A stretch of 64,000 nt of DNA from an uncultured Acidobacteriota bacterium (GTDB lineage Bacteria; Acidobacteriota; Thermoanaerobaculia; Multivoradales; UBA5704): positions 160,001 to 224,000 of the forward strand of contig CAVYRF010000001.1 in NCBI GenBank assembly GCA_963770895.1, written 5' to 3'. The position numbers were made by a program, and so were the translations under genes. The notes beneath the pieces were generated by a model, which was not told the origin of the DNA, did not search any database, and saw nothing but the letters and a program-made list of their open reading frames with translations. Positions 1 through 64,000 of this stretch are shown piece after piece. Within the stretch, counting starts at the first letter, position 1; each line of letters starts with the position of its first letter.

Positions 1-890
1 TGACCTTCCCGACCCCGATCGTCGCCTGCGCGCCGGCGCAGGTCAGCGTCTTCGTCACCGGCACCGGCGGCAAGCTGGACGCCTGGATGGACTTCGCGCA
101 GAGCGGCACCTTCAGCACCGCAGGCAACCAGATCTTCACCAGCCAGGCGGTCACTCCGGGCGTCAACCTGCTCACCTTCACCGTCCCCTGTTCGGCCAAG
201 GTCGGCACCAGCTACGCCCGCTTCCGCCTGTCGTCGGCGGGGGGCCTGGGACCCACCGGCACCGCCAACGACGGCGAGGTCGAGGACTACCTGATCACCC
301 TGGTCGAGCACCCGCTGATCGGCCTGGCCAAGGAGGTCCTGTCGGTCACCCCCGACCCCTCGGTCGCCGGTGATTCGCAGGTCACCTTCCTGTTCACCGT
401 GGAGAACATGGGCAACGTCGCGCTGTCCAACGTCAACGTCGTGGACAACCTGGTCGCCACCTTCGTCGCCCCGGCCAGCTTCACCGTGACCGGCATCAGC
501 AGCACGGCGCTGCCCGTCAACTCCGCCTTCAACGGCAACTCCAACACCTCGCTGCTGGCCGCGGGGGCCACCCTGGCCGTCGGCCAGACCGCCACCATCA
601 CAGTCACCGTCCACGCCCACTCCGGCGGCTTCTTCGGCCCCTACAGCAACACCGCCACCGCCAGCGGCGTGAGCCCGGCCGCGGCTACCGTCACCGACGT
701 CTCGCAAAACGGCACCAACCCCGACCCGGACGGCGACGGCAACCCCGGCAACAACAACCAGCCCACCATCTTCGACCTGCCCACCAGCATCGCCCAGATC
801 CCCACCCTCACCCCGTGGGGAGCCGCGATCCTGGTCCTGTTCCTGGCCCTGGCCGCCTGGCACCAGCTCCGCCGCCGCCGGCGGGCCTAG
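1..890 (+). CDS. Surface protein, 5'-truncated: GEVED domain + DUF11-like Ig domain + IPTL-CTERM sorting signal
   Basis: Frame open from the window edge; YARFRLSS...GEVEDY motif; C-terminal IPTLTPWG + hydrophobic segment + RRRRR tail. Confidence 0.85.
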   Translation, partial: TFPTPIVACAPAQVSVFVTGTGGKLDAWMDFAQSGTFSTAGNQIFTSQAVTPGVNLLTFTVPCSAKVGTSYARFRLSSAGGLGPTGTANDGEVEDYLITLVEHPLIGLAKEVLSVTPDPSVAGDSQVTFLFTVENMGNVALSNVNVVDNLVATFVAPASFTVTGISSTALPVNSAFNGNSNTSLLAAGATLAVGQTATITVTVHAHSGGFFGPYSNTATASGVSPAAATVTDVSQNGTNPDPDGDGNPGNNNQPTIFDLPTSIAQIPTLTPWGAAILVLFLALAAWHQLRRRRRA

Positions 891-997
891 CCCCGGCCTC
901 CCGCCTCTGGCATCGCCTCACCGGCGGGTGCGCGCAAGCGCACCCGCCGGCCGCCCCACCCCATTCACCCTCGGGGCTGGGGCGCCGTGGCAACCCC

Positions 998-1153
998 TCA
1001 GCAGTGGTGGATCCCGCAGGACGCGGTGCAGCAGGCGGTGGCGCCGCCGACGCTGGCCGGTTCCGTGTTGTAAGGACCGTCGGGACGACGCAGGTCGTCA
1101 AGGCCGCGCAGGGTTTCGCGGGACAGGTGCATCTTGGTGCGTGCTGCCTTCAT
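998..1153 (-). CDS. 51-aa putative RiPP (lanthipeptide-like) precursor peptide
   Basis: MKAARTKMHLSRETLRGLDD...SVGG-ATACCTASCGIHHC; AAAGGAGG RBS 5 nt before ATG 1153; leader motif shared with 40434..40592. Confidence 0.7.
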   Translation of the reverse strand: MKAARTKMHLSRETLRGLDDLRRPDGPYNTEPASVGGATACCTASCGIHHC

Positions 1154-1262
1154 GAGAGCCTCCTTTCGGGGCCGGCGGCATGCCAACCCCTACAGAAGCC
1201 AGTGCCGCCGGACCTCCAGGAGCGCTCCTGTCGGCCGGCCTGAGCGGAGTTGCTGCGGGGTG

Positions 1263-2276
1263 TCAGGTGGGGCGGGTGGCGCCTTGGGCTTGAATGTGGG
1301 CGGCTTGGATGGTGGTGTCGTTGAGGAGGTAGATGATGTTGCGGTCGGGGCCGCCGAAGGTGAAGTTGGCCAGGTTGTCGATGAGGATGGCGCCGATGAG
1401 GTTGCCCTGGGGGTTGTAGACCTTGAGGCCGTCGGCGGAGGAGGAGTAGACGCGGCCGGCGGCGTCGACCTTGAGGCCGTCGGGGATGCCGGGGGTGACG
1501 ACGGCGAAGAGGCGGCCGTGGGTGAGGTGGGTGCCGTCTTGGACGTCGAAGGCCAGGATGTGGTGGGGCAGGGTGGGGTGGTAGGAGCCGGGGCCTTGGA
1601 TGGCGGCGCTGTCGTTGATGTAGAGGATCGATTCGTCGGGTGAAAAGGCCAGGCCGTTGGGCTTGTTGAAGTTGTCGGCGACGACGGCCAAGCTGCCGGT
1701 GGCCGGGTCGAAGCGGTAGACGTAGTCGCCGACCAGCGGCTCGGGCTTGAAGGATTGCAGGAAGCCGTAGCTGGGGTCGGTGAACCAGATGCTGCTGTCG
1801 CTCTTGACCACGATGTCGTTGGGGGAGTTGAAGGGCAGGTGGAACCACTGCTCGACCAGGCTTTGATGCCTGCCGGTCGTGAGGTCCAGGCGGGCGATGG
1901 CGGCGGGGCTGGACTTGGTGCCCTGTTCGCAGACGATGAGGCGGCCTTCGCGGTCCAGGGTCATGCCGTTGGCCATGTTGGAGGGCTGGCGCACGACGGT
2001 GATCGCGGGCGGGTCCGTTGTCAGGTCCAGCCGGCTGATGGCCACGGTCTTGTAGCCCGGCGCGGGGACGTTGACGTTTTGCGGCACGGTGGTGAAGTAG
2101 AGCGCTTCCGGGTCGCACACATAGACCGGCCCTTCGTGGGCGTCGGTCGCCACCACCAGGTCCAGTCTTGGATGCGCACCCAGGACGTCCAGGAACTCGT
2201 CGGCATAGACGATGAAGGGGCAGTGCGGGTCGTGCGGGTGGAGCGGCCTGCCTTGCGGGTAGCTCTTCGCGTTCAT
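1263..2276 (-). CDS. SMP-30/gluconolactonase/LRE family protein
   Basis: HEGP, ANGMTLD, FNSPNDIVV, WFTDPSYG, PNGLAFSPDE, PDGLKVD motifs; start 2276 chosen (ORF is open to 2336). Confidence 0.9.
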   Translation of the reverse strand: MNAKSYPQGRPLHPHDPHCPFIVYADEFLDVLGAHPRLDLVVATDAHEGPVYVCDPEALYFTTVPQNVNVPAPGYKTVAISRLDLTTDPPAITVVRQPSNMANGMTLDREGRLIVCEQGTKSSPAAIARLDLTTGRHQSLVEQWFHLPFNSPNDIVVKSDSSIWFTDPSYGFLQSFKPEPLVGDYVYRFDPATGSLAVVADNFNKPNGLAFSPDESILYINDSAAIQGPGSYHPTLPHHILAFDVQDGTHLTHGRLFAVVTPGIPDGLKVDAAGRVYSSSADGLKVYNPQGNLIGAILIDNLANFTFGGPDRNIIYLLNDTTIQAAHIQAQGATRPT

Positions 2277-2379
2277 GGCGTTGCGATAATAGCGGATTAC
2301 GCCTCCACGGGCATCTGTTTCAGCATCCGCGTGCAATCCATTTCTTTGCCGGCCGGCGCTCCCTGGGGCCCGGCCGCCA

Positions 2380-5300
2380 TCAGACGCGCAGGCGATCGTT
2401 GGGGCGGGCGACCAGGGCGTAAAGGGCGGGCATCAGGAAGACGCTGATCAGCAGGCGGGAGAAGAGGCCGCCGACGATGACCTGGGCGAAGGGGCGCTGG
2501 GTGTCGGAGCCGACGGTGGTGGAGAGCGCCGCCGGCAGCAGGCCCAGGGCGGCGACCAGGGCGGTCATCATGATCGGGCGCAGGCGCAGGACGGCGGCTT
2601 CGCGGGTGGCGTCGGCGATGCCGCGGCCGTCCCTGCGCAGCTGGTTGGCGTAGGAGATGTAGATGACCGCGGTCTGCACCGAGACGCCGAAGAGGGCCAG
2701 GAAGCCGATGGCGGAGGAGACCGAAAACGGGGTGCCGGACAGGTAGAGGGCGAGCAGGCCGCCGACCGGATCGGAGATGAGGACGGCGAGCACGGTGATC
2801 AGCGGGAACTTGAGGTTGTCGTACAGCATGAAGAGCAGCAGGAAGATGAGCATCAGCGTGAGCGGCAGGATGAAGCTCAGCTGCTTGCGCGAGGCGGTGT
2901 ACTCTTCGTATTCGCCGCCCCACACCATGCGGTAGCCGGCGGGGAGCTTGACCGCCGCGTCGACCTGGCGCTGGGCGTCTTCGACGGCGCCGGCCAGGTC
3001 CCGCCCCTCGACCGAATATTGCACGCCGATGTAGCGCGAGTTGTTTTCGCGGTAGATGAACGAGGCGCCCTTGACCTCGCGCACGTCGGCGACCTCCTTG
3101 AGCGGAACCTGCTGGCCGTTCGGCGTGGCGATCAGGATGTTGCCGATGGCTTCGGGGGTCTGGCGGAACTGCGGTTCCAGGCGCACCACCAGGTCGAACA
3201 GCTTTTCGCCCTGCACCACCTGGGTGGCGGCGGCGCCGCCCACCGCCGCCTGGACCAGGCCGTTGACGTCGGCGACGTTGAGGCCGTAGCGGGCGATCTT
3301 GGCGCGGTCGGCGGTGACGGTGAGGGAGGGCTGGCCCAGCTGCTTGACGACGGTCAGCTCGGTGATGCCGCGCACGTGTCCCAGGACCTTCTTGACCGAG
3401 GTGGCCAACTCTTCGAGCGTCTTCAAGTCGGTGCCGAAGATCTTCACCGCGAGCGAGCTCTTGAGGCCGGTTTCGGCTTCGTCCACCGCGTCTTCGGCCG
3501 GTTGGGTGTAGTTGAAGACGATGCCGGGGAAGGCCTTCAGCTTGTCGTTGATGGCGTCGACCAGGGCCGCCTTGTTGCGGTACTTGCCGTGCCATTCGGA
3601 ATACGGCTTGAGGCCGACGAAGAACTCGTTGTTGAAAAAGCCGGTGGGGTCGGTGCCGTCGTCGGGCCGGCCCAGCTCGTTGGCGACGGTGGTGACCTCG
3701 GGGAAGGTGCGCAGGACGTTGCGCACCTGCGGCGAGATCTTGGCCGCCTCTTCGAACGAGATGGTGTAGGGGGTGGTGGCGCGGATCCACAGGGCGCCTT
3801 CGTCCAGGTGCGGCATGAACTCGGCGCCGATGCCCGGCACCATCAGCAGCGAGGCGGCAAGGATCAGCACCGACACCAGGCAGGTCAGCCAGGGGAAGGC
3901 CAGGCAGACGTCGAGCGCCCGCGCGTAGCCGCCGCGGATCCATTCGAAGACCACGTTGCGGTGCTCGCGCACGCCGCGCGACAGCGCCCAGCCGCACAGC
4001 AGCGGCACCAGCGTCAGGGTGAGGATGAACGAGCCGATGAGGGCGAAGATGGTGGTGTCGGCCATCGGCTTGAACAGCAGGCCGGCCGGCCCCGCCAGGG
4101 CGTAGATCGGCAGGAAGCCGGCGATGATCACCGCCACCGCGTAGAAGATCGGCCGGTCCACCTCGGACGCCGCGCGCACCACCAGGTCGCGCACCGAATC
4201 GCCGTCGCGGCGCTGCGACAGGTGGCGGAAGATGTTTTCCACCATCACCACGGCGCCGTCGACCAGGATGCCGAAGTCGATGGCGCCGATCGACAGCAGG
4301 TTGGCCGGCACGTGCTTGAGGTCCAGGCAGATGAAGGCGAACAGCAGCGCCAGCGGGATGGTGGCGGCGACGATGAGGCCGGTGCGCACGTTGAACAGGA
4401 AGAAGATCAGGACGATCAGCACCAGCACCATGCCGCGCAGCAGGTTGTCTTCGACGGTGCGGATGGTCAGCGCGATCAGCTCGCGGCGGTCGTAGTACGG
4501 GTGGACCTTGACGTCCGGCGGCAGGATCGCCGCGTTGAGCTCGCGGGTCTTCTTTTCCAGCCGGTCGAGCACCACCTGCGCCTGCTCGCCGGTGCGCATC
4601 AGGATGACGCCTTCGACCGCCTCGTCGCGGTCGTTGTAGCCGAACTGCCCCAGCCGCGGCGCTTCGCCGATGACCACCTGGCCGACGTCCTTGACCAGCA
4701 CCGGGATGCCGTTGTTGACCGCCAGCACGACGTTGCCGATGTCCTCGGGGGTGGCGATGCGGCCCAGGCCGCGCACGTAGTAGAACTGGCTGCCCTGGGT
4801 GTAGAAGCCGCCGCCGGCGTTGCTGTTGTTGGCGCCCAGCTGGGAGATGATCTGCGGCACCGACAGCCCGGCGCCGGCGATCTTGGTGGGGTCGAGCAGC
4901 ACCTGGTACTGCATGCGTGGGGCCGCCCAGGCCCGAGTCGTCGGCGACGCCGGCGACCGATTTGTACTGCCGCTCGACGACCCAGTCTTCGATCGTCTTG
5001 AGCTCCATGGGAGTGCGATCGGGGCTGTCCAGGACGTAGCGATAGATCAGGCCGGACGGCGGCGACAGCGGCGCCAGGTTGGGGGCGACGCCGGACGGCA
5101 GGGTGACGTCGGCCAGGCGCTCGAAGACCTGCTCGCGCGCGAAGTAGTTGTCGGTGCCGTTGTCGAAGCTCATGATCACGTCCGACAGGCCGTACAGCGA
5201 GATCGAGCGGACGACGGTCAGGTTGGGGATGCCGTTCATCTCGATCTCGATCGGCACGGTGATCAGCCGCTCGACCTCTTCGGGAGCCTGGCCCTGCCAC

Positions 5301-5527
5301 TGCGTGATCACCTCGACCATCGGTGGCGAGATGTCGGGGTAGGCGTCCACCGGCAGGCGGCGGAACGAATAGATCCCGGCGCCCAGCAGCAGCACCGAAA
5401 ACAGCAGCGTCAGGAAGCGCTGGCGCACCGCCGTCGCGACGACGCGGTGGATCAGCGACGTGGTCCGCTGCTGCGGCGGGAGCGGCGGCGGCGGCGGCGA
5501 TTCCGGCAGCGGGGGATGTTCGCTCAC
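2380..5527 (-). pseudogene. czcA: CusA/CzcA heavy-metal efflux RND permease, frameshifted near 4915 (pseudogene or sequencing error)
   Basis: N-half (LPVDAYPDIS, PEEVERLIT...DDSGLGGPT) and C-half (MQYQVLLDP, DFGILVDGAVVMVEN, RLRPIMMTA) lie in different frames, joined by ACG-C-ATG; GTG start overlaps the MFP stop. Confidence 0.9.
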
Positions 5528-6723
5528 AGCGTCTCCGCGGTCTGCAGGAAGAGGCCGCCTTCGATCACCACCGATTCGCCGGCGCGCAGGCCGGAGCGGA
5601 TCTCCTGGCGGTCGCCGCTGCGCGCGCCGATCTCCACCCGGCGCCGGCCGTAGGTGCCGTCGGCGTTGGCGACGAACACGAACGGCAGGTTTTCGTCGTC
5701 GCGCAGCACCGCGGAGACCGGCACCAGCAGGCTGCGCACCGGGCGGCGCGAATGGATCGTCACCTGCACGTACAGGTCGCGCTTGAGCACCTCGCCGGGG
5801 TTGGCGACGTCGAGCCGCACCGCCACGGCGCGGGTGTTGGGGTCCACCAGGGCGGCGATGTAGGTGACGGCGCCCGGCAGCGGCGGCCGGTCGCCGGCGA
5901 TCCGCACTTCCGCCGGGTCGCCCAGCGCCACGTCCGGCAGGTCGGTTTCGAAGATGTTGGCCAGCACCCACACCCGCGACATGTCGGCGATGGTGAAGGT
6001 CGGCGTGGTGCCGCCCGCCAGCAGCTGGCCCGGCGTGATCAGCCGTTCGACCACCGTGCCGGCGATCGGCGAGCGCAGCGAGGCGCCCGGATTCTGGGTG
6101 GGGCGGTTGTCGCGGATCGCCGTGATGGTGGCGGCGTCGACGCCCAGCGACTTGAGCTGTTCGAGCGCCGCGTCGCGGTCGGATTCGGCGCCCACCGCGT
6201 CGCTCTGCGCCTGCTCCAGGTCGCGGCGGGCGATGGCGTCGTTCTTCCACAGCTGCTCGTCGACGTCGGCGATGCGGCGCGCGTTGCGCGCGGCGGCTTC
6301 GGTCTTGCGCAGGGCGCTGACGTCCGCGGCGTAGTCGGGCGACGCCACGGTGGCGAGCGGCTGGTCGCGCCGCACGTGGTCGCCCAGGGCGACCAGCAGG
6401 CGCGTCACCGGCCCCGAGATCGGCGCCAGCACCTGGGTCGAGCGGTTCTGGTCGAAGGCGACGGTGCCGGTCGCCTCGATGGTGCGCGCGAACGAGGCGA
6501 CGGCGGCGGGCTCGGTGTGGATGGTCGCCGCCTGCGCCGGGGTCAGGCGCAGCTCGCCGGCGCGCGGCCCGGAGGGTGCCGGCTCGCCGGGGGCGGTGCC
6601 GCCGCCGCGGCCGCAGGCGGCGAGCAGGGCGAGCAGCAGGCAGGCGGCAAGCGCCGGGGCGGCGCGGACTACGGCGGCGGCGGCGGTAGGCCGCCAGGCC
6701 GGCGGACTGCCAGGTCGCTTCAT
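5524..6723 (-). CDS. Efflux RND periplasmic adaptor (CzcB-like), lipoprotein
   Basis: LLAAC lipobox; LRSPIAGTVVER, VDPNTR, GLRAGESVV motifs; lies between the TolC and RND genes. Confidence 0.92.
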   Translation of the reverse strand: MKRPGSPPAWRPTAAAAVVRAAPALAACLLLALLAACGRGGGTAPGEPAPSGPRAGELRLTPAQAATIHTEPAAVASFARTIEATGTVAFDQNRSTQVLAPISGPVTRLLVALGDHVRRDQPLATVASPDYAADVSALRKTEAAARNARRIADVDEQLWKNDAIARRDLEQAQSDAVGAESDRDAALEQLKSLGVDAATITAIRDNRPTQNPGASLRSPIAGTVVERLITPGQLLAGGTTPTFTIADMSRVWVLANIFETDLPDVALGDPAEVRIAGDRPPLPGAVTYIAALVDPNTRAVAVRLDVANPGEVLKRDLYVQVTIHSRRPVRSLLVPVSAVLRDDENLPFVFVANADGTYGRRRVEIGARSGDRQEIRSGLRAGESVVIEGGLFLQTAETL

Positions 6724-8408
6724 GAATGGCCTCCGGGAGTTGCCTGGGGGAGCGGGAGCGGTGCGCCCACCGCCTGTTCCAAGGCGGCCTGGGCGTCGTT
6801 GGCGGAGCCCAGCGCGTCGACGTACTGGCGTTCGGCGTCGACCAGGGTGCGCTTGGCGTCAAGGAAGTCGAGCGCCGAGGTGGCGCCCAGGCTGTAGCTG
6901 ACCGAGGCGACGCGGTACACCTCGCGCGCTTCGGGCAGCAGCTCGTCGCGGATGAACACCACCTGCCGCATCGCGGTCGAAGCCGTGGCGTAGTTGCTGC
7001 GCACGTCCAGGCTGACCTGCACTCGCTCGTCGCTCAAGTCGGCCGCCAGCTCCGATTCGCGGTGCTCGGCGTTGGCGACCTCGCCCTTCTGGTGCTGCCA
7101 GAAGAAGATCGGAAAGCCGATCAGCAGCGTCGAGGTCCAGGTCGTCGGGCCGCCCTGCAAGGTGTTGCGCGCCAGGGTGACGTTGAAGTCCGGCGCCCAG
7201 AACTCGCGCGCCAGCCGGGTGGCGCTGCGGGCGCCGCGCTGCTGCGCCACCAGGCTCTGCAGCTCGGGCCGCGACTGCGCGGCCAGGCGCTCCAGCGTCT
7301 CGATGTCGGGCAGCGTCCCCGGCACGTCCAGCGCCTGGGTGAGCACCAGGGGGGCGCCGCCCATGCGGCCCATGATGCGGTTGAGCGTGGCGCGGGCGCT
7401 GTCGATCGTGCGCTCGTTGGCGATCAGGTCGTTGTCGGCCTGCGCCACGTCCACCTTGGCCTTGATGACGTCGACCTTGGCCACGGTGCCGCCGGCGAAG
7501 CGGGTTTCGGTCTTGGCCAGGAAGTCGGCCGAGAACTGCTTGCTCTCCTGCAGGTCGACGCGGTGGCGTTCGGCGACCAGCAGCGCGTCGTAGTCCTGCG
7601 CCGTCTGCGACTCCACCTGCTCGCGGTTCTGGATGAGGGTGAACTCCGCGGCGTGCAGCGTCGCTTCGGCCACTTCGCGGCGCAACCCGCGCTTGCCGGG
7701 GAAGGGGACGGTGAAGCCCAGGTACTGGTCGGTGATGTTGCCCGAGCCGACGTCGAGCGGGTGGTGCTCGCCCATGGTGTCGGCGCTGATCGTGGGATCG
7801 GCGAACGCGGCGGCGGTGACCGCCTGGGCCCGCGCCTCTTCCACCTGCTCGCGGGCGGCGACGATGCCGGCGTTGTGGGCCAGCGCATAGTCGATCGCCT
7901 CGCGGCGCGTCACCCGCAGCGCGTCCGGCCCCACCGCGGCAGCGCCTTCGACGCCCGTCGCCTGCGTCGCGATCGGCGGCGGCGGCACCGCACCGCCCGA
8001 GGCGGGCGCCCCTGGCTGTCCCATCGCCGGCGAGCCGCCGGGCGCTGCGGCCGGCGGCGTCTGTCCGGTGGTGGTGGCCGGCTGCCCCGCGGTCGTCGTC
8101 GGCTGGCTGGTGGTCGTCGCCGGCTGGCCCGTGCCTGTCGTGGCGGACGGCTGGCCCGGCTGGCCTGGCTGGGCGGCCTGGGATTGCGCGGTCGCCGACT
8201 GCGCCGCCGATTGCGCGGCGTCCGACTGTGCCGCCGCCTGCCCGGCCTGGGACTGCGCCGCTGATTCGGCACCCTGCGAAGAGTGCGCCGCGGGCGGCGC
8301 CGGGGCGGGGGCCGGGGCGGAAGGCGGCGGAGCCAGCCCCCAGCCGGGCAGCGCCCAGAGCGATGCGCCCAAGACGGCGCCGATGGTGCGACCTCGGAAT
8401 CCGATCAC
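6720..8408 (-). CDS. TolC-family outer membrane factor (CzcC-like) with long Q/A/T/P-rich N-terminal linker
   Basis: GGAGG RBS before GTG 8408; AIDYALAHN, YSLGATSALDFLDAKR OEP repeats; stop overlaps the MFP start. Confidence 0.88.
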   Translation of the reverse strand: MIGFRGRTIGAVLGASLWALPGWGLAPPPSAPAPAPAPPAAHSSQGAESAAQSQAGQAAAQSDAAQSAAQSATAQSQAAQPGQPGQPSATTGTGQPATTTSQPTTTAGQPATTTGQTPPAAAPGGSPAMGQPGAPASGGAVPPPPIATQATGVEGAAAVGPDALRVTRREAIDYALAHNAGIVAAREQVEEARAQAVTAAAFADPTISADTMGEHHPLDVGSGNITDQYLGFTVPFPGKRGLRREVAEATLHAAEFTLIQNREQVESQTAQDYDALLVAERHRVDLQESKQFSADFLAKTETRFAGGTVAKVDVIKAKVDVAQADNDLIANERTIDSARATLNRIMGRMGGAPLVLTQALDVPGTLPDIETLERLAAQSRPELQSLVAQQRGARSATRLAREFWAPDFNVTLARNTLQGGPTTWTSTLLIGFPIFFWQHQKGEVANAEHRESELAADLSDERVQVSLDVRSNYATASTAMRQVVFIRDELLPEAREVYRVASVSYSLGATSALDFLDAKRTLVDAERQYVDALGSANDAQAALEQAVGAPLPLPQATPGGHS

Positions 8409-8479
8409 AGAGCCCTCCTGGGAGCTCTTCAGGTACAGCCGACGACGATGCGGAAAAAGCGGCGGTACGGCGGGGAAGG

Positions 8480-8854
8480 CTAGGCGAGGGGCGGCGCGCG
8501 GCCGCAAGCGCCGGCCTGCCGCGACGCCAGGCAGGGCGCCGGCGGCGCGACGAACGGCGGCGCCTGGCGCGGCAGAGGCGCCGCAACCGGCTGCGTCCGT
8601 GATGCCACCAGGACCAGGCCCAGCAGGCGGCAGGCAGGGCAGTCTTCGGCCGGTGGCGCGATCTGCCGGCCGCCGAGCCGCGCCGGCCCCGCGGCGGGCG
8701 CCGCGGCGACGCGCGTGTCGCCGGCGGCTGCCGGGGTGGTGGCCAGCGCCGCCGAATGCCGGACGCATTCGTGCAGACTGGGCAGGAAGCCGAAGATTTC
8801 GGCCGCCGCCACGATCAGGCAGAGCAGATAGGCGGCCAAGCGACGTACACGCAT
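8480..8854 (-). CDS. DUF2946/CzcI-like leader protein with CxxC and C-terminal RAPP arrest motif
   Basis: 124 aa: hydrophobic N-terminus (LAAYLLCLIVAAAEIFGFL), HEC, DCPACR, Pro-rich stretch, ends GRAPPLA*; 71 nt upstream of tolC. Confidence 0.75.
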   Translation of the reverse strand: MRVRRLAAYLLCLIVAAAEIFGFLPSLHECVRHSAALATTPAAAGDTRVAAAPAAGPARLGGRQIAPPAEDCPACRLLGLVLVASRTQPVAAPLPRQAPPFVAPPAPCLASRQAGACGRAPPLA

Positions 8855-9040
8855 CGCCAATAGGTTAGCACGACAGGCACTCCAGCGCGCGGCGGCGCCA
8901 GTGGTTGTAAGCCCCGAGCGCGCGGCGGTGGTCCTTGGTGGCGGGCTCACGCCGCCGCCCTGTAATAGAGTGGACGTCCATCGAGGTGCCAGCCGCGGAG
9001 TTCGAGGGGGCGTGGTCCGGCGCTTGCCCTGTGGACGGAG

Positions 9041-9685
9041 GTGAGGGTGATCATCCGGGAGTACCGGCCGGCGGATTTTGAGCGGCTCCTGGCGATCGAT
9101 CATGCGGCGTTCGTGCCGGCGCTGGCGTATTCGCGCTCCGAGCTGCGCTATTACGTGCTGGCGCGGCGCGGCAAGACGCTGGTGGCCGAGGCTGCCGCCG
9201 GGGACCGGCGGCACGATGACGGCGCCGGCGGCACTGGTAGCGATGGCGCCGGTGGCGCCGGCGGTGGCGGTAGCGCTGACGCCGGTGGTGACGGCGAGGT
9301 GGTCGGGTTTGTCATCGCGCGCTGCGCTCAGCGCGGCTGGGGGACGGTGGTGACGCTCGACGTGGCGCCGGCCTGGCAGCGACGCGGGATCGGCGGCCGG
9401 CTGATGGCCGCGATCGAAGCGTGGCTGGCGGCGCAGGGGGTGCGGGTGGTGTCGCTGGAGACGCCGGCGGACGAAAGCGGCGCCAGCCAATTCTACGAGC
9501 GGCACGGCTACCAGCTGGGAACCCTGCTGCGCGGCTACTACCACGGCCGCGTCGACGCCTTCGCGATGTTCAAGCGCCTGCCGCCGCCGCCGCCGGCTGC
9601 CGCCGGCCGGGATGACGCGGCCGGGTCGGACGGCCCGGACGCCCAGCCCGGCCCGCACGGTCCGCAAAGCGGCAGCGACCACTAG
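9041..9685 (+). CDS. GNAT N-acetyltransferase (RimI-like)
   Basis: GGAG RBS; VTLDVAPAWQRRGIG acetyl-CoA motif, FYERHGY, GYY; Gly/Asp-rich insert. Confidence 0.85.
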   Translation: MRVIIREYRPADFERLLAIDHAAFVPALAYSRSELRYYVLARRGKTLVAEAAAGDRRHDDGAGGTGSDGAGGAGGGGSADAGGDGEVVGFVIARCAQRGWGTVVTLDVAPAWQRRGIGGRLMAAIEAWLAAQGVRVVSLETPADESGASQFYERHGYQLGTLLRGYYHGRVDAFAMFKRLPPPPPAAAGRDDAAGSDGPDAQPGPHGPQSGSDH

Positions 9686-9726
9686 TGGCCTGCGGGTAGT
9701 GGCCGGGCCGGCTGGTCGGGGGCGGT

Positions 9727-12402
9727 TCAGGCGACCGGCAGCGGGGCCAGGGCGGCGATGACGTCGCCGGTCGTGGCGCAGCGGTCTTCGGGGCGCTTGG
9801 CCAGGAGCTTGTCGATCACCAGGTCGCTCCACGCCTGCGGCAGGCCGGGGCGCAGCGACAGCAGGCTGGGCGGCGGCTGCTGCAGGTGCTGGATGGCGAT
9901 CGCCGTCGAGTTGGCGCCGTCGAACGGTTCGCGGCCGGCAAGCAGGGCGAAGGCCAGGACGCCCAGCGAGTAGATGTCGGAGCGGCCGTCGATGGCCAGG
10001 CCCTGGATCTGCTCGGGCGACATGTAGAGCGGCGAGCCCAAGGCGAAGCCGGCCTGCGTCAGCCGCTTGTTCTCGAAACCGCTCATGCGGGCGATGCCGA
10101 AGTCCAGGATCTTGAGCCGCGTCGCGGTCAGGATGACGTTTTCGGGCTTGAGGTCGCGGTGCACCACTCCCAGGGCGTGGGCTTCCCCCAGGCCCGACGC
10201 GATTTCCGTCAGGATGGTCTTGATGCGGTCCAGGGGCAGCCGCCGGTCGGGGTCGATCAGGTCGGCCAGGACCTCGCCTTCGAGCAGCTCCATGATGATG
10301 AAGATCCATTCGCCGTGGCGGCCCAGGTCGAACACGCGCACCACGTTGGGGTGGGTGATCTTGCGGCAGATCTGCACTTCGCGCAGCAGCCGCTCGACGT
10401 CCACCGAGCCGTCTTCGTGGTGGCTGAGCAGCATCTTGATCGCCACCGGTTCGCCCAGCTCGATGTCCTGCGCCTTGTAGACCCTGCCCATGCCTCCCTG
10501 GCCCAGCTCGGCCAGGATCTGGAAGCGGCCGGCGAGCATCTGGCCGACGCTCAGGGTGCCGATGGGGCGGCCGGGGCCGCGCGGCCGCGATGGACGGGCG
10601 TCCGCGCCCGCGGCGCCGGCGGCTTCACCGGCGCCGGTGCCGCCGGCCGGGATGGCACCGGTCTGGCCACCGGCGGCATCGGCGGCCGTCACCTGCCGCG
10701 ACCGCGACGCCCCCGGCGGTGCCACCGAACGCACGTCCAGCTCGTCGCTGGCGAACAGGCCGGTCGCATGGGTCGGCGGCGGGTCCACCGCACCGGGCCT
10801 TGTCCCGGCTCCAGGCCTCGCCGCGGTGCCGGCGCCGAGCGCGGCGCCATCGAAGGCGACCGCCATCGTCGGCGCCGCCGCGGTCGGCCGCGCCGTCAGG
10901 CCCGGCATGGGCGGAAACGGCGTGACGCGGGTCGCCGCCGTGTCGGGTTCCTGGCGCCGCCGCACGGTGGCCAGGCGCTCGGCCGCGTCCTGGTATTGGA
11001 TCGACGGGTCCGCCAGCTCCTTGAAGCAGGCCGCCGCGTGATCGAGCTTGCCCAGCTGCTCGTAGGAGCGCCCCAGCAGGTAGAGGCGTTCGCAGGCGAC
11101 CTGGAAGCGCTCGCCGCTGCGCGCGTGCACCAGCGTCGAGGGCCGCGCCTGGGGCAGCTGGCCGAGCCGGCGCAGCGCCTCTTCGGCCTTGCCCTCCGCC
11201 AGCAGCAGCGGCGCCAGCTGCAGCATCGCCGCTTCATGCTCGGCGCTGCCGGCGGCGACCTGCATGAGCGCCTGGGCGGCCTTGCCGCGCTCGCCCGCCG
11301 CCAGCAGCTGCGTCGCGGCGGCGACGCGCTGCTTCGCCTTGAGGTATTGGTCGGCGGCGGCGAGCGGGTCGCCCGCCTTGGCGTAGGCCGCTGCCGCAAG
11401 CGCATGCTTGCCCAAGGCGGCGTAACAGCGGCCGGCGTCGCGTGGGCGTGAGGCGCGCAGGTAGGCTTCGGCGGCGCGCTCGTGCTCCTGCGCCGTTTCC
11501 CAGCGCGACCCGGCCTTGGCCCAGTCGCCGCCGGCCTCGTAGGCCTCCGCCGCTTCGCGCGCCAGCCCCGCCGCGGCAAACACGTTGCCGGCTTCCACCG
11601 CGTGGCCGCTGCGCAGATAGATCTGGGCGGCCAGCCGGCGATCGATGTTGGGGGAGCGTTGCAGCAGCCGCACCGCCGCCTCGGTGTCGCCCATCTGCAG
11701 CGCCGCTTCGATCGCCTCGCGGTACTTGCCGCTGTCGGCGAGCAGGCGCACCCCCTGCGTCGTCGGCCGCACGTCGCGCAGCAGCGCCGCGGCTTCGGCC
11801 TCCTTGCCGAGCTTGCGCAACACTTCGGCGCGGCGCAGGCCGATGCGCGCCAGCTGCTCCTGGTTGGCCGCCGGCGGGCGGCCTGGCTCACCCTGGCCGG
11901 ACAGGCGCCTGGCTTCCAGCTCGAGCACGCGCAGGGCGTCGTCGAGCAGCTCGGCGTTCTCGTACTGCTGGGCGGCTTCCCACAGCGCCCTGCCGCGTTC
12001 GAACAGCCGGCCGGCGCGGGCGGCCTGGCCCAACGCCAGGGCGCTGGCCGCCGCCCGCCGGAAGGCGTGCGCCAGCTCGAAGAGGCCGATCGCTTCGTCG
12101 TGGTGGCCGCGCGCCACCAGGTACTCCGCCGCCGGCACCGCCCGCAGCGGCCCGCCGCCGGCGGTCAGCTCGGGCGGCACGGTGCCGAACACCGCCTTGA
12201 GCGCGCACTCCACCGCCAGGCGCTCGTCGCCCGCTTCGACCGCCAGGCGCGCCGCCTTGCGCAGGTCGCCCGCCAGCGCATACATCTCGGCGGCCTTTTG
12301 CGTCCTGCCTTCGCGTTGATAGATCTCGGCCCGCTGCCGGGGATCACGCTTGAGCTTCGCGGCGAATCCAGGCTTAGGGGGCTTCAGAACCATGCCGACC
12401 AC
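9727..12402 (-). CDS. Ser/Thr protein kinase with N-terminal TPR-like helical repeats and C-terminal kinase domain
   Basis: LGQGGMGRVY, VAIK, HRDLKPEN, DFGIAR, YMSPEQ, SDIYSLG; N-terminal AAEAY/AGD repeats. Confidence 0.92.
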   Translation of the reverse strand: MVGMVLKPPKPGFAAKLKRDPRQRAEIYQREGRTQKAAEMYALAGDLRKAARLAVEAGDERLAVECALKAVFGTVPPELTAGGGPLRAVPAAEYLVARGHHDEAIGLFELAHAFRRAAASALALGQAARAGRLFERGRALWEAAQQYENAELLDDALRVLELEARRLSGQGEPGRPPAANQEQLARIGLRRAEVLRKLGKEAEAAALLRDVRPTTQGVRLLADSGKYREAIEAALQMGDTEAAVRLLQRSPNIDRRLAAQIYLRSGHAVEAGNVFAAAGLAREAAEAYEAGGDWAKAGSRWETAQEHERAAEAYLRASRPRDAGRCYAALGKHALAAAAYAKAGDPLAAADQYLKAKQRVAAATQLLAAGERGKAAQALMQVAAGSAEHEAAMLQLAPLLLAEGKAEEALRRLGQLPQARPSTLVHARSGERFQVACERLYLLGRSYEQLGKLDHAAACFKELADPSIQYQDAAERLATVRRRQEPDTAATRVTPFPPMPGLTARPTAAAPTMAVAFDGAALGAGTAARPGAGTRPGAVDPPPTHATGLFASDELDVRSVAPPGASRSRQVTAADAAGGQTGAIPAGGTGAGEAAGAAGADARPSRPRGPGRPIGTLSVGQMLAGRFQILAELGQGGMGRVYKAQDIELGEPVAIKMLLSHHEDGSVDVERLLREVQICRKITHPNVVRVFDLGRHGEWIFIIMELLEGEVLADLIDPDRRLPLDRIKTILTEIASGLGEAHALGVVHRDLKPENVILTATRLKILDFGIARMSGFENKRLTQAGFALGSPLYMSPEQIQGLAIDGRSDIYSLGVLAFALLAGREPFDGANSTAIAIQHLQQPPPSLLSLRPGLPQAWSDLVIDKLLAKRPEDRCATTGDVIAALAPLPVA

Positions 12403-12641
12403 GTTCTCCGGGGCCGATGTCGCTGCCGAAACGTCGAACTTGCAGTATAGAGCATATGTTCACGTGCAAAAAGCGCTCTGCATCGCAGCCCCGGGGCAAA
12501 AAAGTAGCATAGCACCGAGCCCTCTCCGCCGCGTGCCGCCCAGCCAACACCAGGCGCCGGCCATTCAGACATACATATATACGCGAGCGGCGAGCCGTTG
12601 GCGGACCGGGCGGGGGGGCGGCAACGGCCCGGCGGATGCTA

Positions 12642-13743
12642 TTGATACCTGCGTAACAAATGTCCTATACTCTGGGCAGGAGGATAGCCATGCGTCCTCA
12701 AGGAAGCCCAGAGGAGTTGGAACGGCGGCGCAAGCGGGCTGTAGAGCTTCTCCGTGAGGGGTTGCCGCCGGTTGAAGTGGCCCGGATGGTGGGTGTCGAT
12801 AGAAGGAGCGTTCGGCGGTGGAAGGCGGCGCATCAGCAGAGCGGAGCGATGGGCTTGCGGGCCAAGCCTGTTCCGGGACGCCCGAGTCGACTTCCGCAGG
12901 CGGCCAAGGCTGCGCTGGAAGAGTTGCTGCTCCAGGGCGCCGCGGCCGCAGGGTATCCAACGGACCTGTGGACATGCCCACGGGTCGCAGACGTGATCTT
13001 CTCCCGGTTTGGGGTGCATTATCACGCTGATCATGTCGGCCGGCTGCTGCACAGTCTCGGCTGGAGCCCGCAGAAGCCTCAGCGACGCGCCGTCGAACGC
13101 GATGAGGAGAAGATTCAGACATGGATTAAGCAGGAGTGGCCCCGCATTAAAAAAAAGCTTGGCGCCTGAATGCAACGCTGGTTTTTATCGACGAGAGCGG
13201 TTTCTTGATGGCTCCGTGGGTCCGTCGGAGCTGGTCGCGCCACGGCCAAACGCCGGTACTGGTGCAGCGGACGCGCTCTCATCAAAAGGTCTCGGCCATC
13301 GCCGCTCTCTGCATCTCGCCGAGCCGCGACGAGCTGTCGTTGTTCTTCCGACTGCATCCAGATCGAAATATTTGCATCCCCGAGATCGTGGAGTTTCTCC
13401 GCGGCCTTGCTCGCCACTTACAGGGCCGGGCGGTAGTGATTTGGGATCGCCTCCAAGCTCACCGCAGCAAGCGGGTTGACGAGGTTCTTCGGCAAAGCCA
13501 GGGGTCGCGAGCGTCCTTTCTGCCTCCGTACGCCCCCGACCTCAACCCCGTCGAATGTGTCTGGTCGTATTTGAAGACCGGCGCTATTGCCAACCTCGCG
13601 CCAACTCAACTCGACGTACTCACCGCCGCCGCGCGTCACGGTCACCGCAGCCTTCAGCGGAATCAGCCTCTGCTTCGATCCTTCCTGGCGCACAGTCCGC
13701 TTTTTTTGCGCCTCAACTAGGACATTGGTTATGCATGTATCAA
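12642..13743 (+). mobile_element. IS630-family insertion sequence, apparently intact
   Basis: Terminal inverted repeats 12639-12667 and 13718-13746 (26/29 match including flanks); TA duplication at 12640-41 and 13744-45 in a CTAG site; HTH + DDE ORFs. Confidence 0.93.
12690..13720 (+). CDS. IS630 transposase, orfA (12690-13169) + orfB joined by a -1 frameshift
   Basis: HTH with RRWK and WTCPRV; A8G slippery run 13149-13157 gives ...KKAWRLNATLVFIDESGF; VIWD and LPPYAPDLNPVECVW DDE motifs. Confidence 0.92.
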
Positions 13744-13759
13744 TAGTAGGCCCCGCCGC

Positions 13760-15007
13760 TCACGAAAGGCGCACCGCTGCAGCATGGTCTTTGAGCAGGG
13801 GGACCCGACGCCAGTGCCGAAACAGGGCGTCAGCGTGCTCGCTAGGCATGACATCCCTGCCGGTCGAGAGGCGCCATGCGGTGGTGATTCGGGACAGCGC
13901 CTCACGCACGGTCTCGATCGTTTGTCCGGCGTCTGCCTGTGCATGCGCCGCCAGCCGCGCAAAGGTTTTCTCGCTCACCTGCGCAGGATCGCGACTACCG
14001 AGGAGGGACAGCGCCAGATCGGCGCGCACTTCGGGCCATGCTACGGTGCATACCTGGTCGTAGAGCGGTGAGAGCTCAGCTGTGATGCCGTCGGGGTAGA
14101 CCAGGGACCAATTCTTCAAATGGGCATCATTGTTGCCACTGGCGATGATGAAGACCAGCCGACGGACAAATTCGAGGTATGCTTCCTGGCCGGCGATATT
14201 CTTGATCAAGAGCGCACACTGTTGGTATTTAATGTTGTCGTACTTTGCCTCTGGCGGCGTGTTGACGGCTTGTGCCAAATCTTCCTGGTGAATGCGTTGC
14301 TGGCCCTGCCGGTCATAACGCCTAATCAAGAGAACGTGACCACCGGTAGGCGCGTGCACCTGAAGTTCACGGGACAGCGCCGACCGCGGCAGTATGTGGC
14401 ATTCAGGTACTTCGAAGCCTGCAGCACGTGCCCATTCGAGCATGGCATACTCGTTCTCCACCACCTGTGCAAAGGTCGAAGAGTCTAGCTTGGCAATCCA
14501 TTCTCCTCCGTGCCCATGGACCGGGAGCGTAAGCTTGTCATGCTGCCTCAGCACTGAGAACTTGAGCTGTACTCCAGCGAGAGAGAAGCGAAGCCCCCCA
14601 TCGGCCGACCCTGCGGTAAACCGTGTTACTCCGTTCGAGGCCCCATCATCAGTGCCTTCCTCGATCTCCTCAAGGTTCTCTGACGCAGAGCGGATCTCGA
14701 CCGCACCTGGAAGATCCCGGCCCACCGCGGCAAGCAGGGCTATGTCGTCGCCTTGGGGAAGACTTGCATCGCTCTCGATCAGGGCGCGTAAGGGGCCTTC
14801 GGGTACCAGGTTCGCGAAGAACGCCGGAAGACCTCGCTTTCTACGATAGACCTTGCTGAGGTCGTCCTCAAACGATTGGCTAAGGACGGGGCGCCTGGTT
14901 CGGCGCCGGTACTCGTCTGTCAGCCGGAAAGATACCTTCCCGTCATCATTCTCCAAGAGATAGCCAGCACGAAGACCCTGGAGAAGAACCTCGAGGCTGC
15001 GGCTCAT
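13760..15007 (-). CDS. hipA: HipA-family kinase (Couple_hipA N-terminal + HipA_C)
   Basis: FFANLVPEG, FSLAGVQLK, WIAK, RYDR, HQEDLAQ, GNNDAHLKNWS, LSPLYD. Confidence 0.92.
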   Translation of the reverse strand: MSRSLEVLLQGLRAGYLLENDDGKVSFRLTDEYRRRTRRPVLSQSFEDDLSKVYRRKRGLPAFFANLVPEGPLRALIESDASLPQGDDIALLAAVGRDLPGAVEIRSASENLEEIEEGTDDGASNGVTRFTAGSADGGLRFSLAGVQLKFSVLRQHDKLTLPVHGHGGEWIAKLDSSTFAQVVENEYAMLEWARAAGFEVPECHILPRSALSRELQVHAPTGGHVLLIRRYDRQGQQRIHQEDLAQAVNTPPEAKYDNIKYQQCALLIKNIAGQEAYLEFVRRLVFIIASGNNDAHLKNWSLVYPDGITAELSPLYDQVCTVAWPEVRADLALSLLGSRDPAQVSEKTFARLAAHAQADAGQTIETVREALSRITTAWRLSTGRDVMPSEHADALFRHWRRVPLLKDHAAAVRLS

Positions 15008-16635
15008 ATGTCGTCTGCCTGCGACAGCAGATATTCAATTGAAGGCCGGTCAGTTCGCGACCAGCCCGCAAGGCGCTCGGCCATGCGATCGACCGCTTCT
15101 TCGATTGACCTCTTCCGTTCATATAAGAATGAGCGCGTATCTCGTTCTCGGAGAGCTACCACGCCGGCCGACGAAATAGCGTGGGACGAGAAAACTGGCA
15201 AGATTTCGCCGGCCTGTGCCGCAAATTCCAACAGGTCCCTGGCTGCGCCGCTAGCCCCCGGCAGCAGGATTCGATTTGCCGGGGTACGGGCAAGCGGGTC
15301 CCCGGGCGCGAAGATCCTGCGGAATGCCGCCACACCTCTGGTTTCGATCATAGCGGCGACATCAAGCTGCGTACCATCCAGGAAACGGCGGGGCGCGAGC
15401 GATGCCATTCCCAAGAAAGCCACCCTGCTGTCGGCCGCACGCGCGTCGGTACGCTCAGGAAGATGGTATCGCCTGAGCGGTTGTTTAGGGACCAGCGCGA
15501 GCAGGTTTTGCACGCTGGGCTCCTCTTGATTCTCCTCGATTGCTGTAACTCCGTGCCGGAGGAACCTACGCTCGTCGAAAGCTTCGACTGCCAGCAATAG
15601 GCGCCAAACGAAACGAACGAGGAGATCTCGGGTCCGGGGCCTCGGTTCCGGATGGAGTGCGAAGAAGCGGGTCAGGATCATCAGCGGCAGCGATCGTGGC
15701 AGAAGGAGCAAGTGAGGGATCTCTGCCGCTTGGCGCAAAAAGGAGAGAACGTTACGCAGGGCAGGCAGGGCGTCGCTGACGACTCCTTTGAGCATCGTTG
15801 GATCTTTGCGATACAGTTCGGTCAAGGTACGTGTGACGTCAAGGCCCTTCCAGGCTATCAGGCAGCGGAGGAGCTGTTCTTCCTCCGGCCGTCCCATTCC
15901 CATCTCGCGCAGTTCGTCTGCCAAGCTGGCCAACGTCGAGGGATGCTCGCCGACGTGACCGAAAAGGGCGTCGTGGACATCCTGCCACTGCATGCTCTTA
16001 CCGTATTTATTGATACGGAAGAAAATCTCCCGCAGAAGCTGTTCGTCATCGGTCTCGACAATGTACAAAGGTATGCGATATTGACGGATCAAGCTTCCTG
16101 CCCGAAAAACTGCTGCGCGCAGCGTTACATCGTTTGCGTGGCGCCATTGAAAAACCCATTCGCTGAGCGAGGACGCGTCGAGCAACTGTGCTGCCGGCAC
16201 CCACTCGGATGGTACGTTGCCATTTTTTTGCGGTGAGGCAAATTTTTGGTTTGCGGCGTCGAAATAGACCACCCAAGGATCGTCAGGTGAAGGCGAGATC
16301 GGTTGAGGATGAGCCAGTCCGGCGGCGAGCGCGGTCAGGCGCTGCTGGCCGTCTACCACCCAGAGAGCTGAGTGAGTTTCTGGAGCGTCGATCCGCAACG
16401 GTCCAATGGCAATTCTAGCCGCGTCGGCATGTCCCTTCCTAAGCAGGAAAGAGCCGATCGGATAGCCCTGATAGATGCTGTCGAAAAGAGCGACGATATC
16501 GTCTGCCGCCCACCTCAGCGGTCGTTGGAAGCTGGGAATTCTCACGCCCCCCCGGCGCACCATATCGACCAAGTCCTCGACTGTCTCGGTGTCGGCCTCC
16601 GGGCGTAGATTCAACCTATGGGGCTCGGGGTCCAT
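15004..16635 (-). CDS. DUF262 (ParB-like/GmrSD N-terminal) domain protein
   Basis: IPSFQRPLRW, SIYQGYPIGSFLL, VVDGQQRLTAL, IFFRINKYG; stop overlaps the hipA start (ATGA). Confidence 0.88.
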   Translation of the reverse strand: MDPEPHRLNLRPEADTETVEDLVDMVRRGGVRIPSFQRPLRWAADDIVALFDSIYQGYPIGSFLLRKGHADAARIAIGPLRIDAPETHSALWVVDGQQRLTALAAGLAHPQPISPSPDDPWVVYFDAANQKFASPQKNGNVPSEWVPAAQLLDASSLSEWVFQWRHANDVTLRAAVFRAGSLIRQYRIPLYIVETDDEQLLREIFFRINKYGKSMQWQDVHDALFGHVGEHPSTLASLADELREMGMGRPEEEQLLRCLIAWKGLDVTRTLTELYRKDPTMLKGVVSDALPALRNVLSFLRQAAEIPHLLLLPRSLPLMILTRFFALHPEPRPRTRDLLVRFVWRLLLAVEAFDERRFLRHGVTAIEENQEEPSVQNLLALVPKQPLRRYHLPERTDARAADSRVAFLGMASLAPRRFLDGTQLDVAAMIETRGVAAFRRIFAPGDPLARTPANRILLPGASGAARDLLEFAAQAGEILPVFSSHAISSAGVVALRERDTRSFLYERKRSIEEAVDRMAERLAGWSRTDRPSIEYLLSQADDI

Positions 16636-16843
16636 CCTCGGATTATCTCACTACTGGATCTCCCTTAGCCTGTGGCTATGGATCCGACGCGGTGGGGCCA
16701 CAGAGGGACGTCACATGAGGGAAGCCACGGCTCTTGTCCCACCCCAACGGTGGTATTATGGATGGGTCGGGGGGCCCCACGCTGCTGGATCCTGCGCCTT
16801 GGATTCCGGGCGGCAAGCAGGGGGCCCAAAAGGACGACGCACC

Positions 16844-17776
16844 ATGTACACCTTGCGGACGTTGGCTGCGATGGCGGTGCTCTCTTGGGGGTTGGGGGCC
16901 GTGGTTCCGGCTCCTCTCCGTGCCGACGATGTGTATCTGAAGAACGGCCGATCCTTCACCGGCGTGGTGGCCGAAGTGGGGGAGACGCAGGTGCGCATTG
17001 AGATGCCGGGCGGCAGCCTGAGCTTGCCGCTGTCGGCCGTCGACCGGGTGGAAAAGTCGGGCTCGACGTTTGGCGGCTTCCTGCAGCGCAAGCAGGAGCT
17101 GCTGGCCGCCGAAGCGCACGCGCGTGGCGAGCGGCATGCGACCGACTGGCTGGACCTGGCGCGTTGGGCCAAGCGCAACGGCTTCACCCAGGGGGCGCGC
17201 GAAGCGGCGCTGGTCGCGGCGGAGATCGACCCTCACGTGGACGGGCTGGCGCCGATCCTGGTCCCCATGGGCTACGTGTTCGCCCAGAAGCAGGACCGCT
17301 GGGTCTCGTTCGAGGAATCGATGCGCATGCAGGGCTTCGTCCAGGACGGCAACGGCCAATGGGTGAGCCGTGAGCAGTACGCCGCCGAGCAGGCCGCCAG
17401 CCGGCAGGCGTGGCTGGCGCAGCAGCAGGCCGCCACGGCGGCGGCGGCGCAGGCCGGGGATGAGGTGGCCTACCAGGCGGCGATCGCCCAGCAGGCTGCA
17501 GGCGACTTCTCCAACAGCAACGCCTATCCCGGCGACGCCTGGCCGATTTTGTACGGCGGCGGCATCGCCGTGCCCGGCTACGGCGCGTACGGCTACGGCC
17601 GCTACGCTCGCCGCGGCCAGGCGTTCGGCGCCGCGCGCATCGGCCCGCCGTTCCGCCAGCCGGGGAGCCTGCCGGTCGGCCATCCTCGCGCCGGCCACTT
17701 TGGCGGTGGCGGCGCGCACGGTGGCGGCGGCCACTTTGCCGGCGGCGGCGGCCACGCGGGCGGGGTGCGCCGTTAG
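16844..17776 (+). CDS. Secreted hypothetical protein with Gly/His-rich tail
   Basis: Signal peptide ending LRA-DDVYLKNG; AGGA RBS; host-like codon usage. Confidence 0.7.
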   Translation: MYTLRTLAAMAVLSWGLGAVVPAPLRADDVYLKNGRSFTGVVAEVGETQVRIEMPGGSLSLPLSAVDRVEKSGSTFGGFLQRKQELLAAEAHARGERHATDWLDLARWAKRNGFTQGAREAALVAAEIDPHVDGLAPILVPMGYVFAQKQDRWVSFEESMRMQGFVQDGNGQWVSREQYAAEQAASRQAWLAQQQAATAAAAQAGDEVAYQAAIAQQAAGDFSNSNAYPGDAWPILYGGGIAVPGYGAYGYGRYARRGQAFGAARIGPPFRQPGSLPVGHPRAGHFGGGGAHGGGGHFAGGGGHAGGVRR

Positions 17777-17870
17777 CGGCGCCAGCGGCTCTTCCAGCTC
17801 GCCGACTCGTGGCGCCACAGCTTCCGTTCCAACTCTTCGCCAGACTCGCGGCCGGCGGCATCAGCATCGG

Positions 17871-18689
17871 ATGAGCTGGGCGATCGAGGTCACCGACCTG
17901 CGCAAGTCGTACCCGGGCGGGGTCACGGCCCTGGCCGGGGTGTCGTTTGCGGTGTCTCCCGGCGAAGTGTTTGCCCTGCTGGGCCCGAACGGCGCCGGCA
18001 AGTCCACGACGGTGCGCATCCTGACGACGCTGGCCGCGCCCAGCGCGGGGCGGGCGGCGATCGACGGCATCGACGTCGCGGCGCAACCGCGCGAGGTGCG
18101 CCGGCGCATCGGTTGCGTGGCGCAGGCTTCGGGCGTCGACGGCACGGCGACGGGCCGCCAGAACCTGCAGCTGCAGGGACGGCTCCACCGCCTGCCGGCG
18201 GCGGAGCTGGCGGCGCGTGTCGACGAGCTGCTGCATCGCTTCGACCTGGCCGCGGCCGCCGATCGCCCGGCGGGTGGCTGGTCGGGCGGCATGAAGCGCC
18301 GCCTGGACATCGCGATGGGGCTGGTGCACCGGCCGTCGGTGCTGTTCCTGGACGAGCCGACGGCGGGGCTCGATCCGGCGAGCCGGGCGGTGCTGTGGGA
18401 GGAGGTGCGCAACCTGGCGCGCGGCGGCATGACGCTGCTGCTGACCACCCACTACCTTGAGGAAGCGGACCAGCTGGCCCAGCGCCTGGCGATCCTGGAC
18501 GCGGGGCGGGTGGTGGCGCTGGGCACCCCGGCCGAGCTCAAGGCGCGCCTGGTCGAGTCCGCAGTGGGAGGCGCCGGCGGCGCTGCCGGCACTGCCAGCG
18601 CTGCCGGCAAGGGGGGCCGCCAGCCGACGCTCGACGAGGTGTTCCTGGCGGCCACCGGCCACGCCTTCCAGGCGAACAAGGTCCAGTAA
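17871..18689 (+). CDS. ABC transporter ATP-binding protein (DrrA-like)
   Basis: GPNGAGKS Walker A, SGGMKRRL signature, LFLDEPT, TTHYLEEA. Confidence 0.93.
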   Translation: MSWAIEVTDLRKSYPGGVTALAGVSFAVSPGEVFALLGPNGAGKSTTVRILTTLAAPSAGRAAIDGIDVAAQPREVRRRIGCVAQASGVDGTATGRQNLQLQGRLHRLPAAELAARVDELLHRFDLAAAADRPAGGWSGGMKRRLDIAMGLVHRPSVLFLDEPTAGLDPASRAVLWEEVRNLARGGMTLLLTTHYLEEADQLAQRLAILDAGRVVALGTPAELKARLVESAVGGAGGAAGTASAAGKGGRQPTLDEVFLAATGHAFQANKVQ

Positions 18690-18692
18690 GGC

Positions 18693-19463
18693 ATGTGGGG
18701 CGCGGCGGCCGACCTCTGGTACCTGTTCCTGCGTTTGGCGCGCGCCAACCTGCGCATGCCGGTGTTCATGTTGATCTCGCTGGTGCAGCCGCTGGTGTGG
18801 GTGGTGCTGTTCGGCCAGCTGTTTGCGTCGATGGCGCGGCTGCCTGAGCTGGGCGGCCGATCGTACGTGCAGTTTCTGGCGCCGGGGATCTCGATCATGA
18901 CGGCGCTGTTCGCCGCCGCCTATTCGGGGATGGGGATGCTGGGGGACATCGACCGCGGCGTGCTCGACCGCATGCTGGCGACGCCGGTGGCGCGCGGCGC
19001 CCTGCTGGCGGCGCGCATCCTGATGTCGTCGGTGCAGGTGGTGGTGCAGTGCGCCATCATCCTGGCGGTGGCGGCGGCGATCGGTGCCCGGCCGCACGGC
19101 GGCCCCGGCGGCGTCGCCGCCGTGCTGCTGGCGGCGGCCCTGCTGGGCGCCGCGGTGGCCGCCTGCTCGAACGCCCTGGCGCTGGTCGCGCGCCGCCAGG
19201 AAGTGGTGATCGCGGTGATGAACTTCGTCGTGCTGCCGGCGACGTTCAGCTCCAGCATGCTGATCGCCGGCAACCTGATACCGCCCTGGATTCGCTGGCT
19301 GGCGCGCTTCAATCCGGTCAATTGGGCGGTGGTCGCGGCGCGCGGCGGCTTCGAAGGCGCCTGGCGGGCGGTGCTGCCGTCGCTGGTGGCGCTGGCCGCC
19401 TTCGCCCTGGCCGCCGGCTGGCTTGCCTCGCTGACCTTCCGCCGCTACCGGCGGGCTGCCTGA
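18693..19463 (+). CDS. ABC-2 type permease (DrrB-like)
   Basis: Six hydrophobic segments; YVQFLAPG, RFNPVNW. Confidence 0.9.
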   Translation: MWGAAADLWYLFLRLARANLRMPVFMLISLVQPLVWVVLFGQLFASMARLPELGGRSYVQFLAPGISIMTALFAAAYSGMGMLGDIDRGVLDRMLATPVARGALLAARILMSSVQVVVQCAIILAVAAAIGARPHGGPGGVAAVLLAAALLGAAVAACSNALALVARRQEVVIAVMNFVVLPATFSSSMLIAGNLIPPWIRWLARFNPVNWAVVAARGGFEGAWRAVLPSLVALAAFALAAGWLASLTFRRYRRAA

Positions 19464-21421
19464 TGGCCGGGCCAGCTCAGGATGCCGCCGCCTTGGCCCC
19501 CTTCCGCCGCGACGCCGAGTGGCTGGAGCCGGACGGCCTGGGCGGCTTCGCCTCCGGCACCGCCGGCGGCCTGCGCAGCCGGCGCTACCACGCCCTGCTG
19601 CTGACCGCGCGCACGCCGCCGACCGGGCGCATGGTGCTGATCAACGGCTGCGACGCCTGGCTGCGGATCGGCGCCGCCACCTACCCGCTCAGCTCGCAGC
19701 TGTACACGCCCGACGTCGTGGCGCCCGACGCGCGCGACCACATCGAGTCGTTCACCGTCGATCCCTGGCCGCGCTGGACATTCAACGTCGGCGGCGCGCG
19801 CGTCGATCACGAGGTGTTCGTGCCGCACGGCGCGGCGGCGACCGCGATCTCGTGGCGGCTGCGCGAGCCGTCGCCGCCGCAGGGGGTCGAGCTGGTGGTG
19901 CGCCCCTTCGTTTCCGGGCGCGACTACCACGGCCTGCACCGCGAGAACCCCACCTTTCGCTTCGAGGCCGAGGGGCGCGGCCCGCTGCGCATCTTCCGCC
20001 CCTACCCCGACGTGCCCGCCTGCGCGGTGTTCTCCAACGGCGTCTTCGAGCGGGAAGCGGTGTGGTACCGGTCGTTTCTGTACACCCGCGAGCGCGAGCG
20101 CGGGTTGGACGCGGTGGAGGACCTGGCGTCGCCCGGCACCTGGCGCTGGGACCTGCAACGCGGCGAAGCGATCTGGATCCTGTCCGCCGAGGGGCAGGAG
20201 CTGCCGGCCGGGTCGCCGGCCGCCTGCCTGGGCATCTTCCGCGGCGCCGAGCGGCGGCGGCGCGCCGCCCAGGGGCCCCCTCTGCAGCGTGCCGCGGCCG
20301 CCTACCTGGCGCGCCGCGGCGAGGGACGCACGATCGTCGCCGGCTACCCCTGGTTCACCGATTGGGGGCGCGACACGTTCATCGCCGTGCGCGGTCTGGC
20401 GCTGGCGACCGGCCGCCTGGACGAAGCGGCGGCGATCCTGGCGCAGTGGGCGCGTGCGCTGTCCCAGGGCATGCTTCCCGACCGGTTTCCGGACACCGGC
20501 GCGGCCCTCGAATACAACTCGGTCGATGCCTCGCTGTGGTTCGTGGTGGCGGTGGACGCGCTGCTGCGCGCGCCTGGGGCAGCGGTGGGCGCCGCCGATC
20601 GCCAGGCGCTGCTCGCCGCGGTCGAAGCGATCCTGGAGGGCTATCAGACCGGCACCCGCTACGGCATCCGCGCCGCCGACGACGGCCTGCTGGCGGCCGG
20701 CGAGCCGGGCTCGCAGCTGACCTGGATGGACGCCCGGGTCGACGGCCGGCCGGTCACTCCGCGCTGCGGCAAGCCGGTCGAGGTACAGGCGCTGTGGATC
20801 GCGGCGCTCGGCATCGCCGCGGCGCTGCCCGGCGCCGCGGCGGCCGAGCGCTGGCGCGCCCAGCACGAGCAGGCGCTGGCCAGCTTCCAGGAGCGCTTCT
20901 GGAACGAGGCGGCGGGGTGCCTGTTCGACGTGGTGGACGTGGATCACCGGCCGGGCGTGGTCGATGCGGCGATGCGGCCCAACCAGATCCTGGCGGTGGG
21001 CGGCCTGCCCGTGGTGCTGCTGGCGCCGGATCGGGCGCGGCGGGTGGTCGACGCGGTCGAGGCGCGGCTGTGGACGCCGCCCGGCCTGCGCTCCCTGGCG
21101 CCGGGCGAGGCCGGCTACGCGCCGCGCTACCAGGGCGAACCGAGCGCCCGCGACGGCGCGTATCATCAGGGAACGGTGTGGCCCTGGTTGCTGGGGCCGT
21201 TCGTCGAGGCTTGGGTGCGGGTGCGGGGCGGCGGCGAACAGGTCAAGCAGGCGGCGCGCGAGCGGTTCGTCGCCCCGGTGCTCGCCCGGCTGGGCGACTA
21301 CGGGATCGGACACGTGCCTGAGATCGCCGACGGCGACCCGCCGCACGCGCCGCGCGGCTGCCCGTTCCAGGCCTGGTCGCTGGGCGAGCTGCTGCGGCTG
21401 ACCCTGGACGTGCTGCGCTGA
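19463..21421 (+). CDS. Amylo-alpha-1,6-glucosidase / glycogen debranching family protein
   Basis: EWLEPDGLGGFASGT, AGYPWFTDWGRDTFI, TWMDA, YHQGTVWPWL, GCPFQAWS. Confidence 0.9.
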   Translation: MAGPAQDAAALAPFRRDAEWLEPDGLGGFASGTAGGLRSRRYHALLLTARTPPTGRMVLINGCDAWLRIGAATYPLSSQLYTPDVVAPDARDHIESFTVDPWPRWTFNVGGARVDHEVFVPHGAAATAISWRLREPSPPQGVELVVRPFVSGRDYHGLHRENPTFRFEAEGRGPLRIFRPYPDVPACAVFSNGVFEREAVWYRSFLYTRERERGLDAVEDLASPGTWRWDLQRGEAIWILSAEGQELPAGSPAACLGIFRGAERRRRAAQGPPLQRAAAAYLARRGEGRTIVAGYPWFTDWGRDTFIAVRGLALATGRLDEAAAILAQWARALSQGMLPDRFPDTGAALEYNSVDASLWFVVAVDALLRAPGAAVGAADRQALLAAVEAILEGYQTGTRYGIRAADDGLLAAGEPGSQLTWMDARVDGRPVTPRCGKPVEVQALWIAALGIAAALPGAAAAERWRAQHEQALASFQERFWNEAAGCLFDVVDVDHRPGVVDAAMRPNQILAVGGLPVVLLAPDRARRVVDAVEARLWTPPGLRSLAPGEAGYAPRYQGEPSARDGAYHQGTVWPWLLGPFVEAWVRVRGGGEQVKQAARERFVAPVLARLGDYGIGHVPEIADGDPPHAPRGCPFQAWSLGELLRLTLDVLR

Positions 21422-21524
21422 GGCACTGCCACCGCCCGCGCCAATGCCGCGGGCGGCGCGGGCGCCGCCCCCCCGGCCCACAGTCGTGTGCCGCGCCGCT
21501 TGCCGGCGGCGCGCAAGGAGACGC

Positions 21525-24377
<2,853 letters not shown>

Positions 24378-24436
24378 TGTAGGTTTAGCTCATTCAAGCG
24401 CGCGCTCGGCAGGGTGGGCAGCCGCGGAAAGGGGCT

Positions 24437-25192
24437 ATGACTGAGGCGTTTCTGCGCCAGGTGGCGATCTTCGAGCAGGTCGACGATGCCAGCCTGGCGG
24501 CGCTCGCGGCGGGCGCCGAAGCCAAGGAGCTGGTGGCCAGCACCGTGGTGTTCCAGGCCGGCGACCTGTGCGATGGGCTCTACCTGGTGCGGCGCGGCGT
24601 CGTCGCGTTGCGCCACCTGGCGGTCGGCCAGCCGATCGAGCGGGTGCGCGATCACGGCCCCGGCGAGCCGTTCGGCGAATCCGAGGTGCTGGACGGCACG
24701 CGACGCCAGTTTCAGGCCCGCACGGTGGGCGCGGCGTCGCTGGTGCGCCTGCCGCAGGAACCGTTCTGGTCCTTCCTGGACCACCACCCGCAGGTCGAGC
24801 GGCGCCTGCGGACGCTGGCGATCTACCAGCGCACGGTGCGCCTGCACTCGCTGCTGGCGCCCTCGACGCGGCGCGATCCGCGCATCCGCGTCGACCGCGA
24901 GGCGCGCCTGCGCCTGGGAGCCGGGCCCGCGGCCCTGGTGCGGGTCGAAGACCTGTCGCACGGTGGCGCCTGCCTGAGCGCGGCGCCGGACACCTGGCGG
25001 CCGGGCGACCTGGTGCGCTTCGCGCTGGAGCTGGACGGCCACCCCGACCTGCTGGAAGTCGAAGCCAGGGTGCGCTGGCGCATGCGCGATCTGGTGGGCC
25101 TGGTCTTCGAAGGCGGCGCCTCGGCCCGCAAGGTACCGCGCCAGGTCGATCGCGCCCTCCGCGTCCTGCTCGACAAACCCAGTCGCTTCTGA
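24437..25192 (+). CDS. Cyclic-nucleotide-binding domain + PilZ domain protein
   Basis: VFQAGD...LYLVRRG...GEPFGE...R cNMP motifs; RRDPR and DLSHGG PilZ motifs. Confidence 0.8.
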   Translation: MTEAFLRQVAIFEQVDDASLAALAAGAEAKELVASTVVFQAGDLCDGLYLVRRGVVALRHLAVGQPIERVRDHGPGEPFGESEVLDGTRRQFQARTVGAASLVRLPQEPFWSFLDHHPQVERRLRTLAIYQRTVRLHSLLAPSTRRDPRIRVDREARLRLGAGPAALVRVEDLSHGGACLSAAPDTWRPGDLVRFALELDGHPDLLEVEARVRWRMRDLVGLVFEGGASARKVPRQVDRALRVLLDKPSRF

Positions 25193-25222
25193 CCGCGACC
25201 GCTGCCAGCCCCGACGGGGAAG

Positions 25223-25257
25223 TGCCGCGGTGCCGCATCCGGCGCGGCACCGCGGCA
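25223..25257. terminator. Hairpin between convergent genes
   Basis: Perfect 14-bp stem TGCCGCGGTGCCGC / GCGGCACCGCGGCA, 7-nt loop. Confidence 0.55.
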
Positions 25258-25278
25258 GGGGAGCGCCGGCGCGCGCCC

Positions 25279-26064
25279 TCAGTCGGTGATCGTGCCGGAG
25301 AGAATCCAGGTGAAGGTCTGGAAGCTGCCGGAGTTGGTGGTAAAGCTGATGGTCGCCTTGCACGGCCCCGCGGTGTCGCCCTGCATGCGCCAGCGGTAGG
25401 ACTGCGGCGACCCGTAGCTGATCGAATAGGGGAAGCTGCCGTCGATCAGGCTGAAGCACGAGCCTTCGACCTGGGTCAGCGTGTAGTTGCTGACCGCCAG
25501 CGGGCTGTCGCCGGGGTTGGAATCCAGGTCGCTGATGGTGAAGGCGCGCGACACCGCGACTCCCACTGGCGTGCTGGGGTAGTTGTAGGTGTAAGGCTGC
25601 GGCTCCGACGTGATGTTGATGCCGTCGCCCGAAACGACGCTCAGGATCGGGCAGCCGTCGACGCAGTTCTGCATGTTCAGCACGAACGACGACGGGGTGG
25701 CGTTGGTGTTGAGCGTCATGGTGGCATCGTTGGCTCCGCCCTGACCGGTTTCAAAGGTCATCACCAGTTTCACGAACTTCCCCCCCTTGATGGTGGTCGG
25801 AGGAATCTCGCAGGACCACACGCCATTGGGACAGAACGACGTCGTGCTGATCGTCATGGTGCTGGTGCCGTTGTTCTGGATGGTGTACCAGATCTGGCTG
25901 CCGTTCACCATCGAAACGGTCTGGCCGCTCGACACCTGGTGTGAGGAACTGACGTTGCCGCCGACGACCGTCTGCGCAAAGACTGCCAGCTGCGGCTGCG
26001 CGGACGCGGCGGTGGTTGCAAGGGCGGCACAAGCGACGAATGAAGCAAGGCACAACCTACGCAT
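25279..26064 (-). CDS. Secreted protein with two Ig-like (choice-of-anchor D / ASH-like) domains
   Basis: AAGGAG RBS; signal peptide ending ASA-Q; YTIQNNGTSTMTIS, FTISD...L, LSGT beta-rich motifs. Confidence 0.65.
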   Translation of the reverse strand: MRRLCLASFVACAALATTAASAQPQLAVFAQTVVGGNVSSSHQVSSGQTVSMVNGSQIWYTIQNNGTSTMTISTTSFCPNGVWSCEIPPTTIKGGKFVKLVMTFETGQGGANDATMTLNTNATPSSFVLNMQNCVDGCPILSVVSGDGINITSEPQPYTYNYPSTPVGVAVSRAFTISDLDSNPGDSPLAVSNYTLTQVEGSCFSLIDGSFPYSISYGSPQSYRWRMQGDTAGPCKATISFTTNSGSFQTFTWILSGTITD

Positions 26065-26470
26065 CTCAAGTCTCCTTTTCGTACTCGGTTCGAATCCAGG
26101 CAGCGCTGCCATGACGCACAATACAAAACACCTTGCATAAAATCAAATTGTACTAGTACATATGGCATCTGTTGTTGCATTTATAGACATTTCTGATGCC
26201 GTACAATTGATCAACACATCAAAAATGACAAACATCCGAACGCCAACTCACCTATCCAGCCTCATGGAACCAAGCGCCCTCGCGCCGCCCTCACAAGCGC
26301 CTCCCCGCTCCACCCAGATGCCGCCTCCGTCCTCACCAGTGGTCAGCCCGTTGCCAGCCCAGGCCGGTTCACCCTGCGCTGGTGATGGCAACTCCCTGGT
26401 ATCTCGTGGTTGGCACCGAGGTTGCTGTAGGAGCATGTCGAAACGGGAGTACCTAGAGGAGATCGAACCG

Positions 26471-27217
26471 ATGAAATCGATGCGCGCACATCTCATATCG
26501 GGTCTGGCGGCTCTCGCGCTCAGCGCGGCGCCGGCCCTGGCACAACCGCCGCAACCGCCGTGCTGCCCCGACCCGTATGCCGCTCCCCCGGCCCACCGCG
26601 ACAACAATCAGTTCGTCGAGTTCCGGCTATGGGCAGGCGGCTTCCGTCCCACTTTGGGGGGCGACTACTGGGACAATAACTTCCGCAACTTCACCGGCAA
26701 CAAGAGCGACTTCCAGGACGTGATCGGCGGTGGCGACTTCATCTTCCACTTCGACCGCATCAACGCCCTGATGGTTTCGGCCAGCTTCTACAGCGGCAGC
26801 TCGACCGAGGCCTACCGCAACTTCGCGGATCAGAACAACAACCCGATCCTGCACCACACGACGCTCGACATCAGCTCCGGCACCGCCGCCTACACGCTGT
26901 TCCCGGCCGGCACGCACAACGCGGTGATCCCCTACCTGGGCGCCGGCGTCGGCATCTACGGCTGGCGTCTGCACGAGGGCGGCGACTTCATCGACATGAA
27001 CAGCAACATCTACAGCGGCGGGTTCGGCGACAGCGGCACGGCCTTCGGCTACTTCTTCCTGGCCGGCCTGGAAGTGCCGGTCACCCGCCACCTCGCCATC
27101 CTGGTGGATGGCCGCTATACCGTCGCTCACGCCAACCTGGGCGGCGACTTCAACGGCTTCGGCCGCCTCGACCTGTCCGGTGGCCAGGTCGCCGGCGGCG
27201 TCGCGTTCCATCTATAA
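26471..27217 (+). CDS. Outer membrane beta-barrel protein
   Basis: Signal peptide; PYLGAGVG; alternating aromatic strands; C-terminal VAFHL. Confidence 0.8.
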   Translation: MKSMRAHLISGLAALALSAAPALAQPPQPPCCPDPYAAPPAHRDNNQFVEFRLWAGGFRPTLGGDYWDNNFRNFTGNKSDFQDVIGGGDFIFHFDRINALMVSASFYSGSSTEAYRNFADQNNNPILHHTTLDISSGTAAYTLFPAGTHNAVIPYLGAGVGIYGWRLHEGGDFIDMNSNIYSGGFGDSGTAFGYFFLAGLEVPVTRHLAILVDGRYTVAHANLGGDFNGFGRLDLSGGQVAGGVAFHL

Positions 27218-27263
27218 GTTCTGGGGTGGGGGGCAACGGAGCCCCCCGGCTCGGAACGAGGCG

Positions 27264-27320
27264 AACCCCGCCTCCCTGGCTAGGATCGGTGACGACCGAT
27301 CGCCAGGGGGCGGGGTTTTC
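27264..27320 (+). terminator. Rho-independent (probably bidirectional) terminator
   Basis: Long stem AACCCCGCC..CCCTGGC..GATCGGT / ACCGATC-GCCAGGGGGCGGGGTT followed by TTTT, between convergent genes. Confidence 0.7.
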
Positions 27321-27331
27321 TGCGGTGTGGC

Positions 27332-30070
<2,739 letters not shown>

Positions 30071-30314
30071 TCTGTCTCCTGACTCTTCCCCGCCATCTTC
30101 GGCCGGGAAGCACCGAGCCGCCGGTCGGGCCGCTCAGCCACGAAAACCTGCGTCCCTCCACTCAATATTCCGATTTCATGCCAGGATCTTAGCCAGAAGG
30201 GCTCAAGCCGCCGAGGACGGCTCGCGACGAGCTCCTTTTGGCCGCCCGGTCGACGGCGGGGGCCGCGTGGGCAACCACGAACCGGCGGGCGGATGTGGGT
30301 GGATGCGGGGGTCG

Positions 30315-31286
30315 CTACAAGCCCTCACGGGCCAGGTCCATGACCCACAGCACCTGGTAGCGGTGCTCGTAGGCGCCCAGGGCGACGCCGGTCCCCAGGC
30401 TGTTGAGGCGCGGGTCCAGGATGTTGCGGCGGTGCTCCGCGCTGGCCATCCACCCGGCCATCACCGAGGCGGGCGACAGGTGGCGGGCGGCGATGTTTTC
30501 GGCGACCAGCGCGGCGGCGATGCCGGCGGCTTCGACGCGGGCGCGGGGGTTCGTCCCCTCTGGCGCCTGGTGGGCGTAGTAGGAGCGCGCCAGCATGTCG
30601 TCGGCGTGCGCCTGGGCCGCGGCGTCCAGGCGCGGGTCGGCGGCCAGGGCCGCGACGCCGGCGTCGCGGCGCGCCGCATTGACCGCGGCGAGCAGGGCGG
30701 CGCGCACCGCGGCCAGGTCGCGCAGCGGCTCCGCCTCGCGCCCCCAGGCTTCGGTTTCGGGCCCGGCGAACAGGAACACGTAGAGCGGCACGGCGTGGAA
30801 GCTGGCGACCCCGATCCCCACGTCGGCGATCTCGGGGCGCAGCGCCGCCGCGCGGTCCGGCAGGCTGCGCCAGTAGGCCACCACCGCCGCCGGGTCGCCG
30901 GCGGTCGCCGCCACGCTCTCGGTCCACAGCCGGGGGCGGTAGCCGGCGCCCACCATCCGCCGCTGGATGGCGCCGAACAGCGACAGCGATTCGCTCTCTC
31001 CAGGCAGCGCGCCGCGCGCGCCGATCTCGTCGGCGCGCTGCTGGGCCACCTGGTCGAGCGCCGCCACCGGCCGCAACGCCGGCAGCCCGGCAGCCTGACG
31101 TTCGCCGTCGAGCTCCGCCGCCAGACGCTGGCGCAGCTCGGGCAGCGGCAGCGCAGGCTGCGCGGCCGCCGCGGGAGCGCGCAGCGGCGCCAGCAGGAGC
31201 GGCAGGGCGGCGAGCAGCGGCCGCAGCCGGCGGTTTGCGGTGGCGGCAGTCGAGGGCATCTGTGGTGACACCGGTCTCGCTATCAT
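30315..31286 (-). CDS. Secreted tandem CAP (SCP) domain protein
   Basis: AAQAHADDMLARSYYAH, AENIA, WMASAEHRRNIL; degenerate first CAP domain. Confidence 0.85.
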   Translation of the reverse strand: MIARPVSPQMPSTAATANRRLRPLLAALPLLLAPLRAPAAAAQPALPLPELRQRLAAELDGERQAAGLPALRPVAALDQVAQQRADEIGARGALPGESESLSLFGAIQRRMVGAGYRPRLWTESVAATAGDPAAVVAYWRSLPDRAAALRPEIADVGIGVASFHAVPLYVFLFAGPETEAWGREAEPLRDLAAVRAALLAAVNAARRDAGVAALAADPRLDAAAQAHADDMLARSYYAHQAPEGTNPRARVEAAGIAAALVAENIAARHLSPASVMAGWMASAEHRRNILDPRLNSLGTGVALGAYEHRYQVLWVMDLAREGL

Positions 31287-31323
31287 TGTGCCACCGCACA
31301 GCGATGAGAGCGATGGGATTGCG

Positions 31324-32754
31324 ATGACGACAACCAGGCCCACCGAACGATCTTCCATCGCCGCCCTGGCGGTCTACGTCCTGATGGTCGCGGCGGCGGT
31401 GCTCGGCTTCGTGTGGGTGCGCCACCTGGGCGAGCAGCTGACCGCGCCGCCGCCGACCGGGCCGGCGTTCGGCAGCAGCCAGGCGGGCGGCGGCGCCCAC
31501 GTGATGAACGAGCTGCTGCCGCACGTGCTGCTGGCGCTGGTGGTGATCCTGGTCGTCTCGCGCGCGGTGGGCCTGGTGTTTCGCCGCTTGGGCCAGCCGC
31601 AGGTGGTGGGGGAGGTGGTGGCCGGCATCCTGCTGGGGCCGTCGCTGCTCGGCAGGATTGCGCCGCAGGTGCTGGAGTTCCTGTTTCCGGCGGCGGCCGC
31701 GCCGTACCTGGGGGTGCTCTCCCAATTCGGCGTCATCCTGTTCATGTTTCTGGTCGGCCTGGAGCTCGACCTGGACGTGATGCGCGGCGGCACGCAGTCG
31801 ACGATCGCCATCTCGCACGCCAGCATCACGCTCCCTTTCATCCTGGGCGTCCTGCTGGCGCTGCCGCTCTACCCGGTGCTGTCCAGCCGCGACGTGCCGT
31901 TCAGCGCCTTTGCGCTCTTCCTGGGCGTCTCGATGTCGATCACCGCCTTCCCGGTTCTGGCCCGCATCCTCACCGACCAGGGCATCCAGCACACCCGCCT
32001 GGGCGTCATGGCTCTGACCTGCGCCGCGGTCGGCGACGTCACCGCCTGGTGCCTGCTCGCCTTCGTCGTCAGCGTCGTCAACACCCGGTCGGGGTCGGCG
32101 CTGATGACGGTGGTGCTGACCGTCGCCTACGCCGGCCTGCTGCTGGCGATCCGGCCGCTGGCCGGCAAGCTCCTGCGCGCCCGCGACCGCCACGGCCTGA
32201 CCCCAGGTGTGCTGACCGTCACCTTTGTCGCCCTGCTGGCGTCAGCCCTGATCACCGAAGCCATCGGCGTGCACGCCATCTTCGGCGCCTTCGTCCTGGG
32301 CGTCATCGTGCCCCACGACTCCAACATCGCCCGCCAGCTCACCGACAAGCTCCAGCCCATGGTGCTCCTGCTGCTGCCGGCCTTCTTCGCCGCCACCGGC
32401 CTGCGCACCCAGCTGGGCCTGGTCCACGGCGCCGCCGGCTGGCTCATCTGCATCGCCATCATCCTGGTCGCCTCGCTGGGCAAGTTCGGCGGCTGCGCCC
32501 TGGCCGGCCGCCTCACCGGTCTCACCTGGCGCGACTCCACCTCCCTGGGCATCCTGATGAACACCCGCGGCCTGGTCGAGCTGATCGTCCTCAACATCGG
32601 CCTGGACCTGCGCGTCCTGTCCCCCGCCCTCTTCACCATGCTGGTCCTCATGGCCGTCGCCACCACCCTGGCCACCACCCCCTGCCTGGCCTGGCTCCAG
32701 CGCGGCATCTGGCGCCAGGTCGCCACGGGCGGCACCCACGCCGACGCCGCCTGA
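31324..32754 (+). CDS. Cation:proton antiporter (CPA2 family)
   Basis: GQPQVVGEVVAGILLGPS, SITAFPVLARIL, LMNTRGLVEL. Confidence 0.92.
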   Translation: MTTTRPTERSSIAALAVYVLMVAAAVLGFVWVRHLGEQLTAPPPTGPAFGSSQAGGGAHVMNELLPHVLLALVVILVVSRAVGLVFRRLGQPQVVGEVVAGILLGPSLLGRIAPQVLEFLFPAAAAPYLGVLSQFGVILFMFLVGLELDLDVMRGGTQSTIAISHASITLPFILGVLLALPLYPVLSSRDVPFSAFALFLGVSMSITAFPVLARILTDQGIQHTRLGVMALTCAAVGDVTAWCLLAFVVSVVNTRSGSALMTVVLTVAYAGLLLAIRPLAGKLLRARDRHGLTPGVLTVTFVALLASALITEAIGVHAIFGAFVLGVIVPHDSNIARQLTDKLQPMVLLLLPAFFAATGLRTQLGLVHGAAGWLICIAIILVASLGKFGGCALAGRLTGLTWRDSTSLGILMNTRGLVELIVLNIGLDLRVLSPALFTMLVLMAVATTLATTPCLAWLQRGIWRQVATGGTHADAA

Positions 32755-32787
32755 CCCGGCGCGGCGAATCTGAGGCGAAGGGGTCGG

Positions 32788-33147
32788 CTACCCACTTAGA
32801 AAGTCGACGAAATGGCTGCCGGGATCGACACTCCGCTCAGCCCAGCGCTTGAGGGCATGGGCAATGCGCTCCGGGCGATGGTTCGGCACGCTGTAGGGCA
32901 CGATCAACAGGCCATTGTGGAACTCTTCTGCACGGTACATGGTGTGCGTGAGGCGCAGGAAGTCGTCGCGATTTCGGGTGACAAAGATACGGCCTGCGCC
33001 GATAGCAAAACGGAGCTGTTCTTCGTCCACGAACCCCCGGCGGTCGATCTCGTGGACCGAAACGACGTCGAGGCCGAGGCCGCGTCCGATTTCCGCCACC
33101 CGCGGGTTCAGGTCCTCGTCGAGGAGGAATCGTAGGTTCATGAGCAT
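32788..33147 (-). CDS. DUF5615 PIN-like toxin
   Basis: RFLLDEDL, DVVSV, DEEQLRFA, IFVTRNRDDF, HNGLLIV. Confidence 0.85.
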   Translation of the reverse strand: MLMNLRFLLDEDLNPRVAEIGRGLGLDVVSVHEIDRRGFVDEEQLRFAIGAGRIFVTRNRDDFLRLTHTMYRAEEFHNGLLIVPYSVPNHRPERIAHALKRWAERSVDPGSHFVDFLSG

Positions 33148-33703
33148 CGAAATCCGCCGAACTTTTTGTGCCGGCCGCGCACCGACGGCGGCGGTCTGTG
33201 TGGGAGGGCTGCACTTCAGCGAAACGCCGAGGCAATGCTGCCCTGAGACTCGATCCGGGAATTGCGAATCGACCCCTGTCGCGGCGGGATGGTACGCGAT
33301 TTTCCCCGCAGAACCTGACCTGTACGGCCTCCCTGTTAGGGGAGAGCGTACCTCTCCGAACCAAGATCTTCGAATTGGCCGTGGAGTCACCCGCATGCCG
33401 TTCGAGGAGGCCGCCACCCACGCCGAGCAGCGGGCCGCCATGGCCGAGTTGCGCTACCTCGAAGGGTTCCCGGACTCGGTACGCCGGCTGGCCGGTGATC
33501 GCCCAGAAGGCTGCTCGTAGCAGATGGGGCGAGAAGACAACGCCCGAATCTTGATCAGCCGTAGAACCGGCCATCGTGAATATCTCTCTCGATTGGGCTA
33601 GGGAGAACGCGGCGAGCGCCGCGAGGGCTCCAATGTTTTGAGCTGGCCAGGTCCGCCCTAGTTGCGCCTGCGCTGCCCTTCACAGAAGGTAGATATTACC
33701 TCG

Positions 33704-33732
33704 TTGACGGCTCTGATTGGTGCGCCTATAAT
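33704..33732 (+). promoter_or_regulatory. Near-consensus sigma70 promoter
   Basis: TTGACG-17 nt-TATAAT; inverted repeat AGGTA-N5-TACCT at 33687-33701 just upstream. Confidence 0.75.
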
Positions 33733-33776
33733 CTCCAGTGCTTGCGGTCGCATTTAGGTCGCACGGAGGTGCAGCC

Positions 33777-34379
33777 GTGACGGTGAAAGTCAAGATCCAC
33801 GGCCTTGAAGTCGCGGTCGATAACCTCGATGACCTGGACGAGTTGATTCGCCGCTACTCACCGGCCGCAGTGCAGGGGGATGCGGTTGAGGTGCGGCAGG
33901 ATGAGCCACTAGCCGCTCCGCTGGATGCCAAGCCCGCTGAGAAAGTTCGACCGTCCGACTTCCGAGGAGCGCGAGTTGCCAAAGGAGGAGTCAGGATACC
34001 TTCGGCCACGAAAAAAGAGGCAATGCTTAAGCTCTACAAGGGGCTCCGGGCGAGCACGCACCAGTCAATCATGCGGAGCTTGGCATCGAAGGGCGATAGA
34101 GGGGTTGACGTTGAAGAGGTTCGCCGTGACCTTAAACTGCACGACCGGTTCAAGATGAGCGGCTTCACCGCAGCGATCAGGCGCCGGGCTCCTGCATACG
34201 GGCTGACGGGTAATGAAGTCTTGGACGTGGAATTCAAGGGCGTGGTGGCCGGACAGCGAATCTACCTTTACAAGCTTGGTGTAGAGATGCTGGAAATGAT
34301 GCAAGAACAAGGACTTGTTCCCTCGCGCCACGTTGTAGGTTTGCATCCAAGCAAAATGACAGGGGAGGAGTGGCCATGA
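33777..34379 (+). CDS. Hypothetical protein, possible C-terminal winged-helix domain
   Basis: GGAGGT RBS before GTG; own promoter and terminator; non-host codon usage; helices followed by a beta hairpin (LDVEFKGVVAGQRIYLYKL). Confidence 0.65.
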   Translation: MTVKVKIHGLEVAVDNLDDLDELIRRYSPAAVQGDAVEVRQDEPLAAPLDAKPAEKVRPSDFRGARVAKGGVRIPSATKKEAMLKLYKGLRASTHQSIMRSLASKGDRGVDVEEVRRDLKLHDRFKMSGFTAAIRRRAPAYGLTGNEVLDVEFKGVVAGQRIYLYKLGVEMLEMMQEQGLVPSRHVVGLHPSKMTGEEWP

Positions 34380-34500
34380 GAAGACCAAGGTCCCTGGCAT
34401 ACCGTCCGAGTGATCCGGGGGAGTAAGTCCCCCACCCTCAATTACTTCCTGGCTAGGGCGGTTCTGAGGGTGGGGGGAGGACTGAACAACTGACGTACTT

Positions 34501-34545
34501 GCCTGGCTGCCTTTCGCGAGAAGACGGCCGGGCCTTTCTTTTGTT
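34501..34545 (+). terminator. Rho-independent terminator
   Basis: GCCTGGCTG / CGGCCGGGC stem with G-U pairs, GCGA loop, then CTTTCTTTTGTT. Confidence 0.7.
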
Positions 34546-35045
34546 GCACAAAGTCGCAAGCGTGTCAAGTGCGCACTGCATCTATTGAGATTGCCATCCC
34601 AGGCAAGGATAACATCTAGCATGGGCAAATGTGCTCAGCACCTTCAAGCGTCTCGCGATCGCGCCCCCTCGTCGAGCGTATGAGCGTGAGATCGACGGCC
34701 TGCATGGTAGGCGTGTCTTAGGACACCGTTGCGAAGCTCTCTCCGGAGCTTGGGAAGGTCTGCGCATCCAGCAAATGGACGAGACGCTGCGGGAGTTGCC
34801 CTGCAGCTCGTGGAGGTGGGCGAGATTTGGGGTTCTGCTACTCGAAGCAGAGGAACATACCGGTGGTCAGGGTCGGCCAGTGTGGCCTGTCCTCGCCGGC
34901 TGGCGAGATGCGGGGCCTTACCCGAAGGCAATTTCAATCTATGACAGTACCGACGGGATAGTGGCATTTGACGAGTTGCCTCCGGTCTGTCCATACTTGA
35001 AGCCGGCCGGCCTCGCTTGCGGGCGAAGGGAGGGCGCTGAGACCA

Positions 35046-35465
35046 ATGGCAACCCATGCAAAGGATTTGAGCATCTCTGATGCCTTGGACCGCGAGATTG
35101 CTCGCGAGTCAACCGACCGGTCTACCACTGGGTCCGCTCTGGCTACGGAGCTTCTCGAGGAGGGCCTGAGGATGCGCCGAACGCCTGGCGTAGTCTTCGC
35201 CGACGGTCCGGCTGGGCGGCGGGCCGTTGTGGCCGGAAGTGGCCTTGATGTCTGGGAGGTCGTCGCCAGCTGGTTGGGATCAGCCCGCGACTTTGCCCAG
35301 CTACGCCAGAACTACAACTGGTTGAGCGAGCCGCAACTCAGGGCCGCGCTGGCCTACTACGAGGCCTACCCCCAGGAGATCGACGCCCGTCTCGATCGCG
35401 AAGCACACTGGACTCCGGAGAAGGTTGCGAGCGACCTGCCCTTTGTCGCGCCTCGCAGAAGCTGA
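35046..35465 (+). CDS. DUF433 domain antitoxin with RHH-like N-terminus
   Basis: PGVVFADGPAGRRAVVAGSGLDVWEVV, LSEPQLRAALAYYEAYPQEID. Confidence 0.85.
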   Translation: MATHAKDLSISDALDREIARESTDRSTTGSALATELLEEGLRMRRTPGVVFADGPAGRRAVVAGSGLDVWEVVASWLGSARDFAQLRQNYNWLSEPQLRAALAYYEAYPQEIDARLDREAHWTPEKVASDLPFVAPRRS

Positions 35466-35580
35466 CGCTTCCCACCAACTTACCCTCGCGTTGCCCAGGC
35501 CTCGCGGGAACGTCAGATACTGCAGCTGCTGCATCTGGCACCGCAAGCACCGACTCTTCCCTAAACCGATTGTTCTTCCC

Positions 35581-36438
35581 CTAGGAAGTGCCGTGCGCAG
35601 GCCGGGCCCTGGCGATGGACTGCGCCTCCGGCGTGGGGAGGTCGGTGAGGCGCCAGAGGCCGAGGCTTTTGTCTTGGTAGGCGCCGGCGTTTTCGGGGCA
35701 GCGTTCGGCGAGGAGGGTGGCGGGAGGTGGGAGGTTGAAGGGGGGCAGGCGGAGGTTCAGGGGGCGCCATTCGCCGGTGACGACGTCGCGGTTGGCGGGC
35801 TGGGCGGGGAAGGTGGTGGTGAGCAGCCAGGTGGCGCCGCTGGCGCGGAAGTTGGCCAGGGTGGCGAAGATGTCCTGGTAGGAGAAGTGGACCAGGCAGT
35901 CGCGGCACAGGATGAGATCGGCGCGCGGCAGGGGGGCGCGGCGCTGGTCGAGATGGAGGAAGGTGCGGCCGGGGGCGGCGTGGTGGCGCTGGTTGGCGGC
36001 GACGACCGCCTTCACGATGTCGACGCCGTAGTAGGTGGCGACCGGGAGCGTCATTTCCTTGAGCCACCACAGGTCGCCGCAGGGCGCGTCCAGCAGCGAG
36101 GCACAGTGCAGGTCGGCGATCAGGCGCGGCAGGGTCTGGCGCAGCTCGGCGGTGGCGGCCAGGCTGGAGCCGGGGCCGGAGCCCGACTCGTCGCCGCGCC
36201 AGGCGTTGTCGCGGTAGATCGCGGTGAACACGCGCTCGGCGCCGCGCCAGCGCAGCGGCAGCGTGGTCAGGAAGTGCAGGCACCTGCCGGCCAGCGACCG
36301 CACCGGAGGGGGCAGGGCGGCGCGCACCCGGCGCATCACTCCCGCGGCTCCGGCGCCGATGCCGGCGGCGCCGGCGGCCCTTGCTGCGGGGTTGCCGGGA
36401 TCGCCGGCTAGCGGTGGAGGCCGAAGGTCTGGACCCAT
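35581..36438 (-). CDS. Class I SAM-dependent methyltransferase
   Basis: ESGSGPGS, LLDAPCGD, YYGVDIV, DLILCRDCLVH; start uncertain (alternative 36336). Confidence 0.85.
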   Translation of the reverse strand: MGPDLRPPPLAGDPGNPAARAAGAAGIGAGAAGVMRRVRAALPPPVRSLAGRCLHFLTTLPLRWRGAERVFTAIYRDNAWRGDESGSGPGSSLAATAELRQTLPRLIADLHCASLLDAPCGDLWWLKEMTLPVATYYGVDIVKAVVAANQRHHAAPGRTFLHLDQRRAPLPRADLILCRDCLVHFSYQDIFATLANFRASGATWLLTTTFPAQPANRDVVTGEWRPLNLRLPPFNLPPPATLLAERCPENAGAYQDKSLGLWRLTDLPTPEAQSIARARPAHGTS

Positions 36439-37556
36439 AGGACTCGATAGGTTGCGGTGTGGGGGTCGCGGCCCAGGGCCAGGCCGATGCCGGTCTCATC
36501 GAAGGTGGTGTTGAGGATGTTGGCGCGGTGCTCGGGGCTGGCCATCCAGGCGTCCGCGACCTGGGGGACGGTGGTCTGGCCTTCGGCGATGTTTTCGCCG
36601 ATCGTCTGCCATTCGAAGCCGGCGGCGCGGGAGCGTTCGCGCACGCTTTTGCCTTCGGGGCTGACGTGGGCGAAGTAGGAGCGGGCCAGCATGTCCTGGG
36701 CGTGAAACTGCGCCGCCTCTTCCAGCTTGGCGTTTTCGGCCAGCGGCGGCAGCTTGGCGCGCCGGCGCTCGGCGTTGATGCGCACCAGCAGCTCGCGGCG
36801 CACCAGCTCGACGTTGCGCAGGCTGGCGGTCGAGGCGGTGAAGACGGCGGCTCGCGGCGTGGCGCAGAGTACCGAGTAGATGGGGGTGTCGCCCAGGTAG
36901 CCGGCGCCGACGCCGATCTCGGTGTAGACCGGTTCGAGCAGCCGGCGGTAGCCGCCGGCGGCGGGGTCGTCGTGCCAGGCGGCGATCAGCTCGGCGGCGT
37001 TTTCGGGGCCGGTGACCAGGCTTTCATCCCACTGCTGGGCTTCGTAGCCGGCGGCGGCCAGGCGGCGCGCCATGGCGTCCTGCGGTTCGTGCTCGGCCTT
37101 GAGCGATCCTGCGGCCACGACGGCATCGACGCGCTGCTGGGCGGCGCGATCGAGCGCCGCGGAGCGCGCCAGGGGCGGCGCGCCGCCGGCGTGGCGCTCG
37201 GCGTTGAGCCGCTGCACCAGCTCGTGGCGCAGGGCTTCGCGCTGGCGCTCGCCGTCAGCGGCCAGGGCGGCCAGGGTGGCGCGATGGGAGGCGTCGTGGG
37301 CGGTGTCGCCGGCGGCCGATCCGGAAGCGGCGCCGCCGCTTGAGGGCGCGGCGGCGGTCGCGGCAGCGGAGCCCGCCGCGGGTGTGGCGGGCTTGGCGGC
37401 GGCGGCGAGCACGGTCAGGACGGCAGCGGTTGCCAGGGCGCGGGTGCCGCCTTTGCAGACGTGTGGCCTGGCGGGCGGTTGGGCGGCGGCGGGCGGGCGG
37501 GCCGCGGTGGCCGGGCGTGCCGATGGGGCCGATGCTGGGCTGGATGGCCGGATCAT
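36408..37556 (-). CDS. Secreted tandem CAP (SCP) domain protein, paralogue of 30315..31286
   Basis: AAQFHAQDMLARSYFAH, GENIAEG, WMASPEHRANIL. Confidence 0.85.
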   Translation of the reverse strand: MIRPSSPASAPSARPATAARPPAAAQPPARPHVCKGGTRALATAAVLTVLAAAAKPATPAAGSAAATAAAPSSGGAASGSAAGDTAHDASHRATLAALAADGERQREALRHELVQRLNAERHAGGAPPLARSAALDRAAQQRVDAVVAAGSLKAEHEPQDAMARRLAAAGYEAQQWDESLVTGPENAAELIAAWHDDPAAGGYRRLLEPVYTEIGVGAGYLGDTPIYSVLCATPRAAVFTASTASLRNVELVRRELLVRINAERRRAKLPPLAENAKLEEAAQFHAQDMLARSYFAHVSPEGKSVRERSRAAGFEWQTIGENIAEGQTTVPQVADAWMASPEHRANILNTTFDETGIGLALGRDPHTATYRVLWVQTFGLHR

Positions 37557-37628
37557 GGCTCGTGGTTTGAGCAATGGGTGTGCCCGGACCGCGGAACCTG
37601 GGCAGCGCAACTGGTACGATACATCGCC

Positions 37629-38957
37629 TTGATCGCACCCAGCCCCGCGCCTGCGCGCTTGAGCCTGCACCAGCGGCCGGTTGCCGCGCATCTGCGCATC
37701 CTTGCCCTTGCCTGGGGCGCCTGGGCTACCGGCTTCTGCTCGCTCAGCCTGGTGTCGTTCGTGCTGCAGCCTTTACAGGACGCTTTCGGCCTTTCGGAGG
37801 ACGGGCTGGCGCGCCTCACCGCGGTGGGCGTCGGCGCCAGCGGCGTGGGCGGGTTGCTGTTCGGCTGGATGAGCGATCGCCTGGGGCGGCGCACGTCGAT
37901 TGCCGTGGCGGTGGCGGCCTTCGGGCTGGGCAACCTGGTGTGCGCCCTGGCGCCGGGGGCGGGCTGGCTGATTGCCGGGCGGGCGCTGACCGGCCTGGGG
38001 GTGGGGGGGAGCTGGGGGGCGGGGCAGGCGATGATGAGCGAGACGTTCCCGCCGGCGCTGCGCGGGCGCTACGGCGCCATCGCCCAGACCGGCGCGCCGG
38101 TGGGCCTGGGGCTGGCGGCGGTGGCCGGCTCGTTTCTGGCGCCGGCGATCGGTTGGCGGCTGGTGTTCCTGGCCTCGGCGCTGCCGCTGCTGGCGCTGCC
38201 GCTGCTGCGGCGGGTGCCCGAATCCGATCTCTGGCTGGAGCACCGGCGGTCGCTCTTGCGGCAGTCCGCCGCGGCGCGCACGGCGTTGGGCGGGGGAGCT
38301 GGGGGGGATCTGGGCGCTGCGGTCGGCGGGCCGGTCGGCGGGCGGCGGCCGATCCTGGCGCAGCTGGTGGCGGGCGACCTGGCCGGGCGCTTTGCCGGGG
38401 CGTTCGTGCTGACCACGCTCAACATGTCTGCCTACTGGTTCGCGATCGTCTGGCTGCCGCGCTACCTGCAGAAGCAGCGCGGGCTGTCGATCTTCGGCTC
38501 GGGGTGGTGGACGCTGATCTTCGTCGCCGGGTCGCTGGCCGGCTACCTGACGTTTGGCTGGGCCTCGGACGTGCTGGGCCGGCGGCGCGCCTTTGCCTTG
38601 TACAGCGCCATCACCGCGCTGGGCCTGGCGATGGTGACGCTGTTCTGGGAGGCGCTGGCCGGCCATCCGGCGGCGGGCATCGCGTGCATGGCGGTGGCGG
38701 GATTCGGCACCGGCACGTGGTCGTGCTACGGGCCTTTCTTTTCCGAGCTGTTCCCGACGCGCGTGCGCGGCGCGGCGATGTCGGTGATCATGAACGTCAG
38801 CCGCGGCGTGCAGTTTGCCGCGCCCCTGGCCATCGCCGCGGTGGCCGGCCGCTGGGGGCTGGCCGGCGGCGTGGCGCTGGCGGCCGGCTTCGCGGTGCTC
38901 TCGGGCCTGTGGGTGTGGACGCTGCCCGAAACCGCCGGGGCGGCGCTGGAGGCGTGA
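37629..38957 (+). CDS. MFS transporter
   Basis: GWMSDRLGRR motif A; ETFPPALRG; SELFPTRVRG; start approximate. Confidence 0.88.
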   Translation: MIAPSPAPARLSLHQRPVAAHLRILALAWGAWATGFCSLSLVSFVLQPLQDAFGLSEDGLARLTAVGVGASGVGGLLFGWMSDRLGRRTSIAVAVAAFGLGNLVCALAPGAGWLIAGRALTGLGVGGSWGAGQAMMSETFPPALRGRYGAIAQTGAPVGLGLAAVAGSFLAPAIGWRLVFLASALPLLALPLLRRVPESDLWLEHRRSLLRQSAAARTALGGGAGGDLGAAVGGPVGGRRPILAQLVAGDLAGRFAGAFVLTTLNMSAYWFAIVWLPRYLQKQRGLSIFGSGWWTLIFVAGSLAGYLTFGWASDVLGRRRAFALYSAITALGLAMVTLFWEALAGHPAAGIACMAVAGFGTGTWSCYGPFFSELFPTRVRGAAMSVIMNVSRGVQFAAPLAIAAVAGRWGLAGGVALAAGFAVLSGLWVWTLPETAGAALEA

Positions 38958-39022
38958 TCGGTGGTGGCGCGACGGACGGGCGCCGGGGATCGGCAGGGAC
39001 GGATGGGAAGGAGAAAGGTTCG

Positions 39023-40420
39023 ATGAGCATGCCGACAATGCCAGGGGCCGTGTTGCCGGAATCCCGTCCGGGGCTGCTGCGCGCGGTGTCGCGCTGGCAG
39101 ATCGTGGGGCTGGTGCTCAACGACGTCATCGGCAGCGGCGTGTACCTGCTGCCGGCGGGCGCGGCGGCGCTGCTCGGCGGCGCGAGCGTCGGCGCCGTGG
39201 TGCTGGCGGGGGCGGCGGTGCTGCTGGTGGTGCTGTGCTTTGCCGAGGCGGCCACTCACTTTGACGAGCCGGGCAGCGCCTACCTGTATGCCCGCGCCGC
39301 GTTCGGCGGCCTGGTGGGCTTCGAGGTGGGCTGGATGTCGTGGCTGGCGCGGGTGGCGTCGGTGGCATCGCTGGCGGTGGCGTTCGCCCAGGCGCTCGGC
39401 TACCTGTGGCCGGCGGCGCGCGGCGGCTGGGAGCGGCAGTCGGCGATCGTGGTGCCGGTGCTGGCGCTGACGTTGCTCAACGTGATCGGCATCCGTTCGG
39501 GGGTGCGCACGGCGGTGCTCCTGACCATCGCCAAGGTGGTGCCGCTGGTGGTCTTCGTCACCGCCGGCACGGTGGCGGTGCTGCGCGCCCAGGGCGGCGG
39601 GCCGCTGGCGGCGGCGCTGCCGGAGGCGGCGCGGGCGATCGCCGGCGGCGCCGGCGCCGCGGCGGGGGGGCCTGGCTGGCACCGTCTGGGCGCCGCGGCG
39701 CTGCTGCTGCTGTACGCCTATGCCGGGTTCGAAAACACCGCGGCGGCGGCGGGGGAGTTCAAGAACCCGCGGCGCGACGTGCCGTTCGCCCTGCTCACCC
39801 AGATCGGCATCGTGACGCTGCTGTACGCCTGGGTGCAGTGGGTGGCGCTCAAGACGCTGCCCGGCCTGGCGACGTCGGCGACGCCGCTGGCGGACGCGGC
39901 GCGCCTGTTTCTGGGCGGCTGGGGCGGCTGGCTGCTGACGATCGGCGGCACCCTTTCCATCCTGGGCACCAACGGCAACACCGTGCTGGCCGGGCCGCGC
40001 TACCTGTTCGCCCTGGCGCGCGGCGGCTTCGGGCCGCGCTGGCTGGGGGTTGTGCATCCGCGGTTTCGCACTCCCGCGGCGGCGGTGGTGACGCAGACCG
40101 TGATCGCGCTTCCCCTGGCGCTTTCGGGCAGCTTCGTCGGCCTGGCGGCGCTGTCGGTCGTGGCGCGCCTGGGCTCCTACCTGGGCACCGCCGCCGCGGT
40201 GCCGATGCTGCGCCGCAAGCTGCCCGCCCGCCCCGGCGCCTTCCGCCTGCCCGGCGGTCCGGCGATCCCGATCGCCGCGGCGCTGCTCTGCATCGTCTTT
40301 GCCGCCAGCGCCACCCCCGGCGACCTGCTGGCCGGGGCCGTCGCCCTGGTGGTCGGCGTCGGGATCTACGCCCTGCGCCGGCCGCCGATGCCCCCCGACA
40401 CCGCGGCCGGCGCGGATTGA
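39023..40420 (+). CDS. APC-family amino acid permease
   Basis: VIGSGVYLLP, YAYAGFE, GEFKNPRRD, HPRFRTP. Confidence 0.9.
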   Translation: MSMPTMPGAVLPESRPGLLRAVSRWQIVGLVLNDVIGSGVYLLPAGAAALLGGASVGAVVLAGAAVLLVVLCFAEAATHFDEPGSAYLYARAAFGGLVGFEVGWMSWLARVASVASLAVAFAQALGYLWPAARGGWERQSAIVVPVLALTLLNVIGIRSGVRTAVLLTIAKVVPLVVFVTAGTVAVLRAQGGGPLAAALPEAARAIAGGAGAAAGGPGWHRLGAAALLLLYAYAGFENTAAAAGEFKNPRRDVPFALLTQIGIVTLLYAWVQWVALKTLPGLATSATPLADAARLFLGGWGGWLLTIGGTLSILGTNGNTVLAGPRYLFALARGGFGPRWLGVVHPRFRTPAAAVVTQTVIALPLALSGSFVGLAALSVVARLGSYLGTAAAVPMLRRKLPARPGAFRLPGGPAIPIAAALLCIVFAASATPGDLLAGAVALVVGVGIYALRRPPMPPDTAAGAD

Positions 40421-40433
40421 GCCGACTGAGCTG

Positions 40434-40592
40434 CTAGCCGCCGGGGCAGGCGTCGCAGATGGACACCACGTGGCAGGTGAGCCGCGTGTTGCTCGGCAGG
40501 ACAGAGCCGCCTTGCACGCCGTCCATGCGGTCGAGCTGCGCCAGCGATTCGCGGTTGAGGGTGAGCTTGCGGCCTTGCAGCTGCTTTTTCAT
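40434..40592 (-). CDS. 52-aa putative lanthipeptide-like precursor peptide (absent from the ORF track)
   Basis: MKKQLQGRKLTLNRESLAQLDRMDGVQGG-SVLPSNTRLTCHVVSICDACPGG; GGAGGA RBS. Confidence 0.75.
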   Translation of the reverse strand: MKKQLQGRKLTLNRESLAQLDRMDGVQGGSVLPSNTRLTCHVVSICDACPGG

Positions 40593-40688
40593 GAGCGTTC
40601 CTCCGTTGCCTGGATTGGCACCTTACCCATTGCAGTGCCAAGCGGCGTCACGTTCGCGCCATCTTCTTGATTGCTCATTCCAGAGACA

Positions 40689-40756
40689 TGGTGACGCCAG
40701 TGCGCGCCGGGACTGACTCTGGTGACCTGGTGACGCCAGTTCGCGCCGGGACCGAC
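40689..40756. repeat. Two 29-bp direct repeats (period 39)
   Basis: TGGTGACGCCAGT(G/T)CGCGCCGGGAC(T/C)GAC at 40689-40717 and 40728-40756. Confidence 0.85.
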
Positions 40757-40787
40757 CGGCACCGCGAGCTGGCGCCACCGGGCGGAA

Positions 40788-42500
40788 CTACAGCGCCCAG
40801 CCTGGCATCACGTAGGAGTAGAACAGCACGATGAGGCCGATGATCGCGGCCAGAAACGCGCTGTGCTTGAGGGTGAAACGGAACAGCCGGCCTTCTTCGG
40901 AGGCGGGCATGCCGGTGGCCGCCGCCGCCACGGCGATGCTCTGCAAGCTGATCATCTTGCCCATCACGCCGCCGCTGGAATTGGACGCCGCCATCAGCAC
41001 CGGATTGAGCCCCAGGTGGTTGGCGGTCACCACCTGGAGGTTGCCGAACAGGGCGTTGGCCGAAGTGTCGCTGCCGGTCAGGAAGACGCCCAGCCAGCCG
41101 AGCAGCGAGCTGAAGAAGGGGAAGAGCGCGCCGGTGGCCGCAAACGCCAGGCCGAGGGTGGCGGCTTCGCCGCTGTAGTTCATCAGGAACGCCAGGGCCA
41201 GGACGGTGGCGATGGTGAGCATCGGGAAGCGCAGCTGCCAGGCGACCGCGCCGACCAGCCGCACGAAGCGCCGCGGCGACACGCGCAGCACCGCGGCGGC
41301 GCCGATCGTCGCCAGCATGCAGGCGGTGCCCGACGCCGACAGGTAGCTGAAGGCGTAGATCGCGGCGTACGGCGACGGCTTCTTGACCACCGGCGGCAGG
41401 CGCAGGATCTGGTTGTGCAGGCCCGGCCAGGGGATCGAGATGGTGGCGTGGTTGAGCAGCGCCTTGATGCTGTCGACGCCCCACAGCAGCACGAAGATGA
41501 CCAGCAGTCCGTAAGGCGCCCAGGCGAGCAGCACCTGGCGCCGGGTGTGCTGCGGGCGCGCCGCGCCGGCGGCGGCCCCGGTGCCGGCGACGGCCGCGGT
41601 GCCGGTACCGGCGCCGGCCGCGGTGGCGGCGCCGGCGCCGAACGTGAAGATGCCCGCGGTGGCGTGATCGGCGGGGCGCCAGAAGCGCAGCAGGACGATC
41701 AGCGACAGGATCGCGGCCAGCGAGGCGATGATGTCGGTCAGCGCCGGCCCCAGGTTGTTGGAGACCAGAAACTGCGCCGTGGCAAACGACACGCCGCACA
41801 GCGCCGCCGCCGGCAGCACGCCGCGCAGCGCCTTGACCCCGCCCATCATCAGCATCAGGTAGGCCGGTATGAAGATCGACACCGGCGCGCAGATGCGCCC
41901 CACGTCGGAGCTCAAGCCGTGCATCGGCAGGCCGGTGATCGTCTGCAGGGTGAGCAGCGGCGTGCCGATCGAGCCGAAGGCCACCGGCGAGGTGTTGGCC
42001 AGCAGGCAGAGGACCGCGGCGTGGAACGGCGAGAAACCCAGCCCCGCCAGCATGCCCGCGGCCACCGCGACGGGCGTGCCGAAGCCGGCGGCACCCTCGA
42101 TGAAGGCGCCGAACGCGAAGGCGATCAGCAGCGCCTGCAGGCGCTGATCGCTGGTCAGGCCGCCGATCGAATCCTTGATGATTTCGAACTGGCCCGTTTC
42201 CAGCGTCAGCCGGTAGAGGGCGATGGCCCAGAAGACGATCCAGCCGATCGGCAGCAGGCCGAAGGCGGCGCCGTACAGGCTGGCGCTGACCATCGTGCCG
42301 GCGGGCATGCCGTAGACGCCCAGCGCCACCACCATCGCCGTGGCGAGCCCTGCCAGCGAGGCGATCCAGGCCGGTTTGCGCAGCACTCCGAGCAGCAGGA
42401 GAAGCACGAAGATGGGGAGCGCGGCGACCAGGGCCGACAGCGCCAGGCTGCCGCCGACAGGGAAGTACGTCTGCTGCCACTGCGCGGACAGGTCGGTCAC
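40788..42500 (-). CDS. lctP: L-lactate permease
   Basis: QALLIAFAFGAFIEGAAGFGTP, ANTSPVAFG, LTGSDTSANALFG, MGKMISLQSI. Confidence 0.92.
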   Translation of the reverse strand: MTDLSAQWQQTYFPVGGSLALSALVAALPIFVLLLLLGVLRKPAWIASLAGLATAMVVALGVYGMPAGTMVSASLYGAAFGLLPIGWIVFWAIALYRLTLETGQFEIIKDSIGGLTSDQRLQALLIAFAFGAFIEGAAGFGTPVAVAAGMLAGLGFSPFHAAVLCLLANTSPVAFGSIGTPLLTLQTITGLPMHGLSSDVGRICAPVSIFIPAYLMLMMGGVKALRGVLPAAALCGVSFATAQFLVSNNLGPALTDIIASLAAILSLIVLLRFWRPADHATAGIFTFGAGAATAAGAGTGTAAVAGTGAAAGAARPQHTRRQVLLAWAPYGLLVIFVLLWGVDSIKALLNHATISIPWPGLHNQILRLPPVVKKPSPYAAIYAFSYLSASGTACMLATIGAAAVLRVSPRRFVRLVGAVAWQLRFPMLTIATVLALAFLMNYSGEAATLGLAFAATGALFPFFSSLLGWLGVFLTGSDTSANALFGNLQVVTANHLGLNPVLMAASNSSGGVMGKMISLQSIAVAAAATGMPASEEGRLFRFTLKHSAFLAAIIGLIVLFYSYVMPGWAL

Positions 42501-42532
42501 GGAGACTCCTGCGGCCCGCGCTGGGCGGGCGG

Positions 42533-43129
42533 TCAGAGCGACGTGAAAATAGACGACTGACGCCAGGGGATGAGCAACAGCACGACCCCCAGCGTGATGG
42601 CGGCATCGGCGATGTTGAAGATTCCGGTGCGCAGCGGCCCGACGCCGAGGCTGATGAAATCGACCACGGCGCCATCGTGCAGGAAGCGATCGATCAGGTT
42701 TCCCAGGCCGCCCCCCGTCAGCAGCGACAGGGCCACCAGCTGCACCGGGCTGGCGGCGCGCAGCCGCAGGGTGAAGACCAGCGTCAGGGTGAGCGCGCCG
42801 CTGACCAGGACGACGAACAGCAGGTAGCGGGCGAACACCGGCAGCGTTTCGCCGACGCTCAGGAAGGCGCCGCGGTTTTGCGCCAGCTCCAGCCGCACGA
42901 AGTCGTGCAGATACGACAGCGGCGGCGAGGTGGCGAGCGACGCCTGGGCCAGGGTCTTTGCCACCTGGTCGCAGCCGACGGCGCACAGCAGCACGCAGGC
43001 GACCAGCGTCATGCGCAAGGTGCGGTTCATCACCGCGACCGGCGGGAAGGCGGCGGCGAGCGGCGGCGGCGGCGCGTCGGCGTCCGCGGCCGGCCCGTAC
43101 GGGGTGAGCTCCACGTCCGGCATCGTCAT
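42533..43129 (-). CDS. lspA: Signal peptidase II
   Basis: DQVAK, NRGAFLS, GGGLGNLIDR, VVDFI, FNIAD. Confidence 0.88.
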   Translation of the reverse strand: MTMPDVELTPYGPAADADAPPPPLAAAFPPVAVMNRTLRMTLVACVLLCAVGCDQVAKTLAQASLATSPPLSYLHDFVRLELAQNRGAFLSVGETLPVFARYLLFVVLVSGALTLTLVFTLRLRAASPVQLVALSLLTGGGLGNLIDRFLHDGAVVDFISLGVGPLRTGIFNIADAAITLGVVLLLIPWRQSSIFTSL

Positions 43130-44151
43130 GGCGCCGCCGCCACCAGGCGGCGCTCCTGGCGGTCCCAGCGCCAGGCGGCGCAGCGCCCGTGCAGGTGGAC
43201 GCCGCCCAGCCAGCGGTCGAGGCCGCCGCGGATGTCGACCCAATCTTCGTAGCCGGCCAGCACGCGTGCGCCGACGCCGGTGGCGGCGACGGTGGGCGAA
43301 CGGTGCGCCGTGCCGCCACCGGGCGATTCCAGCCGCAGCAGCGGCCGCGGCCCGGCGGCAAGGTCCTGCAGCCGGCGCAGAAACGACAGGTCGGGCATGA
43401 ACACGCGCTCTTCCATGTCCTGCACGGCCCGGAACAGGTCGCCGAAGGCGATCGGAGCGCCGCCGGCGGCGGATGCCGCCTGGATCGCCTGCCGCTCGGT
43501 GCGCGACAGGCCGTCGCCGCAGCCGGGGAACTCTTCGAGGTGGCGCGTCAGCGCCGCGGCCAGGTAGGGCAGGCAGCCGGTGTCGGCGTGCCCGGCGAAG
43601 CCTTCCAGCCGCGTCGGCTGCGGCGAGCAGAACGCATCCCAGGCGGCGTGCGCCACGGCCATCTGCTGGGTGGTCACCGCCCGCCTGGTGTCGAGCAGCC
43701 CGGCGAGCTGGTGCGGCTGCATGCGGCCCAGGTAGTCGTCGGCCTGCACCAGGCTGATGCGGGTGAAGCCGGCGTCGTGGGCGCTGAACCAGCTGAGCAG
43801 GCGGCAGAGGTGCAGCTGGTCGAACAGGTCGTGCTCGAACCAGAGCACCACTTCGTCGTGGTGGCGGAAGCCTTCCAGGGCGTGGTCCCAGCCCGCCAAC
43901 CGGGCCAGGCACTCTTCGTAGTCGTCGTAGCCGCTCTGGGCCAGGAAGCGGGCGCGCTCGCGGCGCCAGCGCTCCAGGCTGGACGTGGCAAAGGCCGGCC
44001 CCTCGTACAGCAGATCCGCCGCCAGGGTGGTCTGGCCGGCGATCCCCGCGGCGCGCAGGCGATCGGCGGCGCAATCGCCGTTGAGGATGTGCAGGACGCT
44101 GGCCGGCGGTCTGGCGACGCGCAGCGGTGAGTCCGCCGTGGCCGGCGCCAT
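43126..44151 (-). CDS. DUF1835 domain protein
   Basis: LHILNGD, LYEGP, VVLWFEHDLFDQL, GLSRTERQ, DRWLGGV. Confidence 0.8.
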   Translation of the reverse strand: MAPATADSPLRVARPPASVLHILNGDCAADRLRAAGIAGQTTLAADLLYEGPAFATSSLERWRRERARFLAQSGYDDYEECLARLAGWDHALEGFRHHDEVVLWFEHDLFDQLHLCRLLSWFSAHDAGFTRISLVQADDYLGRMQPHQLAGLLDTRRAVTTQQMAVAHAAWDAFCSPQPTRLEGFAGHADTGCLPYLAAALTRHLEEFPGCGDGLSRTERQAIQAASAAGGAPIAFGDLFRAVQDMEERVFMPDLSFLRRLQDLAAGPRPLLRLESPGGGTAHRSPTVAATGVGARVLAGYEDWVDIRGGLDRWLGGVHLHGRCAAWRWDRQERRLVAAAP

Positions 44152-44342
44152 GGACGCAACGCCGCGCGCGGCCTGGGCGGCAAGAGCTGGGGCTGGCTCG
44201 GGCACTGGCACTCTCCGCGCACCACGCGTACAGCAACCCGCGGCGCGGCGTCGATGCATTCTAAAGCATCGCACGCGCGGCGGCGATCCGCCGGCACCTG
44301 CAATCGACACCACCGTGGGCTGGAAAGGGGGGGCGGATGTCA

Positions 44343-45329
44343 CTAGTCAGACAGCGATCGCCACAGGTGGATGGCGGCGTAGGCGCGGTAGGGGCGCCAG
44401 GCTTCGGCCAGGGCGGCGACCTGGGCGGCGGTGGGGTGGGCCAGGGCTTTGAGGATGCCGAGATCCGCGGCGGGGAAGGCGTCGGCGTCGCCCAGGGCGC
44501 GCATGCGCAGGTAGGAGGCGGTCCAGGGGCCGATCCCCGGCAGCGCCACGAGGGCCGCCTGCGCCGCCTCGGGGCTGGCGGTGCGCAGGCGCGGCCAGTC
44601 CAGGGTGCCGTCGCAGGTGGCGGTGGCGACCGCGATCAGCGCCCCCACCTTGGCGCGGGTCAGCCCCAGCGCCGCCAGGTCGGCGGGCGGCGCGGCGGCC
44701 AGGGTCTGCGGCAGCGGGAAGGCGAACAGTCCGGCGCCGCCAGGCAGGGGGTCTCCCAGCCGCCGGTTGATGCGGTCGACCACCGTGCGCGCGCCGGCCA
44801 CGCTGACCTGCTGGCCGACGATCGCCCGCACCGCCGCCTCGAAGGGGTCCGGCAGCTGCGGCAGGCGCAGGCCCGGCGAGCGCGCCACCAGCGGCCCCAG
44901 CAGACGGTCGCGGCGCGCCGTGCGCAGGAAGGCGGCCAGGTCGGTGTCCAGGTCGAACATGCGCCGCGCCAGCCGCCGCACCGCGGCGGCGGTGAGGGTG
45001 GGCTTGCCGGGATCGCCATGGCCGGGGGTGGCGCCGGTGGCGGTGGCGCCGGGGAACGCCGGCGCCGCCATCACCGCCAACCAGTGCGAGCCGTCGCGGC
45101 GGCGCATGGGGCGCACCGTCAGCACGGCCGCCGTGCCGTCCAGCCGCACCACCCGCGTCACCTCGCCGGCGGTGACGCGTTCGATCGACGGGGCGGCGCG
45201 GTCGGCAAGAAAGCCCAGCACCCAGTCCAGGTCGTACGGTTCGGGCAACGGCAGGCGCAGCGGCGGTGATGGCGGGCCAGCCGCCGCCGTCGCTGCATCG
45301 TCTTGCCGGGCGCGCCTCGCCGGCGTCAT
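44343..45329 (-). CDS. alkA: DNA-3-methyladenine glycosylase II
   Basis: AlkA_N PYDLDWVLGFL; RAIVGQQVS; LPGIGPWTA HhH; DAFPAADL; WRPYRAYA. Confidence 0.9.
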   Translation of the reverse strand: MTPARRARQDDAATAAAGPPSPPLRLPLPEPYDLDWVLGFLADRAAPSIERVTAGEVTRVVRLDGTAAVLTVRPMRRRDGSHWLAVMAAPAFPGATATGATPGHGDPGKPTLTAAAVRRLARRMFDLDTDLAAFLRTARRDRLLGPLVARSPGLRLPQLPDPFEAAVRAIVGQQVSVAGARTVVDRINRRLGDPLPGGAGLFAFPLPQTLAAAPPADLAALGLTRAKVGALIAVATATCDGTLDWPRLRTASPEAAQAALVALPGIGPWTASYLRMRALGDADAFPAADLGILKALAHPTAAQVAALAEAWRPYRAYAAIHLWRSLSD

Positions 45330-46480
45330 CGCCGCGAACGCTCGCCGGCCAGGAGCTGGCGCTTGCGCTCGGCACCCCAGCGGTAGCCGCCGGAATCGCC
45401 GTCGGCGCGCACCACGCGATGGCAGGGCACCACCAGGGCGACGCGGTTGGCGGCGCAGGCGCGCGCGACGGCGCGGGCGGCGGTGGGCGCGCCCAGGGCG
45501 GCGGCGACCTGGCCGTAGGAGCGGGTTTCGCCGGCGGGGATGCGCTGCAGCTCGCGCCAGACGCGCCATTCGAAGGCGGTGGCGCGGACGTCGAGCGGCA
45601 GGCTGTCGAGCGGCGCCGACGATGCCGACGCCGACGACGCCGACGACGATGGTGCCGACGACGCCGAGGAGGCCGAAGAGGTCGTGCCGCCGAGGGAGGC
45701 GAGAATGGCGCTCACCCACTCCGCCAGGGGGTCGCCGGGGCCGGCGGGCTCGAGGGTGGCTTCCGGGTAGTCGCGGCGCAGGTTGGCCGCCAGCTCCTGG
45801 TCGTCGTCGCCCAGGCGCACGGCGCAGATGCCGCGATCGGTCGCCGCGACCAGCACGCGGCCCAGCGGCGAGGGGGCGATGGCGTAGCGCACGTGGATGC
45901 CGCGTCCGCCGCGCTTGAAGGCGCCGGGGGTCATGCCGAGGCGGGCATTGGACTGCTCGTAGAGGCGGCTGCCGGCGCCGTAACCTGCTTCGTAGAGTGC
46001 GGTCGTCACGTCGTCTCCTTTTTTGAGTCGGGTCTTCAGGCGCTCGGCGCGCAGGCCCAGGACGTAGTCCTTGGGCGTCACGCCGAGCAGCCGCTTGAAG
46101 GTGCGCTGCAGGTGGTAGCGGCTGAGGCCCACCCGTTGTGCCAGGTTTTGCAGGGTCACCGTCTGGTCCAGGTGGCCGGCCAGGTAGGCGCGCGCCGCTT
46201 CGACGCGCCGCTCGGCGTCGCGCGGGCCGGCCTGGGCGGGGCGGCAGCGGCGGCAGGCGCGAAAACCGGCCGCTTCGGCCGCCGCGGGATCGCGGAAAAA
46301 CGCCACGCGGTCGCGCCGCGGCCGCCGCGAGGCGCAGGAGGGCCGGCAGTAGACGCCGGTCGAAGCGACGGCGTAGACGATCCTGCCGTCCCAGCCGCCG
46401 TCGCGTGCCGCCACCGCCGCCCAGGCGCGCTCCGCTTCCGCTCCCTGGAGCGCCGCTGCGAAGTGCTTGTGCTCTCTCAT
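45326..46480 (-). CDS. ada: Bifunctional transcriptional regulator / O6-methylguanine methyltransferase Ada
   Basis: CRPSC...FRACRRC Zn site, AraC-type HTH, PCHRV active site. Confidence 0.94.
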   Translation of the reverse strand: MREHKHFAAALQGAEAERAWAAVAARDGGWDGRIVYAVASTGVYCRPSCASRRPRRDRVAFFRDPAAAEAAGFRACRRCRPAQAGPRDAERRVEAARAYLAGHLDQTVTLQNLAQRVGLSRYHLQRTFKRLLGVTPKDYVLGLRAERLKTRLKKGDDVTTALYEAGYGAGSRLYEQSNARLGMTPGAFKRGGRGIHVRYAIAPSPLGRVLVAATDRGICAVRLGDDDQELAANLRRDYPEATLEPAGPGDPLAEWVSAILASLGGTTSSASSASSAPSSSASSASASSAPLDSLPLDVRATAFEWRVWRELQRIPAGETRSYGQVAAALGAPTAARAVARACAANRVALVVPCHRVVRADGDSGGYRWGAERKRQLLAGERSRR

Positions 46481-46547
46481 GGATGGCAATCTACTCGCCT
46501 GCCGGCGCGCGCGCCATCCGCATGTTGCTCTACAATCCCGATCCATC

Positions 46548-47342
46548 ATGCCGCGACGACGATCGGTCTGGCGCCTGCCCCTGCTGGCCGCCCTGGCGGC
46601 GCTGGCGGATGCCGGCGCGCTCAGCTCCGGCGGTCTTGGGCCGCCGCCGCCGGCCTCGCCCGGCGCCGCGCCGGGTGGGTCGCCGGCCGCGGCGTCCGGC
46701 GTGTCCGGCGCTTCGCCGGCTGCCGCGCGGCGCGAGCTGCGCTACCTGGCGCTGGGGGATTCGTACACCATCGGCGAATCGGTGGCCGTGGAAGGGCGCT
46801 GGCCGATGCAGCTGGCGGCGGCGCTGCGCCAGCGGGGCCTGGCGGTGGGGGAGCCCCAGATCGTGGCGCGCACCGGCTGGACGGTCGCCGAGCTGGACCA
46901 GGGCATCGCCGCCGCCGGCCCGCACGGCCTCTTCGATCTGGTGTCGCTGCTGATCGGCGTCAACGACCAGTATCGCGGCGGCCAGCCCGAACCCTACCGC
47001 GCTGCCTTCGCCGCCATGCTGGCGCGGGCCGTCGCCTTCGCTGGAGGCAACCCCGGCCGCGTCGTGGTGCTGTCGATTCCCGACTGGAGCGTGACGCCGT
47101 TTGCCACCGGCAGCGGCCGCGACCTGGCGGACATCGCCCATCAGATCCGCCTGTTCAACGACGTGAACCGCCAGGAGACCGTCCGCGCCGGCGCCCACTA
47201 CGTGGACATCACTCCCGTCTCGATGACCGCCCTGGGGCACCCCGCCCTGATCGCCGCCGACGGCCTGCACCCCTCCGCCGCCATGTACACCGAGTGGACG
47301 CGCCTGGCGCTGCCCGCGGCCGCTGCCGCGCTCGGCCGGTAG
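46548..47342 (+). CDS. SGNH/GDSL hydrolase
   Basis: LGDSYT, IGVND, DGLHPS. Confidence 0.9.
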   Translation: MPRRRSVWRLPLLAALAALADAGALSSGGLGPPPPASPGAAPGGSPAAASGVSGASPAAARRELRYLALGDSYTIGESVAVEGRWPMQLAAALRQRGLAVGEPQIVARTGWTVAELDQGIAAAGPHGLFDLVSLLIGVNDQYRGGQPEPYRAAFAAMLARAVAFAGGNPGRVVVLSIPDWSVTPFATGSGRDLADIAHQIRLFNDVNRQETVRAGAHYVDITPVSMTALGHPALIAADGLHPSAAMYTEWTRLALPAAAAALGR

Positions 47343-47354
47343 CCCCCCGCCTCG

Positions 47355-48587
47355 CTAATCGCGCGCCGGCAACGGCACGGCGGTGAGGACGCGGCCGGTC
47401 GAGGTGGTGGCGGCGCGGGGCAGGACGCGCGGCGCCACGGCGAGCGCGCCGACGGCGGCGGCGCGCGCCAGCAGGGCGCCGGCGCGGGTGCGAGCGAAGC
47501 CGGCGGCGCCCAGCAGGCCGGCCGACATGCGCGCGCGGGCGAGCGTCGCCGCGGTGGTCTGGCGGCGGCTGGCCGCCGTGCGGCAGGCCGGGGACGCGCA
47601 AGCGCCGGCGACGGCGCCGCCGCCGGTCTTGGCGGCGCGCCATCCGGTTGAGGCGACGGCGGCGTCGCCCAACGGGGACTGTGCGTCGTCGTCGCGGCGC
47701 AGCAGGACGGCGACCTGGAGCGCCAGGTCGCCGGGCAGCCGCAGGGCGGCGACGAGCTGGCGGGCCGGCGGCGCCAGCCGCGACAGCAGCGCGGCGACCC
47801 CGTGGTGCGCTTCGCCCGCCGCCGCGCTCGCGTTTTCGGTTGCGCCCGCGGTGCCCGCGGGTGCGGCAGACTTCACCGTGGCCGGCGGCGTGGTGGCGAG
47901 CGACAGGCGCGACAGCGCTTCGGCGGCGGCGAGACGGGCGATGTCGCAATCCGGTCCCTGGCCGGCCAGCAGGCGGTGCACGCCGATGCGCGTGGTGACG
48001 TCGATTTCATGCTCGGCCAGCAGGTCGTCGACCATCCAGGCCCCCTGCGCCGCCGCCTCCGGCCCGGCCGCGCCGTCGCGGCGCCCGGCCGCCGCCACGG
48101 CGCGCGGCTGCTCGGGGGAGGCGGCGGGGCGGGCGACGCCGTAGAAGAGCGCCGCGACCTGCGCCGCCAGCGTCGCGTCGGGGTCGAGGCGCAGCAGCCA
48201 TTGCCAGGTATCGAGCGCGCGGGCATAGGCGACGGCGTCGCCGCCCTGGCGCGGTTTGTACATCTGGCGGTGGGCCGCCAGGGAGCGATCGAACGTATCG
48301 CAGCGCGATGCGGCGTTGCGGCGCTGGCGCAAGCGCTGGCAGCGGATCGCCACCTGCAGGGCGGCGACCGCCAGGACGGCATCGTCGGCGCCGGTCAGGC
48401 ACACCGCACAGGGCCGGTTGCCGGCACGCGCCGCCAGCTCTTCCACCTGGCGGTCGAAGCTGGCCAGGTGGAAATCCGGCGATTGCCAATCCTGCGCGTG
48501 GAGCTGCAGCACAGGCATCCCCGGCGCGGGCATCGCGCCGCGCACCAGGATGTTCAGGGACGTCTTCACGCTCTCGGTTCCGACCAT
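47355..48587 (-). CDS. Hypothetical protein, DUF4202/HD-like with degenerate metal ligands
   Basis: AGGAGG RBS; ALDTWQWLLRLDPDATLAAQVAALF resembles DUF4202-type helices; low-complexity C-terminus. Confidence 0.5.
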   Translation of the reverse strand: MVGTESVKTSLNILVRGAMPAPGMPVLQLHAQDWQSPDFHLASFDRQVEELAARAGNRPCAVCLTGADDAVLAVAALQVAIRCQRLRQRRNAASRCDTFDRSLAAHRQMYKPRQGGDAVAYARALDTWQWLLRLDPDATLAAQVAALFYGVARPAASPEQPRAVAAAGRRDGAAGPEAAAQGAWMVDDLLAEHEIDVTTRIGVHRLLAGQGPDCDIARLAAAEALSRLSLATTPPATVKSAAPAGTAGATENASAAAGEAHHGVAALLSRLAPPARQLVAALRLPGDLALQVAVLLRRDDDAQSPLGDAAVASTGWRAAKTGGGAVAGACASPACRTAASRRQTTAATLARARMSAGLLGAAGFARTRAGALLARAAAVGALAVAPRVLPRAATTSTGRVLTAVPLPARD

Positions 48588-48649
48588 CTACACCTCCTGC
48601 GACCGCCGGAGGTCAATGCAAGCCGGCTGCCAGAACCGGAACCGTCAAG

Positions 48650-49276
<627 letters not shown>

Positions 49277-49299
49277 CGCGATCTCCTCCCGCTGCCCGC

Positions 49300-51954
49300 T
49301 TACTGCCGCTGGCGCAGGTTGGTATCCATCAGCTTGTAGATGCGCCGATATTCGTCGAGCCAGCTGGTGGCGCGGATGAAGCCGTGCGACTCGACGGGGA
49401 ACGGCGCGATCTCGAAGTTTTCTTTCTTGAGCTCGATCAAGCGCTCGACCAGGCGCACCGAATCCTGGAAGAACACGTTGTCGTCCACCATGCCGTGGCA
49501 GATCAGCAGCGGTTTGGTGAGGCCGGCGGCGAACTCGATGGGCGAGCTGCGCTCGTAGGCTTCGGGATCGAGCGTCGGGGTGTTGAGGATGGCGCCCGAA
49601 TAGGTGTCGTTGTAGTCCGCCCAATCGGTGACCGGGCGCAGCGCCGCGCCGGCGGCAAACAGGTCCGGGGTGCGGAACAGCGCCATCAGGGTGAGGAAGC
49701 CGCCGTAGGAGCCGCCGTACACGCCGACGCGGGTGCGGTCGACGCCCTTGTTGCGCGCCAGCCAGTCGATGCCGTCCGCCAGGTCCTCCAGCTCGGGGTG
49801 CCCCATCTGGCGGTAGATGGCGGTGCGCCAGTCGCGGCCGTAGCCGGCCGAGGCGCGATAGTCCATGTCGATCACGACGTAGCCGCGCTGGGTCAGGAAG
49901 CTGTGGAACATGAACTCGTGGAAGTAGTAGGACCACCCGTAATGGGCATCCTGCAGGTAGCCGGCGCCGTGGACGAAGACCACCGCGGGGCGGTGGCCGT
50001 CGGTGCCCGGCGCGCCTGCCGGCGGCGTGTAGACGCGGGCGTAGATGTTGCCGGCGCCGTGCGACGACGGGATCGGCAGGATCTCGGGCATGGTCCAGTG
50101 CTGCGCCAGAAACGCCGGGCTCACCGTGTCGGTGATGCGGCGCGCATCGGCGCCGGCCCGCGCGTCCTGCACGTACAGCTCGTCGTGGTGGGCGATGCTG
50201 GAGTGGGTCAGCAGCAGCTTCTTTTCGTCGGGGGACAGCTGGAACGCGGTCAGGCCGCCCAGGTGGCTGAGCTGCTCGGCATGGCCGCTGGCCACGTCCA
50301 CCCGCCAGACGTCGTGCTGGCCGGGGTGGCTGGCGTTGGCGGTGTAGTACAGCGCGCGGCCGTCGAAGCTGGGCACCGGCGACTCGATCTCGAAGTTGCC
50401 GCTGGTCAGCTGGCGCACGCTGCCGTCGCGGGCGGCCATGGCGAACAGGTGGTTGTGGCCGGTCACCTCTTCGCTGTCGAAGTACAGCGTCTCGTTGTCC
50501 GCCAGCCAGCCGATGTCGTGGTTGGCCCAATTGATCCAGGCGCTGTCGGTGTCGCGGTGGCGCGGCACCAGGCGCGCGCCGTCGAAGTCCAGGGTGGCGA
50601 TCCACATGTCCTTGTTGTCGTTGGCCTGCACCTCGACGGCGGCGTGGCGCCCGTCGTCGCTCCATACGGCGTCGACCACGGTGACGGCGCGCACCGCCGG
50701 CGAGACGGTCTTGTCGACGCCCTTGCCGTCGCCCTTGTCGCCGTCCTTGTCTCTGTCCTTGGCGCCGTCGTGATCGCGCTGCCGGTCGCCGCGGCGCGCG
50801 GCGGGCGTGTCGACGCCCGGTTCGGCGTCGCCGCCGGAACCGGCGCCGGCCGCGGCGGCGGCGCGCTGCGCCTTGGCGCGGGCGGCGGCAGCGTCGCGCA
50901 TGGCCTTGAGCGGGTCGTCCTTGATGCCCGGCAGCGCCCCCAGGTCGAGATCGTGGCGCTGGTGATAGCGCAGGTCGAGCAGCACCAGGCTGTCGCCGCT
51001 GCCGTCGTCCGTGCCCACCAGCGGCCGGTCGTCCTTGGCTTCGACGTAGCCCTCCTCGTTGACCCAGTGCGGAATGACCGCGATCTTGCCGTCCTTGGCG
51101 TCCTTGGGCCGCGTCACCAGCAGCAGCCAATTGCCGTCGGGCGCCAGGAACGAATCGGCGATCTTGACCTTGTCGCCCAGGTACCAGGGCAGGCCCCCCC
51201 GCGTCGGATCGGCCTTTTGCAGGGCCTGGTCGCGCTCGCGCCTGGCTTTCTTTTCCTCGCGATCGTGGCGCACCGTGTCGAACAGGCGCAGGTTTTCGCT
51301 GCGCAGGAAGTCGGCCGGTTCCTCCGCCGCCGGGTCCTTGGCGAGGCGCACGTCGGCCGCCACTTCGATGCGGCCCGACGCCAGGTCGTAGGCGAAGAAG
51401 CGGTTGCCTTCGCGAAACGAGACGGCGTGGTCGCCGGTCATGAACCGCACGCGGCTCTTGGGTTCGGGGGTGCGGGTGAGCTGGCGCACGGCGCCGGTCG
51501 TCATGTCCTTGACGAACACGTCGCCCGCGTGGACGTAGGCCCGCCACCGGCGATCGCGCGACCAGGCGCCCTCGGGGCCGTCGACGGTTCCCATCTCGGC
51601 GTCCGGTACCAGGTGGGCCGAGCGCTCGGCGAGGCTGCGCCGGTAGAGATCGCGCAGCTCGCTGCCCTGGCGCTTGATCAGGTAGTACACGCTGCGCCCG
51701 TCGGCGGACCAATAGCCCTGTTCCGGCGCGTTGCCGATCCAATCCGGGTCGGCCATGATCGTTTCCAGGGTGACGCCGGAGCTGCCGCCGGCATCGACGT
51801 CGGCGGCGTCTCCCGCTGCCGCGGCGGCGGGCGACGCCAGCATGGGGACGGCGAGCAAGGCGGCGGCCGCCAGCGCCAGTGCCGGCAGGGAAGGCGGTGC
51901 CTGCAGCGGGGCGGCGCCGGCCGCTGCGGCCTGGCGCCAGAGCTTGTGGAGCAT
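49300..51954 (-). CDS. S9 family (dipeptidyl-peptidase IV-like) peptidase
   Basis: Beta-propeller region; GGSYGG nucleophile, DDNV, ESHGF triad; signal peptide. Confidence 0.92.
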   Translation of the reverse strand: MLHKLWRQAAAAGAAPLQAPPSLPALALAAAALLAVPMLASPAAAAAGDAADVDAGGSSGVTLETIMADPDWIGNAPEQGYWSADGRSVYYLIKRQGSELRDLYRRSLAERSAHLVPDAEMGTVDGPEGAWSRDRRWRAYVHAGDVFVKDMTTGAVRQLTRTPEPKSRVRFMTGDHAVSFREGNRFFAYDLASGRIEVAADVRLAKDPAAEEPADFLRSENLRLFDTVRHDREEKKARRERDQALQKADPTRGGLPWYLGDKVKIADSFLAPDGNWLLLVTRPKDAKDGKIAVIPHWVNEEGYVEAKDDRPLVGTDDGSGDSLVLLDLRYHQRHDLDLGALPGIKDDPLKAMRDAAAARAKAQRAAAAAGAGSGGDAEPGVDTPAARRGDRQRDHDGAKDRDKDGDKGDGKGVDKTVSPAVRAVTVVDAVWSDDGRHAAVEVQANDNKDMWIATLDFDGARLVPRHRDTDSAWINWANHDIGWLADNETLYFDSEEVTGHNHLFAMAARDGSVRQLTSGNFEIESPVPSFDGRALYYTANASHPGQHDVWRVDVASGHAEQLSHLGGLTAFQLSPDEKKLLLTHSSIAHHDELYVQDARAGADARRITDTVSPAFLAQHWTMPEILPIPSSHGAGNIYARVYTPPAGAPGTDGHRPAVVFVHGAGYLQDAHYGWSYYFHEFMFHSFLTQRGYVVIDMDYRASAGYGRDWRTAIYRQMGHPELEDLADGIDWLARNKGVDRTRVGVYGGSYGGFLTLMALFRTPDLFAAGAALRPVTDWADYNDTYSGAILNTPTLDPEAYERSSPIEFAAGLTKPLLICHGMVDDNVFFQDSVRLVERLIELKKENFEIAPFPVESHGFIRATSWLDEYRRIYKLMDTNLRQRQ

Positions 51955-51969
51955 GCGTCTCCTTTCGAG

Positions 51970-53262
51970 CTAGTGCGCTGCGGCGGCCGCGGGGGGCGCG
52001 CCGAAGCGGTCCAAGATCCAATGGGTCACGATGTCGAGCACCTCGGGTGACATCGTCTGCTCGATCGTGGCGTATTCGTCGGGACTGCCGGTACCGGCGT
52101 CCTGGAACATGTGGTTGAGCCCCTTCAAGTTGCGGATCGTGACGTCCTTGTCGCCGGCGTCGCGCAGGGCGTGGGCGATGGCCGGCATGTTTTCGTCGGC
52201 GACCACCTGCATGTCCTTGTCGCCGAACAGCGCCAGCACCGGCACGTGCACCTTGCGCAACGCGGGCTGCGGGTCGTAGCCGACGAAGAAACGATACCAG
52301 GGGGTCGCCATGGTCCTGGCGCTGCTGTCGATCACCGCCTCGGCGTCGCCGCCCAGGGCGGCGATGTCGGCCGGCGTCGCCATCTTGAGCCCTTCGCGCA
52401 GCAGCGGGCGCAGCAGGTCGCGCCGCACCGGCTCGCTCTTTTCTTCGCGCACGATGGCCAGGATGTGGCGTTCCAGCTCCAGGCGCTGGCGCACCACCTC
52501 GTCGGGCACGTGGGCGGCGAGCAGCAGCGCCTGCGTCTGGTGCATCAGGATCGCTTCGCCCGGCAGGCCGGTGCCGGCGAGCAGCACCACGAAAGCCACG
52601 TCGCGCGAGCGGCTGGCGGCGAGCGGCGCCACGACGCCGCCCTCGCTGTGGCCGATCAGGCCGATGCGGCCCTTGGCGATCTCGGGCTGGGTGGCCAGGA
52701 AGCGCACGCCGGCCAGCGCGTCGCCGGCAAAGTCTTCGTCGGTCGCCTGGTCGTTGACGCCCGTCGAACCGCCGACGCCGCGGTCGTCCACCCGCAGCAC
52801 GGCGATGCCGGCGCGCGTCAGGCGATCCGCCAGGATCAGGAACGGCCGGTGGCCGAACATCTCTTCGTCGCGGTTCTGCGCGCCGCTGCCCGAGATCAAC
52901 ACCGCCGCCACGAACGGCCCAGGCCCGGCGGGCAGGGTCAGCGACCCCGCCAGGTGGATGGTGCCGCTCTGGTAGCCCACCTCGCGCACCACGTACGGGT
53001 ACGGCAGCCGCGGCTCCTGCGGCCGCGCCGGCGCTGGAGCCGCAGCTGGCGCGAGGGCCGGGGCCGGGGGCTGCGCGCCGGCCGGCTCCGCCGCCGCCGG
53101 CATTGCCGCCAGCAGGCCGGCGGTCAGCAGGCGCGCGGCCAGCAGGCGAGCGGCCGGCAGCCAGGCCGGCGCGGAGTGCCGCGGCACGCGTGGCGCGCAT
53201 GCCGGGAGCAGCCAGCGGGAGCGGATCTGCGCAGGGGTGATCATCGGGTCGGCGCTCGACAT
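51970..53262 (-). CDS. Secreted alpha/beta hydrolase
   Basis: ISGSGAQNRDE, DDRGVGGS, GHSEG, KDMQV, LNHMFQ. Confidence 0.88.
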   Translation of the reverse strand: MSSADPMITPAQIRSRWLLPACAPRVPRHSAPAWLPAARLLAARLLTAGLLAAMPAAAEPAGAQPPAPALAPAAAPAPARPQEPRLPYPYVVREVGYQSGTIHLAGSLTLPAGPGPFVAAVLISGSGAQNRDEEMFGHRPFLILADRLTRAGIAVLRVDDRGVGGSTGVNDQATDEDFAGDALAGVRFLATQPEIAKGRIGLIGHSEGGVVAPLAASRSRDVAFVVLLAGTGLPGEAILMHQTQALLLAAHVPDEVVRQRLELERHILAIVREEKSEPVRRDLLRPLLREGLKMATPADIAALGGDAEAVIDSSARTMATPWYRFFVGYDPQPALRKVHVPVLALFGDKDMQVVADENMPAIAHALRDAGDKDVTIRNLKGLNHMFQDAGTGSPDEYATIEQTMSPEVLDIVTHWILDRFGAPPAAAAAH

Positions 53263-53362
53263 TACTACAGGATCGGCCGGCCGTCCTGGGCATCCTGGAG
53301 CCGCGGAGCCGCGGCACGCCCCGCCTCGGGACGGCGTTGCCGCCGCTCGCTGCTCTGCACTG

Positions 53363-53875
53363 CTAGGTGACCGGCGGCGGGGTGGCGGGCGGCGAGGTTA
53401 GCGGGGTGGTCAGGGATTTGGACATCTCGATGAAGTGACAGGGGATCTTGAGCGGCGTGCCGGGCGGAAAGTGCGAGATGGCGCCGGTTTCGACGTAGCC
53501 GCGGCGGCGATAGAAGTCTGCCAGGCCCTGCCGTACGTTGACGATGCGCAGGTCGATGGCGCGGCAGCCGGCGGCCAGGGCGTGTGCTTCGGCCGCCGCC
53601 ATCAGCTGCGATCCGACGCCGCCGCGCCGGAGCCGGCGGTCCACGGACAGCAGGCCCAGGTAGAGGCGCTCGCCGCGCGGCTCGAGGTGGACGCAGCCGG
53701 CCGGGACGCCGTCGTCGTCGCACGCCAGCAGGAAGGTGCCGGAGGCGAGCAGGCCGCGCACCGTGTCCTGGTCGATGCGGTCGCCGTCGATGAAGAAGCG
53801 TTCGACGCGAAACGCTTCGTTGATCAGCGCGGTGATCTGCGCCGCGTCGGCAGGGCCGGCGATGCTCAGGTGCAT
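53363..53875 (-). CDS. GNAT N-acetyltransferase
   Basis: LSVDRRLRRGGVG, FYRRRGYVETG. Confidence 0.85.
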   Translation of the reverse strand: MHLSIAGPADAAQITALINEAFRVERFFIDGDRIDQDTVRGLLASGTFLLACDDDGVPAGCVHLEPRGERLYLGLLSVDRRLRRGGVGSQLMAAAEAHALAAGCRAIDLRIVNVRQGLADFYRRRGYVETGAISHFPPGTPLKIPCHFIEMSKSLTTPLTSPPATPPPVT

Positions 53876-53954
53876 GGCGCCATCGTCAGCGGTCTTTGAG
53901 CGCGGCCGCGTGCCCGCTCTGCGTGGGGCGCCGTCGGCCGACGCACCGCTTCGG

Positions 53955-55727
53955 TTACCCGGCTCCCAGCCGGCCGGCGCGGCGCAGGCGGGTGAGGTGG
54001 GCCAGGATCTGGCGCATGGCGAGCGGGTGGGCCGCGGCCGGCACGTCGTCGTAGACCGTGGCCAGCATCTCCTGCGGCTCGTGCTTGCCTTCGCTCCAGG
54101 CCTGGAGCACCCGCTGCTCGCGCCACAGGCGGTGCTCGGTGTATTCGGCCAGCTTGGCGGCGGCGTTCTTGACCGCCGGACCGTGGCCGGGAAAGAGCGT
54201 CCGCGGCGCCAGCGCGCTCATCCGGGCCAGCGACCCCAGGTAGTCGTCCATGTCGCCCTCGGGGGGATCGACGACGATGGTGCCCAGGCCGGCCACCATG
54301 TCGCCGGCGAGGAGCGACCGCTGGCCGTGCTCCAGGAAGCACAGGTGGCCGCGCGCGTGCCCCGGCGTGTGCACCACCTCGACCACCATGTCGGGCGCGT
54401 CCTCGCCGCCGCTGCTGCTACCGGGGCCGGCGCCGCGCAACGTGTGCCGCTCGCCGTCGCGCAGCTCGCCGTCGAGGGTGCCGTGGGCCGCCAGGCGCTC
54501 GGCGGTCGCGGCGTGAGCCAGCACCGGCACGCCGAGCCGCTGGCGCAGCTCCGGCACGCCCGCCACGTGGTCGGGGTGATGGTGGGTGAGCCAGATCGCC
54601 GTCACCCGCCGCCCCAGCCGCTCGCGGGCGGCCGTCAGGGCGGCCAGCAGGCGCTCGATCTCGGCCGGGTCGGCGGCGCCCGGATCGACCAGCACCGCCT
54701 CGCCGAAGCCCAGCAGGTAGGCGTTGGTGGTCATCGCCGGCGGCAGCGTCCGGGTGGCGAGCGGGAACATCAGCACGCCCGGCCGCAGCTCCACCCGCAG
54801 CAGCGGCCCCAGCCTGGCCTGGCGCGTGTCGCGCAGGTGCGGCAGCCCCGCCGCCGGGCCCTCCTCACCCAGCACCTGCAGCAGGTGCAGGATGGGCGGG
54901 GCCGCCAGGGTGTCGCCGCGGTGCCAGGTCTGCCAGGCCGCCGCCGGGTCGATCCATTCGCCCGATTCCAGCTCGCCGGGCAACACCTGCGGCTGCACCG
55001 CTTCGCCGGCCGGCCATTCCAGCAGGAAGAAGCGGTTGTCGAAGCGCAGCGGCGCGAAGGGCGGCGTCAGCCAGCGCCCGGCGTAGACCAGCCGCGACGC
55101 ATCGGCCTCCAGGCCCAGCCCGGCCAGGATCTCGGCAAACGGCTTGCCGGCCAGCAGCTCCTGGCGCGCCGCGGCCAGCTGCTCGGGCGCCGGCCCGCCG
55201 CCAGCCGACTGCGCTCCGCCGCCGGCGTCATCGGTGGCACCGGCGCCGCTCGCGGCGCCCGCGCCGGTGGCGGCGGCCGGCCGGGCGAGCAGCAGGCCGG
55301 TCTCCTCGAACAGCTCGCGGATGGCGCATGCCAGGATGCCCGGCGCCAGCGCGGGGGTCTGCCCGTCGCCAGCGTCGTCGGCGGAGGCCTGCCTGCCATC
55401 CGCGGCGCCCGCGGCGTTCGGGGGGGGCGGGTCGGCCGGGGCCGCCGGGTCGCCCGCGCCGGCGGGCGGGACGACCTGGACCGCCGCGTCCGTGCGCGCC
55501 AGGCCGCCGCCCGGGAAGGCGTGCCAGCCGCCCATGAACGGCAGCGCTTCGCTGCGCTTGATCCAGAACACCTGGATGCCGCCGCCGCCGGCTTCCGTGG
55601 CGCGGCGCCATGGCACCACCGCCGCCGAGGCGCGGGGGGGCGGCAGGCTGCCGCCCGCCGCGGGAGCCTGCTTTGCCAATCCCTGCAGCACCGCTTCGTA
55701 GACGTTGCCCGCCGGCGTTTCGCTCAT
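53955..55727 (-). CDS. NUDIX + metallo-beta-lactamase fusion protein
   Basis: FPGG...AIRELFEETG; THHHPDH, HTPGHARGH, GDM, PGHG; C-terminal winged-helix-like region. Confidence 0.88.
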   Translation of the reverse strand: MSETPAGNVYEAVLQGLAKQAPAAGGSLPPPRASAAVVPWRRATEAGGGGIQVFWIKRSEALPFMGGWHAFPGGGLARTDAAVQVVPPAGAGDPAAPADPPPPNAAGAADGRQASADDAGDGQTPALAPGILACAIRELFEETGLLLARPAAATGAGAASGAGATDDAGGGAQSAGGGPAPEQLAAARQELLAGKPFAEILAGLGLEADASRLVYAGRWLTPPFAPLRFDNRFFLLEWPAGEAVQPQVLPGELESGEWIDPAAAWQTWHRGDTLAAPPILHLLQVLGEEGPAAGLPHLRDTRQARLGPLLRVELRPGVLMFPLATRTLPPAMTTNAYLLGFGEAVLVDPGAADPAEIERLLAALTAARERLGRRVTAIWLTHHHPDHVAGVPELRQRLGVPVLAHAATAERLAAHGTLDGELRDGERHTLRGAGPGSSSGGEDAPDMVVEVVHTPGHARGHLCFLEHGQRSLLAGDMVAGLGTIVVDPPEGDMDDYLGSLARMSALAPRTLFPGHGPAVKNAAAKLAEYTEHRLWREQRVLQAWSEGKHEPQEMLATVYDDVPAAAHPLAMRQILAHLTRLRRAGRLGAG

Positions 55728-55772
55728 GGCCGGCTTATATCAGCTGAGCGCGGCGCGGCCCAAGCGATCCCC

Positions 55773-55821
55773 ACCCGCCACCCGGCATCCGTCACCAGGC
55801 ATCCGTCATCCGCCATCCGGC
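55773..55821. repeat. Seven degenerate heptamer tandem repeats, intergenic
   Basis: ACCCGCC ACCCGGC ATCCGTC ACCAGGC ATCCGTC ATCCGCC ATCCGGC. Confidence 0.6.
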
Positions 55822-55907
55822 CCCCCGCCAGCACCAGCGGCGTTAGAATGTCACCTGAGCGTCACGGTGGCGCGAGAAGCAGACATCCACAACGGGAGCG
55901 CGACCTG

Positions 55908-57965
55908 ATGAAACCAGATGCCGTCGTCCGATTGACCCCGGGCAAGCGCGTGCTGTTCCTGACCAAGGACCCGGACCTCATCCGCCGCCAGCTGCGGGGC
56001 GAGCTGGACCTGCGGATGGCGGACCTGACGGTCGATCAGCTGCTCGACGACATCAATACCGACGCCATGACGCCGGCCTGGGTCTGCTTCAGCCACCGGC
56101 CCGAGGACATCGCCCGCGACGCCTACGCCGGGTTGATCGTCGACAGCAAGCGGTTGTTCGAGCGCGACGCGCTGATCGACGGCAACTTCGAGGTCATCGT
56201 GTCGGGCCTGCGCAAGGGCGTCGGCAGCTCGCGCGAAACCGCGGTGCAGGCGGAGAAGTGGTCCGGCATCCGCATCGCCATCGCCGCCTCGTTCGCCCCC
56301 ATCCACGCCCGCAACAACATCAGTCAGGGCGTGCTGATGGGCAACCACGACCAGCTGCGGCGGCTGCAAAACGGTGAAGGCATCCCGCTGGCCGAGTTCT
56401 ACGCCGGCTACGACCCCATCACCCGCATCGTCGGCGAGCACGGCGGCCTGTTCCCGTTCTCCAAGGCGCTGGCCGCCGGCACGGTCGACCTGCCGCGGCC
56501 GCAGACCGCGGCGCGGCCGATGACCATGGCGGAAAAGCTCCTGGCCCGACACCTGCTGCCGGCGGCCGCCGGCGACCCCGGTGAGCTGGGCGACCCGGGC
56601 GACGCGGGCCAGGGCTACGTCAAGCCGGGCGACGCGGTGGTGGTCAACGTCGACGGCGGGTATTCGCACGAGTTCACCACCGCCCAGGTGCACTACTTCC
56701 TGGAGCAGGAGCACGGCGCCGCCTACACGATCAAGAACCCGGCGCGGTTTGCGGTCTTCGAAGACCACCTGATCTACGCCGACGAAGTGCCCAAGATGCG
56801 GCCCTTCGCCGAGAAGATCGAGACCCTGCGCCAGCTGCAGCGGGAGTTTCAGGCGCACACCGGGGTGCGCAACTTCGCCGCCCAGGGCGGCCTGTCGCCC
56901 GGCATCTGCCACGAGGTGGCGCGCGAGGCGTTGATCGAGCCGGGCGATTTCATCCAGGCGACCGACAGCCACACCTGCATGGGCGGCGTCAACAACGCCC
57001 TGACCTGGGGCGTCGGCGCCACCGAGTACGCCGACCTGATCCATTCGGGCTTCACCCAGGTCGAGGTGCCCGAATCGATCCGCTTCGAGCTCACCGGCAA
57101 GCTCCAGACCGGGGTCACCGCCAAGGACGTGATGCTCTACATCCTGCTCAACTACGCCAAGCGGGAGATGACGCTCGACCGGGTGATGGAGTTCACCGGT
57201 CCGGGTGTGTCGACGCTGTCGATGGACGAGCGCGCCACCCTCACCAACATGGCGACCGAATGCACCGCCAAGACCGCCATCGTCATCGCCGACGACGAGA
57301 CCTTCCGCTGGCTGGCCGAATGGCGTCCCGACGCCGATGCCGCGACGCGCGAGCGCTGGCGCAGCCGCGCCGTCGCACCCGACGCGGAGGCCCACTACCA
57401 CGGCGGCGTCCACACCATCGACCTGTCCGCGATGCGGCCGATGGTCGCCCATCCCGGCGATCCCGACCGCGGCATCCCCTCCGATCCCACCAATGGCGCC
57501 TGGGTCGACCAGCTCGGCGAAGTGAAAATCGACATCGCCTACGGCGGCAGCTGCACTGCCGGCAAGATCGACGACCTGATCTTCTACCACCAGGTGGTCA
57601 AGGAGGCCGTCGACGCCGGTCTGCGCGTCGCTCCCGGCGTCCGCTTCCTCATCCAGTGCGGCTCGGCGGCGGTGGAGGCGTTCGTGCGCGACAACGGGCT
57701 GGCGGACACCTTCGAGCGCGCCGGCGTGACGCTCATCCATCCCGGTTGCGGCGCCTGTATCGGCTGCGGTCCCGGCGTCTCCGAAACCCCCGGCGAAGTC
57801 ACCGTGTCGGCGATCAACCGCAACTACAAGGGACGGTCCGGTCCGGGGAAGCTCTGGCTGGCGTCGCCCCTGACGGTTGCCGCGTCCGCCTTCACCGGCA
57901 CCATCACCGCCTATCGGCCGGGGATGTTCGCCCACCTCGCGCACGGCGTGCCCGCGCTGCGCTGA
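55908..57965 (+). CDS. Aconitase/isopropylmalate-isomerase family protein, swivel (LeuD-like) domain fused N-terminal to a LeuC-like domain
   Basis: INTD, GSSRE; then MTMAEK, DSHTC, GSCT, CGACIG, NRNYKGR, LASP. Confidence 0.88.
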   Translation: MKPDAVVRLTPGKRVLFLTKDPDLIRRQLRGELDLRMADLTVDQLLDDINTDAMTPAWVCFSHRPEDIARDAYAGLIVDSKRLFERDALIDGNFEVIVSGLRKGVGSSRETAVQAEKWSGIRIAIAASFAPIHARNNISQGVLMGNHDQLRRLQNGEGIPLAEFYAGYDPITRIVGEHGGLFPFSKALAAGTVDLPRPQTAARPMTMAEKLLARHLLPAAAGDPGELGDPGDAGQGYVKPGDAVVVNVDGGYSHEFTTAQVHYFLEQEHGAAYTIKNPARFAVFEDHLIYADEVPKMRPFAEKIETLRQLQREFQAHTGVRNFAAQGGLSPGICHEVAREALIEPGDFIQATDSHTCMGGVNNALTWGVGATEYADLIHSGFTQVEVPESIRFELTGKLQTGVTAKDVMLYILLNYAKREMTLDRVMEFTGPGVSTLSMDERATLTNMATECTAKTAIVIADDETFRWLAEWRPDADAATRERWRSRAVAPDAEAHYHGGVHTIDLSAMRPMVAHPGDPDRGIPSDPTNGAWVDQLGEVKIDIAYGGSCTAGKIDDLIFYHQVVKEAVDAGLRVAPGVRFLIQCGSAAVEAFVRDNGLADTFERAGVTLIHPGCGACIGCGPGVSETPGEVTVSAINRNYKGRSGPGKLWLASPLTVAASAFTGTITAYRPGMFAHLAHGVPALR

Positions 57966-59343
57966 GGCTCGCCCGAGCGGCCGGCGGCGCGGCGGTCGCG
58001 GTCGCCGCAGCCATCGGCGGACGCGGTTCGGCCGCCGCCGCCCGCGGTGCCGCCGGCGGGCCGCCGCCGGGATCGGTCGGCCGGCGACAGGCGTCCAGCT
58101 TGGCGGTGAAGAAGTCGCGTTCGGCGCGGCTGCGCGCCAGGTCGAGCGCCGCCGCAAAATGCGGTGCCGCCTGGGCCGGCCGGCCCGCCAGCAGGTGAAA
58201 CTCGGCCAGCGCCGCGGGCAGGAAGGGATAGTCCTTGAGCCTGGCCGCGTCGGCGATGCGGCCCAACTCAGCCAGGCCGATTTCAGGCCCGCGCGCGTGG
58301 CCCAGGGCGATGGCGCGGTTCAGGGCGACGATCGACGTGGGCGTCAGCTGATACAGCAGGTCGTAGATCTCGACGATCTTCCCCCAATCGGTGCTTTCCC
58401 AGGTGGCGGCGGCGCAATGCTGGGCGGCGATGGCCGCCTGCAGGTGGTACTCGCTCAGCTCGCTGCCCGTCGCTGCCAGGGTAAGGAAGTGGAACCCGCG
58501 CGCGATCAGCTCGCGGTCCCACCGCGTGCGGTCCTGGAGCGCCAGCTGGATCAAGCCGCCCTGCTCGTCGATCCGGCCCGGCAGGCGCGCCGCGTGAAAG
58601 CAGAGGAGCGCCAGCAGGGCGTGGGTTCCGGGTGTCCTCGCCAAGGGGTGGTCGTCGAGCAGCAGCGCCAGCCGGATCGCTTCGCAACACAGCTCCTGGC
58701 GCACCATGCGGTCGGGGCGGCTGCCGTGGTATCCCTCGTTGAACAGCAGGTAGATGGCCTGGTGGATCACGTCGAGGCGGGCGGGGATCTCGGTGGCTTC
58801 GGGGATCGCGACCGCCGTGCCGGCGGCGCGAAAGAATTGCCTGGCCCTGCCCAGGCGCTTTTCGATCGTATCCTGGCCGGCCAGCAGGGCGTGGGCGATC
58901 TCCGCGACGCTGAAGCCGCACAGGGTCTTCAGGATCAGGGTCACCTGCGCCGCGGTGGACAGCTCGGGATGGCAACAGGCAAACATCATGCGTAGCTGGT
59001 CGTCCTCGATCTCCTGATCGAAAGCCGGCGCGGCCGCGGGCAGCTCCTCCCGCAGCCGCAACAGGTGGATCAGCTCGGGAGCGAACAGGCGAAACTGATC
59101 GTCCCGCCGGACCAGGTCGATGGCGCGGTTGCGGGCGACCCGCATCAGCCAGGCGGAGGGGTTTTCGGGCACGCCGTGCATCGGCCACAGCTCGAGCGCC
59201 CGGCACAGCGTGTCCATCACCACGTCCTCGGCCAGCTCCAGCCGTCCCAGGCCGAAGACTCTGGCCAGATACGAAACCATCTTTCCCGCCTCGCGGCGGA
59301 AAAGATGGTTGACCAGCTCGGGCACGCTGCCTGTAGCTTCCAT
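57904..59343 (-). CDS. ECF sigma factor with C-terminal DUF6596/TPR extension
   Basis: LAEDVV, SAWLMRVARNRAID, LRMMFACCHP, YLLFNEGY, QDRTRWD, LNRAIA. Confidence 0.88.
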   Translation of the reverse strand: MEATGSVPELVNHLFRREAGKMVSYLARVFGLGRLELAEDVVMDTLCRALELWPMHGVPENPSAWLMRVARNRAIDLVRRDDQFRLFAPELIHLLRLREELPAAAPAFDQEIEDDQLRMMFACCHPELSTAAQVTLILKTLCGFSVAEIAHALLAGQDTIEKRLGRARQFFRAAGTAVAIPEATEIPARLDVIHQAIYLLFNEGYHGSRPDRMVRQELCCEAIRLALLLDDHPLARTPGTHALLALLCFHAARLPGRIDEQGGLIQLALQDRTRWDRELIARGFHFLTLAATGSELSEYHLQAAIAAQHCAAATWESTDWGKIVEIYDLLYQLTPTSIVALNRAIALGHARGPEIGLAELGRIADAARLKDYPFLPAALAEFHLLAGRPAQAAPHFAAALDLARSRAERDFFTAKLDACRRPTDPGGGPPAAPRAAAAEPRPPMAAATATAAPPAARASLSAARARRARGGRTSPADRR

Positions 59344-59410
59344 CGGTTTGGCGTCGTTTGGCGTCGTTCGGCGCCGTCGGGCGCCGGGCGCGTCGCCTGG
59401 CGTTTCTGCC

Positions 59411-59758
59411 TTACATCGAGATCGTCGGACGGATCTCCACGGTGCCGTCGGCATCCAGGATGGGACAGCCCTTGGACAGCTCGACCGCCTGGTCGAGGTC
59501 CTTGGCGTCGATGATCACATAGCCGGCAATGGTGTCCTTGGATTCGGCATAGGGCCCATCGGTGACGGTCTTGTTCTTGCCGCGGACGACCTTGCCCGTA
59601 GAGTCAAGGCGCTCGCCGGCTTGTTGGATGTGGCCGTTTTTGGTGAGGGTCTCCATCCAGCCCATCCACTGCTGCATGACCTGCTGCATCTGCTCGGGGG
59701 ACATCGAGCGCGTCGCCAAATAGGTGTCATTGCGGAACAGGAACATGAACTGAGCCAT
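59411..59758 (-). CDS. YciI family protein
   Basis: TDGPYAESKDTIAGY, VEIRP; upstream of the ECF sigma gene. Confidence 0.9.
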   Translation of the reverse strand: MAQFMFLFRNDTYLATRSMSPEQMQQVMQQWMGWMETLTKNGHIQQAGERLDSTGKVVRGKNKTVTDGPYAESKDTIAGYVIIDAKDLDQAVELSKGCPILDADGTVEIRPTISM

Positions 59759-59900
59759 TGCGGGTCTCCGTTTTCTTGTTGCCGTCTGGTTTCCTGGGGA
59801 CGCCCGATCCGTCGGGCGCTTTCACCCATACGACGAGTGGCGACGCGAGAACCGGACAGTGCTCAGGAGCGCCGTCGCAATGGCGGCCGGGGCCGCCGCC

Positions 59901-61745
59901 TCAGTTCGCGCTGACCACGCAGATGCCGTCGCCGGCCCAGGTCTTGAGCTGGACCGGGGTCATGGGGAGCATGGGGTTGGGGTAGCCGTGGGGGAAATTG
60001 CTGGAGTAGCCGTTGACCACCGGCACGTTGGCTTGCAGGCCGGCCCACATGGCTGCCAGGTGGCCGACAAAGAACGTGCTCCCCGGCTTGATGGGAGCAT
60101 AGATGGCGCGGCACCCTGGGGGGATGCGCGCCTGGATGCGCTGGACGCGGGCGAAGAAAGGCTTTTTGGCCCCGGCCGGCAGGCCCTTGACGTGCTGCTC
60201 GGCGATGCCGAAGACCACCAGCCCGGCCAGCAGGACGCAGCCGGCAAGGCGCGGCAACCGGCCGTGGTGCTCCAGGCGGTCCCGCACCCGGCGCAGCGCG
60301 CCTTCCGTCCCGCCCATGGCGAAAGGGATGGCCAGCAGATACACCACCGTCCAGATGCGCGCCACGGCGCGAAAGGCGGCGCCGCCGGGGACGTGCTTGA
60401 ACACCGACCACCAGAGGGTGATGGCGGGGTACGCGCGGCGCAGGTGCCACCCTTCGAGCGTGAAGCGCGGCCACACCAGCGAAAGCGCGATCAGCACCAG
60501 GACGCTGGTGGCGCACGCCAGCAGAAAGCGCGGGTCAGGGATCGCTCGGCGGTGCGTGTTGCCGGCGTCGGCTGGCGTCTGCGCCGTGAGCTTGTCGCGG
60601 CTTGCGAATGTTGCGGACGCTGCGGACGCTGCGGATGGAGCGGACACTACGCATGGAGCGGACGCCGCGGATGGAGCGGGCGGTGCACAGGGAGCCGGTG
60701 GGCGGCGCCATCGGGCGAGCAGGTGCAGGGCCGCGACGATGCTCAGGCCGATGAGGGTGAAACCGGCGAACAGGGAGCGCTCCCACGGATTCTTGGAGAT
60801 GGGGGCGAGGACCGGCAGCAGGTGGCCGTAGATACTTCCCTGCGCCACCGTGAACCACAGGCTGGGGCTGGGCAGAAAGATCGCGACGTCGTCCCAGGAG
60901 CGGTAGCCGAACTCCTTGCCAGCAATCAGGAACGGGCGGAAGCTGGCATAGGTCAGGCCCAGCCAGGCGAGGATCGCCAGGCCACAGTACAGCGGCCGGC
61001 TGCGCGCGAAGGCCGCCAGGCGCCGGGCCGCCGCGGGGTCGTACAGCAGCCACAGGGGCACCAGGATCGCCAGCCCGAACAGCAGGAACCAGCCGAGATA
61101 GATCCCCGCCATCAGCTGCAGGTACAGGACCACCAGCAGAGCGGCCAGCCTGAGCCGGCCGGGAGAGGCCAGCAGGCGATAGAGCGCCAGCAGCACCAGC
61201 GGGCCAAAAAACGCGGTCAGAATGTGCAGATGCCCCATCTGCAGGACGCGCGGCATGCCGAAGGCAAAGATGTAGGCTCCGAGCGCCGTCAGCGCCGGCC
61301 TCACCCCAAGGCCTGCGAGCAGCACGGCCATCGTCAGGAAGCAGAGGACCACGCAAGCCAGCACCACGATCTGATAGGCCAGGACGGGTGAGCACCACGG
61401 CCGTGCCAGCGCGTAGATGGGCAGCACTCCCGCCATGTGCTCCGAGTATGCCAGCACGCCATGAGCGGGGTAGAAGAACGGTGGCGACCAGAAGGTGCCG
61501 ACGTAGCCAGGGACGGTGAGCGAACGCAGCTCGTGCTCCAGCAGGTAGGCGCTCAGCAGGGGATCGCCGATGTCGGATTGCAGGCCGTTAAAGTGGCTTT
61601 CCAAGGTCGGCTTGCTGGTGTTCCACAGCCCGGCCAGACCGACAACCACAAAGAGGGCGGCGACCAGCGCTCGCGCGGCGCGCTGTGCCGGGGGGCGACG
61701 CCGGACCGCGTCGTGCCGGGCCGCGTCATGCGATGCCGGAACCAA
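59901..61745 (-). CDS. Multi-pass membrane protein, probable GT-C glycosyltransferase (YfhO-like)
   Basis: GDPLL, FFYP..LAYSEH, FRAVARI, VVNGYS; many TM segments; start uncertain. Confidence 0.65.
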   Translation of the reverse strand: MVPASHDAARHDAVRRRPPAQRAARALVAALFVVVGLAGLWNTSKPTLESHFNGLQSDIGDPLLSAYLLEHELRSLTVPGYVGTFWSPPFFYPAHGVLAYSEHMAGVLPIYALARPWCSPVLAYQIVVLACVVLCFLTMAVLLAGLGVRPALTALGAYIFAFGMPRVLQMGHLHILTAFFGPLVLLALYRLLASPGRLRLAALLVVLYLQLMAGIYLGWFLLFGLAILVPLWLLYDPAAARRLAAFARSRPLYCGLAILAWLGLTYASFRPFLIAGKEFGYRSWDDVAIFLPSPSLWFTVAQGSIYGHLLPVLAPISKNPWERSLFAGFTLIGLSIVAALHLLARWRRPPAPCAPPAPSAASAPCVVSAPSAASAASATFASRDKLTAQTPADAGNTHRRAIPDPRFLLACATSVLVLIALSLVWPRFTLEGWHLRRAYPAITLWWSVFKHVPGGAAFRAVARIWTVVYLLAIPFAMGGTEGALRRVRDRLEHHGRLPRLAGCVLLAGLVVFGIAEQHVKGLPAGAKKPFFARVQRIQARIPPGCRAIYAPIKPGSTFFVGHLAAMWAGLQANVPVVNGYSSNFPHGYPNPMLPMTPVQLKTWAGDGICVVSAN

Positions 61746-61828
61746 GAGAGGTGGTCTGCGGGCGGGAGAGGAGCCAGGCGGCGGCAGGTGGGAACCCCGA
61801 CCTGCCGCCCGAGCGATCGGCGCGGAAG

Positions 61829-62320
61829 CTACTGGAAGTAGCCGGTCACGTCCAGCACGACCTGCACCGTGCTGCCGGTGGCGGCGCCCAGGATGACCGA
61901 CAGGTCGTCGGCATTGGTCGAAAGCGGCACGATCGCGCCGTTGGCCAGGGCCCCGTCGGCAGTGGTGAAGTTGATCGTCGACACGGTGGGCAGCGATTGC
62001 CCCGACGGCCACAGGGCGAGCCAGCCGTTGCCGGAGGTGAACACCGGCGACACCGCCGTGACGTTGAGCGCCACCGCCGCGGCGGTGGAGGGCACGCCGC
62101 AATTACCGCGGATCGCAAAGTTGCGGGTTTGGCCGGCGGTCAGCTGAGGACCACCGTCGGTGCCGGTGGCATTGCGGGTGTCCACGACCCGGCAGGGGGT
62201 CACGGGGTAGTAGTCGTAGGGTCCGCCGGCATGTGCGGCGGAGGTCGCCACGACCAGCTTGGCAACACCAACCGTCAGCAACGCTCCCAACATCCAACCA
62301 CGTCGTACAGACCTCAGCAT
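61829..62320 (-). CDS. Small secreted protein, standalone PCRxxDTR domain
   Basis: AAAGGAG RBS; signal peptide ending AHA; TPCRVVDTR...CGVP...NVT...DVTGYFQ. Confidence 0.75.
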   Translation of the reverse strand: MLRSVRRGWMLGALLTVGVAKLVVATSAAHAGGPYDYYPVTPCRVVDTRNATGTDGGPQLTAGQTRNFAIRGNCGVPSTAAAVALNVTAVSPVFTSGNGWLALWPSGQSLPTVSTINFTTADGALANGAIVPLSTNADDLSVILGAATGSTVQVVLDVTGYFQ

Positions 62321-62633
62321 AACGACTCCTTTTTATGCGCACAGCAGAGGGGGCGCTATTCTGCGATAGCATAACCTCAAGTCTGTGACGAGTCAATCTT
62401 CTTTGTCAGCCCCCAGCGTACTTCCCGCCAGGCGGGCGCCGCTGTTACAAACTTCACACGCCCGGCTGCTAGCTGCCGGCCGCCCACGCCAGGCCGCGAA
62501 CGGTTGGCCGCGGCAAGCGGCTGGCCGCGAACAGGTTGCTGCAATTGGCTAGCGGCCCGTACCGATTGCGGCGCCATCCACTACGAATTGCACTGGTGCA
62601 GGCCACTATCCGCAAAGGCCTGACTGCAAACGG

Positions 62634-64000
62634 CTACTGGAAGTAGCCGAAGATATCCACCAGCACGTTGCAAGTTCCGCTCGACTGGGTCACTTCGATG
62701 GAGGCGTCGCCCGACGCGTCCAGGCCCAGGATCGAGTTGTTGGCAAGGATGTGGCCGGACCTGTAATTGAGCGTGGTCACGTTGGCCGGCGGCGTCGCGC
62801 CGGTGCCCGGCCAGGCCACCAGTGTGCCGCTTGCGGGCGGCGCCACCACGGTGATGTTGGCGGCGATCGCCGCCGCGCCCACCGGCACCCCGCACTGGCC
62901 GCCCAAGGTGAACACGCGCTGCGTGCCGGAGCTGAGCGCCGGGCCGCCGTAGGGACCGCTTGCATTGCGCGTATCGACCGCGCGGCAGGGCGTCAGGGAA
63001 TAGAAAGAGGTGCGCCCGCTGGGATAGAGCCCGGTGTGGCGCGCGTTCTGATGGTACGTCCCCCACGGCCACGTGGTGGGAACCTTGGGGTTCCACACGA
63101 AGACTTCGGTATCGGACGTATCCGAGCTATGGGGCGAGGAGATCGCCACCACCTCCACCGCCACCCCGTCGGCTTCCCAATCGAGCGTTTCACCGCCGCG
63201 GTCCGCCGCCGGAGTGAAGAAGCTGAAGCTGCCGGCAAAGTGCGTTCCGTCATCGCTCAGCTGGGTGCCGTTGGCGGCGTCCAGCACGGAGAGCTCCGTA
63301 TTGTTGGTGTCCAGCACTTCGAGCCCGCCGTCGCCGATGACGTCCGCCACCAGCGGATCTCCGGCGCTGACGTTGCTGGTGCCGAAGTAGTTCTTGGGTG
63401 CCGTCTTCCACAGCAAGGTGCCGTTGCCCTGGAACGCATAGACGTGAAACGCGGTGCTGGGCGAGCTCATGTCGTCGGTGACGATGACTTCGGGGTTGCC
63501 GTCGCCGTTGATGTCGGCGAGCGCCGGCGAGGTCGAAACCTGGCCGTCCACCGACACCGGCCAGCCGGCGGCGTAGGTGCCGTCGGGTTCGAACGCGTAC
63601 ACCTTGTGCGAGCCGTTCGGCCAGTAGGTGCCGGTGCCGACGACGATTTCAAGCCTGCCGTCGCCGTTGATGTCGCCCACCGCCGGCGAGCTGGTGATGA
63701 CCTGGTCGACACACTTGGGGAAGCCGGTCAGCTCCGTGCCGTTGGGGTGGATGACGTGCAGGCAGCCGCCGTTCGGCGTGTTGTAGGGCGCGCCCTCCTG
63801 GTGGGCGTCGGCGCCGATGATGATCTCCAGGTTGCCGTCGTTGTCGACGTCGGCCAGGGCCGGCGACGAGAAGATGGTGTCGCGCACGAAGATCGGCCAG
63901 CCCGGCTTGTCCGCGCCGGTGCTGCCGTTGACCAGGTAGATGTGGGCGTCCAGGGAGCCCCAGGCGACTTCGGTGATGCCGTCGTGGTCGACGTCGGCGA
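62634..64000 (-). CDS. FG-GAP/VCBS repeat protein with C-terminal PCRxxDTR domain, 5'-truncated
   Basis: Repeated SSPA(L/V)xD(I/V)xxDGxxE(I/V) motifs; TPCRAVDTR...DIFGYFQ; frame open to the window end. Confidence 0.85.
   Translation of the reverse strand, partial: ADVDHDGITEVAWGSLDAHIYLVNGSTGADKPGWPIFVRDTIFSSPALADVDNDGNLEIIIGADAHQEGAPYNTPNGGCLHVIHPNGTELTGFPKCVDQVITSSPAVGDINGDGRLEIVVGTGTYWPNGSHKVYAFEPDGTYAAGWPVSVDGQVSTSPALADINGDGNPEVIVTDDMSSPSTAFHVYAFQGNGTLLWKTAPKNYFGTSNVSAGDPLVADVIGDGGLEVLDTNNTELSVLDAANGTQLSDDGTHFAGSFSFFTPAADRGGETLDWEADGVAVEVVAISSPHSSDTSDTEVFVWNPKVPTTWPWGTYHQNARHTGLYPSGRTSFYSLTPCRAVDTRNASGPYGGPALSSGTQRVFTLGGQCGVPVGAAAIAANITVVAPPASGTLVAWPGTGATPPANVTTLNYRSGHILANNSILGLDASGDASIEVTQSSGTCNVLVDIFGYFQ

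Follow-up and report, generated by a model that had tools for sequence, protein, structure and literature searches.

A conserved DUF262-HipA gene pair, possibly a new toxin-antitoxin or phage-defence module

HipA kinases are a classic model of bacterial persistence, and there is still debate, even for HipB, about how they are kept in check. A locus in the window (the whole stretch of 64,000 nucleotides analysed here, from an uncultured Acidobacteriota bacterium) raises the question in an unfamiliar form: what restrains a HipA kinase when the gene upstream encodes a DUF262 protein rather than HipB? The original prediction, made from the sequence, took the two genes for a candidate defence or toxin-antitoxin system in which the DUF262 protein holds HipA and releases it on infection.

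The DUF262 gene (15004-16635, minus strand) is the first gene of the operon and encodes a protein of 543 amino acids that belongs to the GmrSD family and is NTPase-like, with a ParB/Srx fold. The second gene, hipA (13760-15007, minus strand), encodes a full-length HipA-family Ser/Thr kinase of 415 amino acids with an N-subdomain and a core kinase domain. The open reading frames and the junction sequence confirm that the genes lie on the same strand and share an ATGA stop/start overlap (15004-15007, minus strand; GAC GAC ATA TGA over ATG AGC CGC), which suggests that their translation is coupled. The intergenic region 5' of the operon (16636-16843, no strand assigned) is the presumed promoter site. 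It is bounded by a divergent plus-strand neighbour, whose ATG is likely near 16844, and contains an imperfect inverted repeat of 20 nt (16680-16699 and 16773-16792); a consensus scan of the region, uninformative for this organism, found no sigma-70-type site. That no HTH antitoxin gene flanks the pair is borne out as well, since a search of the window flanks with a HipB profile derived from 16 HipB ORFs gave no HipB-like frame and the three small flanking ORFs scanned contain no Pfam family.

A lower-GC patch beside an IS630 had been noted, and both are real. The GC content is 0.55-0.63 over approximately 12250-16750 versus 0.72-0.80 in the flanks. The IS630-family insertion sequence (12630-13755, plus strand) is convergent with hipA, whose stop codon is about 5 nt from the end of the element. 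Its transposase is in two frames, with Pfam matches to HTH_33, HTH_32 and HTH_29 in 12660-13169 and to DDE_3 in 13205-13720, and its terminal inverted repeats of 38 nt (12630-12667 and 13718-13755) are 82% complementary. Another IS630 copy, 91% identical, is found elsewhere in the genome. Element and cassette are both contained in a strain-specific low-GC insertion of about 4.6 kb (12358-16921, no strand assigned). The flanks of this insertion are syntenic in congeners: the flank matches are 363 bp apart in the genome G003 and 4,564 bp apart here. No relative gave a match to the cassette DNA when congeners with syntenic flanks were compared. Seen in the window alone, a pair located in a foreign island beside an IS could be adjacent by accident of the insertion event, with no functional link between the two genes.

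Conservation of the pairing already refutes accidental adjacency, to which we assign a negligible probability. The DUF262 alignment was used to fetch 80 loci, and in 75 of them the next gene downstream, in the same orientation, is hipA. Three of the five exceptions end at a contig edge, so that the pair is present in 75 of 77 testable loci and the adjacency is beyond chance. Homologues of the two genes thus co-occur, in dozens of unrelated bacteria belonging to many phyla. The stop/start junction is 4 nt or less in 68 of the 75 loci and the 4-nt overlap is identical in 33 of them; in these counts the start codon nearest the stop was chosen, which favours small gaps. Among 40 relatives, eight have a full-length DUF262 family member, followed by hipA in all 8 loci examined. 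The same genome carries a second, diverged pair, which likewise speaks against an accident, as do the 0-4 nt junctions, the passing complex model described below and the correlated distances of the two proteins (pairwise distances, r 0.88; none of 2,000 Mantel permutations was as high). Part of this correlation comes from common descent of the hosts. Across the 80 loci no further gene accompanies the pair except among close kin, and the HipB profile, run on 2,207 frames, detected HipB-like frames in a single locus. The two genes form a closely coupled unit that is conserved as such.

The cassette is also horizontally mobile. Besides forming part of a low-GC insertion absent from congeners, it occurs on a conjugative plasmid of Azospirillum, with a recombinase as its neighbour; there its products have no annotation beyond 'DUF262 domain-containing protein' and 'type II toxin-antitoxin system HipA family toxin'. 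The two genes decay unequally. In five loci (L014, L017, L023, L046 and L073) the DUF262 gene is intact but hipA is missing or disrupted, and one locus (L081) shows the reverse, an asymmetry of 5:1 with a one-sided p of about 0.06 (length-weighted binomial, on small numbers taken from MAGs).

The kinase motifs are intact, as originally read. HipA_C (E 1.2e-48, 166.1 bits versus a cut-off of 30.5, residues 141-378) and Couple_hipA (E 2.2e-20, 73.4 bits versus 22.5, residues 5-105) are the sole Pfam domains of the protein, which has no extra domain and also matches NCBIfam TIGR03071 (60 bits versus 27.8). The predicted motifs FSLAGVQLK, DAHLKN and PLYD are all present, and their key residues are invariant in an alignment of 37 DUF262-linked HipAs (37/37). 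In the Gly-rich loop F141-K149 (FSLAGVQLK; 14561-14587, minus strand), which includes Ser142 and aligns to the MSIAGYQPK loop of HipT, these are F141, S142, A144, G145, Q147 and K149. In the catalytic loop G291-N299 (GNNDAHLKN; 14111-14137, minus strand) they are G291, N292, D294, H296, K298 and N299, and in the Mg-binding Asp motif P314-L-Y-D317 (14057-14068, minus strand) they are P314, Y316 and D317. K173 is likewise invariant (37/37). Even the nearest relatives of known structure are remote, HipT (7ab4) matching with an E-value of 3.7e-19 and E. coli HipA with one of about 7e-9.

The DUF262 gene was said to occupy the position normally held by hipB, and the kinase phylogeny agrees, the nearest relatives of these HipAs outside the set being canonical hipBA modules. 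In an IQ-TREE phylogeny of 68 HipAs, all 46 DUF262-linked rows fall within one 50-row clade (SH-aLRT 99), the remaining four rows of which are of the canonical hipBA type; the branch uniting only the DUF262-linked HipAs has a weak support of 61. A single change accounts for the DUF262 label on the tree, and none of 500 shuffles was as low. An HTH_3 gene is located upstream in 19 of the 21 other HipA loci. The grouping of the 46 kinases in one clade with a small hipBA group fits a single replacement of hipB by the DUF262 lineage.

What, then, is the protein that apparently took its place? GmrSD_N (E 5.9e-23, 82.5 bits versus a cut-off of 33.2, residues 19-220) is the only Pfam family in the DUF262 protein and is found in 38 of 38 members. 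Residues L50-F51-D52-S53 (16477-16488, minus strand), invariant in a 20-sequence alignment, are the equivalent of RLFDS, which the available part of a preprint describes as the nucleotide-binding motif of BrxU (bioRxiv 10.1101/2024.01.29.577857). The same source gives DGQQR as the NTP-hydrolysis motif of DUF262 domains; here it consists of D95-G96-Q97-Q98-R99 (16339-16353, minus strand). In the 38-sequence alignment S53, DGQQR and FQR are all invariant. The AF2 model (mean pLDDT 88.5) resembles BrxU (Z 15.9, rmsd 15.3, 442 residues aligned), the C-terminal domain of SspE (Z 9.2, rmsd 5.9, 284 aligned) and DndI (Z 7.9), and the fold of the N-domain is common to CTP-dependent DNA-binding proteins of the ParB/Noc/KorB type (Z 3.7-4.8). 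The PADLOC matches are PDC-M55C, HEC-05/06, NsnA, SspE, Orf5, DpdB and PD-T4-2_A. Dazbog is not among them, and the proposed link of the DUF262 domain to that system was not reproduced. The closest characterised relatives (BrxU, SspE, HEC-05/06, NsnA and PDC-M55C) are all defence proteins or defence candidates.

GmrSD_C/DUF1524 was found in none of the 38 members at E<=1 and no HNH nuclease motif is recognisable. Although DUF1524 is undetected, the fold of the C-terminal region is similar to BrxU and to the C-terminal domain of SspE, and the region retains the conserved polar motifs FD-R, ANR and SH, so that the DUF262 protein may have an enzymatic activity of its own. This brings up the possibility that the roles are reversed. 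The DUF262 protein would be an effector that nicks DNA, clamps DNA or consumes NTP by way of FD-R/ANR/SH, and HipA would switch it on or off by phosphorylation. The fold is indeed that of the restriction enzymes BrxU and SspE, the polar motifs of the C-terminal half are shared with PDC-M55C, and the contact predicted below is equally compatible with a kinase and its substrate. We nevertheless find such a reversal improbable, given the lack of a DUF1524/HNH signature, a HipA lineage that descends from, or is sister to, HipB-paired toxin kinases, and a gene order (partner upstream, kinase downstream) and more frequent loss of hipA that both fit HipA as the harmful component.

The preferred reading, with HipA as effector and the DUF262 protein as its partner, implies that the two proteins bind. 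The model of their complex passes, with a score (model confidence) of 0.87 versus 0.01 for the best of three controls. Of 80 solved complexes 58 attained the passing mark, as did 2 of 110 mismatched pairs; with our own alignments in use, these counts apply only approximately. At least 72% of the contacts recur between runs, and the pLDDT of the partner is 80 or more. The predicted interface comprises residues 333-337 and 517-542 of the DUF262 protein and residues 35-52, 247-271, 308-310 and 355-357 of HipA. The predicted docking element is the C-terminal tail of the DUF262 protein (residues 517-542, W525-x3-D529-R530-P531-S532-I533-x2-LL; 15010-15087, minus strand), where D529 and R530 vary hardly at all among 38 sequences. 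According to the model, from which both the binding and the interface are taken, the conserved DRPSI tail docks between N-subdomain 1 and the kinase core of HipA. The contact site proposed for the C-terminus of HipB likewise spans these two parts. A likeness of the tail to HipB tails is unsupported statistically (best HipB match E 1.7 among 752 ORFs).

Our best explanation, which we consider probable but by no means secure, is that the two genes form an autonomous, horizontally mobile module of toxin-antitoxin type, with a DUF262 sensor-partner and a HipA effector, probably acting by abortive infection. HipA would be the toxic component, a Ser/Thr kinase that, by analogy with the characterised HipA and HipT kinases, may arrest translation by phosphorylating an aminoacyl-tRNA synthetase. 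The DUF262 protein would have taken the place of HipB as the cognate HipA-binding partner. Having kept its NTP-binding and NTP-hydrolysis motifs, it is predicted to hold HipA via the C-terminal tail. Translational coupling would ensure joint production of the two proteins, which would stay assembled as an inactive complex until some NTP-dependent event in the DUF262 module freed or activated HipA and growth stopped. The most likely trigger, by analogy with BrxU and SspE, would be the recognition of foreign or modified DNA. We infer that HipA is toxic and is neutralised, and likewise infer the trigger, the target of the kinase and a part in defence; that the DUF262 protein acts as a sensor releasing HipA on infection, the central proposal of the original prediction, is pure conjecture. 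We count in favour of this explanation the precedent of HipAD/DS-6, a HipA-family kinase whose partner is not HipB and whose role in phage defence has been validated.

The genomic surroundings bear on whether infection is involved at all. Enrichment in defence islands, which the original prediction had put up for checking, was not found. The 103 neighbouring proteins in 31 loci are mostly housekeeping (AlaRS, Pol III alpha, EF-G, FTHFS, transporters and oxidoreductases), and credible defence neighbours occur, as a raw count, in 4 of the 31 loci: LmuB-like in L010, SoFic in L014, TIR/ThsB-like in L051 and a STAND-kinase in L063. A search of IMG/VR viral contigs found no relative (0 of 20 pattern stretches). 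Cassettes that stand alone among housekeeping genes would suit an ordinary type II addiction or persistence pair that does not sense phage. Here the DUF262 protein would be a large, labile, DNA-binding antitoxin and autorepressor like HipB, and the pair would serve to maintain mobile DNA or to bring about dormancy. Gene order, tight coupling and the replacement of hipB fit this alternative, as do the plasmid copy beside a recombinase and the N-domain fold common to ParB, Noc and KorB (Z 3.7-4.8); the decay asymmetry fits any such pair. However, 543 residues with invariant NTPase motifs and a full GmrSD architecture exceed what neutralisation and repression need, the characterised relatives of the DUF262 protein are defence proteins or candidates, and HipAD is a proven phage-defending HipA system with a non-HipB partner. 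We therefore regard a plain toxin-antitoxin pair as unlikely, while leaving it a real share of the probability.

The explanation by sensor-partner and effector can be taken further. A restriction-enzyme scaffold may have been rewired, a nuclease-less GmrSD/BrxU-like NTPase displacing HipB once, gaining a short C-terminal peptide that clamps HipA between N-subdomain and kinase core, and coupling the sensing of foreign or modified DNA in the manner of type IV restriction, or of an infected cell's nucleotide state, to translation arrest by HipA. The pair would then be an eleventh Hip organization and an abortive-infection system spread horizontally over at least eight phyla, and the DUF262 scaffold would be an exchangeable sensor, used with HipA here and with an ATPase and protein B in PDC-M55. 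We put this forward tentatively, with more doubt than belief.

The locus is of interest as an example of a widespread natural variant: a large NTPase from a restriction-enzyme family stands in for HipB, which offers a new handle on how HipA is restrained. The nuclease-less DUF262 scaffold, common to PDC-M55, appears with different effectors, and the database labels 'DUF262 domain-containing protein' and 'HipA family toxin' could be improved. If the module does act in phage defence, DNA-modification sensing of the BrxU and SspE kind would here be connected with a shutdown of translation, and the single validated HipA-based defence, HipAD, would gain a companion. Brenes and Laub 2025 is said to be a further reference on that system.

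The literature searched gave no published description of a DUF262-HipA pairing, as the original prediction had supposed; the pairing may well be a toxin-antitoxin or phage-defence module that is new to the literature. It is also distinct from the systems already named with which it could be confused (PDC-M55, HipAD and, by the main text of that paper, the ten organizations of Gerdes et al.). Canonical hipBA, in E. coli K-12 and relatives, shares with it a full-length HipA with N-subdomain, core and all catalytic motifs, a tightly coupled partner gene upstream, and a predicted partner contact on N-subdomain 1 and the kinase core. In contrast, there is no HTH/XRE HipB here, the partner being a GmrSD-like NTPase-type protein of 543 amino acids, and the kinase is distant from the characterised E. 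coli HipA and HipT. With the GmrSD-family type IV restriction enzymes (GmrSD, BrxU/HEC-05, SspE, HEC-06 and DndI) the DUF262 protein has in common the N-terminal DUF262 domain, LFDS, DGQQR and a multi-domain fold. Unlike these enzymes, it lacks the DUF1524/HNH signature (0/38), and the effector is apparently a separate kinase gene and not a fused nuclease.

The PADLOC candidate PDC-M55 consists of an AAA ATPase (A), a protein B and a DUF262 protein (C). Our DUF262 protein aligns end to end with the PDC-M55C model, but weakly (E 1.3e-56, 190.5 bits), whereas a bona fide PDC-M55C scores 417.1 bits and sits after PDC-M55A and PDC-M55B. The two proteins share internal C-terminal motifs, but here the DUF262 gene comes first and its partner is HipA, and the docking tail is missing from the single bona fide PDC-M55C protein examined. 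Identity with PDC-M55 is ruled out, as neither A nor B adjoins the pair; the genome lacks any match to B, and its only match to A is at C1:249859-251220, about 75 kb away. Menshen NsnA/NsnB is more distant than PDC-M55. PtuX of ptuXYZ is, in the available part of the article (Gerdes 2025, mBio, PMC11980606), a DUF262 protein without the DUF1524 nuclease domain that is encoded with a separate toxin-type effector. That module is set apart by its description, as it comprises three genes, among them one for a PtuA-like ATPase and, instead of a kinase, one for a PIN-BECR RNase.

On the side of the kinase, HipAD/DS-6 (DefensePredictor, Science 2026; PMC13092281) likewise combines, in two genes, a HipA-family kinase with a non-HipB partner. 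The available part of that article shows that it protects against phage and that a kinase catalytic mutant lost protection, and interprets it as a toxin-antitoxin-like abortive system. Its partner is there given DUF3037 and DUF1829, while the partner here has GmrSD_N only, which rules out identity. Gerdes et al. 2021 distinguished ten Hip organizations (hipBA, hipAB, hipBST, hipEB, hipH, hipRF/RG, hipMP, hipL, hipIN and hipJS). Their partners are HTH HipB, HipS, HipS-HIRAN, gamma-delta-resolvase-like or Stl-like, and some kinases are monocistronic with their own HTH or HIRAN. With GmrSD_N as the only family in its partner, and with neither 'DUF' nor 'GmrS' occurring as a term in the main text of that paper, the pair is none of the ten. 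It follows the same scheme, in which the kind of adjacent partner defines families of HipA-homologous kinases.

The DUF262 gene (15004-16635, minus strand) is the upstream member of the pair and encodes 543 aa, with a GmrSD_N/DUF262 domain over residues 19-220 (Pfam, 5.9e-23). It is joined, as read directly from the window sequence, by an ATGA overlap to hipA (13760-15007, minus strand), which encodes a full-length HipA of 415 aa (HipA_C, 1.2e-48; Couple_hipA, 2.2e-20). GC content is 0.55-0.63 across about 12250-16750 versus 0.72-0.80 outside. An IS630-family element (12630-13755), bounded by 38-nt terminal inverted repeats that are 82% complementary, leaves a gap of about 5 nt to the hipA stop codon. 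No HTH gene was found beside the pair, either among the small flanking ORFs by Pfam or with a HipB profile over the flanks. Every element of the original prediction's description (coupled same-strand genes, ATGA overlap, low-GC patch, IS630, no flanking HTH gene) is thus present in the window.

The IS630 transposase is split over two frames (HTH, 12660-13169; DDE_3, 13205-13720), and is therefore either frameshifted or dependent on recoding for its expression. Elsewhere in the same genome (G000:C1:1997168-1998277) there is a copy of the element with 91% identity, and congeners carry related copies. The public call of the DUF262 protein (P0001, 519 aa) begins at Met25 (window 16561-16635). Since homologues align from residue 8-10 or so, Met1 at 16635 fits better as the start. 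Promoter and terminator counts in the window were at the level of shuffled sequence, using a sigma-70-type consensus that may not be the host's. The gene adjoining the island (9727-12402, minus strand) encodes an 891-aa protein conserved in congeners; read directly, its sequence shows a long N-terminal portion rich in repeats and, at the C-terminus, a Hanks-type Ser/Thr kinase domain (HRDLKPEN).

The DUF262 protein is one of a large family whose members are approximately 544 aa long; of 8,000 candidates scored, 701 match at E<=1e-5. Scanning a single genome for each species gave 409 pattern matches, 349 of which are stretches encoding a relative, and the best 80 of the 349 were kept. By record titles these 80 loci come from Acidobacteriota, Cyanobacteria, Bacteroidota/Rhodothermota, Myxococcota and Pseudomonadota, and also from Planctomycetota, Actinomycetota, Chloroflexota, Gemmatimonadota and Eremiobacterota. 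Co-occurrence of the two homologues had been set as a check on the pairing, and it holds: at 75 of these best 80 loci the DUF262 gene is followed immediately by a HipA homologue in the same orientation. From DUF262 stop to hipA start, 33 loci have a distance of -4 nt, 13 have +1 and 12 have 0, and in 68/75 it does not exceed 4 nt; these distances use the start codon nearest to the stop, a choice that biases toward small gaps. Pairwise distances among the DUF262 proteins and among the HipAs are correlated (r 0.88), and none of 2,000 permutations reached so high a value. In a set of relatives of the window's genome, a full-length family member occurs in 8/40, and in 0/9 congeners, with hipA downstream in all eight loci examined; one relative, G034, has a second copy in addition to these eight loci. 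No third conserved gene was detected near the pair at the 80 loci, beyond the synteny blocks of close kin in Myxococcus and Thermoanaerobaculia. The adjacency is that of a two-gene module that is conserved, mobile and coupled in translation.

Five of the 80 loci are without a downstream hipA. Three end at a contig edge (L045, L056, L076), L023 has no hipA and L049 combines its absence with a truncated DUF262 gene. An apparent DUF262-HipA fusion in one relative (G040, a 1,032-aa open frame) turned out to be a spurious upstream extension of separate genes with a 4-nt overlap. The HipB profile, applied to the 2,207 frames that lie no more than 1 kb from the pairs, matched at one locus only, L080 (4777-5866 and 8868-10514), where HipB-like HTH frames (E 2e-10 and 3.2e-09) lie 5' of the pair and a large serine recombinase lies downstream. 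This could be a three-gene variant or mere mobile-element context.

Where the module has decayed, hipA is missing, truncated or frameshifted next to an intact DUF262 gene at L014, L017, L023, L046 and L073, and the reverse is seen at L081 only. Both genes are damaged at L049 and L054, and L032, near a contig end, is ambiguous. A suspected internal stop in the hipA of L072 proved to be its natural stop. The direction of decay fits HipA as the harmful partner, the cases being few and from MAGs. The L023 locus (6001-7710, Thermoanaerobaculia) is syntenic with L004, L007 and L009; its DUF262 frame is about 55 codons longer, and it looks as though a deletion removed hipA and orphaned its partner.

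The AF2 model of the DUF262 protein has a mean pLDDT of 88.5, and its top Foldseek ranks are BrxU, SspE and DndI. With VIA, BrxU aligns over 442 residues (Z 15.9, rmsd 15.3, model residues 12-520), the C-terminal domain of SspE over 284 (Z 9.2, rmsd 5.9, model residues 212-528) and DndI over 406 (Z 7.9, rmsd 8.5). Comparison of the N-domain with ParB, Noc, KorB and sulfiredoxin gave Z 3.7-4.8. The family conserves FQR (36-38), LFDS (50-53) and DGQQR (95-99); LFDS, FQR and DGQQR are presented as the nucleotide-binding and hydrolysis motifs of BrxU and HEC-06 in a preprint (bioRxiv 10.1101/2024.01.29.577857). Further polar motifs are kept in the C-terminal half (FD-R, ANR, SH) and are common to a true PDC-M55C protein. 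GmrSD_C/DUF1524 was found in 0/38 DUF262 members, even at E<=1.

Modelling of the DUF262-HipA complex had likewise been proposed as a check, and it predicts an association: the model scores 0.87, which is a pass, the best of three controls reaching 0.01. The pass mark is reached by 58/80 solved complexes and 2/110 mismatched pairs, counts that apply only roughly here because the alignments were ones built for this analysis. The runs share at least 72% of contacts and partner pLDDT is at least 80. The predicted interface involves residues 333-337 and 517-542 of the DUF262 protein, the latter being its conserved W-x3-DRPSI-x2-LL tail, and on HipA residues 35-52 of the N-subdomain together with 247-271, 308-310 and 355-357 of the core. 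A contact of this kind, with N-subdomain and kinase core, has been proposed for the C-terminus of HipB in canonical hipBA. Several HipB C-termini read RPTLEELM-acidic, which resembles the DRPSIxxLL-acidic sequence of the DUF262 tail. The likeness stays at the level of motifs, as a profile of the DUF262 tail gave it no statistical support: its best HipB match had E 1.7 and ranked about fifth of 752 ORFs. The single true PDC-M55C protein compared has no DRPSI tail.

The HipA catalytic motifs are all invariant among 37 DUF262-linked sequences, and the solved structures related to the window HipA are distant only. A HipA-like match is present in 71/301 sampled genomes of the phylum, a tally including one unpublished genome (G088) left out of the other analyses. 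Outside the window's own genome, the best four phylum matches (408-450 bits) are preceded by a short HipB rather than by a DUF262 gene; Pfam assigns it to HTH_3 in L108-L110, and in L111 it is called HipB-like from its resemblance. An upstream HTH_3 gene accompanies hipA in 19/21 other HipA loci. A tree of 68 HipAs (IQ-TREE quick search, LG+C20) included 46 DUF262-linked rows, two of them identical, and left out L122 (unpublished) and the short HipT-like matches L124-L127, L130 and L132. All 46 fall within a clade of 50 (SH-aLRT 99), together with the hipBA rows L108-L111 (95). The DUF262 label requires one change on this tree, and the branch making the DUF262-linked HipAs a clade has a support of 61. 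The pattern fits a history in which the DUF262 gene would have taken the place of hipB a single time, with horizontal spread afterwards.

Both flanks of the window locus show synteny with congeners, the flank matches being 363 bp apart in the congener G003 versus 4,564 bp in the window, and the cassette DNA has no match in the relatives' genomes compared. These two observations indicate that the cassette was inserted between a pair of divergently oriented genes. A second pair in the same genome (G000:C2:913034-915789; loci L002, L083) also has an ATGA-type junction; its HipA is 44% and its DUF262 protein about 36% identical to those of the window. Because this HipA lies in a different subclade, the second pair is probably a separate acquisition. 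A third DUF262-like ORF (G000:C1:227468-228751; L085, L086), a 673-aa open frame 3.5-4.8 kb past the window end, matches the PDC-M55C model in its N-terminal part only (5.9e-14). The conjugative plasmid p5 of Azospirillum argentinense bears the pair, with generic annotation only, beside recombinase and type IV secretion genes. Twenty pattern matches were obtained among IMG/VR viral contigs, none encoding a relative. The cassette of L013, a MAG labelled Rhizobium, is nearly identical to that of the cyanobacterial MAG L016, and L043, labelled Comamonas sp., is syntenic with Myxococcus loci; these patterns point to recent transfer or to a mistake in binning or labelling.

On the best-supported reading the pair resembles a toxin-antitoxin system, a GmrSD-type NTPase that lacks the nuclease having replaced HipB as the predicted binding partner of HipA. 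A role in phage sensing and abortive infection is plausible from the parallels with BrxU/SspE and HipAD; the gene neighbourhoods give it no support. Enrichment in defence islands, which had been proposed as a check, is not evident: the 103 neighbour proteins at 31 loci are mostly housekeeping, with credible defence neighbours at 4/31 loci and mobile-element genes at a few more. PADLOC neighbour matches to generic domains (ABC ATPase, desaturase, spermine synthase, cyclase) were not counted.

The pairing was thought to be undescribed, and we found no account of it in the literature searched on HipA with a DUF262, ParB-like or GmrS partner and on PDC-M55, where the HipA/ParB-like papers listed were judged unrelated by title and abstract. 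The terms HipA, DUF262 and ParB are all absent from Kaur et al. 2020. The pair also differs from the named systems compared. PDC-M55, a PADLOC candidate system of A (AAA ATPase), B and C (DUF262), was rejected because neither A nor B is adjacent to the window gene and the C model scores its protein at 190 bits, less than half the 417 bits of a true member. That member, on the Paracoccus yeei plasmid pYEE5 (L138:2663-6662), matches A at 2.4e-78 and B at 1.6e-32; its operon encodes an NsnB-like AAA ATPase, a protein without a Pfam family and a DUF262 protein. Judged by the main text of Gerdes et al. 2021, none of its ten Hip organizations corresponds to the pair. The HipA-family kinase pair HipAD/DS-6 is set apart by its description, in which the partner has DUF3037 and DUF1829, unlike that of the window (PMC13092281). 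In ptuXYZ, too, a DUF262 protein lacks the nuclease, but its partners are an ATPase and an RNase (PMC11980606).
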